A DNA stretch of 62,748 bases from Minisyncoccia bacterium (GCA_049287305.1 JBAQFO010000003.1:1-62748), one strand, 5' to 3'. Counted from the first letter of the stretch, positions 1-62,748 are shown. Translations and numbers: made by a program. Notes: a model not told the origin generated them from the letters alone.

Positions 1-425
<425 letters not shown>

Positions 426-695
426 AAAAGTTAAATTAATTAGAACGAAACAAAACAAAAAACAGCAATGCCAGCCCGACACGAATGTGTCATTCTGGCG
501 GGTATTTTTGCAATTAAAATCTCTCAATATGACTTATGTATTGAAGATTTCTTTGTTCCTAGCTCGTAAATTATTGTTAAGAAAACATTTGAGGACTTGC
601 TCCCGACAACTCTTGTCGGGGTTCTCAATTTATTGATTTATCAAAGAATTGTTGAAATAAAAACGCCCTATCCAAAGCGGATTAGACGCTGAAAG

Positions 696-724
696 AGTAT
701 ATACCAAGCGCCAAGCAGTGTCAA
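696..724 (-). promoter_or_regulatory. Candidate rRNA operon promoter
   Basis: The minus strand reads TTGACA (724-719), a 17-nt spacer, then TATACT (701-696), about 265 nt upstream of the 16S 5' end. Confidence 0.6.
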
Positions 725-750
725 GCATTACCAGTAACCTAATTTTGCAT

Positions 751-785
751 AGAAAAAGCCTCACAAAGACTAGCTCTGCGAGGCT
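751..785 (-). terminator. Intrinsic terminator of the GC-rich gene 895-1314
   Basis: The minus strand reads AGCCTCGCAGAG-loop-CTTTGTGAGGCT (with G:U pairs) followed by TTTTTCT. Confidence 0.6.
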
Positions 786-894
786 TGGGCGGACCTCGGT
801 CCGCACTTGTCCATGGAAACCATAGAACAAGATTTTGATGTTGGCTCTAGGCCGAGCGGGGCTTTGATAGCCCCGCCCAGCGTTGAGCGCTCCG

Positions 895-1314
895 TCACTT
901 CCGATTGATGATCTCCTGCATCGCGCCGAGAATCTGCAGAAAAGGTTTGGCGATGGCCATGCGCAGCTCCTTGTCTGCATAGTACATGACCACTCCATCT
1001 CCTCGCACGCCGAGATACATGACACCCGTCGGACGCACGGGAAGCCCCGCGATCACGCGGACTTCTCCCGCGCTGCCGGCCTTCTGTTCGGAGAGGGTGA
1101 CCGCAGGCACGTCGCTCCACCATCCCTCGGAGGAGACGGTCTTGCCGACTGGTGATGAGCCAGTGGCGAGCACCGTCTCCATGCTGTCGTAGTGCACGTC
1201 CCCCGGGCAGTCCACCGGCGGACATGCGTTGGTGGTCTGCGGAGTCGTGGCATACGCGGCGACGGGGATGATGAGAAGAATGAGAACTGCAAGAGTGCCG
1301 ATGTTTTTCTTCAT
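895..1314 (-). CDS. Secreted protein of unknown function (GC-rich cassette 1)
   Basis: I trimmed the tracked ORF to the ATG at 1314, which is preceded by AGGAG. The N-terminus MKKNIGTLAVLILLIIPVAAYA looks like a signal peptide. No family was recognised. Confidence 0.65.
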   Translation of the reverse strand: MKKNIGTLAVLILLIIPVAAYATTPQTTNACPPVDCPGDVHYDSMETVLATGSSPVGKTVSSEGWWSDVPAVTLSEQKAGSAGEVRVIAGLPVRPTGVMYLGVRGDGVVMYYADKELRMAIAKPFLQILGAMQEIINRK

Positions 1315-1341
1315 AGCTCCTGAAATTTCCTTTTCTTTTTT

Positions 1342-1405
1342 ATTTCCGGAAGTTGTTGTCCTTGCCGGAAATGAAGGCGTCACTTATCCCTCATTTCCAG
1401 CAAGG
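1342..1405 (-). promoter_or_regulatory. Two mutually exclusive hairpins in the 5' leader of 895-1314
   Basis: ATTTCCGG (1342-1349) pairs with CCGGAAAT (1365-1372). Alternatively CCTTGCCGGAAATGA (1360-1374) pairs with TCATTTCCAGCAAGG (1391-1405) at 14/15 positions. The two stems share the CCGGAAAT segment. Confidence 0.35.
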
Positions 1406-1516
1406 ACTTTTTTAACGAACAATTCATTGTAGTATATCACAAATTAATACAAAAGTCAAGTTCTTTAATCCCCTAATATCCTTATAATTAAAGCTTTTAT
1501 GTGCTAAAATATCCTT

Positions 1517-2161
1517 ATGGCAACAAAGGTAATATACTTCGTCCGACACGGGGAAACGGCAAATAATGCTCTGCATATCAAACAAGGTCCCGAGGGTCCT
1601 CTTTCAGACAAAGGCCGAGAACAGGCGCTGGCAACCGCGAAAAGATTCCCAAAAGGGTGGCGAGGCAAACCCCAACTTATAGTCTCCAGCCCCTACGAAC
1701 GCACCAAAGAAACGGCGGAAATTATCGCCAAGGAATTAAAAATGAAAGTAAAATATTCCGACCTTTTAGTGGAGAGACGGAATCCGTCGGGAGTAGTGGG
1801 ACACGACGCGGGAGACCTGGATGTGAGAAAAGTTTTGGATAGAATAGATAAAAGTTATCACTCGGATGACTTGCGGGTATCCGACGAAGAAAACTTCGCC
1901 GACCTAAAACTGCGCGCGCGGAAATTACTGAAGTTCATCAAGCGAAGACACGCGAAAAGAATAATCATGGTGACCCATAGCAGATTTCTTAAAATGATTG
2001 CAGCTTATATGACCCACGGAGAGGAGCTCACCGCTTCACAATACAATACTCTGTCTTATTTCAACAAAATAGACAACGCCGGCATGTGCATCTGCGCCTA
2101 CACTCACCACTGGTTTAAAAAAGACGAATGGAAAATTCTAGTTTGGAACGACCTTGATTAA
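1517..2161 (+). CDS. Histidine phosphatase family protein (phosphoglycerate mutase-like)
   Basis: N-terminal RHGETANN catalytic motif, and VTHSRFL later in the protein. Confidence 0.8.
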   Translation: MATKVIYFVRHGETANNALHIKQGPEGPLSDKGREQALATAKRFPKGWRGKPQLIVSSPYERTKETAEIIAKELKMKVKYSDLLVERRNPSGVVGHDAGDLDVRKVLDRIDKSYHSDDLRVSDEENFADLKLRARKLLKFIKRRHAKRIIMVTHSRFLKMIAAYMTHGEELTASQYNTLSYFNKIDNAGMCICAYTHHWFKKDEWKILVWNDLD

Positions 2162-2169
2162 AAGTCGGA

Positions 2170-2787
2170 TTATTTTTCCAGCTTTCTAGTCCACAATTTC
2201 CGAATTGTGAAAAACACGCTCGTAGCAAATATCGCGCCAAGCGTATCAGAAAGCATGTCTTTTTGCGCGTCCCAGATATCGCCCTGGCTCCCCAGATAAT
2301 TAAGAGCGTCTTCTATGGGAACTCGCGCTGCGTATATCCACTCTACGAGTTCATATGTCATGGCTATCGCTGCTATCAGAAAAACAGGATAAGTAAAAAG
2401 TAAAAACTTATTCGTTACCATCTTTTTTACAAACAGCCACTCGGCAACGGCAAAAGCGTAAAATCCGACAGAAAAATGCGCGATTCTATCAAAGTGATTG
2501 CGAGCAAAACCGAAGGATTCAGTCACGGCGTCAAAGGGCACCAGGGCGAATGTATAATGTCCGCCTATGGTATGCAGATAAATCAAAACAAACATAAAAG
2601 CATATGCTATTTTAGAAAATCTTATTTTGAGTGCGTAGAGAATTATGACTACAGCAACAATAATCCAGACCGTCAGGTTTTCCGCAAACCAAGTTTTTCT
2701 ATCTATTGGATTTATGGCGAGAACAATAAACAACACTGAGTAAATCCCCAGGAGCCAGAACAAAAACTTTGAAGATTTGTTTTCCAT
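2170..2787 (-). CDS. DUF2238/YjdF-like inner membrane protein
   Basis: Trimmed to the ATG at 2787 (MENKSSKFLFWLL). Multi-pass membrane protein with a HTIGGHYTF segment typical of DUF2238. Confidence 0.6.
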   Translation of the reverse strand: MENKSSKFLFWLLGIYSVLFIVLAINPIDRKTWFAENLTVWIIVAVVIILYALKIRFSKIAYAFMFVLIYLHTIGGHYTFALVPFDAVTESFGFARNHFDRIAHFSVGFYAFAVAEWLFVKKMVTNKFLLFTYPVFLIAAIAMTYELVEWIYAARVPIEDALNYLGSQGDIWDAQKDMLSDTLGAIFATSVFFTIRKLWTRKLEK

Positions 2788-2789
2788 AA

Positions 2790-3956
2790 TTATATTTTTT
2801 CCTCCGGCTTGTGTTTGAGGACGAGGACAAATAACACGAGTAGCACCAATCCTGCAATGCCGATGCCGAGCCATGGCAGCCATGGCATTCGTTCAGTAGC
2901 TCTGTTATCCAAGCTATCGCATATATCCCCTATTTCATCCGCATCGGTATTGGTTTGAGCGAAATTGGGAATCTGGGGACAGTTATCTTTTCCGTCCAAC
3001 ACCCCGTCACGGTCATAATCTTCGCAGGCGTCGCCTCTTCCGTTCCGGTCCCCGTCTTCCTGTGTGGGATTATAAATCGTAGAACAATTGTCCGACAAAT
3101 CCGGAATCTTATCTTCGTCCAAATCGCTAGGGCGGTATTCGGGATTCGCCGCCGATATGGAAGAACCTATTCGGATTACCCCAACATCTGAAACCAGGTC
3201 TCCGGATTCTTTATAAGGAGACTTCACATTTTTGTCCGCATCAAAGTAAATTTGGTAGACATGCCCAGGCTGAGCTAAAAAGCGCAAGTTTCTGGTGACT
3301 ATTTGCCCTCCCGACAAATCGTTGAATTGCATTTCGGTTATGCGAAGAGGTTGAACGTAATCGAAAACAATTTTCCAAGAGGTAGATGAAGTCTTTGGAA
3401 AGACTACGCCATTCTGGGCAGGTTTTATAGGAGCCAAAACCACAGTATCCCTTCCCCCAACCAAAGCACTAACTGAAATTTTCTCTGGCAAGGCCACGTT
3501 TTCATCCAAAGCGAACCGTAAAGAAGAAGCTGTGATAGACTTTTCGAAATTAAAATTTATTTGAGCTTGGCCAGAGTTTCCCGTAAGCGGGAATTCTACG
3601 AAAGAAACGTAATCGCCATCATTCAAAAAAGAGGGGTTGGAATTAGGAGAATTAGTAGAGATAAAGCTTTGCGTCTCAGACTTATCTACCACCAAAAGGT
3701 GGGGCTCAAAAGATTTGTAAGTCACATCATACACAGAGAATACCGGCAAAGATAGATATCCTTGATCAAGAGAAACTTCTACGACCGTGGGCACGGAAAT
3801 CTGAGGAGAAACGATTTTATAATACCGGAAAGCCTCCGACGCCCTATACCCATCGATACTTGAAAAAGTATACGGGACACTTCCCGCCCCTTGAGCTCCC
3901 ACCCACACCGGAAACATCACCATTATCCCTAAAAACAATTTCCAAAATAAATTCAT
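2790..3956 (-). CDS. Membrane-anchored secreted protein with thrombospondin type-3-like Ca-binding repeats
   Basis: N-terminal signal peptide. Repeated DxDxDGxxDxxD-type motifs (DEDKIPDLSDNC, DGDRNGRGDACEDYDRDGVLDGKDNC, DADEIGDICD). C-terminal transmembrane helix. Confidence 0.65.
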   Translation of the reverse strand: MNLFWKLFLGIMVMFPVWVGAQGAGSVPYTFSSIDGYRASEAFRYYKIVSPQISVPTVVEVSLDQGYLSLPVFSVYDVTYKSFEPHLLVVDKSETQSFISTNSPNSNPSFLNDGDYVSFVEFPLTGNSGQAQINFNFEKSITASSLRFALDENVALPEKISVSALVGGRDTVVLAPIKPAQNGVVFPKTSSTSWKIVFDYVQPLRITEMQFNDLSGGQIVTRNLRFLAQPGHVYQIYFDADKNVKSPYKESGDLVSDVGVIRIGSSISAANPEYRPSDLDEDKIPDLSDNCSTIYNPTQEDGDRNGRGDACEDYDRDGVLDGKDNCPQIPNFAQTNTDADEIGDICDSLDNRATERMPWLPWLGIGIAGLVLLVLFVLVLKHKPEEKI

Positions 3957-3965
3957 GTTTATATT

Positions 3966-5744
3966 TTATTGCGCTTGATAATTTTTCGGTTCTAATTCGT
4001 GTTTTTTTCTTTTAGTCAGAAAGGCCGTGCTCATAAGTAATACTCCGATAGCTAGGAATGTCACTACTCTTCCGAAGAGTTCCATGTCCCACACATCTTT
4101 AAATACCAGCCTGATAACCACAAAGGCCAAGAGCGCCATGCCGTAAGTTCGGCGGGCCATATCGTTGCCATAGAGGCCGGAGAAGTAGGCCAGCAATCCG
4201 AAAATAGTAAATATAATGAGAGTAATCATCGTTGCAATGTCCTGTTCTCCTCTCATAGATATGTGGATGAACTGCCATAGAATATAACCAATATAAAATG
4301 TTCCAAGCACGATAAACATGGAGCCCAAATTTATTTCTCCTTCTTCTTTATTTGGAGTTTCAAGGTGATTTAAGATACGTCCGGCTGAAATTAGCGCAAC
4401 CGCGACGAGCAAGAGCGCGAAGAAGTCCGCACTCCATAACTCCGCGGAGTTCGCGTAACTCATCATGCTAGATACGGACAAAACCACGGGGAAAATAAAT
4501 ACCAAAGCCGCCCTACCTGCCGCTTTCGTATCTTTGGTAAGTGACAGCACACAAAGAAGGATGAGCAGCGCTTCCATAGCAAAAGCAATGACAAGCGATG
4601 CCCCGTCGAGCTCGGCTGAAGTCGCCGCGCCGATAAATGCGATGGCTACGGACCCATAAGCGTAAAAGGGTGCCAGCTTGGAGCTGAACTTGAATGCGGT
4701 AAACGAACCAAAGGCAAACACCACAGCCCATGCCGCAAATATCATTGAACTCCATTCCGCTGGAGCGACATTATAAATCCACATAAAGAGAAACAGTCCG
4801 TTCAAAACAGCGAGCACAATCTCGGTCTCTTGTTCTTGAACTCCTTTTTTGATAACCGCAAACATTCCGGAAAGAAGATATAACATAGAGAACAAGTAAG
4901 CGAAATTTAAAATTATCGGAGCGTCATTGCTGTATCGGGAGTTAAAATAAAAATCTCCCATATACGGAACGCTATACATTCCCACAAAAAACAAACTGAA
5001 AACAATAAGCTTCCGCCAACCGGTGATTCCCGCGAGGAACAAGGTAGCGATTGATATAAATAGCAGATAGGAGAAAAGGAATACGGCGTCTGTCTGTCCC
5101 GCCGTTAGTAGCGGAGCAACGAAAGCCAGTATTTGCGCGATATACGCGAGTTGTGGAAGTTTGAATTTATAACTTGCAAATGAAACGAAAGCTACAATCA
5201 CAAAATCAAACATGACAGCAGAGACAGGAGTGAAGAACTGGTAGATGGACCGGCCGGCAAATATGGTAAGCATGGCCATGCCTGCGCCGAGCGCCATAAA
5301 TACCGCCCCTTGCGACGGATGCTTCATCATTCGCTTGAAGCCAAGTGCCATTATTATTACTCCCGCCACAATACCGATAGAGATTCTTCCTACGGGACCT
5401 ATCCAATTATTTATGAAAGCATAAGAAACAAACCATCCGAACCCGATAATAAATAGTCCGGCGCCGAGTTTCATCAGCCAGTCTTCCTTAAGCCACAAAA
5501 AGAATTTGTTTGGCTCCGCGTTATTATATTGAACAGGTTGAATAGGTTGAATAGGCTGGTTATTGGAACTTGCCACGCCCGCTGTCTGCGGAATACTCTC
5601 TGCTATGCTTGTGGGTTCCGGCTTTCTTTCTATTCCTGTTGCGCTTATCCCCTGCCTTAATTCCAGTTCTCTTACCCGCCTTGAAAGAGAGCTGTTTGCT
5701 ACCAATAAGTAAACAATCAGACCGAACCCGAGTAGTGTTGTCAT
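3966..5744 (-). CDS. DUF2339 family polytopic membrane protein
   Basis: 592 aa with more than 15 hydrophobic spans, and a QPIQPIQPVQ linker after the first transmembrane helix. The layout is typical of DUF2339. Confidence 0.65.
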   Translation of the reverse strand: MTTLLGFGLIVYLLVANSSLSRRVRELELRQGISATGIERKPEPTSIAESIPQTAGVASSNNQPIQPIQPVQYNNAEPNKFFLWLKEDWLMKLGAGLFIIGFGWFVSYAFINNWIGPVGRISIGIVAGVIIMALGFKRMMKHPSQGAVFMALGAGMAMLTIFAGRSIYQFFTPVSAVMFDFVIVAFVSFASYKFKLPQLAYIAQILAFVAPLLTAGQTDAVFLFSYLLFISIATLFLAGITGWRKLIVFSLFFVGMYSVPYMGDFYFNSRYSNDAPIILNFAYLFSMLYLLSGMFAVIKKGVQEQETEIVLAVLNGLFLFMWIYNVAPAEWSSMIFAAWAVVFAFGSFTAFKFSSKLAPFYAYGSVAIAFIGAATSAELDGASLVIAFAMEALLILLCVLSLTKDTKAAGRAALVFIFPVVLSVSSMMSYANSAELWSADFFALLLVAVALISAGRILNHLETPNKEEGEINLGSMFIVLGTFYIGYILWQFIHISMRGEQDIATMITLIIFTIFGLLAYFSGLYGNDMARRTYGMALLAFVVIRLVFKDVWDMELFGRVVTFLAIGVLLMSTAFLTKRKKHELEPKNYQAQ

Positions 5745-5804
5745 ATGGGATTCATTTTATCACTCGGCTCCCATAGCTACAAATAGTAATGTGTATAACT
5801 ATTC

Positions 5805-6164
5805 CTATATCGTTTCTTGTTTTTCAAGTTTTACCGCCGCTTCAGGAGTAGACACGGTCTTACTCATAAAGAAAAGTTTTACTATCGCAAGCGCGATAAG
5901 ATAGTAAACAAGCATAGCAAGCAACGTGCTCCACTCCAGCACGCTTCCTCCTCCTCTTGAAGTACGAAACACAGCCAAGAATGGGGCGGCAAAAACGTAG
6001 GTAACGTCATAGATAAAGTTGGAGAATCCGGCGTTCGGATTAGCTCCAAGCAATTTGAGCACAAAACGAAACATCAAGAGCGCTTCCAAGATACCCAAAA
6101 TATACCAAACGATTTGTGTGCCGCGAAAAAGAGGCTTAGTGGTCGGAGAATTAAATGAGTCCAT
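5805..6164 (-). CDS. YggT family membrane protein
   Basis: Trimmed to the ATG at 6164. LLMFRFVLKLLGANPNAGFSNFIY resembles the YggT repeat. Confidence 0.55.
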   Translation of the reverse strand: MDSFNSPTTKPLFRGTQIVWYILGILEALLMFRFVLKLLGANPNAGFSNFIYDVTYVFAAPFLAVFRTSRGGGSVLEWSTLLAMLVYYLIALAIVKLFFMSKTVSTPEAAVKLEKQETI

Positions 6165-6284
6165 AAAATATTGATTTAGCGAAATCACGTCGCGCAATCG
6201 TCCATTAAAGCGCGACGCAGTTAATAATAAAACGCCTACGTGTATTAAGACGTGGCGTTCTATTATTAATTACAATTAAAAAAT

Positions 6285-6473
6285 TTATTTCATCATTGCC
6301 TCACCGTCGGCAGCAGACATGAATTTAAACATGTTACCTCCGCAAACCGCGCAAGTTCCCTTAGCGGAATATCTGCCCTTTTCATTCTTAGTAACTACTG
6401 GATTTACCATATCTCTCATTGTCGGCTTGTTGTTGGTTCGACACTTCATGCACAAAGCTTTTAGTTCAGCCAT
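6285..6473 (-). CDS. DUF5679-type zinc-ribbon protein
   Basis: 62 aa with CMKC...CAVCG cysteine pairs and a GTCAVCGGNMFKF tail. Confidence 0.7.
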   Translation of the reverse strand: MAELKALCMKCRTNNKPTMRDMVNPVVTKNEKGRYSAKGTCAVCGGNMFKFMSAADGEAMMK

Positions 6474-6522
6474 AGTTTTATTTTCGTCTAATTAATACTA
6501 ATAATATTATTATAGCACACTT

Positions 6523-7044
6523 TTACTCTTTTGGGCCTATTACCTTGATTGCCATAACTTCCCTCCCGCCTTCGGTGTGTTCCACGGACTTAAAGCCGTG
6601 GAAATTGAGCATGTTAAATATTCCCCTGCCGCTCGGTTTCATTATATTATCCGGATGCAAAGGATTCGGAACATCTGCGCGGATAAAACCGTTTCCTTCG
6701 TCTCGTATTGTTATAATAAGCTCGTGTTTGTTTGCCTTTATGGTAACAAACACTTTTTTCTGCTTTTTTCCCGGATGCTTGGCCTGTTCCTTGAGAGCCA
6801 ACTGGGTAAGGGTATCTTCGCATCCTTTTGGTCTCTCCACTCCGAGATTCCCATGAGCTATGGCGTTGGCGAGAAGCTCCCGAAATCCGACTTGAGCATC
6901 AGTTAAGTCATCGCTGTCTTTTTCCCAGCCCGCCGCGATAAGCGTGCCCGTAAAAGACCCGATAGCTGCATCCATTAATGTAATATCAGTGGGTAAAGTC
7001 CATTCGTTCACTTCAAAATTAGGCATTGCTTCATTGCTTACCAT
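6523..7044 (-). CDS. ATP-binding protein, anti-sigma-factor-type Ser kinase fold (HATPase_c-like)
   Basis: ELLANAIAHGN (N-box-like) and IRDEGNGF (G1-like) motifs. The start is uncertain (7044 or 7026). Confidence 0.55.
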   Translation of the reverse strand: MVSNEAMPNFEVNEWTLPTDITLMDAAIGSFTGTLIAAGWEKDSDDLTDAQVGFRELLANAIAHGNLGVERPKGCEDTLTQLALKEQAKHPGKKQKKVFVTIKANKHELIITIRDEGNGFIRADVPNPLHPDNIMKPSGRGIFNMLNFHGFKSVEHTEGGREVMAIKVIGPKE

Positions 7045-7110
7045 TCTTGGTTGTTCTGCTCTCACGCCAAAAATATACCATATTCGGGTTGATAAGCACA
7101 CAATAATTAT

Positions 7111-7728
7111 TTAGTTGAAATTGTTGAAGCAAGCAAAAAGTTGTTCGTTCGGAGTCCATCCGCATTGCCCGCTCGGCTGTCTTTCACAGGCGCTGTGCTG
7201 ATAACAGGAATATTCTTTTCTGTATTCACACGTAGACATTGCACTTGGCTGGTCGGAACAAATTTGTCCGCTGCATCCACTGACAAAACATCCACCACTA
7301 TCTATGCTTGGAGGTCCTAGATACACAGGCGCGTTGCTGGTCGTATAATAACTATATCCAGGATTAGGTTCTATATAATACGAGGACGAGGTGGAATAAT
7401 AATTACGCGGAGCGGAATACGAGGAAGATGAAGAAGATTTCGCTATCGGGTACGTGACGTAGGCTTGTGCTTGATTTCTAGAATAAGCTGGATAAACGGC
7501 TGCTCCGTATGAGTTAGTCGTCAGGGTGCTCTCGGCAAAAATCTGCCCCCGAGGCGTATAGCATCGGCGAGGAAAACCTTCACTCACCGTATATCCATAT
7601 TGTTCGCATTCTATGAAATTACTAACAGACCCGCGCACCACGGCGCCTTTGGACGTATTGAAAAGCCAATATCCGAAGACAAAGAGAACGATGATGAGCA
7701 TGATTGTTCCGATTCCTTTGTTCTGCAT
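7111..7728 (-). CDS. Secreted eight-cysteine-cluster domain protein (paralog of 21406-21855)
   Basis: N-terminal transmembrane/signal segment. C-terminal GGCFVSGCSGQICSD...STCEYRKEYSCYQHSACERQPSGQCGW aligns by eye with the C-terminus of 21406-21855. Confidence 0.7.
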   Translation of the reverse strand: MQNKGIGTIMLIIVLFVFGYWLFNTSKGAVVRGSVSNFIECEQYGYTVSEGFPRRCYTPRGQIFAESTLTTNSYGAAVYPAYSRNQAQAYVTYPIAKSSSSSSYSAPRNYYSTSSSYYIEPNPGYSYYTTSNAPVYLGPPSIDSGGCFVSGCSGQICSDQPSAMSTCEYRKEYSCYQHSACERQPSGQCGWTPNEQLFACFNNFN

Positions 7729-7793
7729 ATGTTTCTTTGGATTACGCCCTATTTATTTAAACAAGGCGTTCCTCTTTTTATAATTAATAATTA

Positions 7794-7994
7794 CTAACTT
7801 CTTTTCTTTTTCGCATTTGATTTTTTTACTTTTGGCACTTTAGCCCCCGCTTTTCGCACTTCGGAAATTCCGATGGCTACGGCTTGCTTGCGGCTTTTTA
7901 CTTTCTGTCCGCTACCGCTCACCAAATCGCCATATTTCCATTCATGCATCACTTTTGCCACTTTTTTTTGAGCTTTTGGTCCGTATTTTGTCAT
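7794..7994 (-). CDS. DUF6496 family small basic protein
   Basis: Trimmed to the ATG at 7994. The sequence is YGPKAQKKVAKVMHEWKYG...KSRKQAVAIGISEVRKAGAKVP. Confidence 0.65.
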   Translation of the reverse strand: MTKYGPKAQKKVAKVMHEWKYGDLVSGSGQKVKSRKQAVAIGISEVRKAGAKVPKVKKSNAKKKRS

Positions 7995-8042
7995 ACAACA
8001 TATGACGTAAGCATCCCAATCGTGTGACAAAAATATATTTAT

Positions 8043-8116
8043 AAAAAACTGCTAGCCCCGAGATACCGACCAGGAAGAGGACCTTCATCACAAATACTGG
8101 TTTTCGCTCGGGGCTA
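8043..8116 (-). terminator. Long-loop hairpin followed by a T-run
   Basis: TAGCCCCGAG (8053-8062) pairs with CTCGGGGCTA (8107-8116). On the minus strand the hairpin is followed by CAGTTTTTTAT. Confidence 0.45.
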
Positions 8117-8156
8117 ACGTTATTTACGCCGTAACACCCAAACATTTATTACAAAA

Positions 8157-8420
8157 CTACTTCAAATCTGAAACTTGTATAGGGCTTACCACCGAAGGCG
8201 GAGTCATGTCTATGACTCCAAACTGCTTTTCGTAGTTTTCTACCTGTTTCCCCATCCACACGGATATGCTTTTCATTATTTGAGGAGTAGCGGCAAAAGA
8301 ATCCAAGTTGTTCCCGGATGTAAGCACAAATGAGAAAAATTCTTTGCCGAACGCGCCTATGGCGCCGTCGCAAAGCTTCTTTGGGAGTTGGCTTAAATTT
8401 ACCTTTTTCGGGTCAACCAT
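8157..8420 (-). CDS. DUF3467 family protein
   Basis: The C-terminal ATPQIMKSISVWMGKQVENYEKQFGVI resembles the DUF3467 consensus tail. Confidence 0.55.
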   Translation of the reverse strand: MVDPKKVNLSQLPKKLCDGAIGAFGKEFFSFVLTSGNNLDSFAATPQIMKSISVWMGKQVENYEKQFGVIDMTPPSVVSPIQVSDLK

Positions 8421-8454
8421 CTCCCTATTATATCACACCCTGGGAACATTAAGA

Positions 8455-8694
8455 TTAGGCGAGTGGAAAATCCGAAACACTGCCTCCGTTGGTAACATTT
8501 ATAAAGCCCGCTCGTTCCATTAGGGTTTTGGCCATCATAGCCCGGTTGCCGGATTCACAATATAAAATTATTTCTTCATCCTTCGGCACATCCGGAAAAA
8601 TCCCTTGCATCATATCCATGATGTCATGAAGTATCGCGCCTTCGGCGTGTCCCGCGTCATATTCTTCTTTAGTTCTCACATCTATAAGTATCAT
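8455..8694 (-). CDS. Rhodanese-like domain protein
   Basis: LIDVRTKEEYDAGHAEGA and an active-site loop YCESGNR. Confidence 0.8.
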   Translation of the reverse strand: MILIDVRTKEEYDAGHAEGAILHDIMDMMQGIFPDVPKDEEIILYCESGNRAMMAKTLMERAGFINVTNGGSVSDFPLA

Positions 8695-8696
8695 TT

Positions 8697-9281
8697 TTAT
8701 TTTATCTCCCGCATTTCTTCCAAGTTTTCCAAAATATTTTTCAAATCATCCGCGAGTGGCGACTCTGTCCATTTCCGAAGCAGTGCTCTGGCGACATTTG
8801 AATAATTCTCCAATGTTTTTTCTTTCTTCGCGTTAAATCTGTCAAAAGTTTTGTCCCCCGTTGTTTGATAATCAAGATATATTTCGGTCACGTTGGAAAC
8901 AACATCCGCTGATTTTAGAAGCACGGAGTCATTTGAAAAATGTTCTATGTGGGCGAGAGCCTGCGCTTTCCTGTCTTCCCACGGAGCATCCTTTTCTTCT
9001 TCGGTCACACTTAAAACGAGTTCCATTATATTTTCCCCGAACTTTTCTTTTATTATTTCCTTGGTAATTTTCTTTTCCTCGGCGCTGTCTTCTATCGTAT
9101 CGTGGAGAATCCCGGCGATAACCACGTCTTCATCCCCGCCAGCCTTGGCGATAATCATCCCTACCGACAAAGGATGAACAATGTAAGGAATATCCTTACC
9201 CTTTCTTTTTTGTTTCTTGTCGGTCTCGTGAGCTTGAATAGCCAAGTTTATAGCCTCTTCTACCCTTTTGGTATATATCAT
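8697..9281 (-). CDS. HD-domain phosphohydrolase (RelA/SpoT-type hydrolase-like)
   Basis: HPLSVG...AGILHDTIED HD motif. Confidence 0.75.
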   Translation of the reverse strand: MIYTKRVEEAINLAIQAHETDKKQKRKGKDIPYIVHPLSVGMIIAKAGGDEDVVIAGILHDTIEDSAEEKKITKEIIKEKFGENIMELVLSVTEEEKDAPWEDRKAQALAHIEHFSNDSVLLKSADVVSNVTEIYLDYQTTGDKTFDRFNAKKEKTLENYSNVARALLRKWTESPLADDLKNILENLEEMREIK

Positions 9282-9365
9282 AAGGTGATTCTAGCATTTT
9301 ATAGAAAATTCGCATATACGACCCAACACTCTGCCTAACACTAAATTCCAAGTTTAACTCTCCCG

Positions 9366-9392
9366 ATATCCACTTTAGTTAAGTAAAGTAGC
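9366..9392. repeat. Hairpin palindrome family, degenerate copy A
   Basis: ATCCACTTTA-GTTAAG-TAAAGT. Only the inner 6-bp arms pair. Confidence 0.5.
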
Positions 9393-9451
9393 TGGGAATA
9401 AATAATTCGCTTGGGATAATGGTTAAGTTAGGGCTGTTTTGTTTTAGTTGT

Positions 9452-9814
9452 TTAAAACCAAATTTCTATAAATACTTTTATGTCGGTTCCATCGTAAAGA
9501 TTCTCCTGGAACCTGATTTCCTTTTTTAGCGGCAGGATGTATGTCGCCGAATGCCTGTCAGGAAAAACGGAAGTTGTCCATTCGCTTTTTCCTATTTTTG
9601 CCTTGGCGTAGACCGCGCCCCAGCCCCGCCTGAGTCTTCCTGCTTGCATTTCTTTTATTTTGACGGAAATGTTCTCAGGCACCCGCGCAAAACGCCAAGC
9701 CCCCTTGTCTTCTCCGTCTCTGTATCCCTCCTTCCAGACTATAACTTTGCTTTTAAATTTAAAGGTCTTCTTCTCCGCACCATTGCCTGTTCTTTTCTTA
9801 ACTGGTTTCATCAA
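9452..9814 (-). CDS. DUF1905 domain protein
   Basis: GAWRFARVPENIS...GWGAVYAKAKIGKSEWTTSVFP pattern. Confidence 0.65.
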   Translation of the reverse strand: MMKPVKKRTGNGAEKKTFKFKSKVIVWKEGYRDGEDKGAWRFARVPENISVKIKEMQAGRLRRGWGAVYAKAKIGKSEWTTSVFPDRHSATYILPLKKEIRFQENLYDGTDIKVFIEIWF

Positions 9815-9842
9815 AATAATTTACCTCCACAATGTTTTTATT

Positions 9843-10145
9843 TTATGCCGCCTGCGCTTCTGCCTCATTTTTATTTACTTCCTTCCTTTTCAATATTTTA
9901 ACAATAAGCTTTGCGGCTTCTTCGAGTTGACCCGACATTATCAAATCATGAATATTTTTATTTTTAGGGTCATCTATCATTGCGCTGACAGTTTTAAACC
10001 GCGCCATAGTTTTTGCAAGCCATGCGTCATCTTTTTCATGTGCATCCCCTTCCCCTAGCAACTCCGCAACACGAAATTGTATGAGATTTCTGTCTTCAAG
10101 TGCGATTCTTCCAATATTGTCTGAAGGTCCTGTTTCGTGGCTCAT
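9843..10145 (-). CDS. Hypothetical protein
   Basis: 100-aa ORF. The minus strand carries TTGACA, a 19-nt spacer and TGGTATAAT just upstream (10152-10182), so the mRNA may be nearly leaderless. Confidence 0.5.
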   Translation of the reverse strand: MSHETGPSDNIGRIALEDRNLIQFRVAELLGEGDAHEKDDAWLAKTMARFKTVSAMIDDPKNKNIHDLIMSGQLEEAAKLIVKILKRKEVNKNEAEAQAA

Positions 10146-10243
10146 TTATTTATTATACCATGGCTTTTACCAAGCCTGTCAATATTCTCATATATTACAT
10201 AGTTTTCCCAAAACCTTTACCTTCCCCTTAATCAAGCTCTCAC

Positions 10244-10273
10244 CTATCCACTTTACTTAACTAAAGTGGATAG
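10244..10273. repeat. Hairpin palindrome family, copy B (perfect)
   Basis: CTATCCACTTTA-CTTAAC-TAAAGTGGATAG, with 12-bp perfect arms. Confidence 0.85.
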
Positions 10274-10369
10274 GGGGAAAAGTTGTAATGGTGAGGGTTG
10301 TGTTAGTGATGGTTGTGGTAGTTAGAGTTATGATACTTGTGATTGTTAAAGTTGAGGTTAGATGGGTAG

Positions 10370-10624
10370 TTACTTGTTTTTATTATTTTTTATTAAAACC
10401 AATTTCTGGGCTCGGGTGAGGGCTTTGATGCGGGCTTCTTCGGTTGAGGCCTTGGACCTATTTTTAAATCTTTTGGAAAAGACGATCTTAACAGGTCGGC
10501 GGGAATTGGTATATTTTGCGCCCAGCTTGGAGCTGTTGTGTTCCACCAACCTCCGCTTTAAATCGGTAGTAATCCCGGTGTATAAAGTCTTATCCGCGCA
10601 TTTTAAAATATATAAATAATACAT
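10370..10624 (-). CDS. GIY-YIG nuclease family protein (UPF0213-like)
   Basis: YYLYILKCADKTLYTGITTDLKRRLVEHN. Confidence 0.8.
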   Translation of the reverse strand: MYYLYILKCADKTLYTGITTDLKRRLVEHNSSKLGAKYTNSRRPVKIVFSKRFKNRSKASTEEARIKALTRAQKLVLIKNNKNK

Positions 10625-10626
10625 GA

Positions 10627-11124
10627 TTACCGTATGCCTGTGTCACAAGACATTTCTGTTTTTGTATACTTTCCGCTTTTCACTTCTACTGTTAGCTCGT
10701 TACATCTCGGGAAAATACCTTCATTTTCTGCACGCAAAATATATGAGCCCGGAACCAAGTCTACACTAAATTCGCCCCTGGCGTCGCTTTCTATTGTTTT
10801 TATTATTTTTGTATCACCTTCTTTAATGATGTTAATAGAGGTTGAGTAAGGCCTAGGCTCACAGCCTGGCTCCTGAGGTATGCGTTCTACCGGACAAGTC
10901 GGGCTAGTGGTAACTATTCCGGTGACACCGCTTTTGGCATCGGTTTTGGGTGGGTTTTCTTTTTCGTCCTGCGGCTCCGGCACGACATACGACACTTCCG
11001 TATATTTGTCTGGTGAATTTAATATTATATAGTTAACGACTCTTGCTACCCAAAATTTTTGCGTAAAGATTAAGCCGAGTCCAGCTATGATTAAAATCAG
11101 TAGCGCTATACGAATTGTTTTCAT
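10627..11124 (-). CDS. Secreted protein with carboxypeptidase-regulatory-like beta domain
   Basis: N-terminal transmembrane/signal segment. DARGEFSVDLVPGSYILRAE is a CarboxypepD_reg-type strand pattern. Confidence 0.45.
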   Translation of the reverse strand: MKTIRIALLILIIAGLGLIFTQKFWVARVVNYIILNSPDKYTEVSYVVPEPQDEKENPPKTDAKSGVTGIVTTSPTCPVERIPQEPGCEPRPYSTSINIIKEGDTKIIKTIESDARGEFSVDLVPGSYILRAENEGIFPRCNELTVEVKSGKYTKTEMSCDTGIR

Positions 11125-11210
11125 CCTTTCATTATACTACTTCTGTTTTAAAAAATAACCCGAACCAAAAGGATGTTGTTGATTGAGCGATAATTTGATA
11201 CGCTGGAAAC

Positions 11211-11480
11211 ATGAAAGAAATACTGGGAGGAAAAATTTCACAAAATATAGCTCAGAATTCGGGCACGAGAAATTTAGAAAACTTTAACCGCTATGCTAGA
11301 AATATTCGACTTGGCACCACCTGCACTGTCCGGGATATAGAGTTGGCGTTTAACGTAAACTGGGGACCCGCGCTTGAAGAGAAGCTGAAAAAGCGGTTCG
11401 AATATACCCGCGACGGAGAAGACAATTTTGTTTTCACTAAAGATAATGGGCCACAAAAATCCGGAAAGCCAAGGGAATAA
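11211..11480 (+). CDS. Hypothetical protein
   Basis: 89-aa ORF that is the only plus-strand ORF locally. No motif was recognised. Confidence 0.4.
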   Translation: MKEILGGKISQNIAQNSGTRNLENFNRYARNIRLGTTCTVRDIELAFNVNWGPALEEKLKKRFEYTRDGEDNFVFTKDNGPQKSGKPRE

Positions 11481-12311
11481 CTAGGGGCAGTTGAGGGCTT
11501 TGCGCCAGCCGGCGTTGAGGGCTTCGGTTTCGGAGCAGAACATTTTTTCTCCTTTGCTTTCGTCTATCACCGTCTTCGAATATGACCCGCAGCCTTCCAC
11601 GTGATAAATCTTCTCCCCGCTTGAGCTGATGTTCCCTTTTATGTTGCAGGAAGAGCCGGATGACGAGGTGGAAGTTGTTGATGCTGGTGGAGTTGTTGTT
11701 GTGGAAGAAGTCGTGGAAGAATCTTTCGTCGGACAGGCGCTCCACAGTCCCCGCTTGGCGCTTTCCGCTTCTTGTTGAGCTTTCAAAATTTGTGCCTGTC
11801 GTGATATATCTGGCGGATAGGAATATGAATACGCGAATCCTTGCTTGACCATTTCCACGTTTATAAAGCTATCACCTATGTAAATATAACGAAGAAGTCT
11901 GCCATATCTGTCTTTGTCGGTAACATCTTTCTCCATTCGCACCACCTTCCCTTCCACAAGTTCTTTATTTTTCTTGGAAGCCTCGGCGCCGAAACATTGC
12001 ACGGGTTTGCGCGGAGACACGGTCTCGGGGGTATCTATGCCTATGTATCGCACTTTCTGCCCGCCTTCAATCTCCACCGTGTCTCCGTCTATTACTCTGA
12101 CTACCTTTGCTGTTTCAAATTTTAAATCGCTTGTTCCTGTCGTTTCGCCTGCCACGGGAACCGCAGGATCAGCTAGCGTCTCCACGCTTTCTCTGGCGAC
12201 AAAAGGTGCTTCCACTATATCCGTTTTTGCCACGTCCTCGGAGCCTCCTATGCTTATCCCAATCAAAAGCATCAAAAACCCGAACAGAACCCATTTGGTA
12301 AGTTTTGTCAT
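11481..12311 (-). CDS. Thermonuclease (SNase) family protein with a C-terminal cysteine-containing domain
   Basis: VVRVIDGDTVEI...VRYIGIDTPE SNase motifs. An S/T-rich linker precedes CNIKGNISSSGEKIYHVEGC...FCSETEALNAGWRK (sunset-like domain). Confidence 0.8.
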   Translation of the reverse strand: MTKLTKWVLFGFLMLLIGISIGGSEDVAKTDIVEAPFVARESVETLADPAVPVAGETTGTSDLKFETAKVVRVIDGDTVEIEGGQKVRYIGIDTPETVSPRKPVQCFGAEASKKNKELVEGKVVRMEKDVTDKDRYGRLLRYIYIGDSFINVEMVKQGFAYSYSYPPDISRQAQILKAQQEAESAKRGLWSACPTKDSSTTSSTTTTPPASTTSTSSSGSSCNIKGNISSSGEKIYHVEGCGSYSKTVIDESKGEKMFCSETEALNAGWRKALNCP

Positions 12312-12387
12312 TACTCCGTATTATAAAACTTTAGGTCACACTTGACCATCTTGGTTTATTACTCTTTGGCTGAGTTTGCTTGAATTA

Positions 12388-13584
12388 TTATTTACTCAAT
12401 ACGTTCCACACCGCAGGGTCTTCTTCACCATCTATTTTAAATATGGCCACGCCCTTGAGCCCGAGCTCTTGCGCTAGTTTTACTTTATCTTCTATTGCTT
12501 TAGAATCGCTCCATCTTATGAAATTGAAAGTTGTGGTTTGGCCCGTCTTGTTGGCATAGGCTAGAGCCTTTTGAGCTATCATGTCGCCCTCCGAAGTCCC
12601 CGCAGGCACGGTGAGTCCAGGTAGTGCAGCGATAAGAGCATTCCTCTCCGCGGTGCCATTTACGGGCAAGTAAGAAAAGCTAAGCTCCCCGGCTTTGTCC
12701 CGAAGCGGAGTGATGTCATAGGTCGCGGCCACATCCGTGGCATAAACATGATTTAAGGATTGAACCTTTTTATAATCCTTGAACCTGTTGGGTGAAACGG
12801 TCACTATATATTCTTGTCCGTAAGTAGCCACGCCGAGCATAATCTTTTTCTTCGGAATATCTTTCATGGCAAGCTCCGCCACTTTTCGGACCCAGTCTTT
12901 GTCGGCTACGGGAATATATGGAGACCCGGCTTTGGCGTCATTTAATTTTATGTCCGCCCGCCCTTGGTCATAGGCCATGATTTCCACTTCATCGCAATGT
13001 TTACCTATGGCTTTGAAGTCATTCGCGTATTGGATATCTGTCGGCACTACCCTATACAAAGAGTCGGGCGGGGTTCGCGCTTCTATGGCGCAAGAGAGAA
13101 TTTTGTTCTTACCCAATTCTTTTTTCAGTTCTTTCAAGAAAGTAGCAAAATCACTTTTGGTTTCGGCAAGCTTCGCCTCATAGTCTATATTCACGCCATC
13201 AAACTTTTCTTTCTTTACCATGTCCATTATGGCCTTGATATGCTTCTTGCGGAGAGTTTTATCGCTTAGGATGCGCTCAATGTCGGCTCCCTGTGACCAC
13301 ATGACCGTGGGCAATATATCCACATCTTTCTTTCTAGCCAGTTTAAAAAGGTTCTGCCAAGCGGTCTTCGCTGTTTTATCTGTCGCGTTTTTGCTTACTT
13401 TAGCCAAATCGTTCAGTGTCCCGTCTGCTTTTACCGAATATCCGAAAGGATGAAGAGTGTCGAGTGTGTCCAAATGATTCTCCGCATCTTTTGCCCCAGC
13501 GACAATAGTCCAATAAGGAATCCAGCCGGAAATTTCAAGTTCCTTGGAATTGTTTGTCTCAGCCGCCAGCGCCCACCCAAGCAA
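12388..13584 (-). CDS. Glycoside hydrolase family 18 protein (chitinase/YaaH-like)
   Basis: FDGVNIDYE catalytic motif. The ORF opens at a TTG only 8 codons before an ALA|AE-like site and overlaps the 3' end of the DUF262 gene. Confidence 0.75.
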   Translation of the reverse strand: MLGWALAAETNNSKELEISGWIPYWTIVAGAKDAENHLDTLDTLHPFGYSVKADGTLNDLAKVSKNATDKTAKTAWQNLFKLARKKDVDILPTVMWSQGADIERILSDKTLRKKHIKAIMDMVKKEKFDGVNIDYEAKLAETKSDFATFLKELKKELGKNKILSCAIEARTPPDSLYRVVPTDIQYANDFKAIGKHCDEVEIMAYDQGRADIKLNDAKAGSPYIPVADKDWVRKVAELAMKDIPKKKIMLGVATYGQEYIVTVSPNRFKDYKKVQSLNHVYATDVAATYDITPLRDKAGELSFSYLPVNGTAERNALIAALPGLTVPAGTSEGDMIAQKALAYANKTGQTTTFNFIRWSDSKAIEDKVKLAQELGLKGVAIFKIDGEEDPAVWNVLSK

Positions 13585-14263
13585 TTACATTTTGGAAATA
13601 TTTCCATAATTCTTCGGCACTCGCGTCATGTTGATGCTTAGCCATGTAATCTTCTATTTTTCCGTCGTTGATCCACGAAAGCGCTGCTTCTAAGTAATCT
13701 TGACGAATCACGGACCCAGTTAAGTAATCACTTCCTATGTTATAAGCTGGGCAATTAGATTTACTAAAATGCCTTTTTGCATCAGTAAGCCACTCTCCTG
13801 TGTAAATAGCATTCCGGAGCTCTTGATCTGCAAGCTTTAATCCCGCAATATTTATAGTTTTAAACCAGTCCAATTTTTCTTTGTCATCACCCTCACAAAA
13901 ATACACCATTAATTTATAATTAAGAATTTGGTTTTTTTCAGTTTCCTCAAGATTGTGAAAATACTGAAAATTAAGTGAGAAATTACCTGCCACATATTCA
14001 CAAATACTTATAGTTCTCTGTTGCCCATCCATTACTTCAAAAGTGCCATCTTCATTTTTAGCCCAATACATTACATTTAACGGAAAATTTTTTCTAGTAG
14101 TTTCAATAACTGCATCTCTTTGCTTATCTTTGTAAACGAATTCACGCTGATATTTTGGACGAATATTCAATCTTCCCCCATAGCCAACAACCCCTTCTTC
14201 GTTGTTGTTTATATATTTATTTGAAATTTCTTTAATTGTAATTTCTTTTAGTTGTATTTTCAT
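13559..14263 (-). CDS. DUF262 (ParB/GmrSD N-terminal-like) domain protein with no DUF1524/HNH half
   Basis: MDGQQRT motif and IRPKYQREFVY N-terminal motif. 234 aa. Confidence 0.75.
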   Translation of the reverse strand: MKIQLKEITIKEISNKYINNNEEGVVGYGGRLNIRPKYQREFVYKDKQRDAVIETTRKNFPLNVMYWAKNEDGTFEVMDGQQRTISICEYVAGNFSLNFQYFHNLEETEKNQILNYKLMVYFCEGDDKEKLDWFKTINIAGLKLADQELRNAIYTGEWLTDAKRHFSKSNCPAYNIGSDYLTGSVIRQDYLEAALSWINDGKIEDYMAKHQHDASAEELWKYFQNVIAWVGAGG

Positions 14264-14273
14264 TAGTTATTTT

Positions 14274-15257
14274 CTATATTCTCTTATTTTTAATAACAAC
14301 TCTAACATAACAAGGCTTTCCTTTGATTTGCGCTAAATACTTCCCCCTTGTTTCATTAGTTGGTCCAGACAAAATACTATAACGATTAAGTCCGTCTAAA
14401 ATTTCAAATTGATCAGGACTATACTTATCTAAAAATGTAATTGGGACACCAATCGCTTCTTTGTAGTCCATGGGGATATCCTTTGTTTTATCAACATTTA
14501 TAGCATCAAAGTGGTCATATTTAAGATATTCGTTCTCGTGCCCATAATACTTTCTATAAAGAATTAAATCGTCGTGGCGTTCCTTGTAATCTAGATTAGT
14601 AAACCAGCGAACACCGTTAACTCTTACGTATTGGTCACCTTTTTCATCTATTCTTTTACTAGGAGAATGCACAATATAATGTAAAGGTACTCTGAATTCT
14701 CTATCCCCGCTATGTATACTTTGCCCCAACCAAATTTTATTATCTTTTATTAGTTTAAAAATTTCTTTATAGGTAATAGCATTTTGGTTCCCAATAATTA
14801 TAAATTTCTTATTGTATTCAAATAGTTGCGCTACATACTCTCTAAATAAAGAGAAGGGAGGATTGGTAACAACTATGTCTGCCTCTTTTAAGATTTCCAC
14901 ACACTCAGGACTCCTAAAATCACCATTTTGTTTTAGGGGAGTCTTGACTGTATCTAATTTGTTTATCTTCCCATCTTTATTCATATCTTTCGTAATCTCT
15001 AATTTATATGATGGCTTTTCTGTTTCATAATGTGTAGAGATTAACTTTTTTAATCCAAGGTGTTCAAAGTTATCGGCAAAATATTTCCAAAAATGACTTT
15101 CCTCTGGGTCATCGCAATTACAAAATATAACTTTATTTTTCAGGTGGTTTTTGTAGTTCTTTAATTCTTTTTCAATATCAGAGAGTTGTGTGTAAAACTC
15201 GTCATTCTTGGCGGCGTCTGCTTTGCGTAAATTTTTATTTGATGATCTGTTGGCCAT
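14274..15257 (-). CDS. N6-adenine DNA methyltransferase, EcoRI-methylase family
   Basis: DEFYTQLSDIEKEL near the N-terminus and the IVVTNPPFS catalytic motif. The ATG at 15257 overlaps the upstream stop (TAATG). Confidence 0.8.
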   Translation of the reverse strand: MANRSSNKNLRKADAAKNDEFYTQLSDIEKELKNYKNHLKNKVIFCNCDDPEESHFWKYFADNFEHLGLKKLISTHYETEKPSYKLEITKDMNKDGKINKLDTVKTPLKQNGDFRSPECVEILKEADIVVTNPPFSLFREYVAQLFEYNKKFIIIGNQNAITYKEIFKLIKDNKIWLGQSIHSGDREFRVPLHYIVHSPSKRIDEKGDQYVRVNGVRWFTNLDYKERHDDLILYRKYYGHENEYLKYDHFDAINVDKTKDIPMDYKEAIGVPITFLDKYSPDQFEILDGLNRYSILSGPTNETRGKYLAQIKGKPCYVRVVIKNKRI

Positions 15258-15433
15258 TATTTCTTCCAATCCTTAACAACTAAAGTTTTGCCTTTGGAAG
15301 ATACGACGACCTTTTGCCCTTCCCTCCATTTGAACTTGCGGACTAAATCTATCGGCAACGTAACAGCAAGTGAAGCTTTGCCTACTTTTGTTATCTTTCT
15401 TATATTTGTTTGTCCGATTTTGCGGGTAGGCAT
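15257..15433 (-). CDS. AbrB/MazE/SpoVT-family DNA-binding protein, 58 aa (not in the ORF track)
   Basis: My own minus-strand translation is MPTRKIGQTNIRKITKVGKASLAVTLPIDLVRKFKWREGQKVVVSSKGKTLVVKDWKK. It shows the classic swapped-hairpin motif (VGKASLAVTLP...GQKVVV). Confidence 0.7.
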   Translation of the reverse strand: MPTRKIGQTNIRKITKVGKASLAVTLPIDLVRKFKWREGQKVVVSSKGKTLVVKDWKK

Positions 15434-15439
15434 GTAAGT

Positions 15440-15459
15440 AATGTATTACGTACATTCTA
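15440..15459 (-). promoter_or_regulatory. Inverted repeat overlapping the -10 box of the AbrB-methylase operon (candidate operator)
   Basis: AATGTA (15440-15445), 5 nt, then TACATT (15451-15456). The minus-strand -10 box TAGAAT lies at 15459-15454. Confidence 0.4.
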
Positions 15460-15508
15460 TCCCTAAAAGAACCAAAAAACAAACCCTTTTTATACAACAC
15501 ATCCAACT

Positions 15509-15536
15509 TTGATAGGAGCAGAAATTAGTGTACAAT
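15509..15536 (+). promoter_or_regulatory. Promoter of the second methyltransferase
   Basis: TTGATA (15509-15514), a 16-nt spacer, then TACAAT (15531-15536), 25 nt before the ATG at 15562. Confidence 0.55.
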
Positions 15537-15561
15537 ATGGGCAGGAAGTCAAAAATCTCAG

Positions 15562-16707
15562 ATGAAAAAGCAAACCACCAAAAGCAAACAAGAAATTTTA
15601 GGGCAATATTTCACGAAAACTGAAGTGGTAGACAAGCTGCTTAACATTCTTTTTACCTATAAAAAATATAGTAAGAAATCTTCGCTTCTGGAACCTTCTT
15701 TCGGAACAGGTAATTTTATTAAAAACCTCAAAAAAAGAGGCTTCCAGAACATAGAGGGATATGAAATTGACCCAGAGCTAACGAAGGACCCGGTGGACTT
15801 TTTCACTGTGCCGACCAAGCACAAGTTTGATTTAATAGTTGGCAATCCCCCTTTCACCAAATATAACCTTGAGGAAAGCTACTATCACGCTTCCCAATAC
15901 CTCTTATCCGAAGTGAGCCCCTTGGACTATCTGAGTTCAAAAGATATAAAAAGCGACAAGCAAAAAATCGAGAACGCTTTCCTATTAAAATCCCTGAAGC
16001 ATCTGAAAAATGACGAATCCAGCATTGCGTTCATTCTCCCCGTTTCTTTTTTCATCAAAAACAAAAACAAAGACCTGAAAGAAAAGCTACTAACCAAATT
16101 TTCAACTATTATCATTTACCAAAACGACCAAGTCTGGTTCGATAGAAACATTCCTTGCTGTTTTGCTATTTTTTCCAACATTAAAAGCTTTAAAAATAAA
16201 ATTGTCGTCCTTTACGAAAACGGAAACAAGGGCGAAGACATTTTTGATATTTCCAACATTCACGAAGAGCTCATCCCCCAGGTAATCTTTAACAAAAATC
16301 ACGGACTTATCAATAACGAAAGAGGAGTCCCTTTACGGGAATATCTAGCGGAAAAGAATATTAAGGCCAAGAAATCATTTAGCCACAACAGCGTTTCGGC
16401 TAAAAATATCCTAGCCATGAGCAAAATCCCAAAGGAATCCAATATTTCCGATTACAAAATGGCCGTAGTGAGGGTGGGTAACTCAAGCGTCGGAAAATGC
16501 GGACTGGTAAACATAAAAGAAGACGTGTTGAACGACATGTTTTACGTTTTTGATTTTAAAGCAGAATATAATCAGAATAAAAGGCTGAAAGAAGAAATCT
16601 GCAAGAGCATAAACAAGAACATAGATTATTTCAAAAATATCACTTGCCGAGTAGGCAGTAAATCCATAAAGAAAGAAAACGTATACGACTTCAGGGTGGA
16701 AATCTAG
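15562..16707 (+). CDS. N6-adenine DNA methyltransferase, gamma class (TaqI/Eco57I-like)
   Basis: Motif I LEPSFGTGNF precedes motif IV VGNPPFTKY. The C-terminal ~180 aa would be the target-recognition domain. Confidence 0.8.
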   Translation: MKKQTTKSKQEILGQYFTKTEVVDKLLNILFTYKKYSKKSSLLEPSFGTGNFIKNLKKRGFQNIEGYEIDPELTKDPVDFFTVPTKHKFDLIVGNPPFTKYNLEESYYHASQYLLSEVSPLDYLSSKDIKSDKQKIENAFLLKSLKHLKNDESSIAFILPVSFFIKNKNKDLKEKLLTKFSTIIIYQNDQVWFDRNIPCCFAIFSNIKSFKNKIVVLYENGNKGEDIFDISNIHEELIPQVIFNKNHGLINNERGVPLREYLAEKNIKAKKSFSHNSVSAKNILAMSKIPKESNISDYKMAVVRVGNSSVGKCGLVNIKEDVLNDMFYVFDFKAEYNQNKRLKEEICKSINKNIDYFKNITCRVGSKSIKKENVYDFRVEI

Positions 16708-16717
16708 CTTTTTATTG

Positions 16718-17389
16718 CTAGCTTAGTAATAAAATCAAATCATCCCTGTGGTCTACCGACGAGCATGCGAGGGCTTTGGCAATTTCTATGATTGTGTGAC
16801 TTGAAGGTGCCCAATGACATTTTGCTCCCGAACCCAAAGGGGTATTGGTTTGAATATTATTGGCTACGTTTCTCAATGCTATGTTGGGGTTATTAACGCC
16901 AATCAGCACAAACATGTGCGCTGCCAAAGTAAAATCCCCAATTTTAAATGTAATTTTTACCTGGAGATTTGGATCTATGTTCTTTTCGAAAGAGTAGAAA
17001 ATTTCTTCATATTTGAAAACGGCGAAATCGTCTACTCTTTGTTCCAGCTCCTCTTTTTGCGCTTTCCTGCTGTAAAATTCGGAGTCTTTGAGCGAAGTTT
17101 TTATTTCGCTTAATTCTTTTTTGAGCTCAACTATTTCTTCCGGGGTAAGTTTTTGAGTTATCAGCTGAGACAGCTCGGCGTTCGTAATCATCCACTCTAT
17201 ATAGTGAGTGCTGAAATCAATGTTTTGAGAAGAAGGTTTAGAAATATGATTCCCGTGATTATCACAGATTCTGACACTACTGCGAGCAGAGGTTAGCTTC
17301 AGGTCCACTTCCCCGTTTGATATGGAAACCGTGGGAAATTTATTTAGTAAAAGTTCTTGAACCATGTTTAATATTTTGATTTGACTCAT
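16718..17389 (-). CDS. Hypothetical protein, a positional candidate for the cognate restriction endonuclease
   Basis: 223 aa, convergent with and 10 nt from the methyltransferase stop. A central coiled-coil-like segment is present. No nuclease motif was recognised. Confidence 0.5.
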   Translation of the reverse strand: MSQIKILNMVQELLLNKFPTVSISNGEVDLKLTSARSSVRICDNHGNHISKPSSQNIDFSTHYIEWMITNAELSQLITQKLTPEEIVELKKELSEIKTSLKDSEFYSRKAQKEELEQRVDDFAVFKYEEIFYSFEKNIDPNLQVKITFKIGDFTLAAHMFVLIGVNNPNIALRNVANNIQTNTPLGSGAKCHWAPSSHTIIEIAKALACSSVDHRDDLILLLS

Positions 17390-17464
17390 AATTTTACCAC
17401 CTTACTTCACCTGAACCCCAAACTCAATCACCCCTCCTTCACTCTCTTCTGCTTCACCACCCAG

Positions 17465-17484
17465 CCACTTTAGTTTAGTAAAGT
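17465..17484. repeat. Hairpin palindrome family, degenerate copy C
   Basis: CCACTTTA-GTTTAG-TAAAGT. The inner 6-bp arms pair. Confidence 0.5.
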
Positions 17485-17499
17485 AATTATTTAAAAAAA

Positions 17500-17817
17500 T
17501 TATTCCTTTATTATCTCAAACGTGAGTCTCTGGGCGTCAGGATGAATTGGCATTTTTAAGGCTTCCATTACATGGTCAGCGGGAAGTAGTCTATTTCTTG
17601 CACTGTCTGTACTGCTTATTCTGGGAGGCATCTCATATAAAATGGATCCGCCTAACTGAATGACCCCTTCATTGAACGGATTTTCCGTATCGGGAATGAC
17701 GATCGCTGGTCCGTTGACGCGGTCATCATTCCATTTCACTTGTCCAATTTTCGAAGAACCGCCCGGGAAGTGAACTCGAACGCGTATGTCGGCTCCTGGC
17801 CCAGCATTACCTACCAA
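17500..17817 (-). CDS. Hypothetical protein (TTG start)
   Basis: 105 aa. GGAG lies 7 nt upstream of the TTG. TTGAGT, a 17-nt spacer and TAGAAT lie on the minus strand at ~17918-17946. Confidence 0.5.
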   Translation of the reverse strand: MVGNAGPGADIRVRVHFPGGSSKIGQVKWNDDRVNGPAIVIPDTENPFNEGVIQLGGSILYEMPPRISSTDSARNRLLPADHVMEALKMPIHPDAQRLTFEIIKE

Positions 17818-17948
17818 CTCGATGCTCCAATCCGCTGGGGTTCCCCTCTTTGCGAATCCGGTGTTTTTATTTTCATGTCTATAGTTATAATTTATTAATA
17901 TTTTGGCTTAACTTTTTTATTCTACCCCAACCAACCTTCTAACTCAAT

Positions 17949-18809
17949 CTACGCTGTCTTGCTTTCGATTTTGGTAAGCCCAGAGAGCACTTCTCCGAAC
18001 GACTTAAGCTTCACGAGAAGCGGGATAGCTTGATTAGCCTGTGCAACTTCTTTGAGTTCTTTCTGCTGGTCCACCAGGGAGGCAAGCAATTTGCGGAATA
18101 TTTTGTCTTTTTTACCCATATCATTTTCCGAAAGTCCCTGATTGAGCTCATCCAGTTCCGATTCCTCCAACCCTAAATAAAACACAGGAATATTTTCCAA
18201 ATGCGCCCGCTTTAACTTCTTTTTCTTGAATCCCAACCCATAACGTATCTCTGCTCCCCCTTTTTTAGCTATCTTAAGAATTTTTTCCTTTTTTTCTTCG
18301 GCGCGGGTGCTACCGTGGACTTCATCAAATGCTCCGACAACTTCTCCTGTGGCTCTGTTTACTATCAAGTTGTCCACCCCATTTTCATAATCGTCATAAG
18401 GCGCCGTTCGCACCACCAAGAAATCTTTCCCCAGCATTTGAGAAAGGAGCACGGTCACCGCCATCTCCATCTGTCCGCTTTTCTGGCGGGATTTGCCTTC
18501 CTGCCATTTCCGAATCATGTCGTTTTCATTTTCTACCCCAGGTTGGCCTCTGTAAAATTCCGAAAACTTAACTTCAGTTTTTCGGACCACCTCTGCATCC
18601 GCCGCAAGTTCGCTTTCATTATATACATCTTTGTATCCACTTGGGTCTAGGGCTCCGTCAGAAGTAAGCAAGCCCTCCAGGCCCGATTCTTTTAACCTTG
18701 CATTTATTTCATCGGACTGGGCCCGAAGCATCTCCATAAGCATCTCGGTTGGATGCTTTTTCTTTTCTATCGTTGGCTTTATTCCCGATTGCGGTTCAAA
18801 CTGGTTCAT
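17949..18809 (-). CDS. Hypothetical protein
   Basis: 286 aa, charged and cytoplasmic-looking. No domain was recognised. Confidence 0.55.
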   Translation of the reverse strand: MNQFEPQSGIKPTIEKKKHPTEMLMEMLRAQSDEINARLKESGLEGLLTSDGALDPSGYKDVYNESELAADAEVVRKTEVKFSEFYRGQPGVENENDMIRKWQEGKSRQKSGQMEMAVTVLLSQMLGKDFLVVRTAPYDDYENGVDNLIVNRATGEVVGAFDEVHGSTRAEEKKEKILKIAKKGGAEIRYGLGFKKKKLKRAHLENIPVFYLGLEESELDELNQGLSENDMGKKDKIFRKLLASLVDQQKELKEVAQANQAIPLLVKLKSFGEVLSGLTKIESKTA

Positions 18810-18892
18810 AAAATATTCGTTAGAATTATAGGCTTATGATACTCCCCGCGGAGAATTAATCAACTAGTGCCCCAATCCCAAACTCAATATAA

Positions 18893-18930
18893 AAAAGAAA
18901 ACCGCCTCGGGGGGGTGCGCGAGGCGTTTC
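18893..18930 (-). terminator. Intrinsic terminator of 18950-19339
   Basis: The minus strand reads AAACGCCTCG-loop-CGAGGCGGTTT followed by TCTTTTTT. Confidence 0.65.
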
Positions 18931-18949
18931 CCTTTTGAAGCGGTGATAA

Positions 18950-19339
18950 CTAATGGAGCATCTTGGAGGATACCCCGAGGAGCAGCGTGGCGAGAAGAGC
19001 GTAGAACGTCCCCTTGGCCGCGAGCCAATGCCCGAGAGGCAGGAAGAGCGACGTGGTCTTCATCTGGTTCGACTGGTGGAGCTTCCACCCTAGGAAGCCT
19101 GTAGCGAACAGACAGAGGAAGAAGATTCCTCCGACCACGAGATGTGTGATATACAGAGCGCTGAAACTTTCCTGTTGCGCCCCGCGGATGGCCACGAGGA
19201 CCATCAGCACCACTCCCCAGAACATCGCGATGACTCCCCCCGCCCGATGTCGCCGGCCTCCAAGCTCCGGCACATACATCTGATGCAGAAGCACCAGAAG
19301 AACAACCCCCGAGACCACCCGAAGTCCGATGTCTACCAT
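18950..19339 (-). CDS. Four-TM membrane protein of unknown function (GC-rich cassette 2)
   Basis: 129 aa with four hydrophobic spans. Line 19141-19200 is 57% GC by hand count. Confidence 0.55.
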   Translation of the reverse strand: MVDIGLRVVSGVVLLVLLHQMYVPELGGRRHRAGGVIAMFWGVVLMVLVAIRGAQQESFSALYITHLVVGGIFFLCLFATGFLGWKLHQSNQMKTTSLFLPLGHWLAAKGTFYALLATLLLGVSSKMLH

Positions 19340-19421
19340 AGGCGCACTCTGTCCTTTCGTAAAAAGTTGATGGAAAAAGCTAAACCGAGTTCACCTTACC
19401 ACACTTCATCACAAAATCAAC

Positions 19422-19453
19422 TTACTCCACTTTACTTAACTAAAGTGGAGTAA
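19422..19453. repeat. Hairpin palindrome family, copy D (perfect)
   Basis: TTACTCCACTTTA-CTTAAC-TAAAGTGGAGTAA, with 13-bp perfect arms. Confidence 0.85.
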
Positions 19454-19505
19454 AAAAACAATCACTATTTTCCAACAAGACTACTGCGAAGACTATTACG
19501 TAAAT

Positions 19506-19757
19506 TTATTTATCCTCTATTAAAAGAAGCTTGGAAGGATGGCGATGCCCATTCACAATTCTGACATTGGAAACTGGAGTCGAAAAATACTCCGCTACTA
19601 GCTCCACGACTCGGGTATTGGCCATATTCCGTTCCGCTTTCTGCCGCACAGCCACGTCAAAATGGTCTTCGGACTCTTGCCCGGATGCCTTAGAGCGGAC
19701 GGGTTTTATCCACTCCTTCCTTGCCCCAGCTGTTACTTTCACGTGAATATATCCCAT
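19506..19757 (-). CDS. DUF167 (YggU-like) protein
   Basis: IHVKVTAGARKE...ANTRVVELVAEYFSTPVSNVRIVNGHRHPSKLLLI. Confidence 0.7.
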   Translation of the reverse strand: MGYIHVKVTAGARKEWIKPVRSKASGQESEDHFDVAVRQKAERNMANTRVVELVAEYFSTPVSNVRIVNGHRHPSKLLLIEDK

Positions 19758-19903
19758 TTGTTTATTCCTTGTTTTTCCGCCCCCTTATTCTACACCCACC
19801 CCGCCCAACTTCCACACCACCTTGCCTTTCTCCATCTTCTATTTTTTATCTTCCACCCCCACTCTTTTTTCTTTATCTTTCTCCACTTACACCACCCCCC
19901 TCG

Positions 19904-19933
19904 CTTTCCACTTTATTTAACTAAAGTGGAAAG
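19904..19933. repeat. Hairpin palindrome family, copy E (perfect)
   Basis: CTTTCCACTTTA-TTTAAC-TAAAGTGGAAAG, with 12-bp perfect arms. Confidence 0.85.
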
Positions 19934-19995
19934 TAACGAATGATTAGTTGAGTCACCATATGGAATGATTCCACCATATGGGATTATTCATTGTT

Positions 19996-20142
19996 TTAGT
20001 GAAATAATTTTTCAATAATTTTATATAGCGTAAAAATCAGAATCCCTAAAAAAATAACGTGAAGGATTGTCCCCCATAGCGGAAACCCCGCATATCCAAG
20101 CATGTTAAGAAACGGCAGGATGACTGTCGCGGGAGAAAGCAT
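19996..20142 (-). CDS. Small hydrophobic protein, 48 aa (not in the ORF track)
   Basis: My own translation is MLSPATVILPFLNMLGYAGFPLWGTILHVIFLGILIFTLYKIIEKLFH. It starts 7 nt after the upstream stop. Confidence 0.4.
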   Translation of the reverse strand: MLSPATVILPFLNMLGYAGFPLWGTILHVIFLGILIFTLYKIIEKLFH

Positions 20143-20148
20143 TATTTT

Positions 20149-21369
20149 TTATTCACTTCTTTCTAGTTTATAAATCACGCCCGCAGTGTCATCGGAAATA
20201 TAAGCCATGCCCCCGGGAAGAACCAGAATATCCGCGGGGCGTCCTGTTTTCTTGTCAGCCTCCGTCAGCCACCCGGTAATGAAGTCTTCGGTTCCCTGAT
20301 ACGCGCCCTTGGCATCCATCTTGATGCGCGCTATTTTGTAGCCTGTAAGAACAGAGCGATTCCAGGAACCGTGATAAGCCACAAGCAAATCGTCCCGATA
20401 TTCCTCCGGCCACCCTTCCTCCGACACGAACGCAAGACCAAGCGGAGCCGAGTGCGCCTGCAAATCCACAAACGAAGGAGTTTCATACGGCTCCATGCAA
20501 GGATTCCTAATGTAAGTATTTTTATCAAACTTATCGTCGTGAATATTGTTGCCGTAACAAATTGGCCAGCCGTAATTTTTCCCTTTTTCAATAATATTTA
20601 TTTCGTCAGGAGGGACATCGTCACCAAGAGTATCTCGTCCCATCTCAGTGGCAAAAACTTTCCCGTTCACGGGATTTAGCGCCAGAAACGTGGCATTCCG
20701 AAGACCTCGGGCATAAGGAGCTTTCTCTTTGGTTTTTACGTTGTAAGAAATTACGGAAGCGTATTCAGGATCTTCTTCATGACAAACGTCACACGAAGAA
20801 CCCACGGAAATAAGCAAGGTGTCGTCGTTTGGACTCGGCAAGAAAACAAGCGAACGGGTAAAGTGTCTGTCGGTCGGAGACGCCACAATGTCCACAAGTT
20901 TTTCTTCCTCACCTAGCGTCATGTCCTCAGCGTTGTAAGGAAATCTGATAAGTTTGTCTTTCTCCGCCACATAAAGAAAACATCCCTCCCGGCAATCAAA
21001 AGCCAATCCGTGCGGCTTGTTGAGTCCGCTTTTCAAAACTTTTTGCACGTCACGAGTCCCGTCTCCGTCATCATCCGAAAGAAGCGTGAGCTTGCCTCCT
21101 TCCGTCTGACTTACGACAAGGCGCCCTTTCGGGTCCATCACTAAGTCTCGGGCACCGGCAACATTGGTCGCAAAAACATTCAAAGAAAATCCGGCAGGCA
21201 AACTAAACCCCGAAAGATTTTCCACAAGATCTTCCGTTCCTTCGCCCTCCACAGTGTTCGGAACGTTTATGGTTCCTATATTATTTTTCCAAAACAAGTA
21301 GCCTCCGACTAGAAAAATAATGACAATGACCGCTATGCCCCATGTTAAGTTTCTTGTTTTTGGACTCAT
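20149..21369 (-). CDS. PQQ-dependent sugar dehydrogenase (soluble glucose/sorbosone dehydrogenase family)
   Basis: GKNYGWPICYG motif, a beta-propeller-like repeat pattern and an N-terminal transmembrane anchor. Confidence 0.75.
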   Translation of the reverse strand: MSPKTRNLTWGIAVIVIIFLVGGYLFWKNNIGTINVPNTVEGEGTEDLVENLSGFSLPAGFSLNVFATNVAGARDLVMDPKGRLVVSQTEGGKLTLLSDDDGDGTRDVQKVLKSGLNKPHGLAFDCREGCFLYVAEKDKLIRFPYNAEDMTLGEEEKLVDIVASPTDRHFTRSLVFLPSPNDDTLLISVGSSCDVCHEEDPEYASVISYNVKTKEKAPYARGLRNATFLALNPVNGKVFATEMGRDTLGDDVPPDEINIIEKGKNYGWPICYGNNIHDDKFDKNTYIRNPCMEPYETPSFVDLQAHSAPLGLAFVSEEGWPEEYRDDLLVAYHGSWNRSVLTGYKIARIKMDAKGAYQGTEDFITGWLTEADKKTGRPADILVLPGGMAYISDDTAGVIYKLERSE

Positions 21370-21405
21370 AAATTATACCGTAATGTGTTTAGATATTTCG
21401 CAAAA

Positions 21406-21855
21406 CTACTTAAGTAAAGTATCGCCCTTGGCGCTCAGACATTGCTGTAATGCCGAAGTCGCTGTCCATCCGCATTCCCCTCCACTCTGACGTTCACAGA
21501 CACCACTCTTGTAACAAGAATATTCGGGTTTGTATTCGCAAGTAGACATAACTCCCGGTTCACCGGAACAAAGCTGAGAGCTGCATCCTCCTATATAACA
21601 ACCGTCTTTCGCCACGGCGGTGCTAGGTTCTTCGGTGTTTACATCTTCCACATAAATTATGCCGTCCGGAGCCTGGCATTGGCGAGGATAAGTTTCCATT
21701 ACCGGATATCCCGCGGCCACGCAATCTTCAAAACTGGTAAGGAAAAGCGACGAGTCATCGGAAGATTTTCTTGCCTGATAAAGCCAGTATCCCAGTAACG
21801 CCAAAACTACCAAGCCTACGATAATCCATAAAGTTGTTTTATTTTTTTCTTGCAT
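21406..21855 (-). CDS. Secreted eight-cysteine-cluster domain protein (paralog of 7111-7728)
   Basis: DGCYIGGCSSQLCSGEPGVMSTCEYKPEYSCYKSGVCERQSGGECGW. The N-terminal CVAAGYPVMETYPRQCQAPDG also parallels the paralog. Confidence 0.7.
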   Translation of the reverse strand: MQEKNKTTLWIIVGLVVLALLGYWLYQARKSSDDSSLFLTSFEDCVAAGYPVMETYPRQCQAPDGIIYVEDVNTEEPSTAVAKDGCYIGGCSSQLCSGEPGVMSTCEYKPEYSCYKSGVCERQSGGECGWTATSALQQCLSAKGDTLLK

Positions 21856-21941
21856 AAAATTTTATTAATTAATAATTCTTGTCTTATTATATAACAGATG
21901 ACGGAGAATACACAGAATAGTGACGCCTTCCACCCGAAAAA

Positions 21942-22592
21942 TTAAGGATATTCCTGCGGTCGACCGCCTATGGGAATGGGTTCTCCCAAATATCGCGGCT
22001 CCCGGCGAAGGAGGATGTTCACCATGGCTTTTTCATTTGCAAATATTTCACGAATATAATTTTTAAAACGGACACGTCCGCTGTCCGAGGAGTATCCTTC
22101 CGCCCGAAGACCCAAGGCCCGAGCAATAAATACCGAACGGGGCAAATGAAAGGACTGAGTTGAAATAATTACCGAATCAACTTTGAAAATATCTCGCGCT
22201 CTATACATGGTGCTGTATGTATCAAATCCGGCGTGGTCCAGGAAAATATCATCCGCCGGAACTCCTTCGCGAACCAGGTAGTCCCGCACGGGACTGACCT
22301 CGTTATACCAAACGGTGCTGTTGTCTCCTGATACTAAAATTTTAGAAACTTTCCCCGCCCGATAAAGCTCTATGGCTCCGTCCACCCGAGCTTCAAATAC
22401 GGGAGACAGCTTCCCGCTAGAAAAAATGGCAGCTCCGGGAATGAGCGCAACGCGCGCCTCCTCCAGGTCTGCCATTTTGTCGTGAATATACGGTTTGGAC
22501 ACCGCGTAGATGCTCGCGTTTATCGTAAAGATAACAACAAACACCAGCACCGTCCCCCATTTGATAAAAATAAAAAAACTTTTTGGTTTCAT
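21942..22592 (-). CDS. SanA/YdcF (DUF218) family protein
   Basis: N-terminal transmembrane helix, then LIPGAA...ILVSGDN...FLDHAGFDTYSTMYRA. Confidence 0.7.
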   Translation of the reverse strand: MKPKSFFIFIKWGTVLVFVVIFTINASIYAVSKPYIHDKMADLEEARVALIPGAAIFSSGKLSPVFEARVDGAIELYRAGKVSKILVSGDNSTVWYNEVSPVRDYLVREGVPADDIFLDHAGFDTYSTMYRARDIFKVDSVIISTQSFHLPRSVFIARALGLRAEGYSSDSGRVRFKNYIREIFANEKAMVNILLRREPRYLGEPIPIGGRPQEYP

Positions 22593-22597
22593 TCCTT

Positions 22598-22750
22598 TTA
22601 TCGAAGTGGGTTTTCTCCTCGAATTATCCTAATTAAAAATAAAATTATAGCTATCACTAGGAGAACGTGTATGAAGTTTCCCAACACATTGAATCCCAGG
22701 AAGCCGAGAAGCCACAATACTACCAATACTGCCGCTATAGTTGAAAGCAT
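22598..22750 (-). CDS. lmo0937-family small membrane protein, 50 aa (not in the ORF track)
   Basis: My own translation is MLSTIAAVLVVLWLLGFLGFNVLGNFIHVLLVIAIILFLIRIIRGENPLR. Confidence 0.65.
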   Translation of the reverse strand: MLSTIAAVLVVLWLLGFLGFNVLGNFIHVLLVIAIILFLIRIIRGENPLR

Positions 22751-22779
22751 AATTTAATTTAAAGTTAATTTGATAATGC

Positions 22780-22989
22780 TTAGTTTGTGGGTGCTCCTTC
22801 ACTCCCGGGTGAAGGCAAGTCTACGTTTATGTCTATGCCGGGATTAGCCGGAGCCGGATTTCCTCGGAATGCAGGCAAGCCATAAGCGAAGAAAAGAATA
22901 ATCAATACAATAGCCACAAGGACTCCTATGATTACCCCTACTCCTGAGCCTTCTCCACTACCGCTCGGATTATTTATTACTGTTGCCAT
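22780..22989 (-). CDS. Small single-pass membrane protein
   Basis: 69 aa with a G/S-rich N-terminus and one transmembrane helix. Confidence 0.45.
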   Translation of the reverse strand: MATVINNPSGSGEGSGVGVIIGVLVAIVLIILFFAYGLPAFRGNPAPANPGIDINVDLPSPGSEGAPTN

Positions 22990-23237
22990 AAATTTTTTAT
23001 ACTTATACTAATAATGAACGACCACATTAATGATTTAAATCTTAATGTAAACTTAATTATACACTCTTGGAAATAAAAAGAAAGTCTCCCCCGCCCAAAA
23101 CTGTGGATAAAATAAAAATGCGTAATGAACAAACCCTCCATTCGTCATATTTTATGTAAGAAGGTAACGTGAGTTCGTTACCAGGTGTCCTTTTGTCCAA
23201 AGAGACACATTTATTATTAGTAATTAATAATTTAACT

Positions 23238-23993
23238 ATGAATAACAAAGTAGCATTGGGAGTAATATTGGGAATAGTTGTGGTAATCGCGGGAGTAATA
23301 TTTATGATGAGCAGGCCTATAGATACCGCCGAAAACAACAACTTCAACTCCGGTAGCGAACAAAGCGAAAACATTGAGGTGGGTGGGCGAGCGGTATTTT
23401 CAGTTACTGACGCGGCTGCCGATATGGGCGCGGTAAGTGAAATAAATATGCAAATAACCAGCGTGGAGGTATATAACGCAACTTCGGGATGGACAACGGT
23501 GTCCACCACTCCCAGGGTTTTTAATCTCCTTGACCTAAAAGCGCGAAACGAATCGGAACTTCTGGCTGACGCTGATTTACAAAGCGGAACTTACGACCAA
23601 ATTCGACTTATGGTAAATTCCGTGGCCGTAAAGACCAAGGCAGGCGCCATCAAGATTGCCAAGCTTCCTTCTAATCAGCTTCTTATAAATTCCAACCTGG
23701 TAGTTACGGCAGACAAAACTTCAAGTATAAATTTTGATTTTCTTGCCGACAAATCCCTACACACTACAAGCAAAGGCGAATACGTCTTCGCGCCGGTTGT
23801 TAAAACCGAAACACGAAGTAGCTCTGAAGTAACCATAACCGCAAGCGGAGTGGTAAACATCAACGGAGGAAATGTGGACGATATGAAGACGGTCGGGATG
23901 GATATAGACGGCAGTATGAAAACCAACTTCCAGTTGAAGAGCGGACAAAAGCTGAATATCAATTCCAGCAATGTAATAGAGCTGGGTCTTTAA
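23238..23993 (+). CDS. DUF4382 domain protein
   Basis: Trimmed to the ATG at 23238 (signal/TM MNNKVALGVILGIVVVIAGVIF). SGTYDQIRLMV motif. Confidence 0.65.
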   Translation: MNNKVALGVILGIVVVIAGVIFMMSRPIDTAENNNFNSGSEQSENIEVGGRAVFSVTDAAADMGAVSEINMQITSVEVYNATSGWTTVSTTPRVFNLLDLKARNESELLADADLQSGTYDQIRLMVNSVAVKTKAGAIKIAKLPSNQLLINSNLVVTADKTSSINFDFLADKSLHTTSKGEYVFAPVVKTETRSSSEVTITASGVVNINGGNVDDMKTVGMDIDGSMKTNFQLKSGQKLNINSSNVIELGL

Positions 23994-24015
23994 AAAAATT
24001 AAAGTCCGGAACAAT

Positions 24016-24045
24016 AAAACCCCCGTAAGTAGCGGGGGTTTTATT
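24016..24045. terminator. Bidirectional terminator between convergent genes
   Basis: AAAACCCCCG-TAAGTAG-CGGGGGTTTT. Confidence 0.75.
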
Positions 24046-24983
24046 TATTCGCCGCTTTTGCACACATTGGCAAGAGCTGACTTGTCGGCATCGGTAAGAG
24101 TGAGACTGTTCTCTTCGTTAAATTCATACATTATGGCCTTTGAGTCTGGGACATGGTCAATGCCAAGAGCGTGCCCAAGCTCGTGCGCCAGCACTCTAAC
24201 AAGTTTTTCTTCCGTGCTAAATTCGTATATGTCTATTCTCTTGTCCCCTCCTTCTTCCACATAAACACCTTCCTCAAAGGATTCCCCACGGGCAATATTT
24301 ATATCGTTAAACTTTTCAACAGTGAGATTCAGCGTTCCAGCCAGCCTGTTTATCGCCACAACCAAAGCATTCACCTCATCCGCCATATTATTTAAGCGGG
24401 ACTGAGCTAATTTTAAAGCCTGTGCTTCCCTATCCAACGCCAAACGTTCTTTCTCCAGCTTATTGAACTCCGCTTCGGGCGCCCCGCCTTTTTGGTTCCA
24501 AAATTTCACCTGTTCTTCGTAGGTTGAACTTCTTTTATTAAAAGCTTCCACTCGGGCACTGAAAACCAATTTCTCCTGTTCGTAGACGTTTTTCTCTTTT
24601 TCAAATCTTGCCCTAAGGCTATCGTATGAAGATTGATTGTTGTTAACGACAATACCAAGGTCGGCAAGCTTCTCCGTCGCCTGCTGTCTGTAATCATAAA
24701 CAAGATTTATTTTCAAAGCGTCCCGAGAAGAATCCTCGGGCGAGTAAATAAAAAGATTTTTACCCGCCGGCTTTTCCCAAACAGCTTCAGCCCGGAGTAG
24801 TGCATCTAAAAAATATTTTTCCGTAATATTAAAATCCTTGCTGAAATTATCAAGCGTGTATGGGATTGGCTCGGAACACGGAGATACCGACCAAAACGGC
24901 AATCGCGGATAGAGGTAAAAAGCCGACGCCCAAAGAACTCCTAGCAATACAAAAGTTTTTAAAATTCCTTTTATCAACCGCAT
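24045..24983 (-). CDS. Matrixin-family zinc metalloprotease (M10)
   Basis: HELGHALGIDH zinc motif, an N-terminal transmembrane helix and a central coiled-coil. Confidence 0.75.
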   Translation of the reverse strand: MRLIKGILKTFVLLGVLWASAFYLYPRLPFWSVSPCSEPIPYTLDNFSKDFNITEKYFLDALLRAEAVWEKPAGKNLFIYSPEDSSRDALKINLVYDYRQQATEKLADLGIVVNNNQSSYDSLRARFEKEKNVYEQEKLVFSARVEAFNKRSSTYEEQVKFWNQKGGAPEAEFNKLEKERLALDREAQALKLAQSRLNNMADEVNALVVAINRLAGTLNLTVEKFNDINIARGESFEEGVYVEEGGDKRIDIYEFSTEEKLVRVLAHELGHALGIDHVPDSKAIMYEFNEENSLTLTDADKSALANVCKSGE

Positions 24984-25979
24984 TTATTTTTCGCCCAAGG
25001 TGTAGCGATTCAAGATAGCCTCAAAGATAAGAGGGGCAACAATGGTCGCGTCGGACTCAATGACGAACATCGGCGTATCTTTCGTGAGTTTGTCCCAAGT
25101 TATTTTCTCGTTTGGAGTAGCTCCCGAATACGAACCGTAAGAAGTGGTGCTGTCGGAGATTTGGCAGAAATATCCCCAAGGACGGACAGGCTTTTTCAAA
25201 TCATACTTTATGGAAGGCACTACGCATATCGGGAAATCCCCGGAAATTCCTCCTCCAATTTGGAAGAACCCTATTCCGGGACCACCTTTGGAAAGTTCTT
25301 CGTATCGGTCATAAAGATACATCATGTATTCCACTCCGCTTTTCACCACAGAAGGATTCACTTCGCCCGACTTGCAGTATCCCGCGAAAATGTTTCCGAG
25401 AGTGGAATCTTCCCAGCCCGGCACTACCATCGGCAAATTTTTCTTGGCAGCTTCCAGCAGCCAGCAATGCTCCGGATTGCCTTCGTATTTATCTTTAAGC
25501 TCGTCAGACAAGAGCAGCTGATAAAAATATTCGTGCGGAAAATACCTTTCACCTTTGGCTTCGGCATCTTTCCACTTTTTTAAAATCATGGGCTCAATAA
25601 CGCGAAAAGCTTCTTCTTCGGGAATGGAAGTATCGGTAACTCTGCGTTCTCCCCTGTTTAAAATCGCTTCGTCGTCTTCTTTGGTGAAATATCTGTAGTC
25701 GGGATAATCCTTGTAGCTATCGTGAGCAACCAAACGGAAAATAGATTCTTCTAAGTTGGCGCCGGTGCAGGAAATGGCATGAATTTTTCCTTCTTTTATC
25801 ATTGGAGCAAGAGTCACTCCCATCTGAGCTGAAGACATGGCTCCTCCCATCGCCAAAAGCATCTTGCCGCCTTCGTCCAAATGCAATTTAAACGCCACCG
25901 TCGCGTCCTTCATCTGCCGGGCGTTAAAGTTGTGAAATAGTTTTTTAAATAAGTCCAATACCGTGATTTCGTTTTTCAT
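24984..25979 (-). CDS. Deoxyhypusine synthase family protein
   Basis: 331 aa with GGAMSSAQMG, CTGANLEE and GGGISGDFP segments typical of the DHS/homospermidine synthase-like fold. Confidence 0.7.
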   Translation of the reverse strand: MKNEITVLDLFKKLFHNFNARQMKDATVAFKLHLDEGGKMLLAMGGAMSSAQMGVTLAPMIKEGKIHAISCTGANLEESIFRLVAHDSYKDYPDYRYFTKEDDEAILNRGERRVTDTSIPEEEAFRVIEPMILKKWKDAEAKGERYFPHEYFYQLLLSDELKDKYEGNPEHCWLLEAAKKNLPMVVPGWEDSTLGNIFAGYCKSGEVNPSVVKSGVEYMMYLYDRYEELSKGGPGIGFFQIGGGISGDFPICVVPSIKYDLKKPVRPWGYFCQISDSTTSYGSYSGATPNEKITWDKLTKDTPMFVIESDATIVAPLIFEAILNRYTLGEK

Positions 25980-26002
25980 AAGAGAATTATATTACAAGTG
26001 GC

Positions 26003-26125
26003 ACAAATAGAAAAGACCTCAAGAGAAGCATTGCTTTTCTATGAGGTCTTTAGCGGGACCTCTCGGTCCGCGATTGATGATGTTTCAAAACTTCCGGAGC
26101 AGGGCGGGGATGAAACCCGCCCTGC
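26003..26125 (-). terminator. Two strong hairpins downstream of GC-rich cassette 3
   Basis: GCAGGGCGGG-N7-CCCGCCCTGC lies at 26099-26125. AAGACCTCA...TGAGGTCTT lies at 26013-26050 and is followed by TTTTCTATTT on the minus strand. Confidence 0.6.
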
Positions 26126-26140
26126 GTCTCCCAGTCAACG

Positions 26141-26542
26141 TTACTCGCTGGCTGGGCCCGGTGCTCCCAGATCACGTACTTCCTGCGGAAGCCCGGGATA
26201 CTGGTACAACGGACAGGTGGCGATCAACTTCGGGCCATTGTTCGGATCCGGAGTGTTCCACCACAGCCGGGCGCCCGTGCTCCTGGGCTCATCTTTGTGA
26301 TTCAACCACCCACGGTAACGAAAGGTGTCAACGACGCCGTCCTCACCGACAGCACGCACGTACACGTAACGGGTGTGGTCGTGAAAGTAGTTGAAGACCT
26401 CACAGTCCCCAACCCGCACCGCCTTCGGTGATTCTGTTACCTTGGGTGTGTCCGAGACGAGGTTGAACCTCTCCGCCTGGACACCGCTGGCAACCGCGAA
26501 CGAGAGGACGGTGAGAACGCACAGCGTGAACAGATTCTTCAT
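26141..26542 (-). CDS. Secreted protein of unknown function (GC-rich cassette 3)
   Basis: Trimmed to the ATG at 26542, with GGAGA upstream. Signal peptide MKNLFTLCVLTVLSFAVASGVQA. Confidence 0.6.
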   Translation of the reverse strand: MKNLFTLCVLTVLSFAVASGVQAERFNLVSDTPKVTESPKAVRVGDCEVFNYFHDHTRYVYVRAVGEDGVVDTFRYRGWLNHKDEPRSTGARLWWNTPDPNNGPKLIATCPLYQYPGLPQEVRDLGAPGPASE

Positions 26543-26603
26543 AGCTTTCAATTTCTCCGTGATGCGGTAGTCTGTGCCGCACCCCACGTTGTTGTTGTGG
26601 AAA

Positions 26604-27455
26604 TTACAGAGCAATGGGACGACCGCATTTGAGACAGGGAGCCTCTTTGTGGAGGACGACCGCGTCATCGCAGTCGCACTCCTCTTCGCCGATGGCCTCC
26701 AGGGCTTCCTCGAACGAAGAGGCGGCGATTTCCTTGCGGAAAATTCGCCACACAAGAAGCAAGCTCAGTCCCGCAACTCCCACCGATGTGTAGAGATTGC
26801 CAAAACCAAGCACTGCCTCTGACAAAGAAAGCACTCCGAACCCTCCAATGACGGAGAGCTCAACATGCTTACCCCAGAAGAACCAGGTGGCCATCTGCTC
26901 GACCGACTGGAACTTCTTCCTCCGAAGGAGGCGGGCGATGACGAGAGCGGCCTGAGCCACTACCGCCACAGTGAGTCCCGCAATCGCGAACGACAGGACA
27001 ACCTCAAGGGTCGTCCAGCGCCCGGCAATTGCTTGGGCGGCTTTCGCTGGTCCGCTCCAGAGAGCGTCCCAGCTCACCGCGAGAATTGCGATGAAACGAC
27101 GGGAGTCATCCTCCCGAAGCCCCATCACTCGCGACAGCCAGGCCGAGATGCCGAAGACCGCTTCTTTCCCCGCGGCTTCGCATACAACTTCGTATACGAA
27201 AGCAAAGACAAAAGCGAATCCGACGATTCCGAGAACCGGCGAAAGAAAAGCGAACTGCTTCCCCAGCCCCCAGAACATGTAGTACCCCACCGCTGGAAAA
27301 ACGATGTGGGTCGACATGATGGGAAGTGTCCAGTTTGTCATCCGCATTGAGCGGTCGCGAAACTTGGACACCGTCGCGATCGAAACATCAATCGCGATTC
27401 CGAGCCCCATGAGCACGGAAGGAACCCAAAAACCGAAAAAATCAAACTGATTCAC
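26604..27455 (-). CDS. Polytopic membrane protein (GC-rich cassette 3) with a weak MntP/DUF204-like two-repeat pattern
   Basis: GTG start preceded by GAGGAGG. GIAIDVSIATVSKF and LAVSWDALWSG resemble the two Asp-containing DUF204 repeats. The C-terminal tail is CDCDD...CLKCG. The functional call is weak. Confidence 0.55.
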   Translation of the reverse strand: MNQFDFFGFWVPSVLMGLGIAIDVSIATVSKFRDRSMRMTNWTLPIMSTHIVFPAVGYYMFWGLGKQFAFLSPVLGIVGFAFVFAFVYEVVCEAAGKEAVFGISAWLSRVMGLREDDSRRFIAILAVSWDALWSGPAKAAQAIAGRWTTLEVVLSFAIAGLTVAVVAQAALVIARLLRRKKFQSVEQMATWFFWGKHVELSVIGGFGVLSLSEAVLGFGNLYTSVGVAGLSLLLVWRIFRKEIAASSFEEALEAIGEEECDCDDAVVLHKEAPCLKCGRPIAL

Positions 27456-27507
27456 AGTGCCTCCTCAGGGTGTGAATGCCAGATTTTAACCTGGCGGTTT
27501 ATTGTCT

Positions 27508-27525
27508 CCAGCGTGGGCACGCTGG
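27508..27525. promoter_or_regulatory. Perfect palindrome in the leader of 26604-27455
   Basis: CCAGCGTG-GG-CACGCTGG, about 55 nt upstream of the GTG start. Confidence 0.35.
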
Positions 27526-27689
27526 TAAAATTTTCAAAGAAATACCTAATTGGGGAAAGTCTAGACAGACTAACCCCATCTTTATAATTATATCACTTTT
27601 ATAGCAAAAAGTCAATGGCAAAATAGGCCTTATTTCAAAGGATTAACCCCCTGTTTGCCTTTTAGGGTCAAATATGCGATACTGGCCAT

Positions 27690-27932
27690 ATGAGTTTAGT
27701 AGCGAACTTTCTGCCATACGCGCAGATAATCCTTTCTGTAATATTGGTAGTGGCAATCTTGCTCCAGCAGTCCGGGGCGGGAGTTGGAGGCGCGCTAGGA
27801 AGCGGCGACACGGAATCTTTTCATCATTCCAGACGAGGCTTTGAAAAGTTTCTTTTTTACTTGTCTATTGCGTGCGCAATCCTTTTTGCATTATTGGCAT
27901 TATTGTCTATAATAATAAAAGCAAACAGCTAA
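27690..27932 (+). CDS. secG: Preprotein translocase subunit SecG
   Basis: IILSVILVVAILLQQSGAGVGGALGSG. Confidence 0.8.
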   Translation: MSLVANFLPYAQIILSVILVVAILLQQSGAGVGGALGSGDTESFHHSRRGFEKFLFYLSIACAILFALLALLSIIIKANS

Positions 27933-27973
27933 ACTTTGTTTTACTCGATTTAAATCGGTTTTAAATTTCTTAT

Positions 27974-29746
27974 ATGGAAAATGAGAACAGACGGATACGC
28001 CAGTTGAAATGGACTGGTAAATTTCCCAAAAAAGATGAAATCAATAAGGCTATCGCTTTGTTTTCCCAAAAGGAAAAAATGTTTTTCGGGTTGCTGGTGA
28101 TTGTCCTCATATTCAGCACGCTTGGAATTCTCCAGATGGTAAACAGGTCCCAGATGACCCAGATTCCGCTTCACGGAGGAACAATTTCCGAAGGCGTAGT
28201 GGGCACTCCGCGTTTCATAAATCCGGTCCTGGCGAGCTCACCCGCCGACCGCGACATGGTCTCGCTCGTATATTCGGGACTAATGCGTAAAGGCGCCGAC
28301 AGGAATCTTATCCCGGACCTCGCGGAAAAATATTCGGTCTCCAAGGACGGATTGGTTTACACTTTCACGCTAAAGGAAAACATGTATTTTCAAGACGAAG
28401 AACCTGTAACCGCTGATGATATTATTTTCACCATAAAGCAAGTAAAAGATTCGGTTATAAAAAGCCCCTTCACCGCAAACTGGGAGGGAGTCATGGCGCA
28501 GAAGATAGACGATAGAGTTGTGCAATTCACTTTGCGACAAGCTTCGCCGTTGTTTTTGGAAAACGCCACCCTTGGAATAATGCCCGAACACTTGTGGAAT
28601 AATTCTCCGATAGAATTAAACGACGCGAACACCAACCCAGTAGGCTCCGGTCCATACCTGATAAAAAATATGGCTCGCGAATCTTCCGGCATTATAAATT
28701 CTTACGAACTTGAATCATTTAAAAATTTCGCCCTGGGCGAGCCGTTCATAAGAGAAATAAATATGCGCTTTTATCCGAATGAGGATGCTCTAATTACGGC
28801 ACTTGAAAACCAGGAGGTAGACCAAGTAAGCTCTATAACCCCGGACAACGCCAACGCGCTTAAGGAAAAAAATTACGAGGTAGATTCTTCAGTCTTGCCC
28901 AGAGTATTCGGACTTTTCTTTAATCAGAATAAAAACCAGCTTTTCCTAGACAAGACTGTAACCAACGCCATAGATAAAATCGTGGATAAAGACAGAATTG
29001 TCCGAGAGGTGTTGCATGGATATGGAATTGCCATAGACGACCCTATTCCGCCGAACATGATTGCCTATCAAAAACTGGGAGCGGAAAATGTCTCACCCAG
29101 AAGCGAAGTAATAAAGAAAGTGGAAGAAAGTTTGGCAAAAGCCGGATGGGTAAAAGGAGAAGATGGGTTCTTGTCAAAAACTACGACAACAAAAGGCAAG
29201 AAAACCGTCGTCCCCTTGCAGTTCTCAATCTCCACGGGAAATGCTCCTGAACTCGCCAAGACAGCGGAGCTCATAAAGAATGACCTGGCCACGGTGGGAA
29301 TGAAAGTGGAAGTAAAAACCTTTGAAGTAGGCAACTTAAACCAAAGTGTGATACGCCCAAGAGATTATGAAGCTCTCTTGTTCGGACAAATAATAAATCA
29401 CGAGTCGGACCTCTTTGCTTTCTGGCACTCTTCCCAAAGGAAAGACCCAGGACTGAATGTGGCAATGTATACCAACGCCAGGGTGGATAAAATTTTAGAA
29501 GAAGCAGTTACAACCGTTGACGAACAATCCCGAATTAAAAAATACGCCGAATTTGAAAACGAAATAAAGAAAGACATGCCCGCCGTCTTTCTTTATAGCC
29601 CAAATTTCACATACGTAGTATCCCCCAACCTGAGCGGAATCTCCATTGACCATATTATCTCCCCTGGAGACCGTTTCTCAAATATTTATTCTTGGTATAC
29701 AAAAACAGAAAATGTTTGGAAAATATTTTCTAAATATCGTTCCTAA
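27974..29746 (+). CDS. ABC transporter substrate-binding protein, family 5 (peptide/nickel type)
   Basis: 590 aa with an N-terminal transmembrane helix. The length and the PRFINPVLA / NPVGSGPY motifs are typical of SBP_bac_5. Confidence 0.75.
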   Translation: MENENRRIRQLKWTGKFPKKDEINKAIALFSQKEKMFFGLLVIVLIFSTLGILQMVNRSQMTQIPLHGGTISEGVVGTPRFINPVLASSPADRDMVSLVYSGLMRKGADRNLIPDLAEKYSVSKDGLVYTFTLKENMYFQDEEPVTADDIIFTIKQVKDSVIKSPFTANWEGVMAQKIDDRVVQFTLRQASPLFLENATLGIMPEHLWNNSPIELNDANTNPVGSGPYLIKNMARESSGIINSYELESFKNFALGEPFIREINMRFYPNEDALITALENQEVDQVSSITPDNANALKEKNYEVDSSVLPRVFGLFFNQNKNQLFLDKTVTNAIDKIVDKDRIVREVLHGYGIAIDDPIPPNMIAYQKLGAENVSPRSEVIKKVEESLAKAGWVKGEDGFLSKTTTTKGKKTVVPLQFSISTGNAPELAKTAELIKNDLATVGMKVEVKTFEVGNLNQSVIRPRDYEALLFGQIINHESDLFAFWHSSQRKDPGLNVAMYTNARVDKILEEAVTTVDEQSRIKKYAEFENEIKKDMPAVFLYSPNFTYVVSPNLSGISIDHIISPGDRFSNIYSWYTKTENVWKIFSKYRS

Positions 29747-29799
29747 TCTATCTCGCGTTAAATTAAAACTATTAACTATTATAAGAACAACAAATAAAA

Positions 29800-31800
29800 A
29801 TGACCAAAAAAACCAGACTATCTTTTAGTTCTATTACCACTTCTAATAACGACTCTGCAAGCGCTCCGTCCCAACCACACGCAAATGGAGGAAACAGCGG
29901 AGAAAACAGAAGTGAGCACCGAACAGAACGTCCGAGCGGCAGCGGACACCGAGCTCCCGCGAGAAAACATCAAAGCAAAAGCTCCACCTACCAATACGCC
30001 AAGAAAAGATTCGGGCCGAGCAAGTCTTCTTCCCGCCCATATGACTCGGGGAAAAATGCCCAAAGAACCACAAAAAGCACCAACATCCCTCCTCCCGAGA
30101 AAGGTGTAATCCGAATTATTCCCTTAGGCGGAGTGGAGGAAATAGGCAAGAACATGACCGCCATAGAAATAGACGACGACATAATAGTCATTGACGCCGG
30201 AATGCACTTCGCCAACGAAGCAACTCCCGGAATAGATTATGTTATCCCGAACACAACTTATTTGGAAGAACGCAAAGAAAAAATTCGCGCGCTGTTCATA
30301 ACCCACGGACACCTAGACCACATCGGAGGAGTGCCTCTCGTTCTCTCCCGTATAGGCAATCCTCCCGTTTACTCCCGAAACCTTTCCGTCCTTATGATGC
30401 GCAAGAGGCAAGCGGAATTTCCGCATTTGCCGGCAATGAAAGATATAATCGTGGAGAGAGACGACGTTATAACCGTTGGGAAAATAAAGGTAAGATTCTT
30501 CGGCGTTACCCACACCATCCCCGACTCCATGGGAATAATCATAGAGACCGAACATGGTTGGATTGTGACTCCCGGAGACTACAAGCTAGACCAGATAGAC
30601 GGCATCGTAACCAAAAATGAGGAAAAAGAATATTCGATTTTTGACAAAGCAAAAGTGTTACTGCTTTTAACCGATTCCACCAACATAGAAAATGAAGGAT
30701 TCTCTCTGCCTGAAATAAAAGTCCACCAAGGATTGGAAAACTTGATAAAAAGAATCCCTGGGCGCATAATCATCGCCGCTTTCGCTTCGCATATAACTCG
30801 TCTCGCCCACGTGGTTAAAACCGCCGAGGCGCTGGGTAAAAAAATAGCGCTCGACGGGCGTTCCATGAAAACCAACATTGAAGTAGCCATAGAGGCGGGA
30901 TTTTTTGAACCAAAAAAAGGCACCATTATTTCCATAGAAGAGGCGGGCAATTACCCTCCTAACAAAGTCGTCGTGCTCATGACCGGAGCCCAGGGAGAAG
31001 AATTCGCTTCGCTTAACCGCGCGGCCAACAAGACCCACACCAAGTTTTCATTACAAAAAGGAGATACTATAATTCTCTCAGCTTCTATCGTGCCTGGAAA
31101 CGAGAGAGCCGTGGAAAGAATGAAGGACGGACTGGCGCGTCAAGGAGTGCGAGTCATCAGCTACCGAACAGCGGGAGAAGATTTCGTTCACGCCACGGGA
31201 CACGGAAACAAGGAAGACGTAAAATGGCTACACCGAAAAACTCATCCGAAGTTCTTTATCCCTATCCATGGAAACCACTATCGTCTAGTGCTTCACAAGG
31301 AGCTCGCGATAGAAGTGGGCATGCCTGAAGAAAACGTAGTTGTTCCGGACAACGGTTCTATTATTGAAATCTCGGCTGATGGAGGAAAAATGGTATTACG
31401 AAAAGAAAAAGCTCCGAGCGGAGCAATGCTCGTGGACGGAGTTTCTATTTCCGATACCCAAGACGTGGTCATCCGAGACCGCGTGATGCTGGCCCAGGAC
31501 GGAATGTTTGTCATTATCGCTCTGGTTGACCAGAAAACCGGAAAATTAAAGAAATCTCCCGACCTCATTTCTCGCGGATTTGTTTACTTGAAAGAAAACC
31601 AGGAACTCTTGAGACAAGTAAGAATAATAATCAAAAAATCCATAGAAGATTCAACAGCCAACATGCCGTCGCTCGCATCCACTCAGGGTCAGATGGATTT
31701 CGACAACATCAAAGCATCTCTTGGAGAAAATATATCTAAATTCTTGTATCAGAAAACCGCAAAAAGACCTCTTGTAATTCCGGTAATATTGAGCGTATAA
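29800..31800 (+). CDS. rnj: Ribonuclease J with a ~95-aa basic low-complexity N-terminal extension
   Basis: ITHGHLDHIGG metallo-beta-lactamase motif, a beta-CASP region and HATGHG. Confidence 0.9.
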   Translation: MTKKTRLSFSSITTSNNDSASAPSQPHANGGNSGENRSEHRTERPSGSGHRAPARKHQSKSSTYQYAKKRFGPSKSSSRPYDSGKNAQRTTKSTNIPPPEKGVIRIIPLGGVEEIGKNMTAIEIDDDIIVIDAGMHFANEATPGIDYVIPNTTYLEERKEKIRALFITHGHLDHIGGVPLVLSRIGNPPVYSRNLSVLMMRKRQAEFPHLPAMKDIIVERDDVITVGKIKVRFFGVTHTIPDSMGIIIETEHGWIVTPGDYKLDQIDGIVTKNEEKEYSIFDKAKVLLLLTDSTNIENEGFSLPEIKVHQGLENLIKRIPGRIIIAAFASHITRLAHVVKTAEALGKKIALDGRSMKTNIEVAIEAGFFEPKKGTIISIEEAGNYPPNKVVVLMTGAQGEEFASLNRAANKTHTKFSLQKGDTIILSASIVPGNERAVERMKDGLARQGVRVISYRTAGEDFVHATGHGNKEDVKWLHRKTHPKFFIPIHGNHYRLVLHKELAIEVGMPEENVVVPDNGSIIEISADGGKMVLRKEKAPSGAMLVDGVSISDTQDVVIRDRVMLAQDGMFVIIALVDQKTGKLKKSPDLISRGFVYLKENQELLRQVRIIIKKSIEDSTANMPSLASTQGQMDFDNIKASLGENISKFLYQKTAKRPLVIPVILSV

Positions 31801-31803
31801 GAT

Positions 31804-32955
31804 ATGAACCATAGCCGAAAAATAATATATTTAGCGGGTTTCTTGTTTTCGCTTCCAATTGCGCTCATGATTTATATCAACTCGAGCTTTCTTTCGTCGT
31901 TCATCGGCGAGGAGTCAATGGGCTTAACATACGCGCTAGCTTCAATTGTTTCAATAATCGCTCTCTTGGTAGCCCCGAAAATATTCAGGAGAACTGGTGG
32001 ACATAAATTTTTGCTTCTAGTGATTGCCTTTGATATATTATCTATTCTATTTTTTGCGTTTTCAAAAAATGCCTGGAGTGCTGTTCCCATATTTGCAATC
32101 GGCTTTGCTCTAAATACCTTGATCGTTTTTTCTCTAGATGAGCTCTTGAAAATATTTTCAAAGGATTCTAAAACCGGAAGAATCCGCGGAATATATATCA
32201 CGATAGTCCACCTCGCTTTCATATCGTCGCAACTCCTCTTGGGAACCATTTTTGGACCTTTCTCTTTCAAGACAATCTACCTTATCGCTGCCAGCTTAAT
32301 GATGGCATTCTTTGCTCTTGCTTTCTTTGGTCTTAAAAACACACCCGATCCTAAGTATGACAATATGAAGACTTTACAATACGTAAAGAAATTTTTTGGA
32401 AACAGAAACCTGTTTCGGGTATATGGTATAAACTTTCTGCTACAATTTTTCTATGCTTGGATGGTAATCTACACACCGATATACCTATATGTCCACCTCG
32501 GCTTTTCCTGGAAGGAGCTCGGTATAATATTTGCCATAATGCTTACACCATTTGTAATTATTCCGATTCAATTGGGCAAATATTCCGACAAAATCGGTGA
32601 AAGAAAAATACTTATGTTTGGATTCGCGATAGTTTCAATATTTACTCTATCTCTCTTCTTCATCCAAGCGCACCTGGTTTGGCTATGGGCAATACTGTTG
32701 TTTACCACCAGAATTGGCGCCGCCACAATCGATGTAATGAGCGACGCTTATTTTTTCAAACATATCAAACCGGAAAATGAAGAGTTCGTTGGAGTTTATC
32801 GAAGCGCACCGCCTCTTTCCTTCATAATCGGTCCAGTCGTTGCTTCGGCAGTTCTACTCCTTGTCCCCTCTTTTAATTTTATATATCTCATCTTAGGAGG
32901 ATTCATGCTCTATGGAGTTTATTTGTCTTCCACCATCAGAAAAAGTGATAGTTAA
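31804..32955 (+). CDS. MFS transporter
   Basis: About 12 transmembrane helices in two six-helix halves. Confidence 0.7.
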   Translation: MNHSRKIIYLAGFLFSLPIALMIYINSSFLSSFIGEESMGLTYALASIVSIIALLVAPKIFRRTGGHKFLLLVIAFDILSILFFAFSKNAWSAVPIFAIGFALNTLIVFSLDELLKIFSKDSKTGRIRGIYITIVHLAFISSQLLLGTIFGPFSFKTIYLIAASLMMAFFALAFFGLKNTPDPKYDNMKTLQYVKKFFGNRNLFRVYGINFLLQFFYAWMVIYTPIYLYVHLGFSWKELGIIFAIMLTPFVIIPIQLGKYSDKIGERKILMFGFAIVSIFTLSLFFIQAHLVWLWAILLFTTRIGAATIDVMSDAYFFKHIKPENEEFVGVYRSAPPLSFIIGPVVASAVLLLVPSFNFIYLILGGFMLYGVYLSSTIRKSDS

Positions 32956-33401
32956 GATTTTTTCAGCAAGTGGTTTTTGTAAATTTTCTCTTTATATGGT
33001 TTTAGGCGCGCGATTTTTACCTTTAAACCTTTGTCTTTTAATTCCTTTTTCAAATTTTTCACATAAGCTTTCTGGTCATAGCCCAAGGCGACAATGTCCG
33101 GCCGTTCTTTTACGATATGAGGGATATGATTCGTTCTACCGGACAAAATAACCTTATCAACCAATTTGCTTTTCCTGACCAAGTCCGCTCGTGCTTGTTC
33201 GTTTTTTCGCGTATTAGTCCCTTTTATTTTAAAAACATTTTTATCGCGAGCGATTGAAACAATCAAATACGCTTCCCGCGCGAGAGCCCGAGCTTGCTTG
33301 AAAAAATTCAAATGTCCCAAATGCAAACCATCGAAGGTTCCAAAAACCATTATTTTCTTGGGTTTTTCCGGACTTTTCTTTTCCACAGGCTTTTTTGACA
33401 T
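32952..33401 (-). CDS. Cytidylyltransferase-like nucleotidyltransferase (FAD synthetase/RibL-like)
   Basis: VFGTFDGLHLGHLNFF (the HxGH motif). Trimmed to the ATG at 33401. Confidence 0.65.
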   Translation of the reverse strand: MSKKPVEKKSPEKPKKIMVFGTFDGLHLGHLNFFKQARALAREAYLIVSIARDKNVFKIKGTNTRKNEQARADLVRKSKLVDKVILSGRTNHIPHIVKERPDIVALGYDQKAYVKNLKKELKDKGLKVKIARLKPYKEKIYKNHLLKKS

Positions 33402-33422
33402 AACTTGCAATAAGTATATACT
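33395..33422 (+). promoter_or_regulatory. Strong sigma70-type promoter for the DUF4430 operon
   Basis: TTGACA (33395-33400), a 16-nt spacer, then TATACT (33417-33422). This implies a ~230-nt 5' UTR. Confidence 0.6.
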
Positions 33423-33429
33423 AAAAGAG

Positions 33430-33661
33430 TTCTTCTTAAAAATTTAGAGAAGTGATTGGGGAAACTGGTGACCTGCCTCGCGCTCATGCGCGAGTCAAGG
33501 CGGGAATTCCAGTACAGTGCCGCTACGGTAAGCCCTGCGTTTAATCGCAAGGACAAGTCCGACTACCAATCATTTAATGTTTAGTCCCGAGCAGGATAAT
33601 CCTTCATCATTGTATTTTGAAGGCCCCACAATTCTGCTCCAAAGGCGGATTTTTTTATTTT
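33430..33661 (+). promoter_or_regulatory. Structured 5' leader, a candidate riboswitch (cobalamin-like motifs, unconfirmed)
   Basis: Nested stems are TGATTGG (33453-33459)/CCAATCA (33566-33572), ACTGG (33464)/CCAGT (33509), CCTGCC (33472)/GGCGGG (33499) and the hairpin TCGCGC-TCAT-GCGCGA. GGGAA and CCGCTACGGTAA (33520-33531) resemble the cobalamin riboswitch core. Confidence 0.4.
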
Positions 33662-34156
33662 ATGTCTAAAAACTACAAAAAATTATATATAGGAATTTTA
33701 ATTACATTATGTTTTTCAGCTTTCCTGCTAATTTTCAAGTCTTCTCCCCTGGAAATTAAAAATGCCCAGCAAGCAGAAACACCCATAGTTATATCTCCAG
33801 CTCCTACCCCTTCTATAAAAGAGAGCGCAGTAAATAAAGCCGAGCCCAAAGAGCTATCGGCGCCTTTAAATAACACAGAAAATATAACCGTTATTGCAGG
33901 AGAAGAAAAAATAAGCTTATCAGTTGCGCCAAATACAACTTTTTATGATGCTTTAGTAGAGGCAGAGAATATTGGGAAATTAGCATTTTCAGGAAAGAAA
34001 TATCCGGGTCTTGGGTTTTTTGTAACTGATATTGGAACTCTCCATGCCGGAGAGGGTCTTGACCTGCTTTATTATGTTAACGGCAAAGAGGCGACTGTCG
34101 GCGTTTCTGGCTATATGCTCCAAGACGGAGATATCCTTGAATGGAAATTAGAATAA
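33662..34156 (+). CDS. DUF4430 domain protein (transcobalamin beta-domain-like), secreted or anchored
   Basis: Trimmed to the ATG at 33662. N-terminal transmembrane helix. GLGFFVTDIG...YYVNGKEATVGVSGYMLQDGDILEW. Confidence 0.7.
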   Translation: MSKNYKKLYIGILITLCFSAFLLIFKSSPLEIKNAQQAETPIVISPAPTPSIKESAVNKAEPKELSAPLNNTENITVIAGEEKISLSVAPNTTFYDALVEAENIGKLAFSGKKYPGLGFFVTDIGTLHAGEGLDLLYYVNGKEATVGVSGYMLQDGDILEWKLE

Positions 34157-34157
34157 T

Positions 34158-36524
34158 ATGAAGAAAAAAATATTTGGTTTGAGTTTCTTGTTTCTGTTTG
34201 TTTTGTTTTTTGGAAATTTTTATGCGCATACTGCAATTGCAGAAGAGGTAGTCCCGGAAGAAATAGTGGAAACTCCAGCCCCCGCAACTCTTTCTCTTAT
34301 AACGATTACTCACCCCGCTGACAAGACGGAATATGTCGTCGGAGATGCCTTGGACATCACCAGCTTGGAAGTTACAGGAACGTATAGCGACGACAGTTCA
34401 AACATTGAAAATGTAACGGAAGAAGATATTTCAGGTTTTGACAGCGCAGCTCCGGCGGTAGGTCAAGTTTTGACGATTATTGTAGGCGAACAAACAACTA
34501 CTTATACTGTAAACATAAACGCTCCAGAAGAAATCCCTGACGGTGATACTTACTTTCAAATTGAAGGAAATATTGTCCTAAAAAACGGCTGTGTAGTTGA
34601 AGATAAAGACGGAGTGGAGCATATTTTCCCGGAAACATCAGGTCCTGAATATGTGGCTATCTGTGCCCTTGAAGAAGCAATAGAAACGGGCCTCGTAGAG
34701 AATATGGAATTCGCCGACTTCGGCTTTGGACTTTTTGTAAATAGTGTTAACGACACCACAGAGGAAAATACTTATTGGAAATTAAACATAAACGACGTAG
34801 GAGCCAGTGTGGGAGCGTCTCAATTAGAAGTGGGAGCAGGCGATACGGTATCGCTTGTGCTTACTGCTTTTGACCCAACCACATTTGAAGAAACTTCGCT
34901 TGATGCTTCCGTCACTCTTACGATAGAAACGCTTAATTCTGAATTTAACAACATATCCCTTCCCGACCGTTGTTTAGTGGCAGACGGAGCGGGAGCAACT
35001 CACGAATTTCCGGAAGAAAGCTCTCCATCAGACTATCTTGCCATATGCGCTCTCGCGAGCGCCAAAGATGCGGGAAAGATAAGTGATTTCAAACTAAATG
35101 ATTCTGATTTTGGACTTTATGTGCAAAGCGTAAATAACGAAGAACCCGGCGATACTGAATATTGGGCTCTCTGGCTTAATGGTGAATTTGCAAACTGCGG
35201 AATTATATGTCTTCCTATGGTAAAGGGAGATGTGTTGTCTCTCGTCCTTTCTGACTGGATGGCGAACACAGAAAGCACAAACATAAAAATAAGAGTTGTT
35301 GGTCTTACGGCAACACCGGACGAGGAAGAAGACGAAGAAGGATCAGGAGGAGGCGAAGAAGAACCTGGAGCTCCTTCATTTAGTGTTCCGAATGCTGTAG
35401 CTTATCTTAAAAGCGCACAAAGCTCAGACGGGTCTTTTGCTGACTCTGCCCTATATACCGACTGGGCTGCTATCGCATACGGAGCGGGAAATGTTTCAGG
35501 TAGCCCACTTAGTTCCCTTCTGGAATACTTGAGTTCAAATAATTCTATAAGTTCACTTATCACTGACAATGAAAGGCGAGCGATGGCGCTCATGGCACTT
35601 GGCGAAAATCCGTATTCATTCCATGGTAAAAATTATATTGATGCCATAACCGAAGAATTTGACGGCACCCAGTTCGGAGACGAAGACCTCGTAAATGACG
35701 ACATCTTTGCACTGATTCCTTTGTTTAGTGCAGGCTACGAAGAAGACGACGAGACGGTCGTGAAAACTATAGATTTTATCCTTGAAAAACAAAGTGGAAA
35801 CGGCTCATGGGAAGGAAGCGTGGATGTCACCGCGGCCGCAGTTCAGGCGCTTGCTCCTTTTGATTCTGTGGATGGAGTAGAAGAAGCACTAGGAAGCGCT
35901 GAAACATACTTGAAAAATACACAAGCGAGTGACGGCGGATGGCAAAACGTTTCTTCTACAAGCTGGGCAATGCAAGCAGAAAGCGCCCTTGGTGGAGCTT
36001 GGATAAAGAATGGCAAAGGCGGAATGGACTATCTAGCAACACAGCAAAGTAACGCGGAAAATACCGGCGCCTTGCTTTCAGCGAGCGAAAGTTCCGAGAA
36101 CGTAATCTGGGCTACAAGTTATGCGATTCCGGCAGGACTGGGAAAACCTTGGAGCGAAATTATGGAATCATTCTCAAAACCTAAAAATGAAGATGGTGAC
36201 TCAAATAAAAACTCAGAGAAAGAAGAAGAAAAAGAGGCTGAAACAACCTCATTGCTTCCCGTTGTTCCACCAGCGAATGAAATAATTCCCGTTGTTCCCA
36301 ATATTCCTCCTGTTACTAAAAACATAGTCGTCGTTCCCACGGAAAAAATTAAAAATTCCAGTGACGCAGATTCAGAAAAAGTAGAAGAAACAGAAACCTC
36401 AGTACTTACGGCCACTGCAGCAAATGCACTACCCGAAGAAAATAATCCAGCAAGCTTGCCCATAGTTTTAGGCACAGCATCCGGACTTATTCTTCTTTAC
36501 GGAGCTTTTAAATTTTTTATCTAA
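34158..36524 (+). CDS. Large surface protein: Ig-like domain, two DUF4430 repeats, prenyltransferase/alpha-toroid repeats and a C-terminal TM anchor
   Basis: Signal peptide. Two YW(K/A)L..N....G......GD..SLVL repeats. SDGSF, GNGSWEG and SDGGWQN repeats. An acidic linker precedes the C-terminal hydrophobic helix. Confidence 0.75.
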   Translation: MKKKIFGLSFLFLFVLFFGNFYAHTAIAEEVVPEEIVETPAPATLSLITITHPADKTEYVVGDALDITSLEVTGTYSDDSSNIENVTEEDISGFDSAAPAVGQVLTIIVGEQTTTYTVNINAPEEIPDGDTYFQIEGNIVLKNGCVVEDKDGVEHIFPETSGPEYVAICALEEAIETGLVENMEFADFGFGLFVNSVNDTTEENTYWKLNINDVGASVGASQLEVGAGDTVSLVLTAFDPTTFEETSLDASVTLTIETLNSEFNNISLPDRCLVADGAGATHEFPEESSPSDYLAICALASAKDAGKISDFKLNDSDFGLYVQSVNNEEPGDTEYWALWLNGEFANCGIICLPMVKGDVLSLVLSDWMANTESTNIKIRVVGLTATPDEEEDEEGSGGGEEEPGAPSFSVPNAVAYLKSAQSSDGSFADSALYTDWAAIAYGAGNVSGSPLSSLLEYLSSNNSISSLITDNERRAMALMALGENPYSFHGKNYIDAITEEFDGTQFGDEDLVNDDIFALIPLFSAGYEEDDETVVKTIDFILEKQSGNGSWEGSVDVTAAAVQALAPFDSVDGVEEALGSAETYLKNTQASDGGWQNVSSTSWAMQAESALGGAWIKNGKGGMDYLATQQSNAENTGALLSASESSENVIWATSYAIPAGLGKPWSEIMESFSKPKNEDGDSNKNSEKEEEKEAETTSLLPVVPPANEIIPVVPNIPPVTKNIVVVPTEKIKNSSDADSEKVEETETSVLTATAANALPEENNPASLPIVLGTASGLILLYGAFKFFI

Positions 36525-36910
36525 AAGACCAAAGACATCACCCAAGGAGTAGGGATAGAAAGAAACATAAGAAGAGCGCCAATCAAGGCTAAGTTCTTGT
36601 AGAAATTAATTTGCTCCCCCATGCGAGCCATAGGATCTTCCACCTTCCAGTATGTATGCATCTTGACTAATGTCCCAAGCAAGAACACAACCAAGAGAAG
36701 CACCGAGAGCTCTATGTAAACTCCTAAGATTATTCCTAAGCCTCCGAGAAGCATCATGATTCCGCTAAGGATAACCGCCGCCTTTGGCATGGGCATACCT
36801 TTGGATTGGGCGTATCCAGTCATGCCAGCTACATTTTTAAAATGGCCATATGCGTTATGCAAAAAGAAACCTCCGACTATAACCCTGCCCAAAAGAAATA
36901 AATACTCCAT
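36521..36910 (-). CDS. DoxX family membrane protein
   Basis: LLGRVIVGGFFLHNAYGHF and four transmembrane helices. Confidence 0.7.
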   Translation of the reverse strand: MEYLFLLGRVIVGGFFLHNAYGHFKNVAGMTGYAQSKGMPMPKAAVILSGIMMLLGGLGIILGVYIELSVLLLVVFLLGTLVKMHTYWKVEDPMARMGEQINFYKNLALIGALLMFLSIPTPWVMSLVF

Positions 36911-36978
36911 GTTTTTAAAGTTAAATTTATAATGTTAATAAGACCTTAATCATACTCCAAAAGGCAACTTTTTTCAAG

Positions 36979-37497
36979 TTAGTTTTTTATATAAAATCTT
37001 AGCTTGGAAACTTTTTCTTTCAGATATTTCTTCATGAAAATTCCTCCATTGGCCTCAATAATTTTCTTTGAGCCGACGTTGTCTTCTCTGCACCCCATGA
37101 CCACCTTTTTAATACCCAACTTTTTGGCCTGCAAAAGTCCCAAACGCAACATTTCGGTTCCGTATCCTTTTCTCCTCTCAGACGTCTTTACCGCATATCC
37201 AATGTGGCTAGCGGAAGCTTCTTTCCAAAGACGATGTCTGAGGCTTAAACGCCCCACCACTTTATTCCCGACAACTGCCCAATAAAGAGTGGACGGCACT
37301 TTGCCTTTTGGAATATTTATACCCTTTCGTTTTTCCACGGCCTTTTTATTATAGGAAGAAAAATCCTTTAAAGAATAAAGGGCATCTAAACTTCCGGCAG
37401 CTCCCCTAATCCCCTCAACTTCAAACTCTCGCTCCATCTTTATGTAGGAAGCTGCATATTTTCTATTTGGCAAAATTAGTTTCAGTTTATTTTTCAT
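36979..37497 (-). CDS. GNAT family N-acetyltransferase
   Basis: RRKGYGTEMLRLGLLQAKKLG acetyl-CoA binding motif. Confidence 0.8.
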   Translation of the reverse strand: MKNKLKLILPNRKYAASYIKMEREFEVEGIRGAAGSLDALYSLKDFSSYNKKAVEKRKGINIPKGKVPSTLYWAVVGNKVVGRLSLRHRLWKEASASHIGYAVKTSERRKGYGTEMLRLGLLQAKKLGIKKVVMGCREDNVGSKKIIEANGGIFMKKYLKEKVSKLRFYIKN

Positions 37498-38102
37498 CTC
37501 TTGTATTCTACTATTTTTCCGGCCGTGATTTCAATCTGGTCCGCCTTGCGGAGTTTTTTAGTGTAAGATTTCGGTAAAATATCATAATGTTTTATTTTAT
37601 CTAATTCTTCGTCTATCCCCCACAAATCGCCTTCCAAGGTTACCCACCCTTTTTCAAAATCTTTCAAGTTAAGCAGAACTGAGTATTGCCGTAACGTTTT
37701 CTCTCCGTTATTTAAAAAATATTCGTGAAAATAAGACACCGCCAACTCGCGGATATTTTTATAAACAGGCTCTCTGAAGCGGAGCACAGCGTGATTGGTT
37801 TTGGATAATGCACCCCAGAATTTTCCAATTTTGAAAGGGACTACCACATGGTCATAATCCCCCCTGCTTGCCTTTAAGTGCATCAAATAAGGCTTGAAGC
37901 CGTGCTGGGAGAGCACGTAAGCCCCAAGAAGAGCACCTTCCAGACAGTGGGCCTTCTTGTTCCTCAGGGTAAAAAGAGGGCTTGTAAGGGTCACCCCGTC
38001 TGTCTCAAAATTAAACCGAAGTTTATTCAGAAAACCCTGCACTTTAGCGGGAGTGTTTAATTTCCTGATCAAACCTTTTTCTTTTTTGGAAAAAAATTGC
38101 AT
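37494..38102 (-). CDS. Hypothetical protein (possible Cys-His-Asp papain/transglutaminase-like fold)
   Basis: Trimmed to the ATG at 38102, just after the guaA stop. AHCLEGALL...DYDHVVV spacing. The functional call is weak. Confidence 0.5.
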   Translation of the reverse strand: MQFFSKKEKGLIRKLNTPAKVQGFLNKLRFNFETDGVTLTSPLFTLRNKKAHCLEGALLGAYVLSQHGFKPYLMHLKASRGDYDHVVVPFKIGKFWGALSKTNHAVLRFREPVYKNIRELAVSYFHEYFLNNGEKTLRQYSVLLNLKDFEKGWVTLEGDLWGIDEELDKIKHYDILPKSYTKKLRKADQIEITAGKIVEYKR

Positions 38103-38103
38103 T

Positions 38104-39639
38104 TTATTCGAACTCGGTTGTAGCCGGCGGCTTACTTGTCCAGTCAAAAAATACGCGGACTATTTTCGGATGCTTAATAAGGGCACTGGTGATTTCTTCA
38201 CAAATTTCTTTATTCAGGTAGTATCCTTTCACTGTCATGAAATCTGATGTCTCCACGGTGCGCACAACCAAAGAATGCCCGTAGACTCGCCCGTCGCCTT
38301 TGACCCCGACGGTGTTTACCCCGAGAAGCCCCACAATCGTTTGAGAAATTTTGTCATAGACATTATGCTTCCTTAAAATTTCAGCAACTTCGTGGTCAGC
38401 GTCACGGACGATAGTTAAAAGTTCCGGGGTAACGGGAGTCCCGATAATTCGCAAATAAAGCCCCGGACCAGGGAAAGGCTGTCTGCTTGAAACAAGTTCC
38501 TCAAGCCCTACTTCGCGCGCCAAAGCTCGCACCTCAAACTTGAAAAAGTCGGATAAAGGCATAATTTCTTCAAGCCCTAAGTCCAAACCCACGTTGTGGT
38601 GGGTCTTTATAAGGGCGGAATTTCCAGCGCTCCCTGACTCTATGAGGTCGGTAGCTAAAGTGCCTTGGAGCATGTGAGTCGCGTCGTAGCTTTTTGCCAC
38701 TTCTTTGAAAACCTCGCCGTAAACTTTACGGAATGCTGCTCTCTTTTCTTCGGCATCTATGGTTTTACTAATATTTTCTATGAATTTATTTTTATATCTT
38801 TCAATTACTTCCAGGGGTATACCTGCCTTATGCGCTATTTCTTTTACCCTTTCAACTTCATTTTTACGCATGCCTCCGGTGTCTATCATGAACGCCTTTA
38901 ATTTGTCTCCAAGCGCTGGCGCCAGGATGGCGGCAAGAGCCGTGGAATCCACGCCACCAGAAACGCCAATTATCGCTGTGCCGTTTCCCAATATTTTTTT
39001 CGTATTTTTCCTGATTTCCTCTATCACATCCCTGTGGTCATAGTCTTTCACCGCGCCGCAAATCTTCTCGGCAAAATTATTCAAAATAATATTTTCATCC
39101 TCCGTATCTTCCACTTCGGGGTGAAACTGCACTGCCCATATTTTCTTGGAAGCACATTCCATCGCTTCTATAACTGTTCCATTTTTTGAGGTAGCAACAA
39201 CACTGAAACCCGCGGGAGCTTTCTTCACAGAATCGCCGTGACTGGACCAGGCTTTTATTTTTTCGCCCAATCCTCCGAACAATTGTCCCCCTGAGAGTTC
39301 CACCTCCACAGGACCATAGGACTTTCCTTCTTTGACTGCCTGAATAGAATCTTTATCGTTTATGTATGCGAGCCATTGCATACCGAGACAAATCCCCAAT
39401 ATCGGAACGCCAAGATTTAAAATCTCTTTCGGAATGTTGGGCATGTCTTTATCGTAAACACTCGCGTTACCTCCGGAGAGAATTACTCCCTTAGGATTAT
39501 TCTTTCTTATCCACTCAAGGGACGCACTGGACGTAACAATAACAGAATGAAAACCTAAATACCGCAAGCTGCGCCTGATTATTTCCGTATACTGAGAACC
39601 TAGGTCAATTATTAATATTTGGGGTCGGCTAGCGTTCAT
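38104..39639 (-). CDS. guaA: GMP synthase (glutamine-hydrolysing)
   Basis: GATase GICLGMQ...HPE motifs, the SGGVDS PP-loop and the C-terminal KPPATTEFE. Confidence 0.95.
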   Translation of the reverse strand: MNASRPQILIIDLGSQYTEIIRRSLRYLGFHSVIVTSSASLEWIRKNNPKGVILSGGNASVYDKDMPNIPKEILNLGVPILGICLGMQWLAYINDKDSIQAVKEGKSYGPVEVELSGGQLFGGLGEKIKAWSSHGDSVKKAPAGFSVVATSKNGTVIEAMECASKKIWAVQFHPEVEDTEDENIILNNFAEKICGAVKDYDHRDVIEEIRKNTKKILGNGTAIIGVSGGVDSTALAAILAPALGDKLKAFMIDTGGMRKNEVERVKEIAHKAGIPLEVIERYKNKFIENISKTIDAEEKRAAFRKVYGEVFKEVAKSYDATHMLQGTLATDLIESGSAGNSALIKTHHNVGLDLGLEEIMPLSDFFKFEVRALAREVGLEELVSSRQPFPGPGLYLRIIGTPVTPELLTIVRDADHEVAEILRKHNVYDKISQTIVGLLGVNTVGVKGDGRVYGHSLVVRTVETSDFMTVKGYYLNKEICEEITSALIKHPKIVRVFFDWTSKPPATTEFE

Positions 39640-39673
39640 TTATGGATTGTATCATATCATTTTTGGAAAAAAC

Positions 39674-39705
39674 AAAAATCTCGAGCCTGTTGCTCGAGAT
39701 TTTTT
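39674..39705 (-). terminator. Intrinsic terminator (usable in both directions)
   Basis: AAAAATCTCGAGC-CTGTT-GCTCGAGATTTTT. Confidence 0.7.
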
Positions 39706-39801
39706 AATTATTTCTTCTTTGCTTTCTTCGGCTTCTTTACATCTTTTCTATACGCGTTGTTTCCCTTTCCCATAGATTTTTTTGATTAGCTTGTAATAAC
39801 T

Positions 39802-40356
39802 TTAAACTTCTTTCTTGTAAAAGTGGGCTACGGCAAGCAAGGTTAACAGGGCGAAGAATGAGGTAAGCGCCATCATTGGTATGGATATATATCCTCCGAA
39901 TTCCGAAACCAGCCGTTGATAACACGATATGCCTGAAGCGTCGCAAGGCAAGCCCGCACTATCCCCGAAATAATAAAAGAAATTATGATAAACCGAAATC
40001 AGAAACCCTACGGAAAGAAGCGGGGCGGCATAACGAACGACGGATTTTTCTTTGTTCCATAAAGCTATCGCGAACAGAAACATCGCGGGGAACATAAACA
40101 CCCTCTGCCACCAACACAAAGCGCACGGAAGAAAGCCGATTATTTCAGAATAAACCAACGGGAATAATGCTGAGAACACGGATATGGCAAAACTTAAAAT
40201 CAGAAAATGTTTTTCTATAAAATCCAAATAGGCATTCTTTTTGTTTCCGCTCGGCCTGAAAAATAAAATAAGGAGAGCCAGCACCGAGAACACCTGAAGG
40301 GCGATTGTACCCAACCCGAGAACAACATTAAGATAGTGAATTGTGACTGGATTCAT
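39802..40356 (-). CDS. Disulfide bond formation protein B (DsbB/BdbC family)
   Basis: LPCALCWWQRVFMFP, a second Cys pair LPCDASGISC, and four transmembrane helices. Confidence 0.75.
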   Translation of the reverse strand: MNPVTIHYLNVVLGLGTIALQVFSVLALLILFFRPSGNKKNAYLDFIEKHFLILSFAISVFSALFPLVYSEIIGFLPCALCWWQRVFMFPAMFLFAIALWNKEKSVVRYAAPLLSVGFLISVYHNFFYYFGDSAGLPCDASGISCYQRLVSEFGGYISIPMMALTSFFALLTLLAVAHFYKKEV

Positions 40357-40361
40357 AAAAT

Positions 40362-40769
40362 TTATTCTGGAACGCTTTCTCCCGGAAGAACGCAGGAAGT
40401 TTTCTCAGCTAATTGAGCAAGTGGAATTTCTCCGTTCAACTTAGAACCATCTGCGAATTCCCATGTGGGGTAGCTGGTAATTCCTTTCTCTATGCACGCC
40501 TGAGTCTGTCCGCGTCCATCGGCTGTGGAGCATTCCACATAAGGAAGCAATTTCTGGGAAGAACCGAAGAGTTTTTTCTGTGATTGGCAATGAGGGCACC
40601 AAAACGCACCATAAAAAACAGCTCCTTTGTCTTTCAGGCAAGTTGCGAATTCGTCATAAATTCCGGGACCAGCGGAAGCTCCTCCGCCAGACCTGAGCAT
40701 CGCCAAAAGTGCTACTCCCACGACTAAAACTGCCACAACTCCAGTAAAAATTTTTGCGTTTTTATCCAT
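40362..40769 (-). CDS. Thioredoxin-fold protein, membrane-anchored
   Basis: FWCPHCQ active site and an N-terminal transmembrane helix. Confidence 0.75.
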   Translation of the reverse strand: MDKNAKIFTGVVAVLVVGVALLAMLRSGGGASAGPGIYDEFATCLKDKGAVFYGAFWCPHCQSQKKLFGSSQKLLPYVECSTADGRGQTQACIEKGITSYPTWEFADGSKLNGEIPLAQLAEKTSCVLPGESVPE

Positions 40770-40789
40770 GATATTACAATGATATCAAT

Positions 40790-41182
40790 TTAGAAAACTT
40801 TAGGCAAGAAAACAATAAGACCTATGGCAATAGCCACAAATACCGCAAGAAGCACGGCGGCGGCGGCAACGTCTTTGGTGTCTCGCGCAAACGGATGATA
40901 CTCAGGTGAAGTCAGATCTATGTCTATTTCAATTGAAGTATTGAAGGCTTCGGAAACCAGAACAAAACCTATAGCAAAAACTATGGCAATCCATTCCAGG
41001 GCGGAGATATTAAAATAAAACCCCATAGCTATGGCAAGCAACGCCGAACCCAGATGAATAAGGGCATGCCTGGTAGTTTTAAAAACAATATACATACCGC
41101 GGAAGGCATTCAAAAACCTCTGGCTATATTTCACGCTCCGCCAGGCTCTCTGCTCTTTTTGCGTCTCTTCTTTAGAATCCAT
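40790..41182 (-). CDS. Diacylglycerol/undecaprenol kinase family protein (DgkA-like)
   Basis: FRGMYIVFKTTRHALIHL...VSEAFNTSIE pattern and three transmembrane helices. Confidence 0.7.
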   Translation of the reverse strand: MDSKEETQKEQRAWRSVKYSQRFLNAFRGMYIVFKTTRHALIHLGSALLAIAMGFYFNISALEWIAIVFAIGFVLVSEAFNTSIEIDIDLTSPEYHPFARDTKDVAAAAVLLAVFVAIAIGLIVFLPKVF

Positions 41183-41183
41183 A

Positions 41184-41642
41184 TTATTGAACTACAAGCG
41201 TGCCTTTCATGCCCATATCTCGGTGGGTGCCCACAGAGCAGTAGTATTCAAAGCTGCCAGCTTTATCGGCGGTAAATTCCAAAATTTCGGTAGCGGGAGC
41301 TTTTGCCTGCTTGGTGGCTAGGCCATATTCGTCTATGACAAAATCATGAAAACCTGCGGTGTTTTCAAAAACTATTTTCACCTTATCCCCCTTTTGAACG
41401 GTTATCAAAGACGGGGAAAAAGAGAAATTCTTACCAGAAATTACAAATTCTTTGACTTTGGGCGCTTGTTCTACCGGAGTAGCTGTCGCTGTATCCGTTT
41501 CTGTCTGTATCTGTGTCTGTGTATCTGTTTGCGTTTGCGTATCCGATATAGGCGCTTCGGCTTTCTTGCCCGTTCCGGACAAGAAAATTCCCCCAACTAT
41601 TAACAGAACTAAAACTATTATGATTATGTATGAATTTTTCAT
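41184..41642 (-). CDS. Cupredoxin (plastocyanin/halocyanin-like) copper protein
   Basis: Trimmed to the ATG at 41642. Transmembrane/signal segment and a (TQ/TD)n linker. Copper ligands GFHDF...YYCSVGTHRDMGM. Confidence 0.75.
   Translation of the reverse strand: MKNSYIIIIVLVLLIVGGIFLSGTGKKAEAPISDTQTQTDTQTQIQTETDTATATPVEQAPKVKEFVISGKNFSFSPSLITVQKGDKVKIVFENTAGFHDFVIDEYGLATKQAKAPATEILEFTADKAGSFEYYCSVGTHRDMGMKGTLVVQ
41491..41547 (-). repeat. Imperfect hexamer repeats encoding the TQTQTDTQTQIQTETDT linker
   Basis: Runs of GTATCTGT/GTGTCTGT/GTTTGCGT lie inside the cupredoxin CDS. Confidence 0.7.
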
Positions 41643-41673
41643 CTTATTTTTATTAATAATTAATAATAAAATT

Positions 41674-41955
41674 TTACCCTCTTCGTTTATACGGCTGGTC
41701 GTCACCGAAAGGAGAGGCGTCATCCTCGCTTGACCAAAATTTTCTTTCCTGTTCTTCAAACATTTCCACCTTATGTCTTATATTTTCGTCTTTTAAAACA
41801 CCTGTATCTAAATCTCTCCGTGCTTGTCTAAATAAAGCTTTTTCCTTTTGACTATAAGCGTTAAAAACTTTTTCCGGAATTTCAGAAACCCCGCTAAAGT
41901 CAAAATCTATTTGCTTTGCGGCGCCCATTTGATGTTCTATTCCTGACATGTTCAT
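41674..41955 (-). CDS. Hypothetical protein
   Basis: 93-aa charged ORF. No motif was recognised. Confidence 0.45.
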   Translation of the reverse strand: MNMSGIEHQMGAAKQIDFDFSGVSEIPEKVFNAYSQKEKALFRQARRDLDTGVLKDENIRHKVEMFEEQERKFWSSEDDASPFGDDQPYKRRG

Positions 41956-41970
41956 ATTATACCATATAAT

Positions 41971-43119
41971 TTACTGATATTGGATATAAATGGGGCGGGG
42001 ATTCAATTTTAGGAGGGTTTCTGGGGTCATTAGGGTGGTGCCTGGGTCAAACACGTCGTTCTTGTAGAATAATTTAAACCCCGTAAATTGCACCGGTTCG
42101 GGATAAATAAAGTTCTTGTAAGTGCCAATTTTTTTCGCTTGCCCACCCCAACCATCCATATGCATGATAATTTGCACTTCGGGTAAGGGTTTTATTTGCT
42201 TGTAGTTGGTAACCATTTTTTTCGTATACCTGTGAACTATAAGAATTTTCGGAGGAAGATTATTCTCACGCACGAGCTTGGCCAAATAATTCGTTGCAAA
42301 ATTTATATCAGTAGCATCCATTGTTCCTACCACCTTCCCTGGCCGCATGGTTCCCTTCATGGAAAATTCAGGATCAAGTCCGAGGTGCACGTTTGGCATC
42401 TTAAGGTATTTTTCAAAAATAGGAACTTCGGTAGCCACGGTTGAGAAACCAACTTGAATATCAAGAAAAACGATAGCGTTTATCTTGGCGGCCATAGCCA
42501 ACACTTTATCTATTTCGGATGAAGGCATGCGGGCTCTGTATTTACCATCTGTCCCCGCGCTTCCTTGGGCAACTACCGCTATGTAATGAAGGGCGGGAAT
42601 CACAGGGGTAGCGGGGTCGGCTAATTCCCATTTTTTTACTTCCGCATTAAGCCTGGAAAACATTTCCGCCTCGGGATATTGTCCCAACACTCCCATTTTG
42701 GTGGAATACAAATTTCCATAATAAGCAATTATACGATGAAATGGCAAAATAGCTCCAGCGTTCGGATAAACCGTTTTGACCGGCCAGAGGTTTGGCTTGG
42801 GCGGAGGAGGAGGTATTTCGTTCCCGTTTTCGTCTATTTTCGGAGCTACTATTTTCGAAATAGGATTATTAGCCAATTCTTCCATCTTGCTGTCGTAAAG
42901 CAGAGTATCTAGTTTCGGGATAACGGGTTTTTTGTTTTCATTGGGTATAATTTTGCTGATTGCCTGGTCCCCTTTGCTATAGCTTACTACCCCACCGAAA
43001 AGTCCCGGAAAGAAAAACAGGAGGAAGGCCACACAAAAAAGAGCACCAAATAAAAATCGGACATATCTATTTGAGAAAATACTTTTTCCATCAGAGGCTT
43101 TATCCTTTTTCATTACCAT
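41971..43119 (-). CDS. Secreted/anchored hypothetical protein (possibly a TIM-barrel glycosidase-like fold)
   Basis: N-terminal transmembrane helix. IVFLDIQVG...HLGLDPEFSM segment. The functional call is weak. Confidence 0.5.
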   Translation of the reverse strand: MVMKKDKASDGKSIFSNRYVRFLFGALFCVAFLLFFFPGLFGGVVSYSKGDQAISKIIPNENKKPVIPKLDTLLYDSKMEELANNPISKIVAPKIDENGNEIPPPPPKPNLWPVKTVYPNAGAILPFHRIIAYYGNLYSTKMGVLGQYPEAEMFSRLNAEVKKWELADPATPVIPALHYIAVVAQGSAGTDGKYRARMPSSEIDKVLAMAAKINAIVFLDIQVGFSTVATEVPIFEKYLKMPNVHLGLDPEFSMKGTMRPGKVVGTMDATDINFATNYLAKLVRENNLPPKILIVHRYTKKMVTNYKQIKPLPEVQIIMHMDGWGGQAKKIGTYKNFIYPEPVQFTGFKLFYKNDVFDPGTTLMTPETLLKLNPRPIYIQYQ

Positions 43120-43157
43120 GCAGTATAGCAGATATTAACATTCGGCAACATTATAAA

Positions 43158-43904
43158 TTATTTTAGAAAATCTTTAATTTTTTCTAAAGATACGGGAAAG
43201 GCAACCGGTCCTAAAACCCCGGGTCCTATTTCATACTGGCTGAAAAACATAACCAAAAAATTTTCTTCCAAAGACCAGTTTGTAAAGGATTCAAATTTTA
43301 AATTATCTACTTCCTCTGGAAAGACCCCCGACGGACCGCCCTCCGGCCTCCAATCTTTAAGCTCTTTTTTGATATATTCGGTAAAAGCACCTTCTTTGCC
43401 TGCTGTAATAATATCCGAAAGGGATAAAATTCTTCCGTCTTCCGCGCTAGCGGTGATAACTTTATAGGCGCTGTTGCCATGCGCCCCTCCTGTGTAAGTA
43501 TATATGCTTATAATAATTGATTCCGATTTTTCCCCCACTACCCGAGAAGCTCTAATTTCTATGGAATAATTAGCCGAAGGATTATCGGCGCCAAATTCCG
43601 CTCGCATGTCCGGCACATCTCTGTCCGCTTGGATTCGAAATTCAGAGATTGTTGTTTGTATATATTCTTCCGCCTTCTCTGCCAGGATACTACTCCCTGA
43701 CACGCTTGCAACACTCCCGCTAAAATTTTCTTCATTTATTTCTTTGTCAGTGATAGAAATAGGAGAACTGCCCGCTTTTTCTTCCAAGGTTACGTCCAGA
43801 ACAACAGTGTCCTTGTTTTTCAAATAATATCCACCCAAAAAAATAATAATTAGCACAATTAAAAAACCTAAGGTTCTGCCGAAGTAAAATTTTTTTAGCT
43901 CCAT
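43158..43904 (-). CDS. DUF3298/DUF4163 domain protein
   Basis: N-terminal transmembrane helix. YTYTGGAHGNSAY motif. Confidence 0.65.
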   Translation of the reverse strand: MELKKFYFGRTLGFLIVLIIIFLGGYYLKNKDTVVLDVTLEEKAGSSPISITDKEINEENFSGSVASVSGSSILAEKAEEYIQTTISEFRIQADRDVPDMRAEFGADNPSANYSIEIRASRVVGEKSESIIISIYTYTGGAHGNSAYKVITASAEDGRILSLSDIITAGKEGAFTEYIKKELKDWRPEGGPSGVFPEEVDNLKFESFTNWSLEENFLVMFFSQYEIGPGVLGPVAFPVSLEKIKDFLK

Positions 43905-43978
43905 TCGTGTATTATAGCATGAAATTTATAGGACATATCGGCTTGATACCACGCCTAAAAACTGATATTATAAGGTTC

Positions 43979-45253
43979 ATGTTTAATATCTTTTTAATTA
44001 TTTCCCTCATACTGATAAACGGCATTTTCTCCATGAGTGAAATAGCCATGGTTTCTTCCCGAAAATTCAAGCTTGAAACCGCAAGTAAAAATGGTAGCAA
44101 GCGCGCCAAGCAGGCTCTTGAGCTGGCTAATAATCCAAATCGTTTTCTTTCAACTATCCAAATAGGCATCACCCTTATTGGTATCGCCATAGGTATACTT
44201 TCCGGAGAAAGTTTGTCCGGAAAATTATCCGAATTTATTTCCTCAATCCCAGTTCTGAGCCAATATGCTTATTCCATATCCATAGTTCTGATAGTTATAA
44301 TCATTACTTTTTTCTCAATTGTCTTTGGCGAGCTCATCCCAAAGCGCATAGGTCTCCTGTTCCCGGAAAAAATAGCCTCGGTGGTCGCGGGCCCAATGCA
44401 CTTACTTTCCCAAATTGCTTCGCCTTTCATATGGCTGCTTAGTTCCACAAATGATTTCTTTTTAAACGTATTCGGAATTAAAAACGGACCGAAAGAAATG
44501 ATAACCGAGGAAGAAATCCGCGCCATTATCCAAGAAGGAACTACGGGAGGTGAAATACAGGAAATAGAACAGGATATCGTGGAGAGAGTTTTTGTGCTCG
44601 GAGACCGCAAGGTGGCGGAGCTTATGACGCACAAGAACGACATGGTCTGGTTTGACATCCGCGATTCAATAACGGAAATCCAAAGAAAAACCCAGCCCGA
44701 ACCACATTCCGTGTATCCTGTCGGCGACGGCACTATTGATAAACTCCTCGGTGTCGTGAGCGCAAAAGATTTATTTACCGGTCTTGGAAATATAAAGTTT
44801 TCACTCCCCGCCTACATAAGGAAGCCTCTTATTGTGCATGAAAACACCCCCGCTTATCGTCTTTTGGAAAAGTTTAAAAAGGCGAGGTGGCATACCGCTC
44901 TTGTGGTAGACGAATACGGAGCACTTCAGGGAATAGTATCAATGGATGACGTCGTAGACGCTCTTTTGGGGGATGTTTCGGAATACAACCAGCAGGAATA
45001 CACGATAACAAGCCGCGATGATGGCACATGGCTGGCGGACGGACAAGTCCCCTACTTTGAATTTTTACATTACTTTGACCTGCCGGACGCGGACGGCGAA
45101 CAAGAATTTAACACAATAGCAGGACTGATACTTGAAGCAGGGGGCCGCATTCCTTCCACCGGAGATAAAATTAATTGGAGCGAATTTACTTTTGAGATTG
45201 TGGACATGGACGGCTCCCGCATTGATAAGGTGCTAATCACTCGCGTAAAATAA
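43979..45253 (+). CDS. Hemolysin/CNNM family protein (DUF21 + CBS pair + CorC_HlyC)
   Basis: Trimmed to the ATG at 43979. INGIFSMSEIA, GELIPKR, a CBS region, and the C-terminal IDKVLI. Confidence 0.8.
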   Translation: MFNIFLIISLILINGIFSMSEIAMVSSRKFKLETASKNGSKRAKQALELANNPNRFLSTIQIGITLIGIAIGILSGESLSGKLSEFISSIPVLSQYAYSISIVLIVIIITFFSIVFGELIPKRIGLLFPEKIASVVAGPMHLLSQIASPFIWLLSSTNDFFLNVFGIKNGPKEMITEEEIRAIIQEGTTGGEIQEIEQDIVERVFVLGDRKVAELMTHKNDMVWFDIRDSITEIQRKTQPEPHSVYPVGDGTIDKLLGVVSAKDLFTGLGNIKFSLPAYIRKPLIVHENTPAYRLLEKFKKARWHTALVVDEYGALQGIVSMDDVVDALLGDVSEYNQQEYTITSRDDGTWLADGQVPYFEFLHYFDLPDADGEQEFNTIAGLILEAGGRIPSTGDKINWSEFTFEIVDMDGSRIDKVLITRVK

Positions 45254-45267
45254 TTGTATTTTGATAA

Positions 45268-45783
45268 CTATTGAGATTTAAATTCGGTAAAAACAACCGC
45301 GGACGGCAATTCAAATCTTGAGTCTTCGGGGGTCCAAGCCTGGCAATCATAGTCGCCCACTTGTTCCGCGCTCCAGCTGTAAGTGCCTTGGGCTTCCGCT
45401 TCGACAGCTGCTTCGGTTTTTATTTTTATTCCCATGTTAGGCGCAAAAGATGACCAGTTATACATGTATCCGTCTTTCATTACAAAATAGCTTTCCATTG
45501 TTGTCCCTTCCGCGACAGTGCTAAATTGTCCGCTTAATTTGTTACCACTCATATACACTGTTCCGGAATTTTCAAAATCACTCATGCTTTGCTTAACTTC
45601 ACACTTATAGGAACCTCCTTGCTTCACAAGTTCGCTAAACGCCATTTTCTTTCCCGATGCATCTTTGACAGCTTCTTCGTTCTGAGCTGGTGGATTTTCA
45701 ACGGGAGACTTGGATTTTAACGCAAGGTATCCTCCGACAACCACCGCTGCAACCAAAACTACTGAAATTAATGTTTTAGACAT
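45268..45783 (-). CDS. Secreted hypothetical protein
   Basis: Signal/TM segment MSKTLISVVLVAAVVVGGYLA. No family was recognised. Confidence 0.5.
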   Translation of the reverse strand: MSKTLISVVLVAAVVVGGYLALKSKSPVENPPAQNEEAVKDASGKKMAFSELVKQGGSYKCEVKQSMSDFENSGTVYMSGNKLSGQFSTVAEGTTMESYFVMKDGYMYNWSSFAPNMGIKIKTEAAVEAEAQGTYSWSAEQVGDYDCQAWTPEDSRFELPSAVVFTEFKSQ

Positions 45784-45853
45784 AAATTTTATATTGTTAT
45801 AATTAATAATATTATTGTAACACAGGCGAATCTTTTACATTTAATATCACAGC

Positions 45854-46273
45854 CTATCTTTCGGACCTTAAAGCTATCAGCGCCAGAACCAATATGTAAA
45901 TTATGTGTTCGTCAATAAGCGGGTTGTTTTCGGGCATAAGCAGTGAAAGATACATGAAAAACATCATAAGCGCCCCCGCGGCACAGCCCCACTTTATAAA
46001 CTTACTGAATATGAGAGTGACACCGACAAAGAAAAGTCCGAGCATAAACAGCCAGTCCACCAGAGCTACGCCCGACAAGCTGTTAAAAATTTCCATAAAC
46101 GGACCGCGAACCGCCGAAGAAAGGAAGCCGGCAGTCGGAGAGACACCGTTAATCCAGGAATTTTCCGCCTGTGTGGCAAAACCCAGTCCAAATGTTTTAT
46201 CTAAAAACGCCCATAGAAAAATAAATCCCATTGATAAACGCAACCCCGTCATTACGATTTTTTGTTTACTCAT
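45854..46273 (-). CDS. DoxX/DoxD-like membrane protein
   Basis: LRLSMGFIFLWAFLDKTFG and four transmembrane helices. Confidence 0.55.
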   Translation of the reverse strand: MSKQKIVMTGLRLSMGFIFLWAFLDKTFGLGFATQAENSWINGVSPTAGFLSSAVRGPFMEIFNSLSGVALVDWLFMLGLFFVGVTLIFSKFIKWGCAAGALMMFFMYLSLLMPENNPLIDEHIIYILVLALIALRSER

Positions 46274-46320
46274 ACTTGTAAAAATTAAAAGCCTATTCCA
46301 GTTTATTGTTAATAAAATTT

Positions 46321-46506
46321 CTATTGCTTAAGCGATACGACAATTATGTATATCGCCAAAATTACCCCAATAACAGCCAAAATAAAACTGTATCGGAAAA
46401 ATATCTCTCCCCAAAATGCCCCTATCGCGACACCAATAGCAAGCAGGGCCAATTTAAATATCCCTATTTGCCACCAGCTATAGGTATAATTTTTAAAAAT
46501 TTTCAT
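46321..46506 (-). CDS. Small two-TM membrane protein
   Basis: 61-aa hydrophobic ORF. Confidence 0.4.
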   Translation of the reverse strand: MKIFKNYTYSWWQIGIFKLALLAIGVAIGAFWGEIFFRYSFILAVIGVILAIYIIVVSLKQ

Positions 46507-46535
46507 TTTTATATTATACCACCAATATTCGCGGT

Positions 46536-46886
46536 CTAGGCAACGGAATTGTCGCTCACTCCTTTTTCAATCTCCGAAATCTCCTCGGCTGTGGGTGAAG
46601 TGTTTTTTGCAAAAACCGTTAATTCCTTTTGTTTGCGCAACTCCTCCGCTAAATTCTGATTTTCCTTTTTTAAACTTTTATATTTAAAATAGTTGCTTAT
46701 AAATTCCGGAAGCAACAGGAAAACCGCAATCATTAACCCCGAGGTCATGGCCAGCAATAAAACCAGCGCCAAGGACCCAGTCAGCTGCCAAGAGAAAAAA
46801 TTTACGGTAATAACCGCAATATTTTGCAAAGCGAAAACGACAGACACCGCGCCGAGCAATAAACCAAGGATAAAAAGTATAATCAT
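46536..46886 (-). CDS. LapA-domain (DUF1049) membrane protein
   Basis: GAVSVVFALQNIAVITVNFFSWQLTGSLALVLL. Confidence 0.65.
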   Translation of the reverse strand: MIILFILGLLLGAVSVVFALQNIAVITVNFFSWQLTGSLALVLLLAMTSGLMIAVFLLLPEFISNYFKYKSLKKENQNLAEELRKQKELTVFAKNTSPTAEEISEIEKGVSDNSVA

Positions 46887-46950
46887 TTACCTATTATATC
46901 ACATATCACACTTATGCCGGCTAATAGCCCGGAGCCACAACGGAATCATT

Positions 46951-47751
46951 TTAATTTATTTTCAATATATCCTTTTTAAAATGCTTCAGGTAAGCGACTA
47001 AAATGAAGCTTATTATAACCATCAAAAACCATGAGGTTATTTTTTGAGTGGAGACAACGGTCCAGGTGTGAATTTGGTCGGGATATTTCCAGGCACCCAG
47101 AGCGGTGGATATATTTTCAGCAACCCATATAAAAAATGCGATAAGAATAAATCCCAGATTTAACGGCATGAATCGAGGGATATTCGTCACCGTAAAATAA
47201 ACTCTGGTCTTCCAAAAGAAAATAAAAACGAAAGCTATCAAAAATGTTCTGAAATCGTAAATATAGTGATTAGTGAAAAAATTTACATAAATTAGCAAGC
47301 ACAGAAAAACACTTAGCAGGTAATGTTTGTAGTTCGTTAGTTCGAGTTTAAATATTTTCCACGCTTGGCTGATATAGCTTCCGACAGCCGCATACATGAA
47401 TCCGCTATATAACGGCACGGTGGCAATTTTGAAAAATCCGCTTTCGGGATAACTCCAGGAGCCAACTCCGGGACTTGTTTTATAGAGCTCCAGCACCAGC
47501 CCAATAAAATGGAACAACAAAATAACTTTCACTTCGTCTTTAGTTTCTAGTTTTGTGAAGTAAAGCACTGCTTGTATTAAGACAGCGGCTAGAAAAAGAA
47601 AATCATAACGCGCCAGCCCAAAAAGAGGGATGTGATTGGAAATGAAAAGAAGAACAAAAAACGACCCCGCAAATATTGCCGCTCGGGCCTGCTTGAAACC
47701 GAAAACCAAAAATTCTTTTCCCCATAATTTTAGTAAGTTTGTTAAATTCAT
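46951..47751 (-). CDS. DUF817 family integral membrane protein
   Basis: Trimmed to the ATG at 47751. FGFKQARAAIFAG...ARYDFLFLAAVLIQ...LLFHFIGLVLELYKT...GSWSYPE...PLYSGFMYAAVGSY. Confidence 0.75.
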   Translation of the reverse strand: MNLTNLLKLWGKEFLVFGFKQARAAIFAGSFFVLLFISNHIPLFGLARYDFLFLAAVLIQAVLYFTKLETKDEVKVILLFHFIGLVLELYKTSPGVGSWSYPESGFFKIATVPLYSGFMYAAVGSYISQAWKIFKLELTNYKHYLLSVFLCLLIYVNFFTNHYIYDFRTFLIAFVFIFFWKTRVYFTVTNIPRFMPLNLGFILIAFFIWVAENISTALGAWKYPDQIHTWTVVSTQKITSWFLMVIISFILVAYLKHFKKDILKIN

Positions 47752-47764
47752 GAATATTTTCGGA

Positions 47765-47823
47765 GCAAGATATCGGGGCTCAATCCGCCAGACTCTTATT
47801 GCTAATTTTCTATACAAGGCTGG
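47765..47823. repeat. 59-bp direct repeat, left copy (attL-like)
   Basis: Matches 49266-49324 at 58 of 59 positions (A at 47772 versus G at 49273). Confidence 0.9.
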
Positions 47824-47951
47824 CCTCATCGGTCGTAAAGTCCGAGACCTTGCCCCACAAGGGCAGTTTGGCTGATTTCATTTTACCATAACGACGCTCC
47901 TCGGAACGACTAAAAAGCGACAAATGCGACACTAACCCCACCCCGCAATGC

Positions 47952-47980
47952 TGGACAGAACAGCGAGTTTATGTTAAAAT
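47952..47980 (+). promoter_or_regulatory. Promoter of the island two-gene cassette
   Basis: TGGACA (47952-47957), a 17-nt spacer, then TAAAAT (47975-47980). Confidence 0.45.
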
Positions 47981-48000
47981 AATCTATGAAAGGGGGGCTT

Positions 48001-48372
48001 ATGGCCTCATTGAAAACAGAAGACGTCCAACGCTTTAAAGGCGGACGGATTCAAATCGAAAACGCAAACGAGGGTCATCTCTACTATGGGCAAGTGGAGA
48101 CGATTCACGTCGACGAAGGCGACGGCGAAAAGATGCTGGTGATCACGTTCACTTGGCTGGCGGAAGGCCAGGGGTACCCGCCGACTGCCCGTAAGTGGGT
48201 GGTCAAGCGTGATCTTCTCACCTACGACGCCAACCTGGAAATCTACCAGGTCAAGACGACCAGCAGTCACTGCATCACTCTCACTTCATGGATGAACGTG
48301 GATGAAGTGACGCTCCATGTGCCCAGCTGTGCAATCATCCCACTTAACCCCTCCGACGTCGAGGGTCTGTAA
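48001..48372 (+). CDS. Hypothetical protein, 123 aa (GC-rich island gene A)
   Basis: The ATG at 48001 is preceded by AAAGGGGGG. No family was recognised. Confidence 0.6.
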   Translation: MASLKTEDVQRFKGGRIQIENANEGHLYYGQVETIHVDEGDGEKMLVITFTWLAEGQGYPPTARKWVVKRDLLTYDANLEIYQVKTTSSHCITLTSWMNVDEVTLHVPSCAIIPLNPSDVEGL

Positions 48373-48423
48373 GTGCAAGTCGCGTAAGTCAACCAACAAC
48401 CAACTTTCAACAGGAGGTCTCCG

Positions 48424-48672
48424 ATGCAGGGAAGCAAGCAACAACTGCGTATCCATGCCCAAGGTTCTGTGGTTGCGGACGGTACTTTGTCTGACATCGT
48501 CACGAAGGTCCTCGAAGGTGTCGGTGGCACCATTGCCGGAACCGATGTCACCACTGTCATCGTGTATGTCGAAGTCGACATTCCCGATGGTGCCCCCAGG
48601 AAGAAGCTGAATCCGGACATTGCACGGCTCCGCAAAGAGCTCGGTCGCAATGTCACCGCAATCCACTTCTAA
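48424..48672 (+). CDS. Hypothetical protein, 82 aa (GC-rich island gene B)
   Basis: The ATG is preceded by AGGAGG at -11. No family was recognised. Confidence 0.6.
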   Translation: MQGSKQQLRIHAQGSVVADGTLSDIVTKVLEGVGGTIAGTDVTTVIVYVEVDIPDGAPRKKLNPDIARLRKELGRNVTAIHF

Positions 48673-48790
48673 CGGTGCAACTCCGATGCGGGCGGCAAAC
48701 ACTCCGCCGTGAGTTGACCGGCGGAGTGGAGCTCATGAGTTCTTTAAAAATCGTGTTAGTAAAACGCGAACCTTATAGGGTTCCGTATGA

Positions 48791-48831
48791 GCCCTGTGAG
48801 TAAAAGAACTCTCGCAGGGCTTTTTCTTTTT
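48791..48831 (+). terminator. Intrinsic terminator of the island cassette
   Basis: GCCCTGTGAG-N10-CTCGCAGGGC followed by TTTTTCTTTTT. Confidence 0.75.
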
Positions 48832-48864
48832 CAATTTACACTATTGACAGATGTGGATAACTCG

Positions 48865-48894
48865 TTGCATTGTTTTTTACGATCATGATATAAT
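48865..48894 (+). promoter_or_regulatory. Promoter for the candidate ncRNA
   Basis: TTGCAT (48865-48870), an 18-nt spacer, then an extended -10 box TGATATAAT (48886-48894). A perfect DnaA-box 9-mer TGTGGATAA lies at 48852-48860 just upstream. Confidence 0.45.
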
Positions 48895-48899
48895 ACTCA

Positions 48900-49123
48900 C
48901 AGTTCTTTTCATGAAAAAAGTTTACACCTTACTCTCTTCGGAGAGCAGATAGTCCCGACCGAAAGGCCACTGTGTCAAAAAAATTTCTAGAGGGGTTATC
49001 GTAAGGATTACGCATTAAAGTTATAAGTTGTGGGGTCACCGCACTAAAAAATAATTTAGAACAGATCGTAATCAAGGCTTAATAAACATTCGACCGTTTA
49101 TTGACTCTTGATTGCGATTTTTT
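48900..49123 (+). ncRNA. Candidate ~220-nt non-coding RNA of unknown class
   Basis: It lies between the promoter above and a long hairpin with a T-run (ATCGTAATCAAG 49065-49076 / CTTGATTGCGAT 49107-49118, then TTTTT). It includes a CTCTC-TTCG-GAGAG tetraloop hairpin (48933-48946). The only ORF is 13 codons long. Confidence 0.35.
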
Positions 49124-49265
49124 GGTAATTAGACAAAAAATCAAATCTAGTGAAAAGAACTAAATTATTAATTAGTAATTTAGTTCTGTATGAAAAACAA
49201 AAAATTGGTTTGGGTAACGGAGAAGAGGTGTGTGAAAGATTTACTGCCGTTCAAGCAAAATCCTC

Positions 49266-49324
49266 GCAAGATGTCGGGGCTCAATCCGCCAGACTCTTAT
49301 TGCTAATTTTCTATACAAGGCTGG
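49266..49324. repeat. 59-bp direct repeat, right copy (attR-like), overlapping the tRNA-Gln 3' end by 4 nt
   Basis: See 47765-47823. Confidence 0.9.
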
Positions 49325-49391
49325 GAGACTAGGATTCGAACCTAGATAATATCCTCCAGAGGGATATGTCCTACCATTAGACGATCTCCCA
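49321..49391 (-). tRNA. tRNA-Gln (anticodon CUG)
   Basis: The reverse complement is TGGGAGA-TC-GTC..GAC-A-TATCC-CTCTGGA-GGATA-TTAT-CTAGG-TTCGAAT-CCTAG-TCTCCCA-G. U1:A72 and G73 match bacterial tRNA-Gln. Confidence 0.9.
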
Positions 49392-49541
49392 GCTTTGAAT
49401 ACAAAACAACAGCAATTTATTTCCCTCAGCCTCGCCCGTAGGCTACGGCCGAAGGACAACCTCGCAGTATTTTTGACTTATTCTCCTAAACTTAGCATAC
49501 TCTGCCTAGAATACAAAGAAGATATTTGATATAATGGCGAA

Positions 49542-49823
49542 ATGAAAGACCAACAGGAAATAAGCGTGGACATGCTGAAGCACCTAGAGAATCTTTCAAA
49601 TAAAGTAAACAAACTGATGGCGAATCGCGCCAAAAACGTATTTCAAAGGTATCCCATTACTTTCGGATTGCTTATATTGTTCGGAGTAATTTCTCTCCAC
49701 GAAGGACTCAAGGGCGCAATGAAAGAACTTGGATTGCTGGATTTAAATCCGTGGTATCTCCTGGTAACGGGCCTGGCGATCCTTGCGATTACCGGTAATT
49801 TGTATAAAAAATTAGAAAAATAA
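49542..49823 (+). CDS. Small membrane protein
   Basis: 93 aa with two hydrophobic helices after a charged N-terminus. Confidence 0.5.
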   Translation: MKDQQEISVDMLKHLENLSNKVNKLMANRAKNVFQRYPITFGLLILFGVISLHEGLKGAMKELGLLDLNPWYLLVTGLAILAITGNLYKKLEK

Positions 49824-49836
49824 TTCTATAGTAAAA

Positions 49837-50202
49837 ATGGCAAAATTCAGAACCGACGAAATGGAGCAAAAATATCTGAAGTATCGCAAAGATGGGCACA
49901 TGAGCAAGGTTTGCAATCTGTGTGAAAAAGCTGCCAGTGTAATAGAGTTTAATCACTGGAAAATTGTTGAAAATATTTTTCCCTGGGACCGAATTGCTAA
50001 AATCCACCATATGATAATCCCTAAAAGACATATAGCTTATGAACAGCTGAACGAAGAAGAGAAGAACGAATTCGACGAAATAAAACTGGGACACATTGAA
50101 CCAAGGTATGAATTTATAATGGAGGCCACAACTAGAATAAAATCAATTCCGCAGCATTTCCATCTTCACTTGATAACTATGAAAGAAGAAACTAAGAAAT
50201 AA
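49837..50202 (+). CDS. HIT-family-like protein
   Basis: Histidine-triad-like PQHFHLHLI near the C-terminus, and HHMIIPKRH. Confidence 0.6.
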   Translation: MAKFRTDEMEQKYLKYRKDGHMSKVCNLCEKAASVIEFNHWKIVENIFPWDRIAKIHHMIIPKRHIAYEQLNEEEKNEFDEIKLGHIEPRYEFIMEATTRIKSIPQHFHLHLITMKEETKK

Positions 50203-50220
50203 CTTAAAAGTCACGGGACT

Positions 50221-50254
50221 AAAAACAAGCACAACAATTGTGCTTGTTTTTTTA
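50221..50254 (+). terminator. Intrinsic terminator
   Basis: AAAAACAAGCACAA-CAA-TTGTGCTTGTTTTTTT. Confidence 0.75.
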
Positions 50255-50475
50255 TTAGAACACACATTAAATTGTCATTAAAATCCTAATGGGACGGCTC
50301 ATTCATTAGGGAGGGGTAGGTCGACTGTTTCTTAAATTATAAAGACTTGTTTTATTCAACTTAAAAACTTGCTTATAACAGCCTTCCTGTCGTTTTTCCG
50401 GAATACGCCGGAAAAATTATAAAAAGAAACTTACTTAAATTATTAAACATTACAAAGATTAATTAAATAAAAATT

Positions 50476-52167
50476 ATGAAAACAATGAAATTAGCAAAAA
50501 AATCACTGGCGGTATTTGCGTTGTTCGCATTTGCTGTCAGTTCGTTCGGAATTCCTGGAAACTTCTCAAAAGTAGCCAACGCGGCGACAACTTGGGACGT
50601 CTCAGGAGCGGGCGACTTAATTATGAGTTTTGAAGGTTCAGACTATACCCATAATGTAAACCTCACCCAGAGTGGTGCAGGTGCCATAGATGGTACTGGA
50701 ACTTCCGGAGCGTATGCTTGGGATATAACTTCTGGCTCAATAGAAGACAATGATCTTACTTTTGACGCCAACTACACAGCAACGGCAGATGCGGTAACTC
50801 CTCAAACAGTTCTTCACGTAGAAGCAACTATCGCACCAGACGGCTCTTTGTCGGGAACATGGTCAGACAACTATCAAGGAGGTGCTAGGTCTGGAGAAGT
50901 ATCCGCAGCAGCTGGATTTGCCACTGAACTCGCTGGTAGCTTAGCCGCTGAAGACTTTGGTGTCATGGATGCAAGCGGAGTAAAGGGCTACACTGCAGGG
51001 TTTGGTTTGACTGATGCGACTTTTGAAGACGCTCAGTCTGTAATAATCAAATTATACTCTGGAGCTACCTTGCTACAAACCAACACATTAAACGGACCAA
51101 ATGCGTCTTCAATAACAGGAGCACAGATATCTTCCCCTTTTGACGTATTCGGAACATTTGATTATGTAGCAGACGGATACTGGAGCAACGCAAGAGAAGC
51201 AGAATACGGACAAACTCTTGTCCCTACTAAAGTAGTAGCAACTGTTGTGCTTGAAAACGGCAAAGAAGTAACAGCTGAAAATACAAATTTAACAGGTGAC
51301 CCTGAAACTATTTTCCCTGAAGGTCCTGCTACAGTAAAAGTTACAATCATGAAACACATTGACGGAGCGATGGCAACTGCCCTATCTGCCAACAACACTA
51401 GCTTCCCTATGGTTTCTAGTTGGGACGCTGAAAATATAGGTGCAGGCTCAGGAAGCTACTCGTTGGCTGCTGGCAACCCAACCGCCTACACAGCTGTCAC
51501 AGCAGACATGACTTCCGGGGCAGACTACTCTACCAACGAAGTCACTGACACTGATGCTGTAGGCACAAGCTGTTTAGTAGAAGGGACAGATTACGCGCTT
51601 ATAGGCTATACCACTGGGGACACTATGTCTGCCGCCGAGGAAGCAACCCCAAGCATGACATCTCCTGCTTTCACAAATATTACTTCAGACAAGTTCGTAA
51701 TTGTTTGGAATGATAATTGTGCGACTGACGGCGACGTTGGTGGCGACATTGGTGGAGACGTAGTTTCCGGAGACGGAGTTTTGGAAGTTACATCTATTGA
51801 AACACTAGACTCTTCAGCCATCGCCAACGGCAACTTTGAAGATGGTTGGGAATATGTATTCAATATAACCGTTCCATCGGATGAACCGGACCTAGCAATG
51901 AAATTCTCCAACTGGTTAAGAACAGGAGGAAGTGAAACAATTCCTGCTGCAAACAATATTAGAATTTCTTCTCCTCAGGCAAATAATGGTGGAGCAACGG
52001 TTCTTATAACCGCGGCAGATACCTACTCTTCTCCTGACTTGCACATGACCGGAGACCTTAACCCATCATTGGATGGAAAACAAATACAAGTTAAAGTGGA
52101 AGTTAGAATTCCTGTCGGAACTACAAATGGATCTTACGCCACTCATTACGGAGTCCAATCTCTCTAA
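50476..52167 (+). CDS. Large secreted protein of unknown function
   Basis: Signal peptide MKTMKLAKKSLAVFALFAFAVSSFG...ANA. T/S/G/A-rich and beta-like. No family was recognised. Confidence 0.65.
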   Translation: MKTMKLAKKSLAVFALFAFAVSSFGIPGNFSKVANAATTWDVSGAGDLIMSFEGSDYTHNVNLTQSGAGAIDGTGTSGAYAWDITSGSIEDNDLTFDANYTATADAVTPQTVLHVEATIAPDGSLSGTWSDNYQGGARSGEVSAAAGFATELAGSLAAEDFGVMDASGVKGYTAGFGLTDATFEDAQSVIIKLYSGATLLQTNTLNGPNASSITGAQISSPFDVFGTFDYVADGYWSNAREAEYGQTLVPTKVVATVVLENGKEVTAENTNLTGDPETIFPEGPATVKVTIMKHIDGAMATALSANNTSFPMVSSWDAENIGAGSGSYSLAAGNPTAYTAVTADMTSGADYSTNEVTDTDAVGTSCLVEGTDYALIGYTTGDTMSAAEEATPSMTSPAFTNITSDKFVIVWNDNCATDGDVGGDIGGDVVSGDGVLEVTSIETLDSSAIANGNFEDGWEYVFNITVPSDEPDLAMKFSNWLRTGGSETIPAANNIRISSPQANNGGATVLITAADTYSSPDLHMTGDLNPSLDGKQIQVKVEVRIPVGTTNGSYATHYGVQSL

Positions 52168-52194
52168 GGTAAGATAGTTGAAAATTTCCGCAAC

Positions 52195-52224
52195 AAAAAA
52201 ATCCGCACTTCGCGGATTTTTTTG
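52195..52224. terminator. Bidirectional terminator between convergent genes
   Basis: AAAAAAATCCGC-ACTTC-GCGGATTTTTTT. Confidence 0.75.
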
Positions 52225-52242
52225 TTTATTTATTTTGAATTT

Positions 52243-52794
52243 TTAAAAGGCTAAGTTCGGCATTCCTATTGGGATACTTACCTCTGATTCTTTGTAAATA
52301 GACTTCAAAGCTTCAAGTCCCCGATGAACCTGAACAGCGATAGTATTTCTGGATTGGCCGGTTCGAGCGGAAATTTCTTCAAGGCTTAAATCTTCCACAT
52401 AGCGCATGCGCATAACTTTTTGGTATTTTTCGGGTAATTTTTCTATCAGAATCACCGCCACCTGTCCGTCTAACAAATTAACTATGCTTGAGGTATAGTC
52501 TATGCTCGGTTCATAGCCCTTTTCAACCATTACATCCAAGGATGTTGCTTTGTGTTTTCTGTATTCATCTATAATGACGTTATTAAGGATATGATAAAGG
52601 AAGGCTTTCATTGTTTCTATTCTTCCCCCTTTAACAAGATAGTTCCACGTCTTCATAAAGGTTTTCTGAACAAGGTCTTCAGAGAGCGAATGGTCGTTCA
52701 CCTTGTAAAACGCCCTGGCCTTCAGCTCTTTGGAGTAGCTGTTGTGAGCCTCCGATAGTAACATTTTTAGTTTTATTTCTTGTTGTATTGTCAT
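52243..52794 (-). CDS. RNA polymerase sigma factor, sigma-70/ECF family
   Basis: A region-2-like segment (EDLVQKTFMKTW) and a region-4 HTH (LSLEEISARTGQSRNTIAVQVHRGL). Confidence 0.8.
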   Translation of the reverse strand: MTIQQEIKLKMLLSEAHNSYSKELKARAFYKVNDHSLSEDLVQKTFMKTWNYLVKGGRIETMKAFLYHILNNVIIDEYRKHKATSLDVMVEKGYEPSIDYTSSIVNLLDGQVAVILIEKLPEKYQKVMRMRYVEDLSLEEISARTGQSRNTIAVQVHRGLEALKSIYKESEVSIPIGMPNLAF

Positions 52795-52952
52795 CGCTTT
52801 TTTATTATGTTGATAATATGTATGTTTAGATATTTAATCTAATTTTAATATTATACAGGAATAGAAAAAGGAGTCAATAAAAAAACCCATATAAAATGGG
52901 ATAAAATGTGGATAACCTGTTTATAACTTTAATATAAACTTAATATTACTAA

Positions 52953-54569
52953 CTAAGCACGCAATCGCCCTACGGGTAAAATAACACTGAAAATACTGCC
53001 TTTGTTCTGTTCGCTTTTTACGCTTACGCTTCCCTTATGTATTTCCGCCACCCATTTTACTATGGAAAGTCCGAGCCCGGTGCCTTCGCCTTGCACTGAA
53101 CTATGGGACTTGTCTCCCCTGTAGAACCTTGCGAATACATGCGGTAAATCTCCTTTGGTTATCCCAATGCCGTTATCCGACACAGTTAGTGTGATAAATT
53201 TTCCCGATTTCTTCGCGGCAATACTCGTATATCCGTTTTGTTTGCCGTAATTAATTGAATTTTTTATAAGATTTATTAGCATCTTTTCCAGATACACCTT
53301 ATTGCCCCGCATTACGATATCCTCTCCGAAATTAATGGTGATGGAAATATTTTTATGCTGGGCAAGCGTTGTAAATCTACCTGCAACATCCTTTATTATC
53401 GCCCTTAGGCTAACCTTACTTGTAGTAATTTCATTCTGTCCGTTATTTTTCTGGGAAGTAATTAGCGCCAAATCGGAAATAATGTTTGATAAGTGGCGGG
53501 TTTCTTCGTCTATGTCTTTAATGATGCTTTTGAACGACTTTAGGTGCTTACCGCTTCTCTTGGCTAGGTCTACATTGCCTTTAATGATAGCAAGCGGAGT
53601 GCGAAGTTCATGGGTGGCATCAGCGATAGATTCCACCTTTAGCTTCTCTTCGGCGAGCTGTTTTTCGGCTTTCTCGGCTTCTCTAAGTTTCTTGTGCTCG
53701 GTTATATCTCGTATGTTCACCACTATACCTCCATCTTCCGAAGTGTCGGGCATCTTGGATGAAATTGATTCGAAAAACAAAATGTCTCCTTTTTTCGTCT
53801 TATGCTGAAATTCCTCTACGTGGCGTTTGTTCGGATTATTTATAATTTTTTTTATATAGTTTGAGGTCTTCAAAGCCCCTGTGTTTTTAGCAAAGACCGA
53901 TAAGTTTTTTCCTATCAAGTTTTTTGCGGCTACTCCTAGTATTTTTTTAACCGATGGGCTAACGTATAAAATTTTACCCCTGCTGTCCAAATGAACTATA
54001 ATTTCATAACTATTTTCAATGAGCGCTTGGAAATGTGTCTTCTGTTTTTCCGACAAAATTCTGGCTTTTTGTTCATTTCCTATAAGCCTTCGGATTGTTT
54101 TGGCTTGAGCGGCGGCATTTCCTATTGCTTCCGCCAAGGTCAGTTCATCCAAATTGAAATCATGCTGTTTTTTATAGCACAATACCAGATTTCCATAAAT
54201 GTAATTACGATAAAAAATAGGGATGATGATATAGCTTTTCAGGTATCTCAAAATATCAAACTGATAGTTTTCTTTTTTTATGTTGCTGTCAAAAAAAGGT
54301 TTTTTCGTTTTAAAAGCGATTTGATTTCCCGCATTCTTCCGGGGCGCCGTGGGTGTATAAGGAGTATTGGGTGTCTTATAAGCAAGCTTGTATTCTTGAT
54401 TTTCCTTAAACTTCCACCAAGCCCAGCCGAAATCGGCTTCTAAAATTTCAATACTCGCATTTGTAAAATTCTTAATAATACTCTTTCGGTCTTTTTCAAC
54501 CATCGAATCCAAGATGGTTTTGTTCAATAAAGTTATCTTTTGCGCGAATGTCGCGAGTGTTGGTTTCAT
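52953..54569 (-). CDS. Sensor histidine kinase (GAF-like + PAS + HisKA + HATPase_c), cytoplasmic
   Basis: H-box ATHELRTPL, N-box LINLIKNSINYG and G-boxes DNGIGI / GTGLGLSIV. Confidence 0.85.
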   Translation of the reverse strand: MKPTLATFAQKITLLNKTILDSMVEKDRKSIIKNFTNASIEILEADFGWAWWKFKENQEYKLAYKTPNTPYTPTAPRKNAGNQIAFKTKKPFFDSNIKKENYQFDILRYLKSYIIIPIFYRNYIYGNLVLCYKKQHDFNLDELTLAEAIGNAAAQAKTIRRLIGNEQKARILSEKQKTHFQALIENSYEIIVHLDSRGKILYVSPSVKKILGVAAKNLIGKNLSVFAKNTGALKTSNYIKKIINNPNKRHVEEFQHKTKKGDILFFESISSKMPDTSEDGGIVVNIRDITEHKKLREAEKAEKQLAEEKLKVESIADATHELRTPLAIIKGNVDLAKRSGKHLKSFKSIIKDIDEETRHLSNIISDLALITSQKNNGQNEITTSKVSLRAIIKDVAGRFTTLAQHKNISITINFGEDIVMRGNKVYLEKMLINLIKNSINYGKQNGYTSIAAKKSGKFITLTVSDNGIGITKGDLPHVFARFYRGDKSHSSVQGEGTGLGLSIVKWVAEIHKGSVSVKSEQNKGSIFSVILPVGRLRA

Positions 54570-54639
54570 ATTTTAAGTAAATTTTTTAGTGCTGCGCGGG
54601 GGGAGAGATGGGGTCACCTCTCCTCCCGCTAGCGCCTGA

Positions 54640-55422
54640 TCACGCTGCCGTAATTCTAAACAGCGTGTATTTCTGGTGGAAGTAGTTGTGCTGTCCAACT
54701 ACTTTGATGCTAGGAAGCAGCCCTGGCACTGCTTCATTCATTTCAAACTCAAGCCCGGCAAAAAGCTCTTCGTCTGTCCAGGGAATGGTGTGCCTCCACT
54801 CTACTGTGCCCTCGGGATTGTCTTCCCCGCGAGCATGTATGATGAAGGCTACTCGGCGAGAGAACGGAGGCGTGGCTAGAAAATTCCCCAACCACCGCAT
54901 CATGAGCCACTTACGATCGCCTGTCTCGTTTTGGAAAATCTGGCTCGCGATGATGACGTTGGTCTTTTTCGGGTTTATTTTTCTGCTCGCCCAAGCGTTC
55001 AAGATGTCGGCTTGCCTTACCGTCACCTTGCCGGCGAGACCTTCCTCTTCGACGAACTCGGTAGCATTTTTACACGCTACCGTGCTGCAATCAGTGATGG
55101 CAACAGAGTGCCCTTTAGCAACTGCTTTTGGGACTAACTTCTTACCGTCTCTGCCCAACCCCCACCCAAAATACTCAATGTGCCCAGGTTTTATCTTGCG
55201 AACTTCCTGCCAGAGTTTCTGACCCCACCGTCTCTCCCAGCGCTCGTTTTCCCACGCATAGTATGCAGGGTTGACGAGTCCTTTTTCCAGAAGGTCTTTT
55301 GGGGCCAGAGGATATGGATTTTCGTCGCTTGGGCTAAGCGCGAAATCCCAGTTGTAATCCAAAACCTGAAACATACTCTGATTCATGTCCTGGCTCAATG
55401 CGATTCCACGACTTAGCGTCAA
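54640..55422 (-). CDS. Putative class I SAM-dependent methyltransferase-fold protein (moderately GC-rich cassette 5)
   Basis: The TTG start at 55422 lies 6 nt after AAGGAGG. FGWGLGRDG (motif I-like), AITDCS and RQADIL. The functional call is weak. Confidence 0.5.
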   Translation of the reverse strand: MTLSRGIALSQDMNQSMFQVLDYNWDFALSPSDENPYPLAPKDLLEKGLVNPAYYAWENERWERRWGQKLWQEVRKIKPGHIEYFGWGLGRDGKKLVPKAVAKGHSVAITDCSTVACKNATEFVEEEGLAGKVTVRQADILNAWASRKINPKKTNVIIASQIFQNETGDRKWLMMRWLGNFLATPPFSRRVAFIIHARGEDNPEGTVEWRHTIPWTDEELFAGLEFEMNEAVPGLLPSIKVVGQHNYFHQKYTLFRITAA

Positions 55423-55485
55423 GATACACCTCCTTCCTTTCTCTTCATACCACAAATAATAGAAAAAGGCAACTTTAATAAAGAT

Positions 55486-56190
55486 TTAACGTGAACTATT
55501 TTGGGTTTTGGTATTTTCGTGTGCGTGTTGTTTATTGAAAATGAAATAGTCCCCTTCTCCAACTACCCCTACTTTCCCATCTATTACTTTAAGCGCTGTC
55601 TGATCTCCGAGAGCATACAATGGCTTCTTTATTTTTTCAGCAACTTCCGCTAAAACTTTCTCAGCGGCGTTAGGGAATGCGGGAGAATTGAAGTGCGGAC
55701 GAGTATAAAAATCTATTAAATCCAACCCTTTCCCCGCATCGTATCTAAATTGTTCTTTATACGAATTTACTTTTGTCGGATTGCTCAACGCGAGTGTTGG
55801 AGAAGCTATTACGCTTCCGGCGCTGATCGCTGCATATACTTTTGTTTTTAAAAGGTTTGGCAATAGTTCTTTTAGTCCGGATTCTTCCACCCAGCGCATC
55901 AGGTGCGGAGAATTTCCGCCCGAAAAAAATAATACATCCGCTGCTTCAAGACGTGGCAGCCAAATCTCTTTTGGTAACGCGGAAATATCCACGATATCAA
56001 CCATTTTGTATTTTTGTTGCTTTAATTGATACAGATTGTCTATATACCAGCTCTTGTCATTCCTATCCACATTAACCGCCGTCGGAATAAAAGCCACGCT
56101 GATTTCATCAGCTTTCTTGCCAACCAAATCTAAAAGCGCATCAGCTATTTTTTTATTTGTTATTCCCGCTGATGTAAGTAGTAGTTTCAT
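55486..56190 (-). CDS. Peptidase S51/type 1 glutamine amidotransferase-like protein (peptidase E family)
   Basis: MKLLLTSAGI..., FFSGGN and ISAGS nucleophile-elbow-like motifs. Confidence 0.7.
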   Translation of the reverse strand: MKLLLTSAGITNKKIADALLDLVGKKADEISVAFIPTAVNVDRNDKSWYIDNLYQLKQQKYKMVDIVDISALPKEIWLPRLEAADVLFFSGGNSPHLMRWVEESGLKELLPNLLKTKVYAAISAGSVIASPTLALSNPTKVNSYKEQFRYDAGKGLDLIDFYTRPHFNSPAFPNAAEKVLAEVAEKIKKPLYALGDQTALKVIDGKVGVVGEGDYFIFNKQHAHENTKTQNSSR

Positions 56191-56278
56191 TATGTTAAGT
56201 TTGGATTAAAATTAATTATATTCTTTTGCCCAGCACAAGTCAACACACAAGGCTGTCCTTGTGTGGTCTAATACAAAT

Positions 56279-56947
56279 CTACTCTTTTAACACAAAACCA
56301 ACCCCTCTCACCGTATGTATCAATGGTTTGTTTTTCCCTCCGTCAATCTTGGCGCGGAGATACCTTATGTGAACATTTAACTCATTATTTGTTTCTCGGA
56401 AAGTAGGTCCCCAGGCATGATCTATCAGCTTGCGTCTATTTATCGCCTCTCCTGGGCTTGTTATCATAGTATCTAGTAGTTTGTATTCTTTGGGGGTAAG
56501 AGGAATTACCTTACCAGCGCGAGTGACCTCGTGCTTTTTCCTGTCTATTATCAAGTCCGCAACTTTTGTAATATTAGACTCCGTTGTTTTCGGACGGCGC
56601 AACACAGCTCGGACACGGGCAAATAATTCGTTAAGTCCGAAAGGTTTTATAAGGTAATCATCGGCGCCTACATCTAATCCAGTTACTCTGTCCTCCACGC
56701 TTCCTCTGGCGGTGAGCATTATTACAGGGGTATGAATTTGATGCTGGCGCAATTCCTTGCACACAGCAAAGCCATCTTTTTTCGGCAACATTATGTCCAA
56801 AATTATGAGGGCATAATTATTTTTCATCGCTTTTTCCAAACCTTCTTCTCCATCATAGGCCACATCCACCGAATAGCGCTCTCCTTTGAGGGCCCTCTTT
56901 AATATATCCACCAACTTTTTTTCGTCTTCAACAATTAAGATTGACAT
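56279..56947 (-). CDS. Response regulator transcription factor, OmpR/PhoB family
   Basis: Trimmed to the ATG at 56947 (MSILIVEDE). ILDIMLP receiver Asp, and a winged-helix C-terminus ending VRGVGFVL. Confidence 0.85.
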   Translation of the reverse strand: MSILIVEDEKKLVDILKRALKGERYSVDVAYDGEEGLEKAMKNNYALIILDIMLPKKDGFAVCKELRQHQIHTPVIMLTARGSVEDRVTGLDVGADDYLIKPFGLNELFARVRAVLRRPKTTESNITKVADLIIDRKKHEVTRAGKVIPLTPKEYKLLDTMITSPGEAINRRKLIDHAWGPTFRETNNELNVHIRYLRAKIDGGKNKPLIHTVRGVGFVLKE

Positions 56948-56989
56948 ACCCGTATTATACCACAAAAAGGCAAATTCGCTAATGAATAT

Positions 56990-58642
56990 CTACTTCTTTT
57001 TACCGATACAAGCTTTAATGAAAGCCGTAAAAAGCGGATGCGGAGTAAGAGGTCTCGCCAAGAATTCCGGGTGAAACTGTGTCCCCAGGAAAAACGGATG
57101 CTCTTTTTTGGACAATTCGGCGATTTCCATAAGTCGGCCGTCCGGAGATTTGCCGGAGAAAACCAGCCCGCTATTTTCAATTTGAGAAATAAACTCTGGG
57201 TTAACCTCATATCGATGCCTATGTCGTTCCACAACTTCCTTTTTTCCATAACTATTTCGCGCGATAGTGCCATCTCGTAAAAACGCCCTGTAAGCTCCCA
57301 GCCTGTTAGTGCCCCCGTATAATTTATTTTTCAAATTCTCTTTCTGTGATTCCATTACGTCAATTACTCTGGCGGAGCTTTTCGGATTTACTTCGCTAGT
57401 ATTCGCGTCTTTTAACCCCAAGACATTCCGGGCATATTCTATTACCATCATCTGCATTCCGTAACAAAGTCCAAAATACGGAATTTTATTTTCGCGGGCA
57501 AACTTCACTACCTTCAAATTTCCCTCCACCCCCCTTGAGCCGTAACCCCCAGGAACGACTATTCCATCGTAGTTTTTTAGCTCCGCAAGTCTTGACGGGT
57601 CCTTTTCGTAATCCACGGAATTCAGCCACGAAATAATGGGTTTTCTGTTTTGAGAATAGGTGGAATATTTGATTGCTTCTATCACCGACAAATACGAATC
57701 TGACAGCATAAAATCCCCTGTTTCAAAATATTTACCCACCATCGCTATCTTCACCGTTTCTTTGCCGTTATGGGCATGATGAGCAAACTTCTTCCACGCG
57801 TTCCAGGAAGCAACACTGGGCTTATTGGCCTTAATTCCTAAAATTTTACAAAGTCGATCCGACAATTTTTCTTTTTCAAAATTAAGCGGAATATCGTAAA
57901 TGCTTTTCACGTCCGGAGCGGAGATTATGCAATCCGCCGGAATATTACAAAACATGGAAAGTTTTTCTTTTCTTTTTTCATCCATGCTGGTTTCCCCTCT
58001 TGCCAGCAATATGTCCGGCTGGATTCCAGAAGAGTTCAAAGTTCGCACGGCGTATTGAGTAGGCTTCGTTTTCATCTCTCCGATGTTGCCTGGTGTCGGC
58101 AAATAAGAAACCATGACAAAAGCCACGTTCTCCGGATGTTCGTTTTTCATCATTCTCGCGGCTTCCAAGAAAAGCAAATTTTGGTATTCGCCTATAGTGC
58201 CGCCTATCTCCACAATTACAACGTCTGCCTTGGCTATATCGCCCGCTTTTTTGATTCTGCCGATTACTTCAAGAGGAATATGCGGAACAACTTCCACACA
58301 CTTGCCGCTATATTCCAAATTTCTCTCTTTGGCTATAACCGTCTGATACACCCGTCCAGTCGTCATATAGTTGATGCGTGTTAAATCCAAATCCAAAAAT
58401 CTCTCGTAGTTGCCCATATCTTGGTCGGTTTCATCGCCATCCGCCAAAACAAAAACCTCACCGTGTTCGGTGGGGTTCATAGTGCCGGCGTCAACATTTA
58501 TATAAGGGTCAATTTTTAGGGCGGTTACGTGCAGACCTCGGTTCTTCAAAATAAGTCCTATGGATGAGGCGGTAATACCCTTTCCTACTCCGGAAATTAC
58601 GCCACCCACAACGAAAATATATTTTGTTTCTTTTTTGCTCAT
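56990..58642 (-). CDS. pyrG: CTP synthase
   Basis: KYIFVVGGVISGVGKG, the GATase GLCYGMQ motif and HRHRYEVN. Confidence 0.95.
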   Translation of the reverse strand: MSKKETKYIFVVGGVISGVGKGITASSIGLILKNRGLHVTALKIDPYINVDAGTMNPTEHGEVFVLADGDETDQDMGNYERFLDLDLTRINYMTTGRVYQTVIAKERNLEYSGKCVEVVPHIPLEVIGRIKKAGDIAKADVVIVEIGGTIGEYQNLLFLEAARMMKNEHPENVAFVMVSYLPTPGNIGEMKTKPTQYAVRTLNSSGIQPDILLARGETSMDEKRKEKLSMFCNIPADCIISAPDVKSIYDIPLNFEKEKLSDRLCKILGIKANKPSVASWNAWKKFAHHAHNGKETVKIAMVGKYFETGDFMLSDSYLSVIEAIKYSTYSQNRKPIISWLNSVDYEKDPSRLAELKNYDGIVVPGGYGSRGVEGNLKVVKFARENKIPYFGLCYGMQMMVIEYARNVLGLKDANTSEVNPKSSARVIDVMESQKENLKNKLYGGTNRLGAYRAFLRDGTIARNSYGKKEVVERHRHRYEVNPEFISQIENSGLVFSGKSPDGRLMEIAELSKKEHPFFLGTQFHPEFLARPLTPHPLFTAFIKACIGKKK

Positions 58643-58647
58643 ATTCC

Positions 58648-59574
58648 CTACTTATTCTTCAAATATCTCCTGGCCGCCAAGTAACTTGAAATTATCCCTA
58701 GGATTATACCTGATAATAAAAGTATTGTAAAAATTTGCAAGAAGTTGGCCATGTAATAGCTATACATGTTTATACCTAGAAAATTCGTCATATTGCTTCC
58801 CACCCAGGCTGTTGCTGGCCAGAAAAGGATTGAGGTGATGAGTGTCGCCACCACGCCGTATATGGCGCCTTCTATCATGAATGGTCCCCGAACGTGCATC
58901 TTTGACGCTCCCACCAGGCGCATCACCGAAATTTCTTCTTTGGAGATAAAAATAGTCAGCCGAATAGTGTTGAAAGTTATAATTATGGAAATAACAACCA
59001 AAAGGAGCGTGATAAGAAAGCCAAGTTTTTGCGCCCCGGATATTATTGTATTTAATCTGTCTATAACTAATTTATTTTGATGATAATTAACCTTATCAAT
59101 TATGGAAGCGGACCCAAGCACCAACGCATTATCCGATTTCATAAAATTCGCTATGCTTTCATATTGCGAAACTTCCTGTGCCTTAACATTCAGATATGCC
59201 CCAAGAGGATTCTCCCCTATTTCGTCCAGCGCCTGAATCGTCGGATAGTCGCCCTTGTGTCTCTCTCGGAAAATTTTCAATGCTTCGTCAGAACTTGTGT
59301 AGGACACTTCCCTGACTTCGGGTAGCTTCTCAAGCGAAGTTTGAAGAGCCTTTATTTTTTCTTCTGGCGCTCCGACTGTGAAATAAATTGTCACATCCAC
59401 TTTGTCCCGGATCTGACTCAAAGAGAAATTCAATATTGCCTGCAAGAAAATGATAAGCGTGATAACAGAAAGAGTAATAGTAACCACAAGGACAGCCGCC
59501 CAAGAAACCAAACCACTCCTTCTGAAGTTCAGAAACCCAGCTCTTATAATTCGTCTTAAAATGGTTATGGTCAT
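58648..59574 (-). CDS. ftsX: Cell division permease-like protein FtsX
   Basis: An N-terminal transmembrane helix, a periplasmic domain and three C-terminal transmembrane helices, directly downstream of ftsE. Confidence 0.8.
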   Translation of the reverse strand: MTITILRRIIRAGFLNFRRSGLVSWAAVLVVTITLSVITLIIFLQAILNFSLSQIRDKVDVTIYFTVGAPEEKIKALQTSLEKLPEVREVSYTSSDEALKIFRERHKGDYPTIQALDEIGENPLGAYLNVKAQEVSQYESIANFMKSDNALVLGSASIIDKVNYHQNKLVIDRLNTIISGAQKLGFLITLLLVVISIIITFNTIRLTIFISKEEISVMRLVGASKMHVRGPFMIEGAIYGVVATLITSILFWPATAWVGSNMTNFLGINMYSYYMANFLQIFTILLLSGIILGIISSYLAARRYLKNK

Positions 59575-59597
59575 GGTTTTATGGAATTATATCACAA

Positions 59598-60278
59598 TTA
59601 TTTATTGTGCTCTTTGTGGTGCTTTGTATCTCTTATTATCTTTCCATTTTCCATGGTAATAACTCGCTTGCTTAGAGATTCTATGACTCCTCGGTTGTGG
59701 GTAGTCAGGATAATAGTGGTGCCCAGGTCGTTTATTTTTTTCAATATCTGCACTATCTCATGCGTATTTACGGGGTCAAGATTCCCGGTAGGTTCATCGG
59801 CGATAATAAGCTCGGGCTGATTGATTATGGCTCTGGCTATGGCTAACCGCTGCTGTTCCCCCCCCGATAATTGGTTAGGAAAATGCATATGCCTATGGCT
59901 CAAATCTACAAGTTCCAGCACGTGTGGAACATCACTTTTTATTTCTTCATCGGTTTTACCAACCGCCTCCATAGCAAAAGCTATGTTTTCATAAGCTGTT
60001 TTGTTGGGAAGTAGTCTAAAATCCTGGAAAACCATACCGATGCGCCGGCGGAGGTTGGTTAAATCGTTGTTTTTAAGCCCATGAACGTTAATTGATTCAA
60101 AAAACACCGTTCCTTCCGTTGGGTTTTCATCCGCCAAAATCATTTTAGTAAGCGTGGTCTTGCCGGCGCCGGAGTGTCCAACAATAGACACAAATTCACC
60201 AGCCTCTACTGTAAACGTTACGTCTTCCAAGGCTGTGGCGTCTCTATAAATTTTTGAAACATTGTTAAAGTAAATCAC
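59598..60278 (-). CDS. ftsE: Cell division ATP-binding protein FtsE
   Basis: Walker A GHSGAGKTT, signature LSGGEQQR and Walker B IIADEP. I propose the GTG start at 60278 (MIYFNNVSKIY) rather than the upstream in-frame extension. Confidence 0.85.
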   Translation of the reverse strand: MIYFNNVSKIYRDATALEDVTFTVEAGEFVSIVGHSGAGKTTLTKMILADENPTEGTVFFESINVHGLKNNDLTNLRRRIGMVFQDFRLLPNKTAYENIAFAMEAVGKTDEEIKSDVPHVLELVDLSHRHMHFPNQLSGGEQQRLAIARAIINQPELIIADEPTGNLDPVNTHEIVQILKKINDLGTTIILTTHNRGVIESLSKRVITMENGKIIRDTKHHKEHNK

Positions 60279-60291
60279 GTTCTTAATGATA

Positions 60292-61209
60292 TCATAAATT
60301 CTTCTCAGCCTCAATAAAAATTTCAATACCCCCCTCCAACACATCGTCAACTTTCGCTGTTTCAGCGTCTGTTCTGTGGTCCTTAACCATTTTATATGGA
60401 TGCAGGACGTAGGAGCGTATCTGACTGCCCCATTCTATCTCCGTATTCTTGGTATGCTTCATTGACTCTTCCACGTCACTTTTTTCTTCTTCCGCGTATT
60501 TAAAAATTTTCGCCCGAAGCATGGCAAGTGCCAGTTCGCGGTTCTGTTCCTGAGAACGTTCGGTGGAAACATGCACCGAAATGCTGGTGGGAATATGAGT
60601 AATGCGGACCGAGGTCTCCCTTTTGTTCACGTTTTGTCCGCCAGGGCCTCCCGACTTCGCGAACTCAATTTTTAAATCTTGGGGAGGAAGAACAATGTCT
60701 TTTTCTTCAAGTTTTGAAAACTTAGGCAGAACTTCCACCAGCGAAAAAGAAGTGTGTCTGAGCTTTTTAGCGTTAAACGGAGAAACCCGCACCAGTCTGT
60801 GGACTCCGCTTTCGTGTTTTAGTTGTCCGTATACACCAGCCTCGCCAAGTCTAGGCGGGTTTTTGCCGGCAATTTCCACCGTTATGAATCGGTATCCTCC
60901 GTGGTCGTTTTTGTGTTCGTTGACGAGAGATATCTCCCATTTTTTCTTTTTGGCATATTTGGCATACATTTCAAAAAGCATGTGGGAAAAATCTTCGGCG
61001 TCGTCTCCTCCGGCGCCGGAAATTATTGAAAGAATAGCATTACCTTTATCGTATTTCCCCATTCCCTCTTTTTTATTCTTAAGCTCGGCGAGTTCGCGTA
61101 AAATTTCTTGCGCTTTGTATTTATCGGCCCAAAAATCAGCTTGGAGCATAAGCGCCTCCAATCTACCTATTTCTGCTTCCAGGTCTTCCGTTTTTTCATT
61201 AATACCCAT
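60292..61209 (-). CDS. prfB: Peptide chain release factor 2 (short N-terminus, single frame)
   Basis: SPF tripeptide (VRVSPFN), GGQ (SGGPGGQNVNK) and DHRT. Confidence 0.85.
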   Translation of the reverse strand: MGINEKTEDLEAEIGRLEALMLQADFWADKYKAQEILRELAELKNKKEGMGKYDKGNAILSIISGAGGDDAEDFSHMLFEMYAKYAKKKKWEISLVNEHKNDHGGYRFITVEIAGKNPPRLGEAGVYGQLKHESGVHRLVRVSPFNAKKLRHTSFSLVEVLPKFSKLEEKDIVLPPQDLKIEFAKSGGPGGQNVNKRETSVRITHIPTSISVHVSTERSQEQNRELALAMLRAKIFKYAEEEKSDVEESMKHTKNTEIEWGSQIRSYVLHPYKMVKDHRTDAETAKVDDVLEGGIEIFIEAEKNL

Positions 61210-61255
61210 AAACCTACTTTATCAAAAATCAAAGTTATTTGCTATAATTATACGC

Positions 61256-61969
61256 ATGGAATCTGGCTCTAGAATAAACAAAAATTATGTTCATCATCAG
61301 AAGTCTTCCGTGGCAAATGTTTTCAAGGAGGTAATTTTCGGCATGGAAGATGGCATGGTGTCCACCCTCGGGTCTATCACGGGTATCGCTATAGGAAGCG
61401 GCAATCATTCTGTTGTGGTGCTGGCAGGAGTAGTTATCATCTCGGTGGAAGCCTTCTCTATGGGTATAGGGTCTTATATTTCCAACCTTTCGGAAGAGGA
61501 AATGAATAAGAGAAAAATAGAAGAAGAGCGGGAAGAACTCAGAAATTTTCCCGAAGAAGAGAAAGAAGAGTTATATCAAATATATTTAAAAGAAGGCTGG
61601 CCGCAAGCTTTGGCATCACAAATGTCCGAGGAAGCAGCTAAAAACGACAATTTAATTCTAAGAGAAATGACTCTTCATGAATTAAAAATAGCCACTGACG
61701 ACGAATCAATTTCCGTGAAAGGGGGGGTTTTTATGTTTTTCGCTTATGTCCTGGGAGGACTTGTTCCCCTTCTTTCTTATTTGATTTTTTCAATCAAAAC
61801 CGCTATTCCATTATCTATTGTTGTGACATTGGCTGGTCTCTTTGTTCTCGGGATAAGCACCACAAAATTTACCAAACAACCTTTGGTTAAATCCGGACTC
61901 CGCATGCTAATCGTCGGCGGAATAGCGCTAGCGGTAGGACTCACCGCCGGCTTGTTAATGGGTCAGTAA
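61256..61969 (+). CDS. VIT1/CCC1 family iron/manganese transporter
   Basis: Trimmed to the ATG at 61256. FGMEDGMVSTLGSITG, a central acidic helix region and C-terminal transmembrane helices. Confidence 0.75.
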   Translation: MESGSRINKNYVHHQKSSVANVFKEVIFGMEDGMVSTLGSITGIAIGSGNHSVVVLAGVVIISVEAFSMGIGSYISNLSEEEMNKRKIEEEREELRNFPEEEKEELYQIYLKEGWPQALASQMSEEAAKNDNLILREMTLHELKIATDDESISVKGGVFMFFAYVLGGLVPLLSYLIFSIKTAIPLSIVVTLAGLFVLGISTTKFTKQPLVKSGLRMLIVGGIALAVGLTAGLLMGQ

Positions 61970-61974
61970 TTCTG

Positions 61975-62045
61975 AGCCGAGAGTGGGAATCGAACCCACG
62001 TTCCTACTTTACGAAAGTAGTGTTCTGCCACTGAACTATATCGGC
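61975..62045 (-). tRNA. tRNA-Thr (anticodon CGU)
   Basis: The reverse complement is GCCGATA-TA-GTTC-AGTGGC-AGAAC-A-CTACT-TTCGTAA-AGTAG-GAAC-GTGGG-TTCGATT-CCCAC-TCTCGGC-T. There is one acceptor-stem mismatch. Confidence 0.85.
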
Positions 62046-62491
62046 AAGACTCTTTTTAATAAACGTCCTTCTTTCGTTCTTTTACTTACAACCCTATTTT
62101 TTCTACCATTTCCTCTGTTGGATCCAGAGTAAGTTGGAGTTAAAGAATCACAATTGGGACAAATTAAGCGTAAGTTGTTTTCCACATTATTCCGCCAATT
62201 ACCATCAATGTGGTCTGCAACTAATGGGACCAGCCCAGTTTTTTTATTAATCCTTGACCAACCACATAAACAACATTTATTGTTATACTTTTCACGCAAA
62301 TAAATTTTTACGGAAGTAGAAACAATACCTAAACTTTGTAATCCACTCACCTTCCCTTCTTTCCATTTTTTTAAATAACAATCACGCTGATAAGAAATTT
62401 GACATTTATTGCTGCAATACTTATATCTAGCACGTGCTGTTACTTTTCTACACTTTAAACACTTTTCTCTGCTCATTTTAGGCAGTGACAT
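62036..62491 (-). CDS. HNH endonuclease with N-terminal zinc-ribbon-like Cys pairs
   Basis: ADHIDGNWRNNVENNLRLICPNCD HNH motif. CLKC...CSNKC and CCLCG. The stop overlaps the tRNA-Thr 5' end by ~10 nt. Confidence 0.75.
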   Translation of the reverse strand: MSLPKMSREKCLKCRKVTARARYKYCSNKCQISYQRDCYLKKWKEGKVSGLQSLGIVSTSVKIYLREKYNNKCCLCGWSRINKKTGLVPLVADHIDGNWRNNVENNLRLICPNCDSLTPTYSGSNRGNGRKNRVVSKRTKEGRLLKRVLPI

Positions 62492-62512
62492 ACATAAATT
62501 ATATAAAGCACA

Positions 62513-62543
62513 ACAACCACTGTCAAACTTTAAAAGTGGTTGT
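62513..62543. repeat. Hairpin palindrome upstream of the HNH gene, possibly a distant member of the CCACT...AGTGG family
   Basis: ACAACCACT-N13-AGTGGTTGT. Confidence 0.4.
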
Positions 62544-62748
62544 AAATTACCATGTTCTACCTAAAACAAATCTGGGAGTGCTTATTAAACTCCGCTCGAA
62601 CCTACTTTACTAAAAATCCAACATCATTGCCATAAATGTAAATGCGGACTCGGTTTTGCGAAAACTTAATTCTTTGGGAAAATGATTCGCAAAACCTCGA
62701 CTAATGTTTTCTTAAATTCGGCGAGATTCGGAATTCTGCCCGCAGGAG

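Follow-up and report, generated by a model that had tools for sequence, protein, structure and literature searches.

In phage lambda, the transcript initiated at PR', the 6S RNA of about 200 nt, ends at the terminator tR' before the late and packaging genes, a unit that is subject to antitermination by Q. Structured RNAs occur in other phages, too: the put RNAs of HK022 lie just after a promoter, and the pRNA of phi29 is tied to DNA packaging. Here, we describe an RNA that can be compared with these systems, encoded in a 62,748-nt stretch of the genome of a Minisyncoccia bacterium (GCA_049287305.1, JBAQFO010000003.1:1-62748; hereafter, the window), in a 647-nt gap between a GC-rich two-gene cassette (47986-48672, plus strand) and a tRNA-Gln(ctg) gene (49319-49391, minus strand). 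An earlier note, made from the sequence of the window, had proposed that this gap encodes a structured transcript of about 220 nt that is bounded by a promoter and by a hairpin with a T-run and is not assignable to any known family. The present analysis supports this core proposal, given that homologues were found which vary in sequence while preserving the structure, and the segment 48900-49190 is a member of a conserved, structured non-coding RNA family. In its terminated form of about 220 nt (48900-49123, plus strand), the RNA is predicted to consist of a 5' box, the hairpins P1 and P2, the junction J2/3, a P3/P4 region and the terminator P5. As argued below, this RNA is probably the 5' attenuator leader of a ParB-methyltransferase/terminase operon in a mobile island of Patescibacteria, orphaned in the window by deletion.

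Scanning the whole window with the 4227 models of Rfam 15 at the gathering scores detected only rRNA, two tRNAs and a cobalamin riboswitch, all located elsewhere (the riboswitch, at 33409-33588, scores 36.8 bits versus a gathering score of 31.5), and a scan of 48600-49400 at E<=10 returned nothing but noise; the suggestion that the RNA lies outside the known families therefore holds. The ten other members of the family, scanned at the gathering scores or at E<=1, likewise yielded no Rfam family that matches the leader, the only overlaps being sub-threshold noise on L095 and at the edge of L038. A literature search turned up nothing specific on this leader RNA.

Altogether, the family has 11 members, from Patescibacteria genomes, metagenomes and one viral contig. 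Close relatives of the window copy, with 72-92% identity, were retrieved by blastn-type and pattern searches (L033, L006/G111, L027, L007/G062 and L004/G003); G111, G062 and G003 belong to the same genus as the window genome, and L027 is a metagenome contig. The more distant members were recovered by covariance models with E-values between 4e-11 and 8e-7: the first model, built from six sequences, found L038 (the viral contig) and L061 (G358), and rebuilt models added L094 (G250), L095 (G327) and L097 (G675, from another order of the same class). The models (R1-R3) score the leader of the window at 198-225 bits and its reverse strand at 35 bits only, on the hairpin alone. Two weak matches, L059 (18.6 bits) and L057 (14.8 bits), have the expected location and orientation and were not counted among the 11 members; L042 (20.9 bits) is a false positive because it is located inside a pilC-like gene, and the pattern matches L034 and L036 were rejected for lack of any similarity. 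Three DNA-pattern scans of viral contigs were empty, a terL-based scan of such contigs produced no relative, and blastn against the INPHARED phages gave no match. The family is rare, being represented in 4 of the 212 genomes of the genus, the window genome included, and in about 1-2% of the sampled order and class. The L033 contig (CAYXTY010000045.1; 6.6 kb), which carries a CPR-type methyltransferase/terS-like pair together with the leader, is binned in an 'uncultured Gammaproteobacteria' MAG, a label that is probably a binning error rather than a case of transfer.

Sequence conservation extends from the -35 element to about 15 nt before the ATG of the downstream gene and peaks from CAGTTC (48900) onward. 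Within the leader, no ORF is conserved, and variable sites lack a 3-nt periodicity. The 13-codon ORF mentioned in the earlier note indeed starts at 48911, with an ATG that is lost in the relatives; neither this ORF nor a 48-aa ORF on the minus strand is conserved, and both were discarded as possible products.

Applied to six sequences, RNAalifold yields a P1 hairpin with a UUCG loop, a long P2, the P3/P4 region and the P5 terminator, and the fold z-score of the leader is -4.45. P1 (CUCUC-UUCG-GAGAG, plus strand), which had been reported with coordinates off by one nucleotide, maps to 48932-48945; all 5 of its pairs show compensatory changes across 10 sequences, with variants such as GCCCC/GGGGC in L038 and CCAC-UUCG-GUGG in L094. 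P2 (48948-49000, plus strand) is a long, irregular hairpin with an A-rich apical loop, in which 10 of the 14 pairs of helices 2 and 3 are compensatory. A further small hairpin singled out in the note, CGTAA-GGA-TTACG, is present at 49000-49012 but is lost in half of the close homologues. Over the model alignment of 10 sequences, which are few and related and were in this case aligned by fitting to the model, 29 of the 44 pairs are compensatory and 87% of the cells are paired, versus 41-52% when the strands are slid; this is the structure-preserving variation among homologues that the note had suggested looking for. In a structure-blind MAFFT alignment of 8 sequences, 87% of the cells are paired versus 40-51% slid and 18 of 44 pairs are compensatory, and none of 500 shuffles was as good. 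In L094 and L095, which were absent from the model used, 37 of 40 and 37 of 44 positions, respectively, are paired. Several of the conserved pairs are G.U pairs, which establishes that it is the plus strand that folds and argues against a DNA cruciform.

The two-tier hairpin with a T-run that had been noted at the end of the transcript is P5 (49063-49123, plus strand), a predicted intrinsic terminator composed of a hairpin (49063-49119) and six T residues (49118-49123). Helices 5 and 6, which form P5, are paired in 91% and 85% of the cells, and a U-run follows in 8 of the 10 aligned members; L038, L061 and L097 contain an extra canonical terminator before the ATG. Thus, a G+C-containing hairpin with a U-run separates the leader from the ORF, as in an attenuator. 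The other component of an attenuator, a covarying antiterminator helix that occupies an arm of the terminator and excludes it, is found as well. The antiterminator strand GAUUACG in J2/3 (49006-49012, plus strand), which is the 3' half of the CGTAA/TTACG hairpin, can pair with CGUAAUC (49067-49073) in the 5' arm of P5, and the next nucleotides of this arm, AAGG (49074-49077), are the target of CCUU near the 5' end (48927-48930). In the 10-sequence alignment, which was not fitted to this helix, its columns being unpaired in the model, 87% of the cells are paired versus 14-48% slid and 5 of the 7 pairs are compensatory, values that were reached by only 2-3 of 500 shuffles. The two partners change together, to GGUUGCG/CGCAAUC, AAAUGUA/UACAUUU or, with one mismatch, GAGUGCG/CGCAGUC, and reading by hand shows that L038 and L061 have the helix with a 1-nt register shift. 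When the nascent RNA is truncated where the 5' arm of P5 ends, minimum-energy folding yields the antiterminator helix for 9 of the 10 homologues, often extended by the pairing of the 5' CCUU with AAGG, and nascent folds of L097 contain a similar helix between J2/3 and the arm. The suspicion voiced in the note that the RNA engages in alternative long-range pairings is thus backed, in the form of this helix, by covariation. For the full leader, the terminator fold has an energy of -57.0 kcal/mol versus -44.9 kcal/mol when the antiterminator is forced; given that the terminator fold is 12 kcal/mol more stable, read-through would require kinetic or effector help.

The predicted promoter (48865-48894, plus strand), also correctly described in the note, consists of the -35 hexamer TTGCAT (48865-48870), an 18-nt spacer and the extended -10 element TGATATAAT (48886-48894), that is, TATAAT with a TG extension. 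A consensus promoter scan had no entry for it because the -35 hexamer matches the consensus at only 3 of 6 positions. In G111, G062, G003 and L027, the -35 element and TGnTAnnnT are retained with unchanged spacing to the start of the RNA, and analogous elements (TTGCAT/TATAGA and TTGTGA/TATACT) are present in L061 and L038. The spacers between the terminator and the ATG are 30-70 nt long; in L061 and L038, they offer too little space for a promoter, and none is recognisable, whereas that of the close homologues (65 nt) might include one.

Each of the 11 members immediately precedes, in the same orientation, a ParB-methyltransferase ORF or, in the window, its stump. That the members found by covariance models all occupy this position is an independent positional confirmation of the family. 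In the relatives, the ATG opens a protein of 426-445 aa, the N-terminal part of which is ParB-like according to PHROG families and which also contains the Pfam domain N6_N4_Mtase. A terS-like gene follows wherever the contig shows the downstream region, and five loci also include terL. The order ParB-methyltransferase, second methylase, terS-like HTH protein and terL is shared by L027, G111, L038, G358 and another contig of the window genome, C13; in L027 and G358, terL is followed by a large serine integrase and then by host genes. Thus, the G358 locus reads LexA/CI-like S24 repressor, LOOT RNA, leader, ParB-methyltransferase, methyltransferase, TerS, TerL and serine integrase, and L027, where the contig ends upstream of the leader, has the same order from the leader onward. 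No upstream regulator gene is conserved: the upstream neighbours differ between loci and encode proteins without a family match, one nuclease of the GIY-YIG type and another that is SNase-like, an OB-fold protein and a 276-aa protein without matches.

The leader and the gene behind it are combined in more than one way. Two methyltransferase types with a mere 26% identity are preceded by leaders that share 72-92% identity, and the leader nearest to that of the window, in L033 (92%), precedes the other type; the leader therefore marks a recombination joint between modules. Because the leader follows neither the TerS type nor the methyltransferase type, a pac site is an unlikely reading. When 38 ParB-methyltransferase loci were scanned with the models, 35 had no match in the upstream slot, 2 had weak ones and only L061 had a clear one; a hairpin with a T-run before the ATG was seen in two of three inspected loci with unrelated upstream sequence. 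Homologues of this type of ParB-methyltransferase are encoded in 70 of 401 genomes sampled from the order, frequently with 2-3 copies each, and form at least 120 clusters at a threshold of at least 73% identity in the protein collection.

In 7 of the 11 loci, the leader adjoins another RNA, LOOT (RF03000), which is found at a distance of 145-300 nt upstream and on the opposite strand in L004 (2035-2156), L006 (1935-2066), L007 (2029-2147), L038 (2366-2487), L094 (1889-2023) and L095 (2015-2149), and on the same strand in L061 (118-240). A second placement of LOOT, about 1 kb beyond the 3' end of the ParB-methyltransferase gene and on the opposite strand, is seen in other loci of such genes, namely, L064, L066, L076, L077, L079 and L082. 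The Rfam scan detected no LOOT copy in the window, and RNAduplex comparisons of LOOT with the leader gave no consistent signal, the duplex energies of long sequences being uninformative.

In the window, little of this arrangement is left. The upstream cassette, which occupies the place of the LOOT-containing region found in other islands, consists of two GC-rich ORFs (47986-48372 and 48424-48672, plus strand; 128 and 82 aa) without Pfam or PHROG matches and has its own terminator at 48790-48821. Downstream, an ORF of 38 codons (49190-49306, plus strand) is the N-terminal stump of the ParB-domain DNA methyltransferase gene: its beginning aligns, NPR motif included, with the N-termini of the corresponding proteins of G111 and L027 (426/427 aa), and the homology extends to about codon 26 (approximately 49265), breaking exactly at the start of the right copy of a 59-nt direct repeat with one mismatch (left copy 47765-47823, right copy 49266-49324), the last 6 nt of which are the 3' end of tRNA-Gln. 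Because the homology stops at this repeat, the window contains only a remnant, namely, promoter, leader and gene stump; its copy of the leader RNA is an orphaned relic, the operon having been deleted beside tRNA-Gln. The 59-nt repeats bracket an insert of 1.44 kb at the 3' end of tRNA-Gln that comprises the GC-rich two-gene cassette, the leader and the methyltransferase stump, with no recombinase. Among the 80 genomes of the genus that were searched, there is no clean empty tRNA-Gln site, and a nearby tRNA-Gln occurs in a single relative, where it is oppositely oriented. Contig C13 of the same genome (3558-7763) encodes an intact ParB-methyltransferase, a methylase, a terS-like protein and TerL; this methyltransferase is 44% identical to that of L027, and the 200-nt region upstream of it is unrelated.

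Taken together, the RNA is best read as the 5' leader of an operon rather than as a free-standing sRNA gene. In the attenuator model, transcription would start about 6 nt after the extended -10 element, near 48900, and the nascent RNA would fold into P1, P2 and the antiterminator, with GAUUACG (49006-49012) and the 5' CCUU (48927-48930) holding the 5' arm of P5 (49067-49077). Once made, the 3' arm of P5 could displace both strands, so that the stable P5 with its U6 tract would form and an RNA of about 220 nt would be released. An effector that stabilises the antiterminator fold would let the polymerase read on into the packaging operon, in which the ParB-domain DNA methyltransferase would be the first gene, followed by the second methylase, terS, terL and the serine integrase. 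Candidate effectors are an island protein, a helper-phage protein or a small molecule. Transcription as such, the use of the promoter, termination at P5, the direction in which the switch works and the action of an effector are all inferred from the sequence. No known aptamer or protein-binding motif was found in the leader. One may tentatively imagine a sensor RNA of a new class, either a riboswitch-like aptamer or a target of a helper-phage or island protein, which times the switch-on of the packaging operon, although we regard this extension of the model as doubtful. In this genome, where the operon is deleted from about codon 27, the leader is a recent relic that could, at most, still give rise to the short terminated transcript.

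The alternative that fares best is a stand-alone sRNA gene, the terminated transcript of about 220 nt acting in trans, for example, on mRNAs of the island or of a helper phage, with the downstream gene a mere neighbour. Analogous sRNA genes are c4 of phage P1, sar of P22 and oop of lambda. The possession of its own promoter and a strong terminator fits such a gene, as do the far better conservation of the RNA compared to the gene behind it, the survival of RNA and promoter in the window although the operon is gone, and the frequent adjacency of LOOT, another orphan RNA. However, all 11 loci have the RNA in the same position and on the same strand with respect to the methyltransferase ATG, an additional promoter would not fit in front of the ATG in L061 and L038, complementarity to a target was not found, and a covarying antiterminator that competes with the terminator would be purposeless in a simple sRNA gene. 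We therefore consider an sRNA gene unlikely.

Distinctly less plausible is an effector-independent, put-like RNA, the 5' domain of which would bind the polymerase and carry it through P5 and later terminators. The adjacent stem-loops P1 and P2 directly after the promoter, the presence of one or two terminators before a multi-gene operon and the variable upstream region, which lacks a conserved cognate regulator gene, would all suit such a mechanism. Yet, the covarying antiterminator helix favours a structural switch over modification of the polymerase; all considered, processive antitermination by the RNA itself appears very unlikely.

The repeats around the leader raise the question whether the signal resides in the DNA. 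Five copies of AGTTCT/AGAACT lie within 48701-49200, the maximum among 8238 sliding 500-nt windows of the 830-kb genome, in which the mean is 0.32 per window and no other place reaches 4; none of 5000 shuffles attained a count of five, so the fivefold recurrence of the octamer motif pointed out in the note is exceptional. In the homologues, conservation is limited to the copies at +2 and +258 of the RNA, and those at 48738 and 48805 are confined to this window. The latter belong to the inverted pair GAGTTCTTT (48737-48745) and AAAGAACTC (48803-48811), which lies around the terminator of the upstream cassette and is absent upstream of the RNA in the homologues. A repeat scan found this pair, the second inverted repeat proposed in the note (48901-48911 and 49151-49161) and the palindromic hairpin at 49156-49187; the direct near-repeat of 48901-48920 and 49183-49200 is only partial, consisting of AGTTCT followed by ATGAAAAA in both copies, and was not listed by the scan.

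The 5' box AGUUCUUUUCA (48901-48911, plus strand) is complementary over 11 bp to 49151-49161, in the post-terminator box UGAAAAGAACU, which overlaps the hairpin AGAACUAAAUUA/UAAUUUAGUUCU; box and hairpin together span 49151-49187 (plus strand) and end 2 nt before the ATG. The 5' box is conserved in the six close members, in all of which it can pair with a box beyond the terminator, and, on our reading of the alignment, the helix that it forms with the post-terminator box is kept in L027 despite changes in the 5' strand. By the same reading, the arms of the 49156-49187 hairpin vary yet remain complementary in L033, G111, G062 and G003, and L027 is devoid of the distal arm. In read-through transcripts, pairing between the 5' box and the post-terminator box could link the folding of the leader to translation initiation. 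Upstream of the promoter, 4 nt from the -35 element, there is a perfect DnaA-box 9-mer (48852-48860, minus strand; TGTGGATAA on the plus strand, TTATCCACA on the minus strand), as the note had observed. G062 and G003 have the same 9-mer at a distance of about 150 nt from the RNA, on its upstream side, and L038 also has it upstream (positions 1925 in L007, 1927 in L004 and 2633 in L038); in the four loci with the box, it sits between the leader promoter and LOOT where LOOT occurs. It could reflect an origin or DnaA-dependent control of the promoter. A replication origin would call for several DnaA boxes and an AT-rich unwinding element; here, there is only one perfect box, with single boxes in three other loci.

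Under the DNA-level explanation, the AGTTCTTT boxes and palindromes are repressor operators, recombination sites or part of a replication origin, including the variant in which the 261-bp segment between 48901-48911 and 49151-49161 is invertible. Apart from the density of AGTTCT/AGAACT, unique in the genome, and the recurrent DnaA boxes, this explanation can draw on the serine recombinase and LexA/CI-like repressor encoded in the islands and on the GTTC/GAAC inverted repeats that overlap the promoter or the start site in L061 and L038; given the latter, an operator for the island repressor may coexist with the RNA. As a substitute for the RNA, however, DNA sites fail on several counts: neither DNA nor the opposite strand could accommodate the conserved G.U pairs without mismatches, the reverse strand scores poorly in the covariance search, all 11 assembled members share one orientation to the promoter and the gene, the lack of covariation of the leader with the TerS or methyltransferase type is at odds with a pac site, and covariation in multiple helices is left unexplained, while DNA sites may be present alongside the RNA. 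A purely DNA-borne signal is thus highly improbable. Finally, it is barely credible that the leader is inert debris, its similarity reflecting recent common descent of a mobile-element fragment with an unselected structure: the window copy is a deletion remnant, and the conservation among the six close members, which are 72-92% identical, could be largely recent, but the five divergent members, detectable only with structure-aware models, all occupy the same genomic slot and rebuild the helices from different sequences, and the shuffle and slide controls also oppose this view.

The putative attenuator leader adds a structured RNA family without a match in Rfam 15, with a testable architecture of two covarying, mutually exclusive helices. 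It provides a handle on the timing of methylase and terminase expression in mobile islands or prophages of uncultured, ultra-small bacteria, and together with LOOT marks the control region of these islands. If the sensor reading is correct, the leader would reveal how a terminase island in CPR bacteria recognises the right time for hijacking a helper phage. For this particular genome, the message is modest: the leader is a relic with nothing left to regulate, and the 38-codon ORF is a gene stump.

Compared with the phage systems considered at the outset, the leader resembles the late leader of lambda in that a short terminated transcript precedes packaging genes, the expression of which would require read-through. 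It differs in that no gene of the Q family is conserved among the upstream neighbours and in that the leader RNA itself is structured and contains an antiterminator helix, an element that antitermination by Q is not known to require. The likeness to put and that to pRNA do not extend to a terminator/antiterminator pair, which neither of these RNAs is known to have, and no Rfam family, that of pRNA included, matched any member scanned. LOOT is an orphan structured RNA of the same islands, although its model matches the leader at no threshold tried. Close parallels are riboswitch expression platforms, the RAT elements of the BglG/LicT systems and PyrR attenuators, which share with the leader the succession of a promoter, a structured leader, an intrinsic terminator and a same-strand ORF. 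As in terminator/antiterminator leaders generally, the 5' arm of the terminator has an alternative partner further upstream, and covariation is seen in each of the two competing helices. Unlike the known leaders of this kind, the one described here contains no known aptamer or protein motif and would regulate the methyltransferase/terminase operon of a Patescibacteria island.
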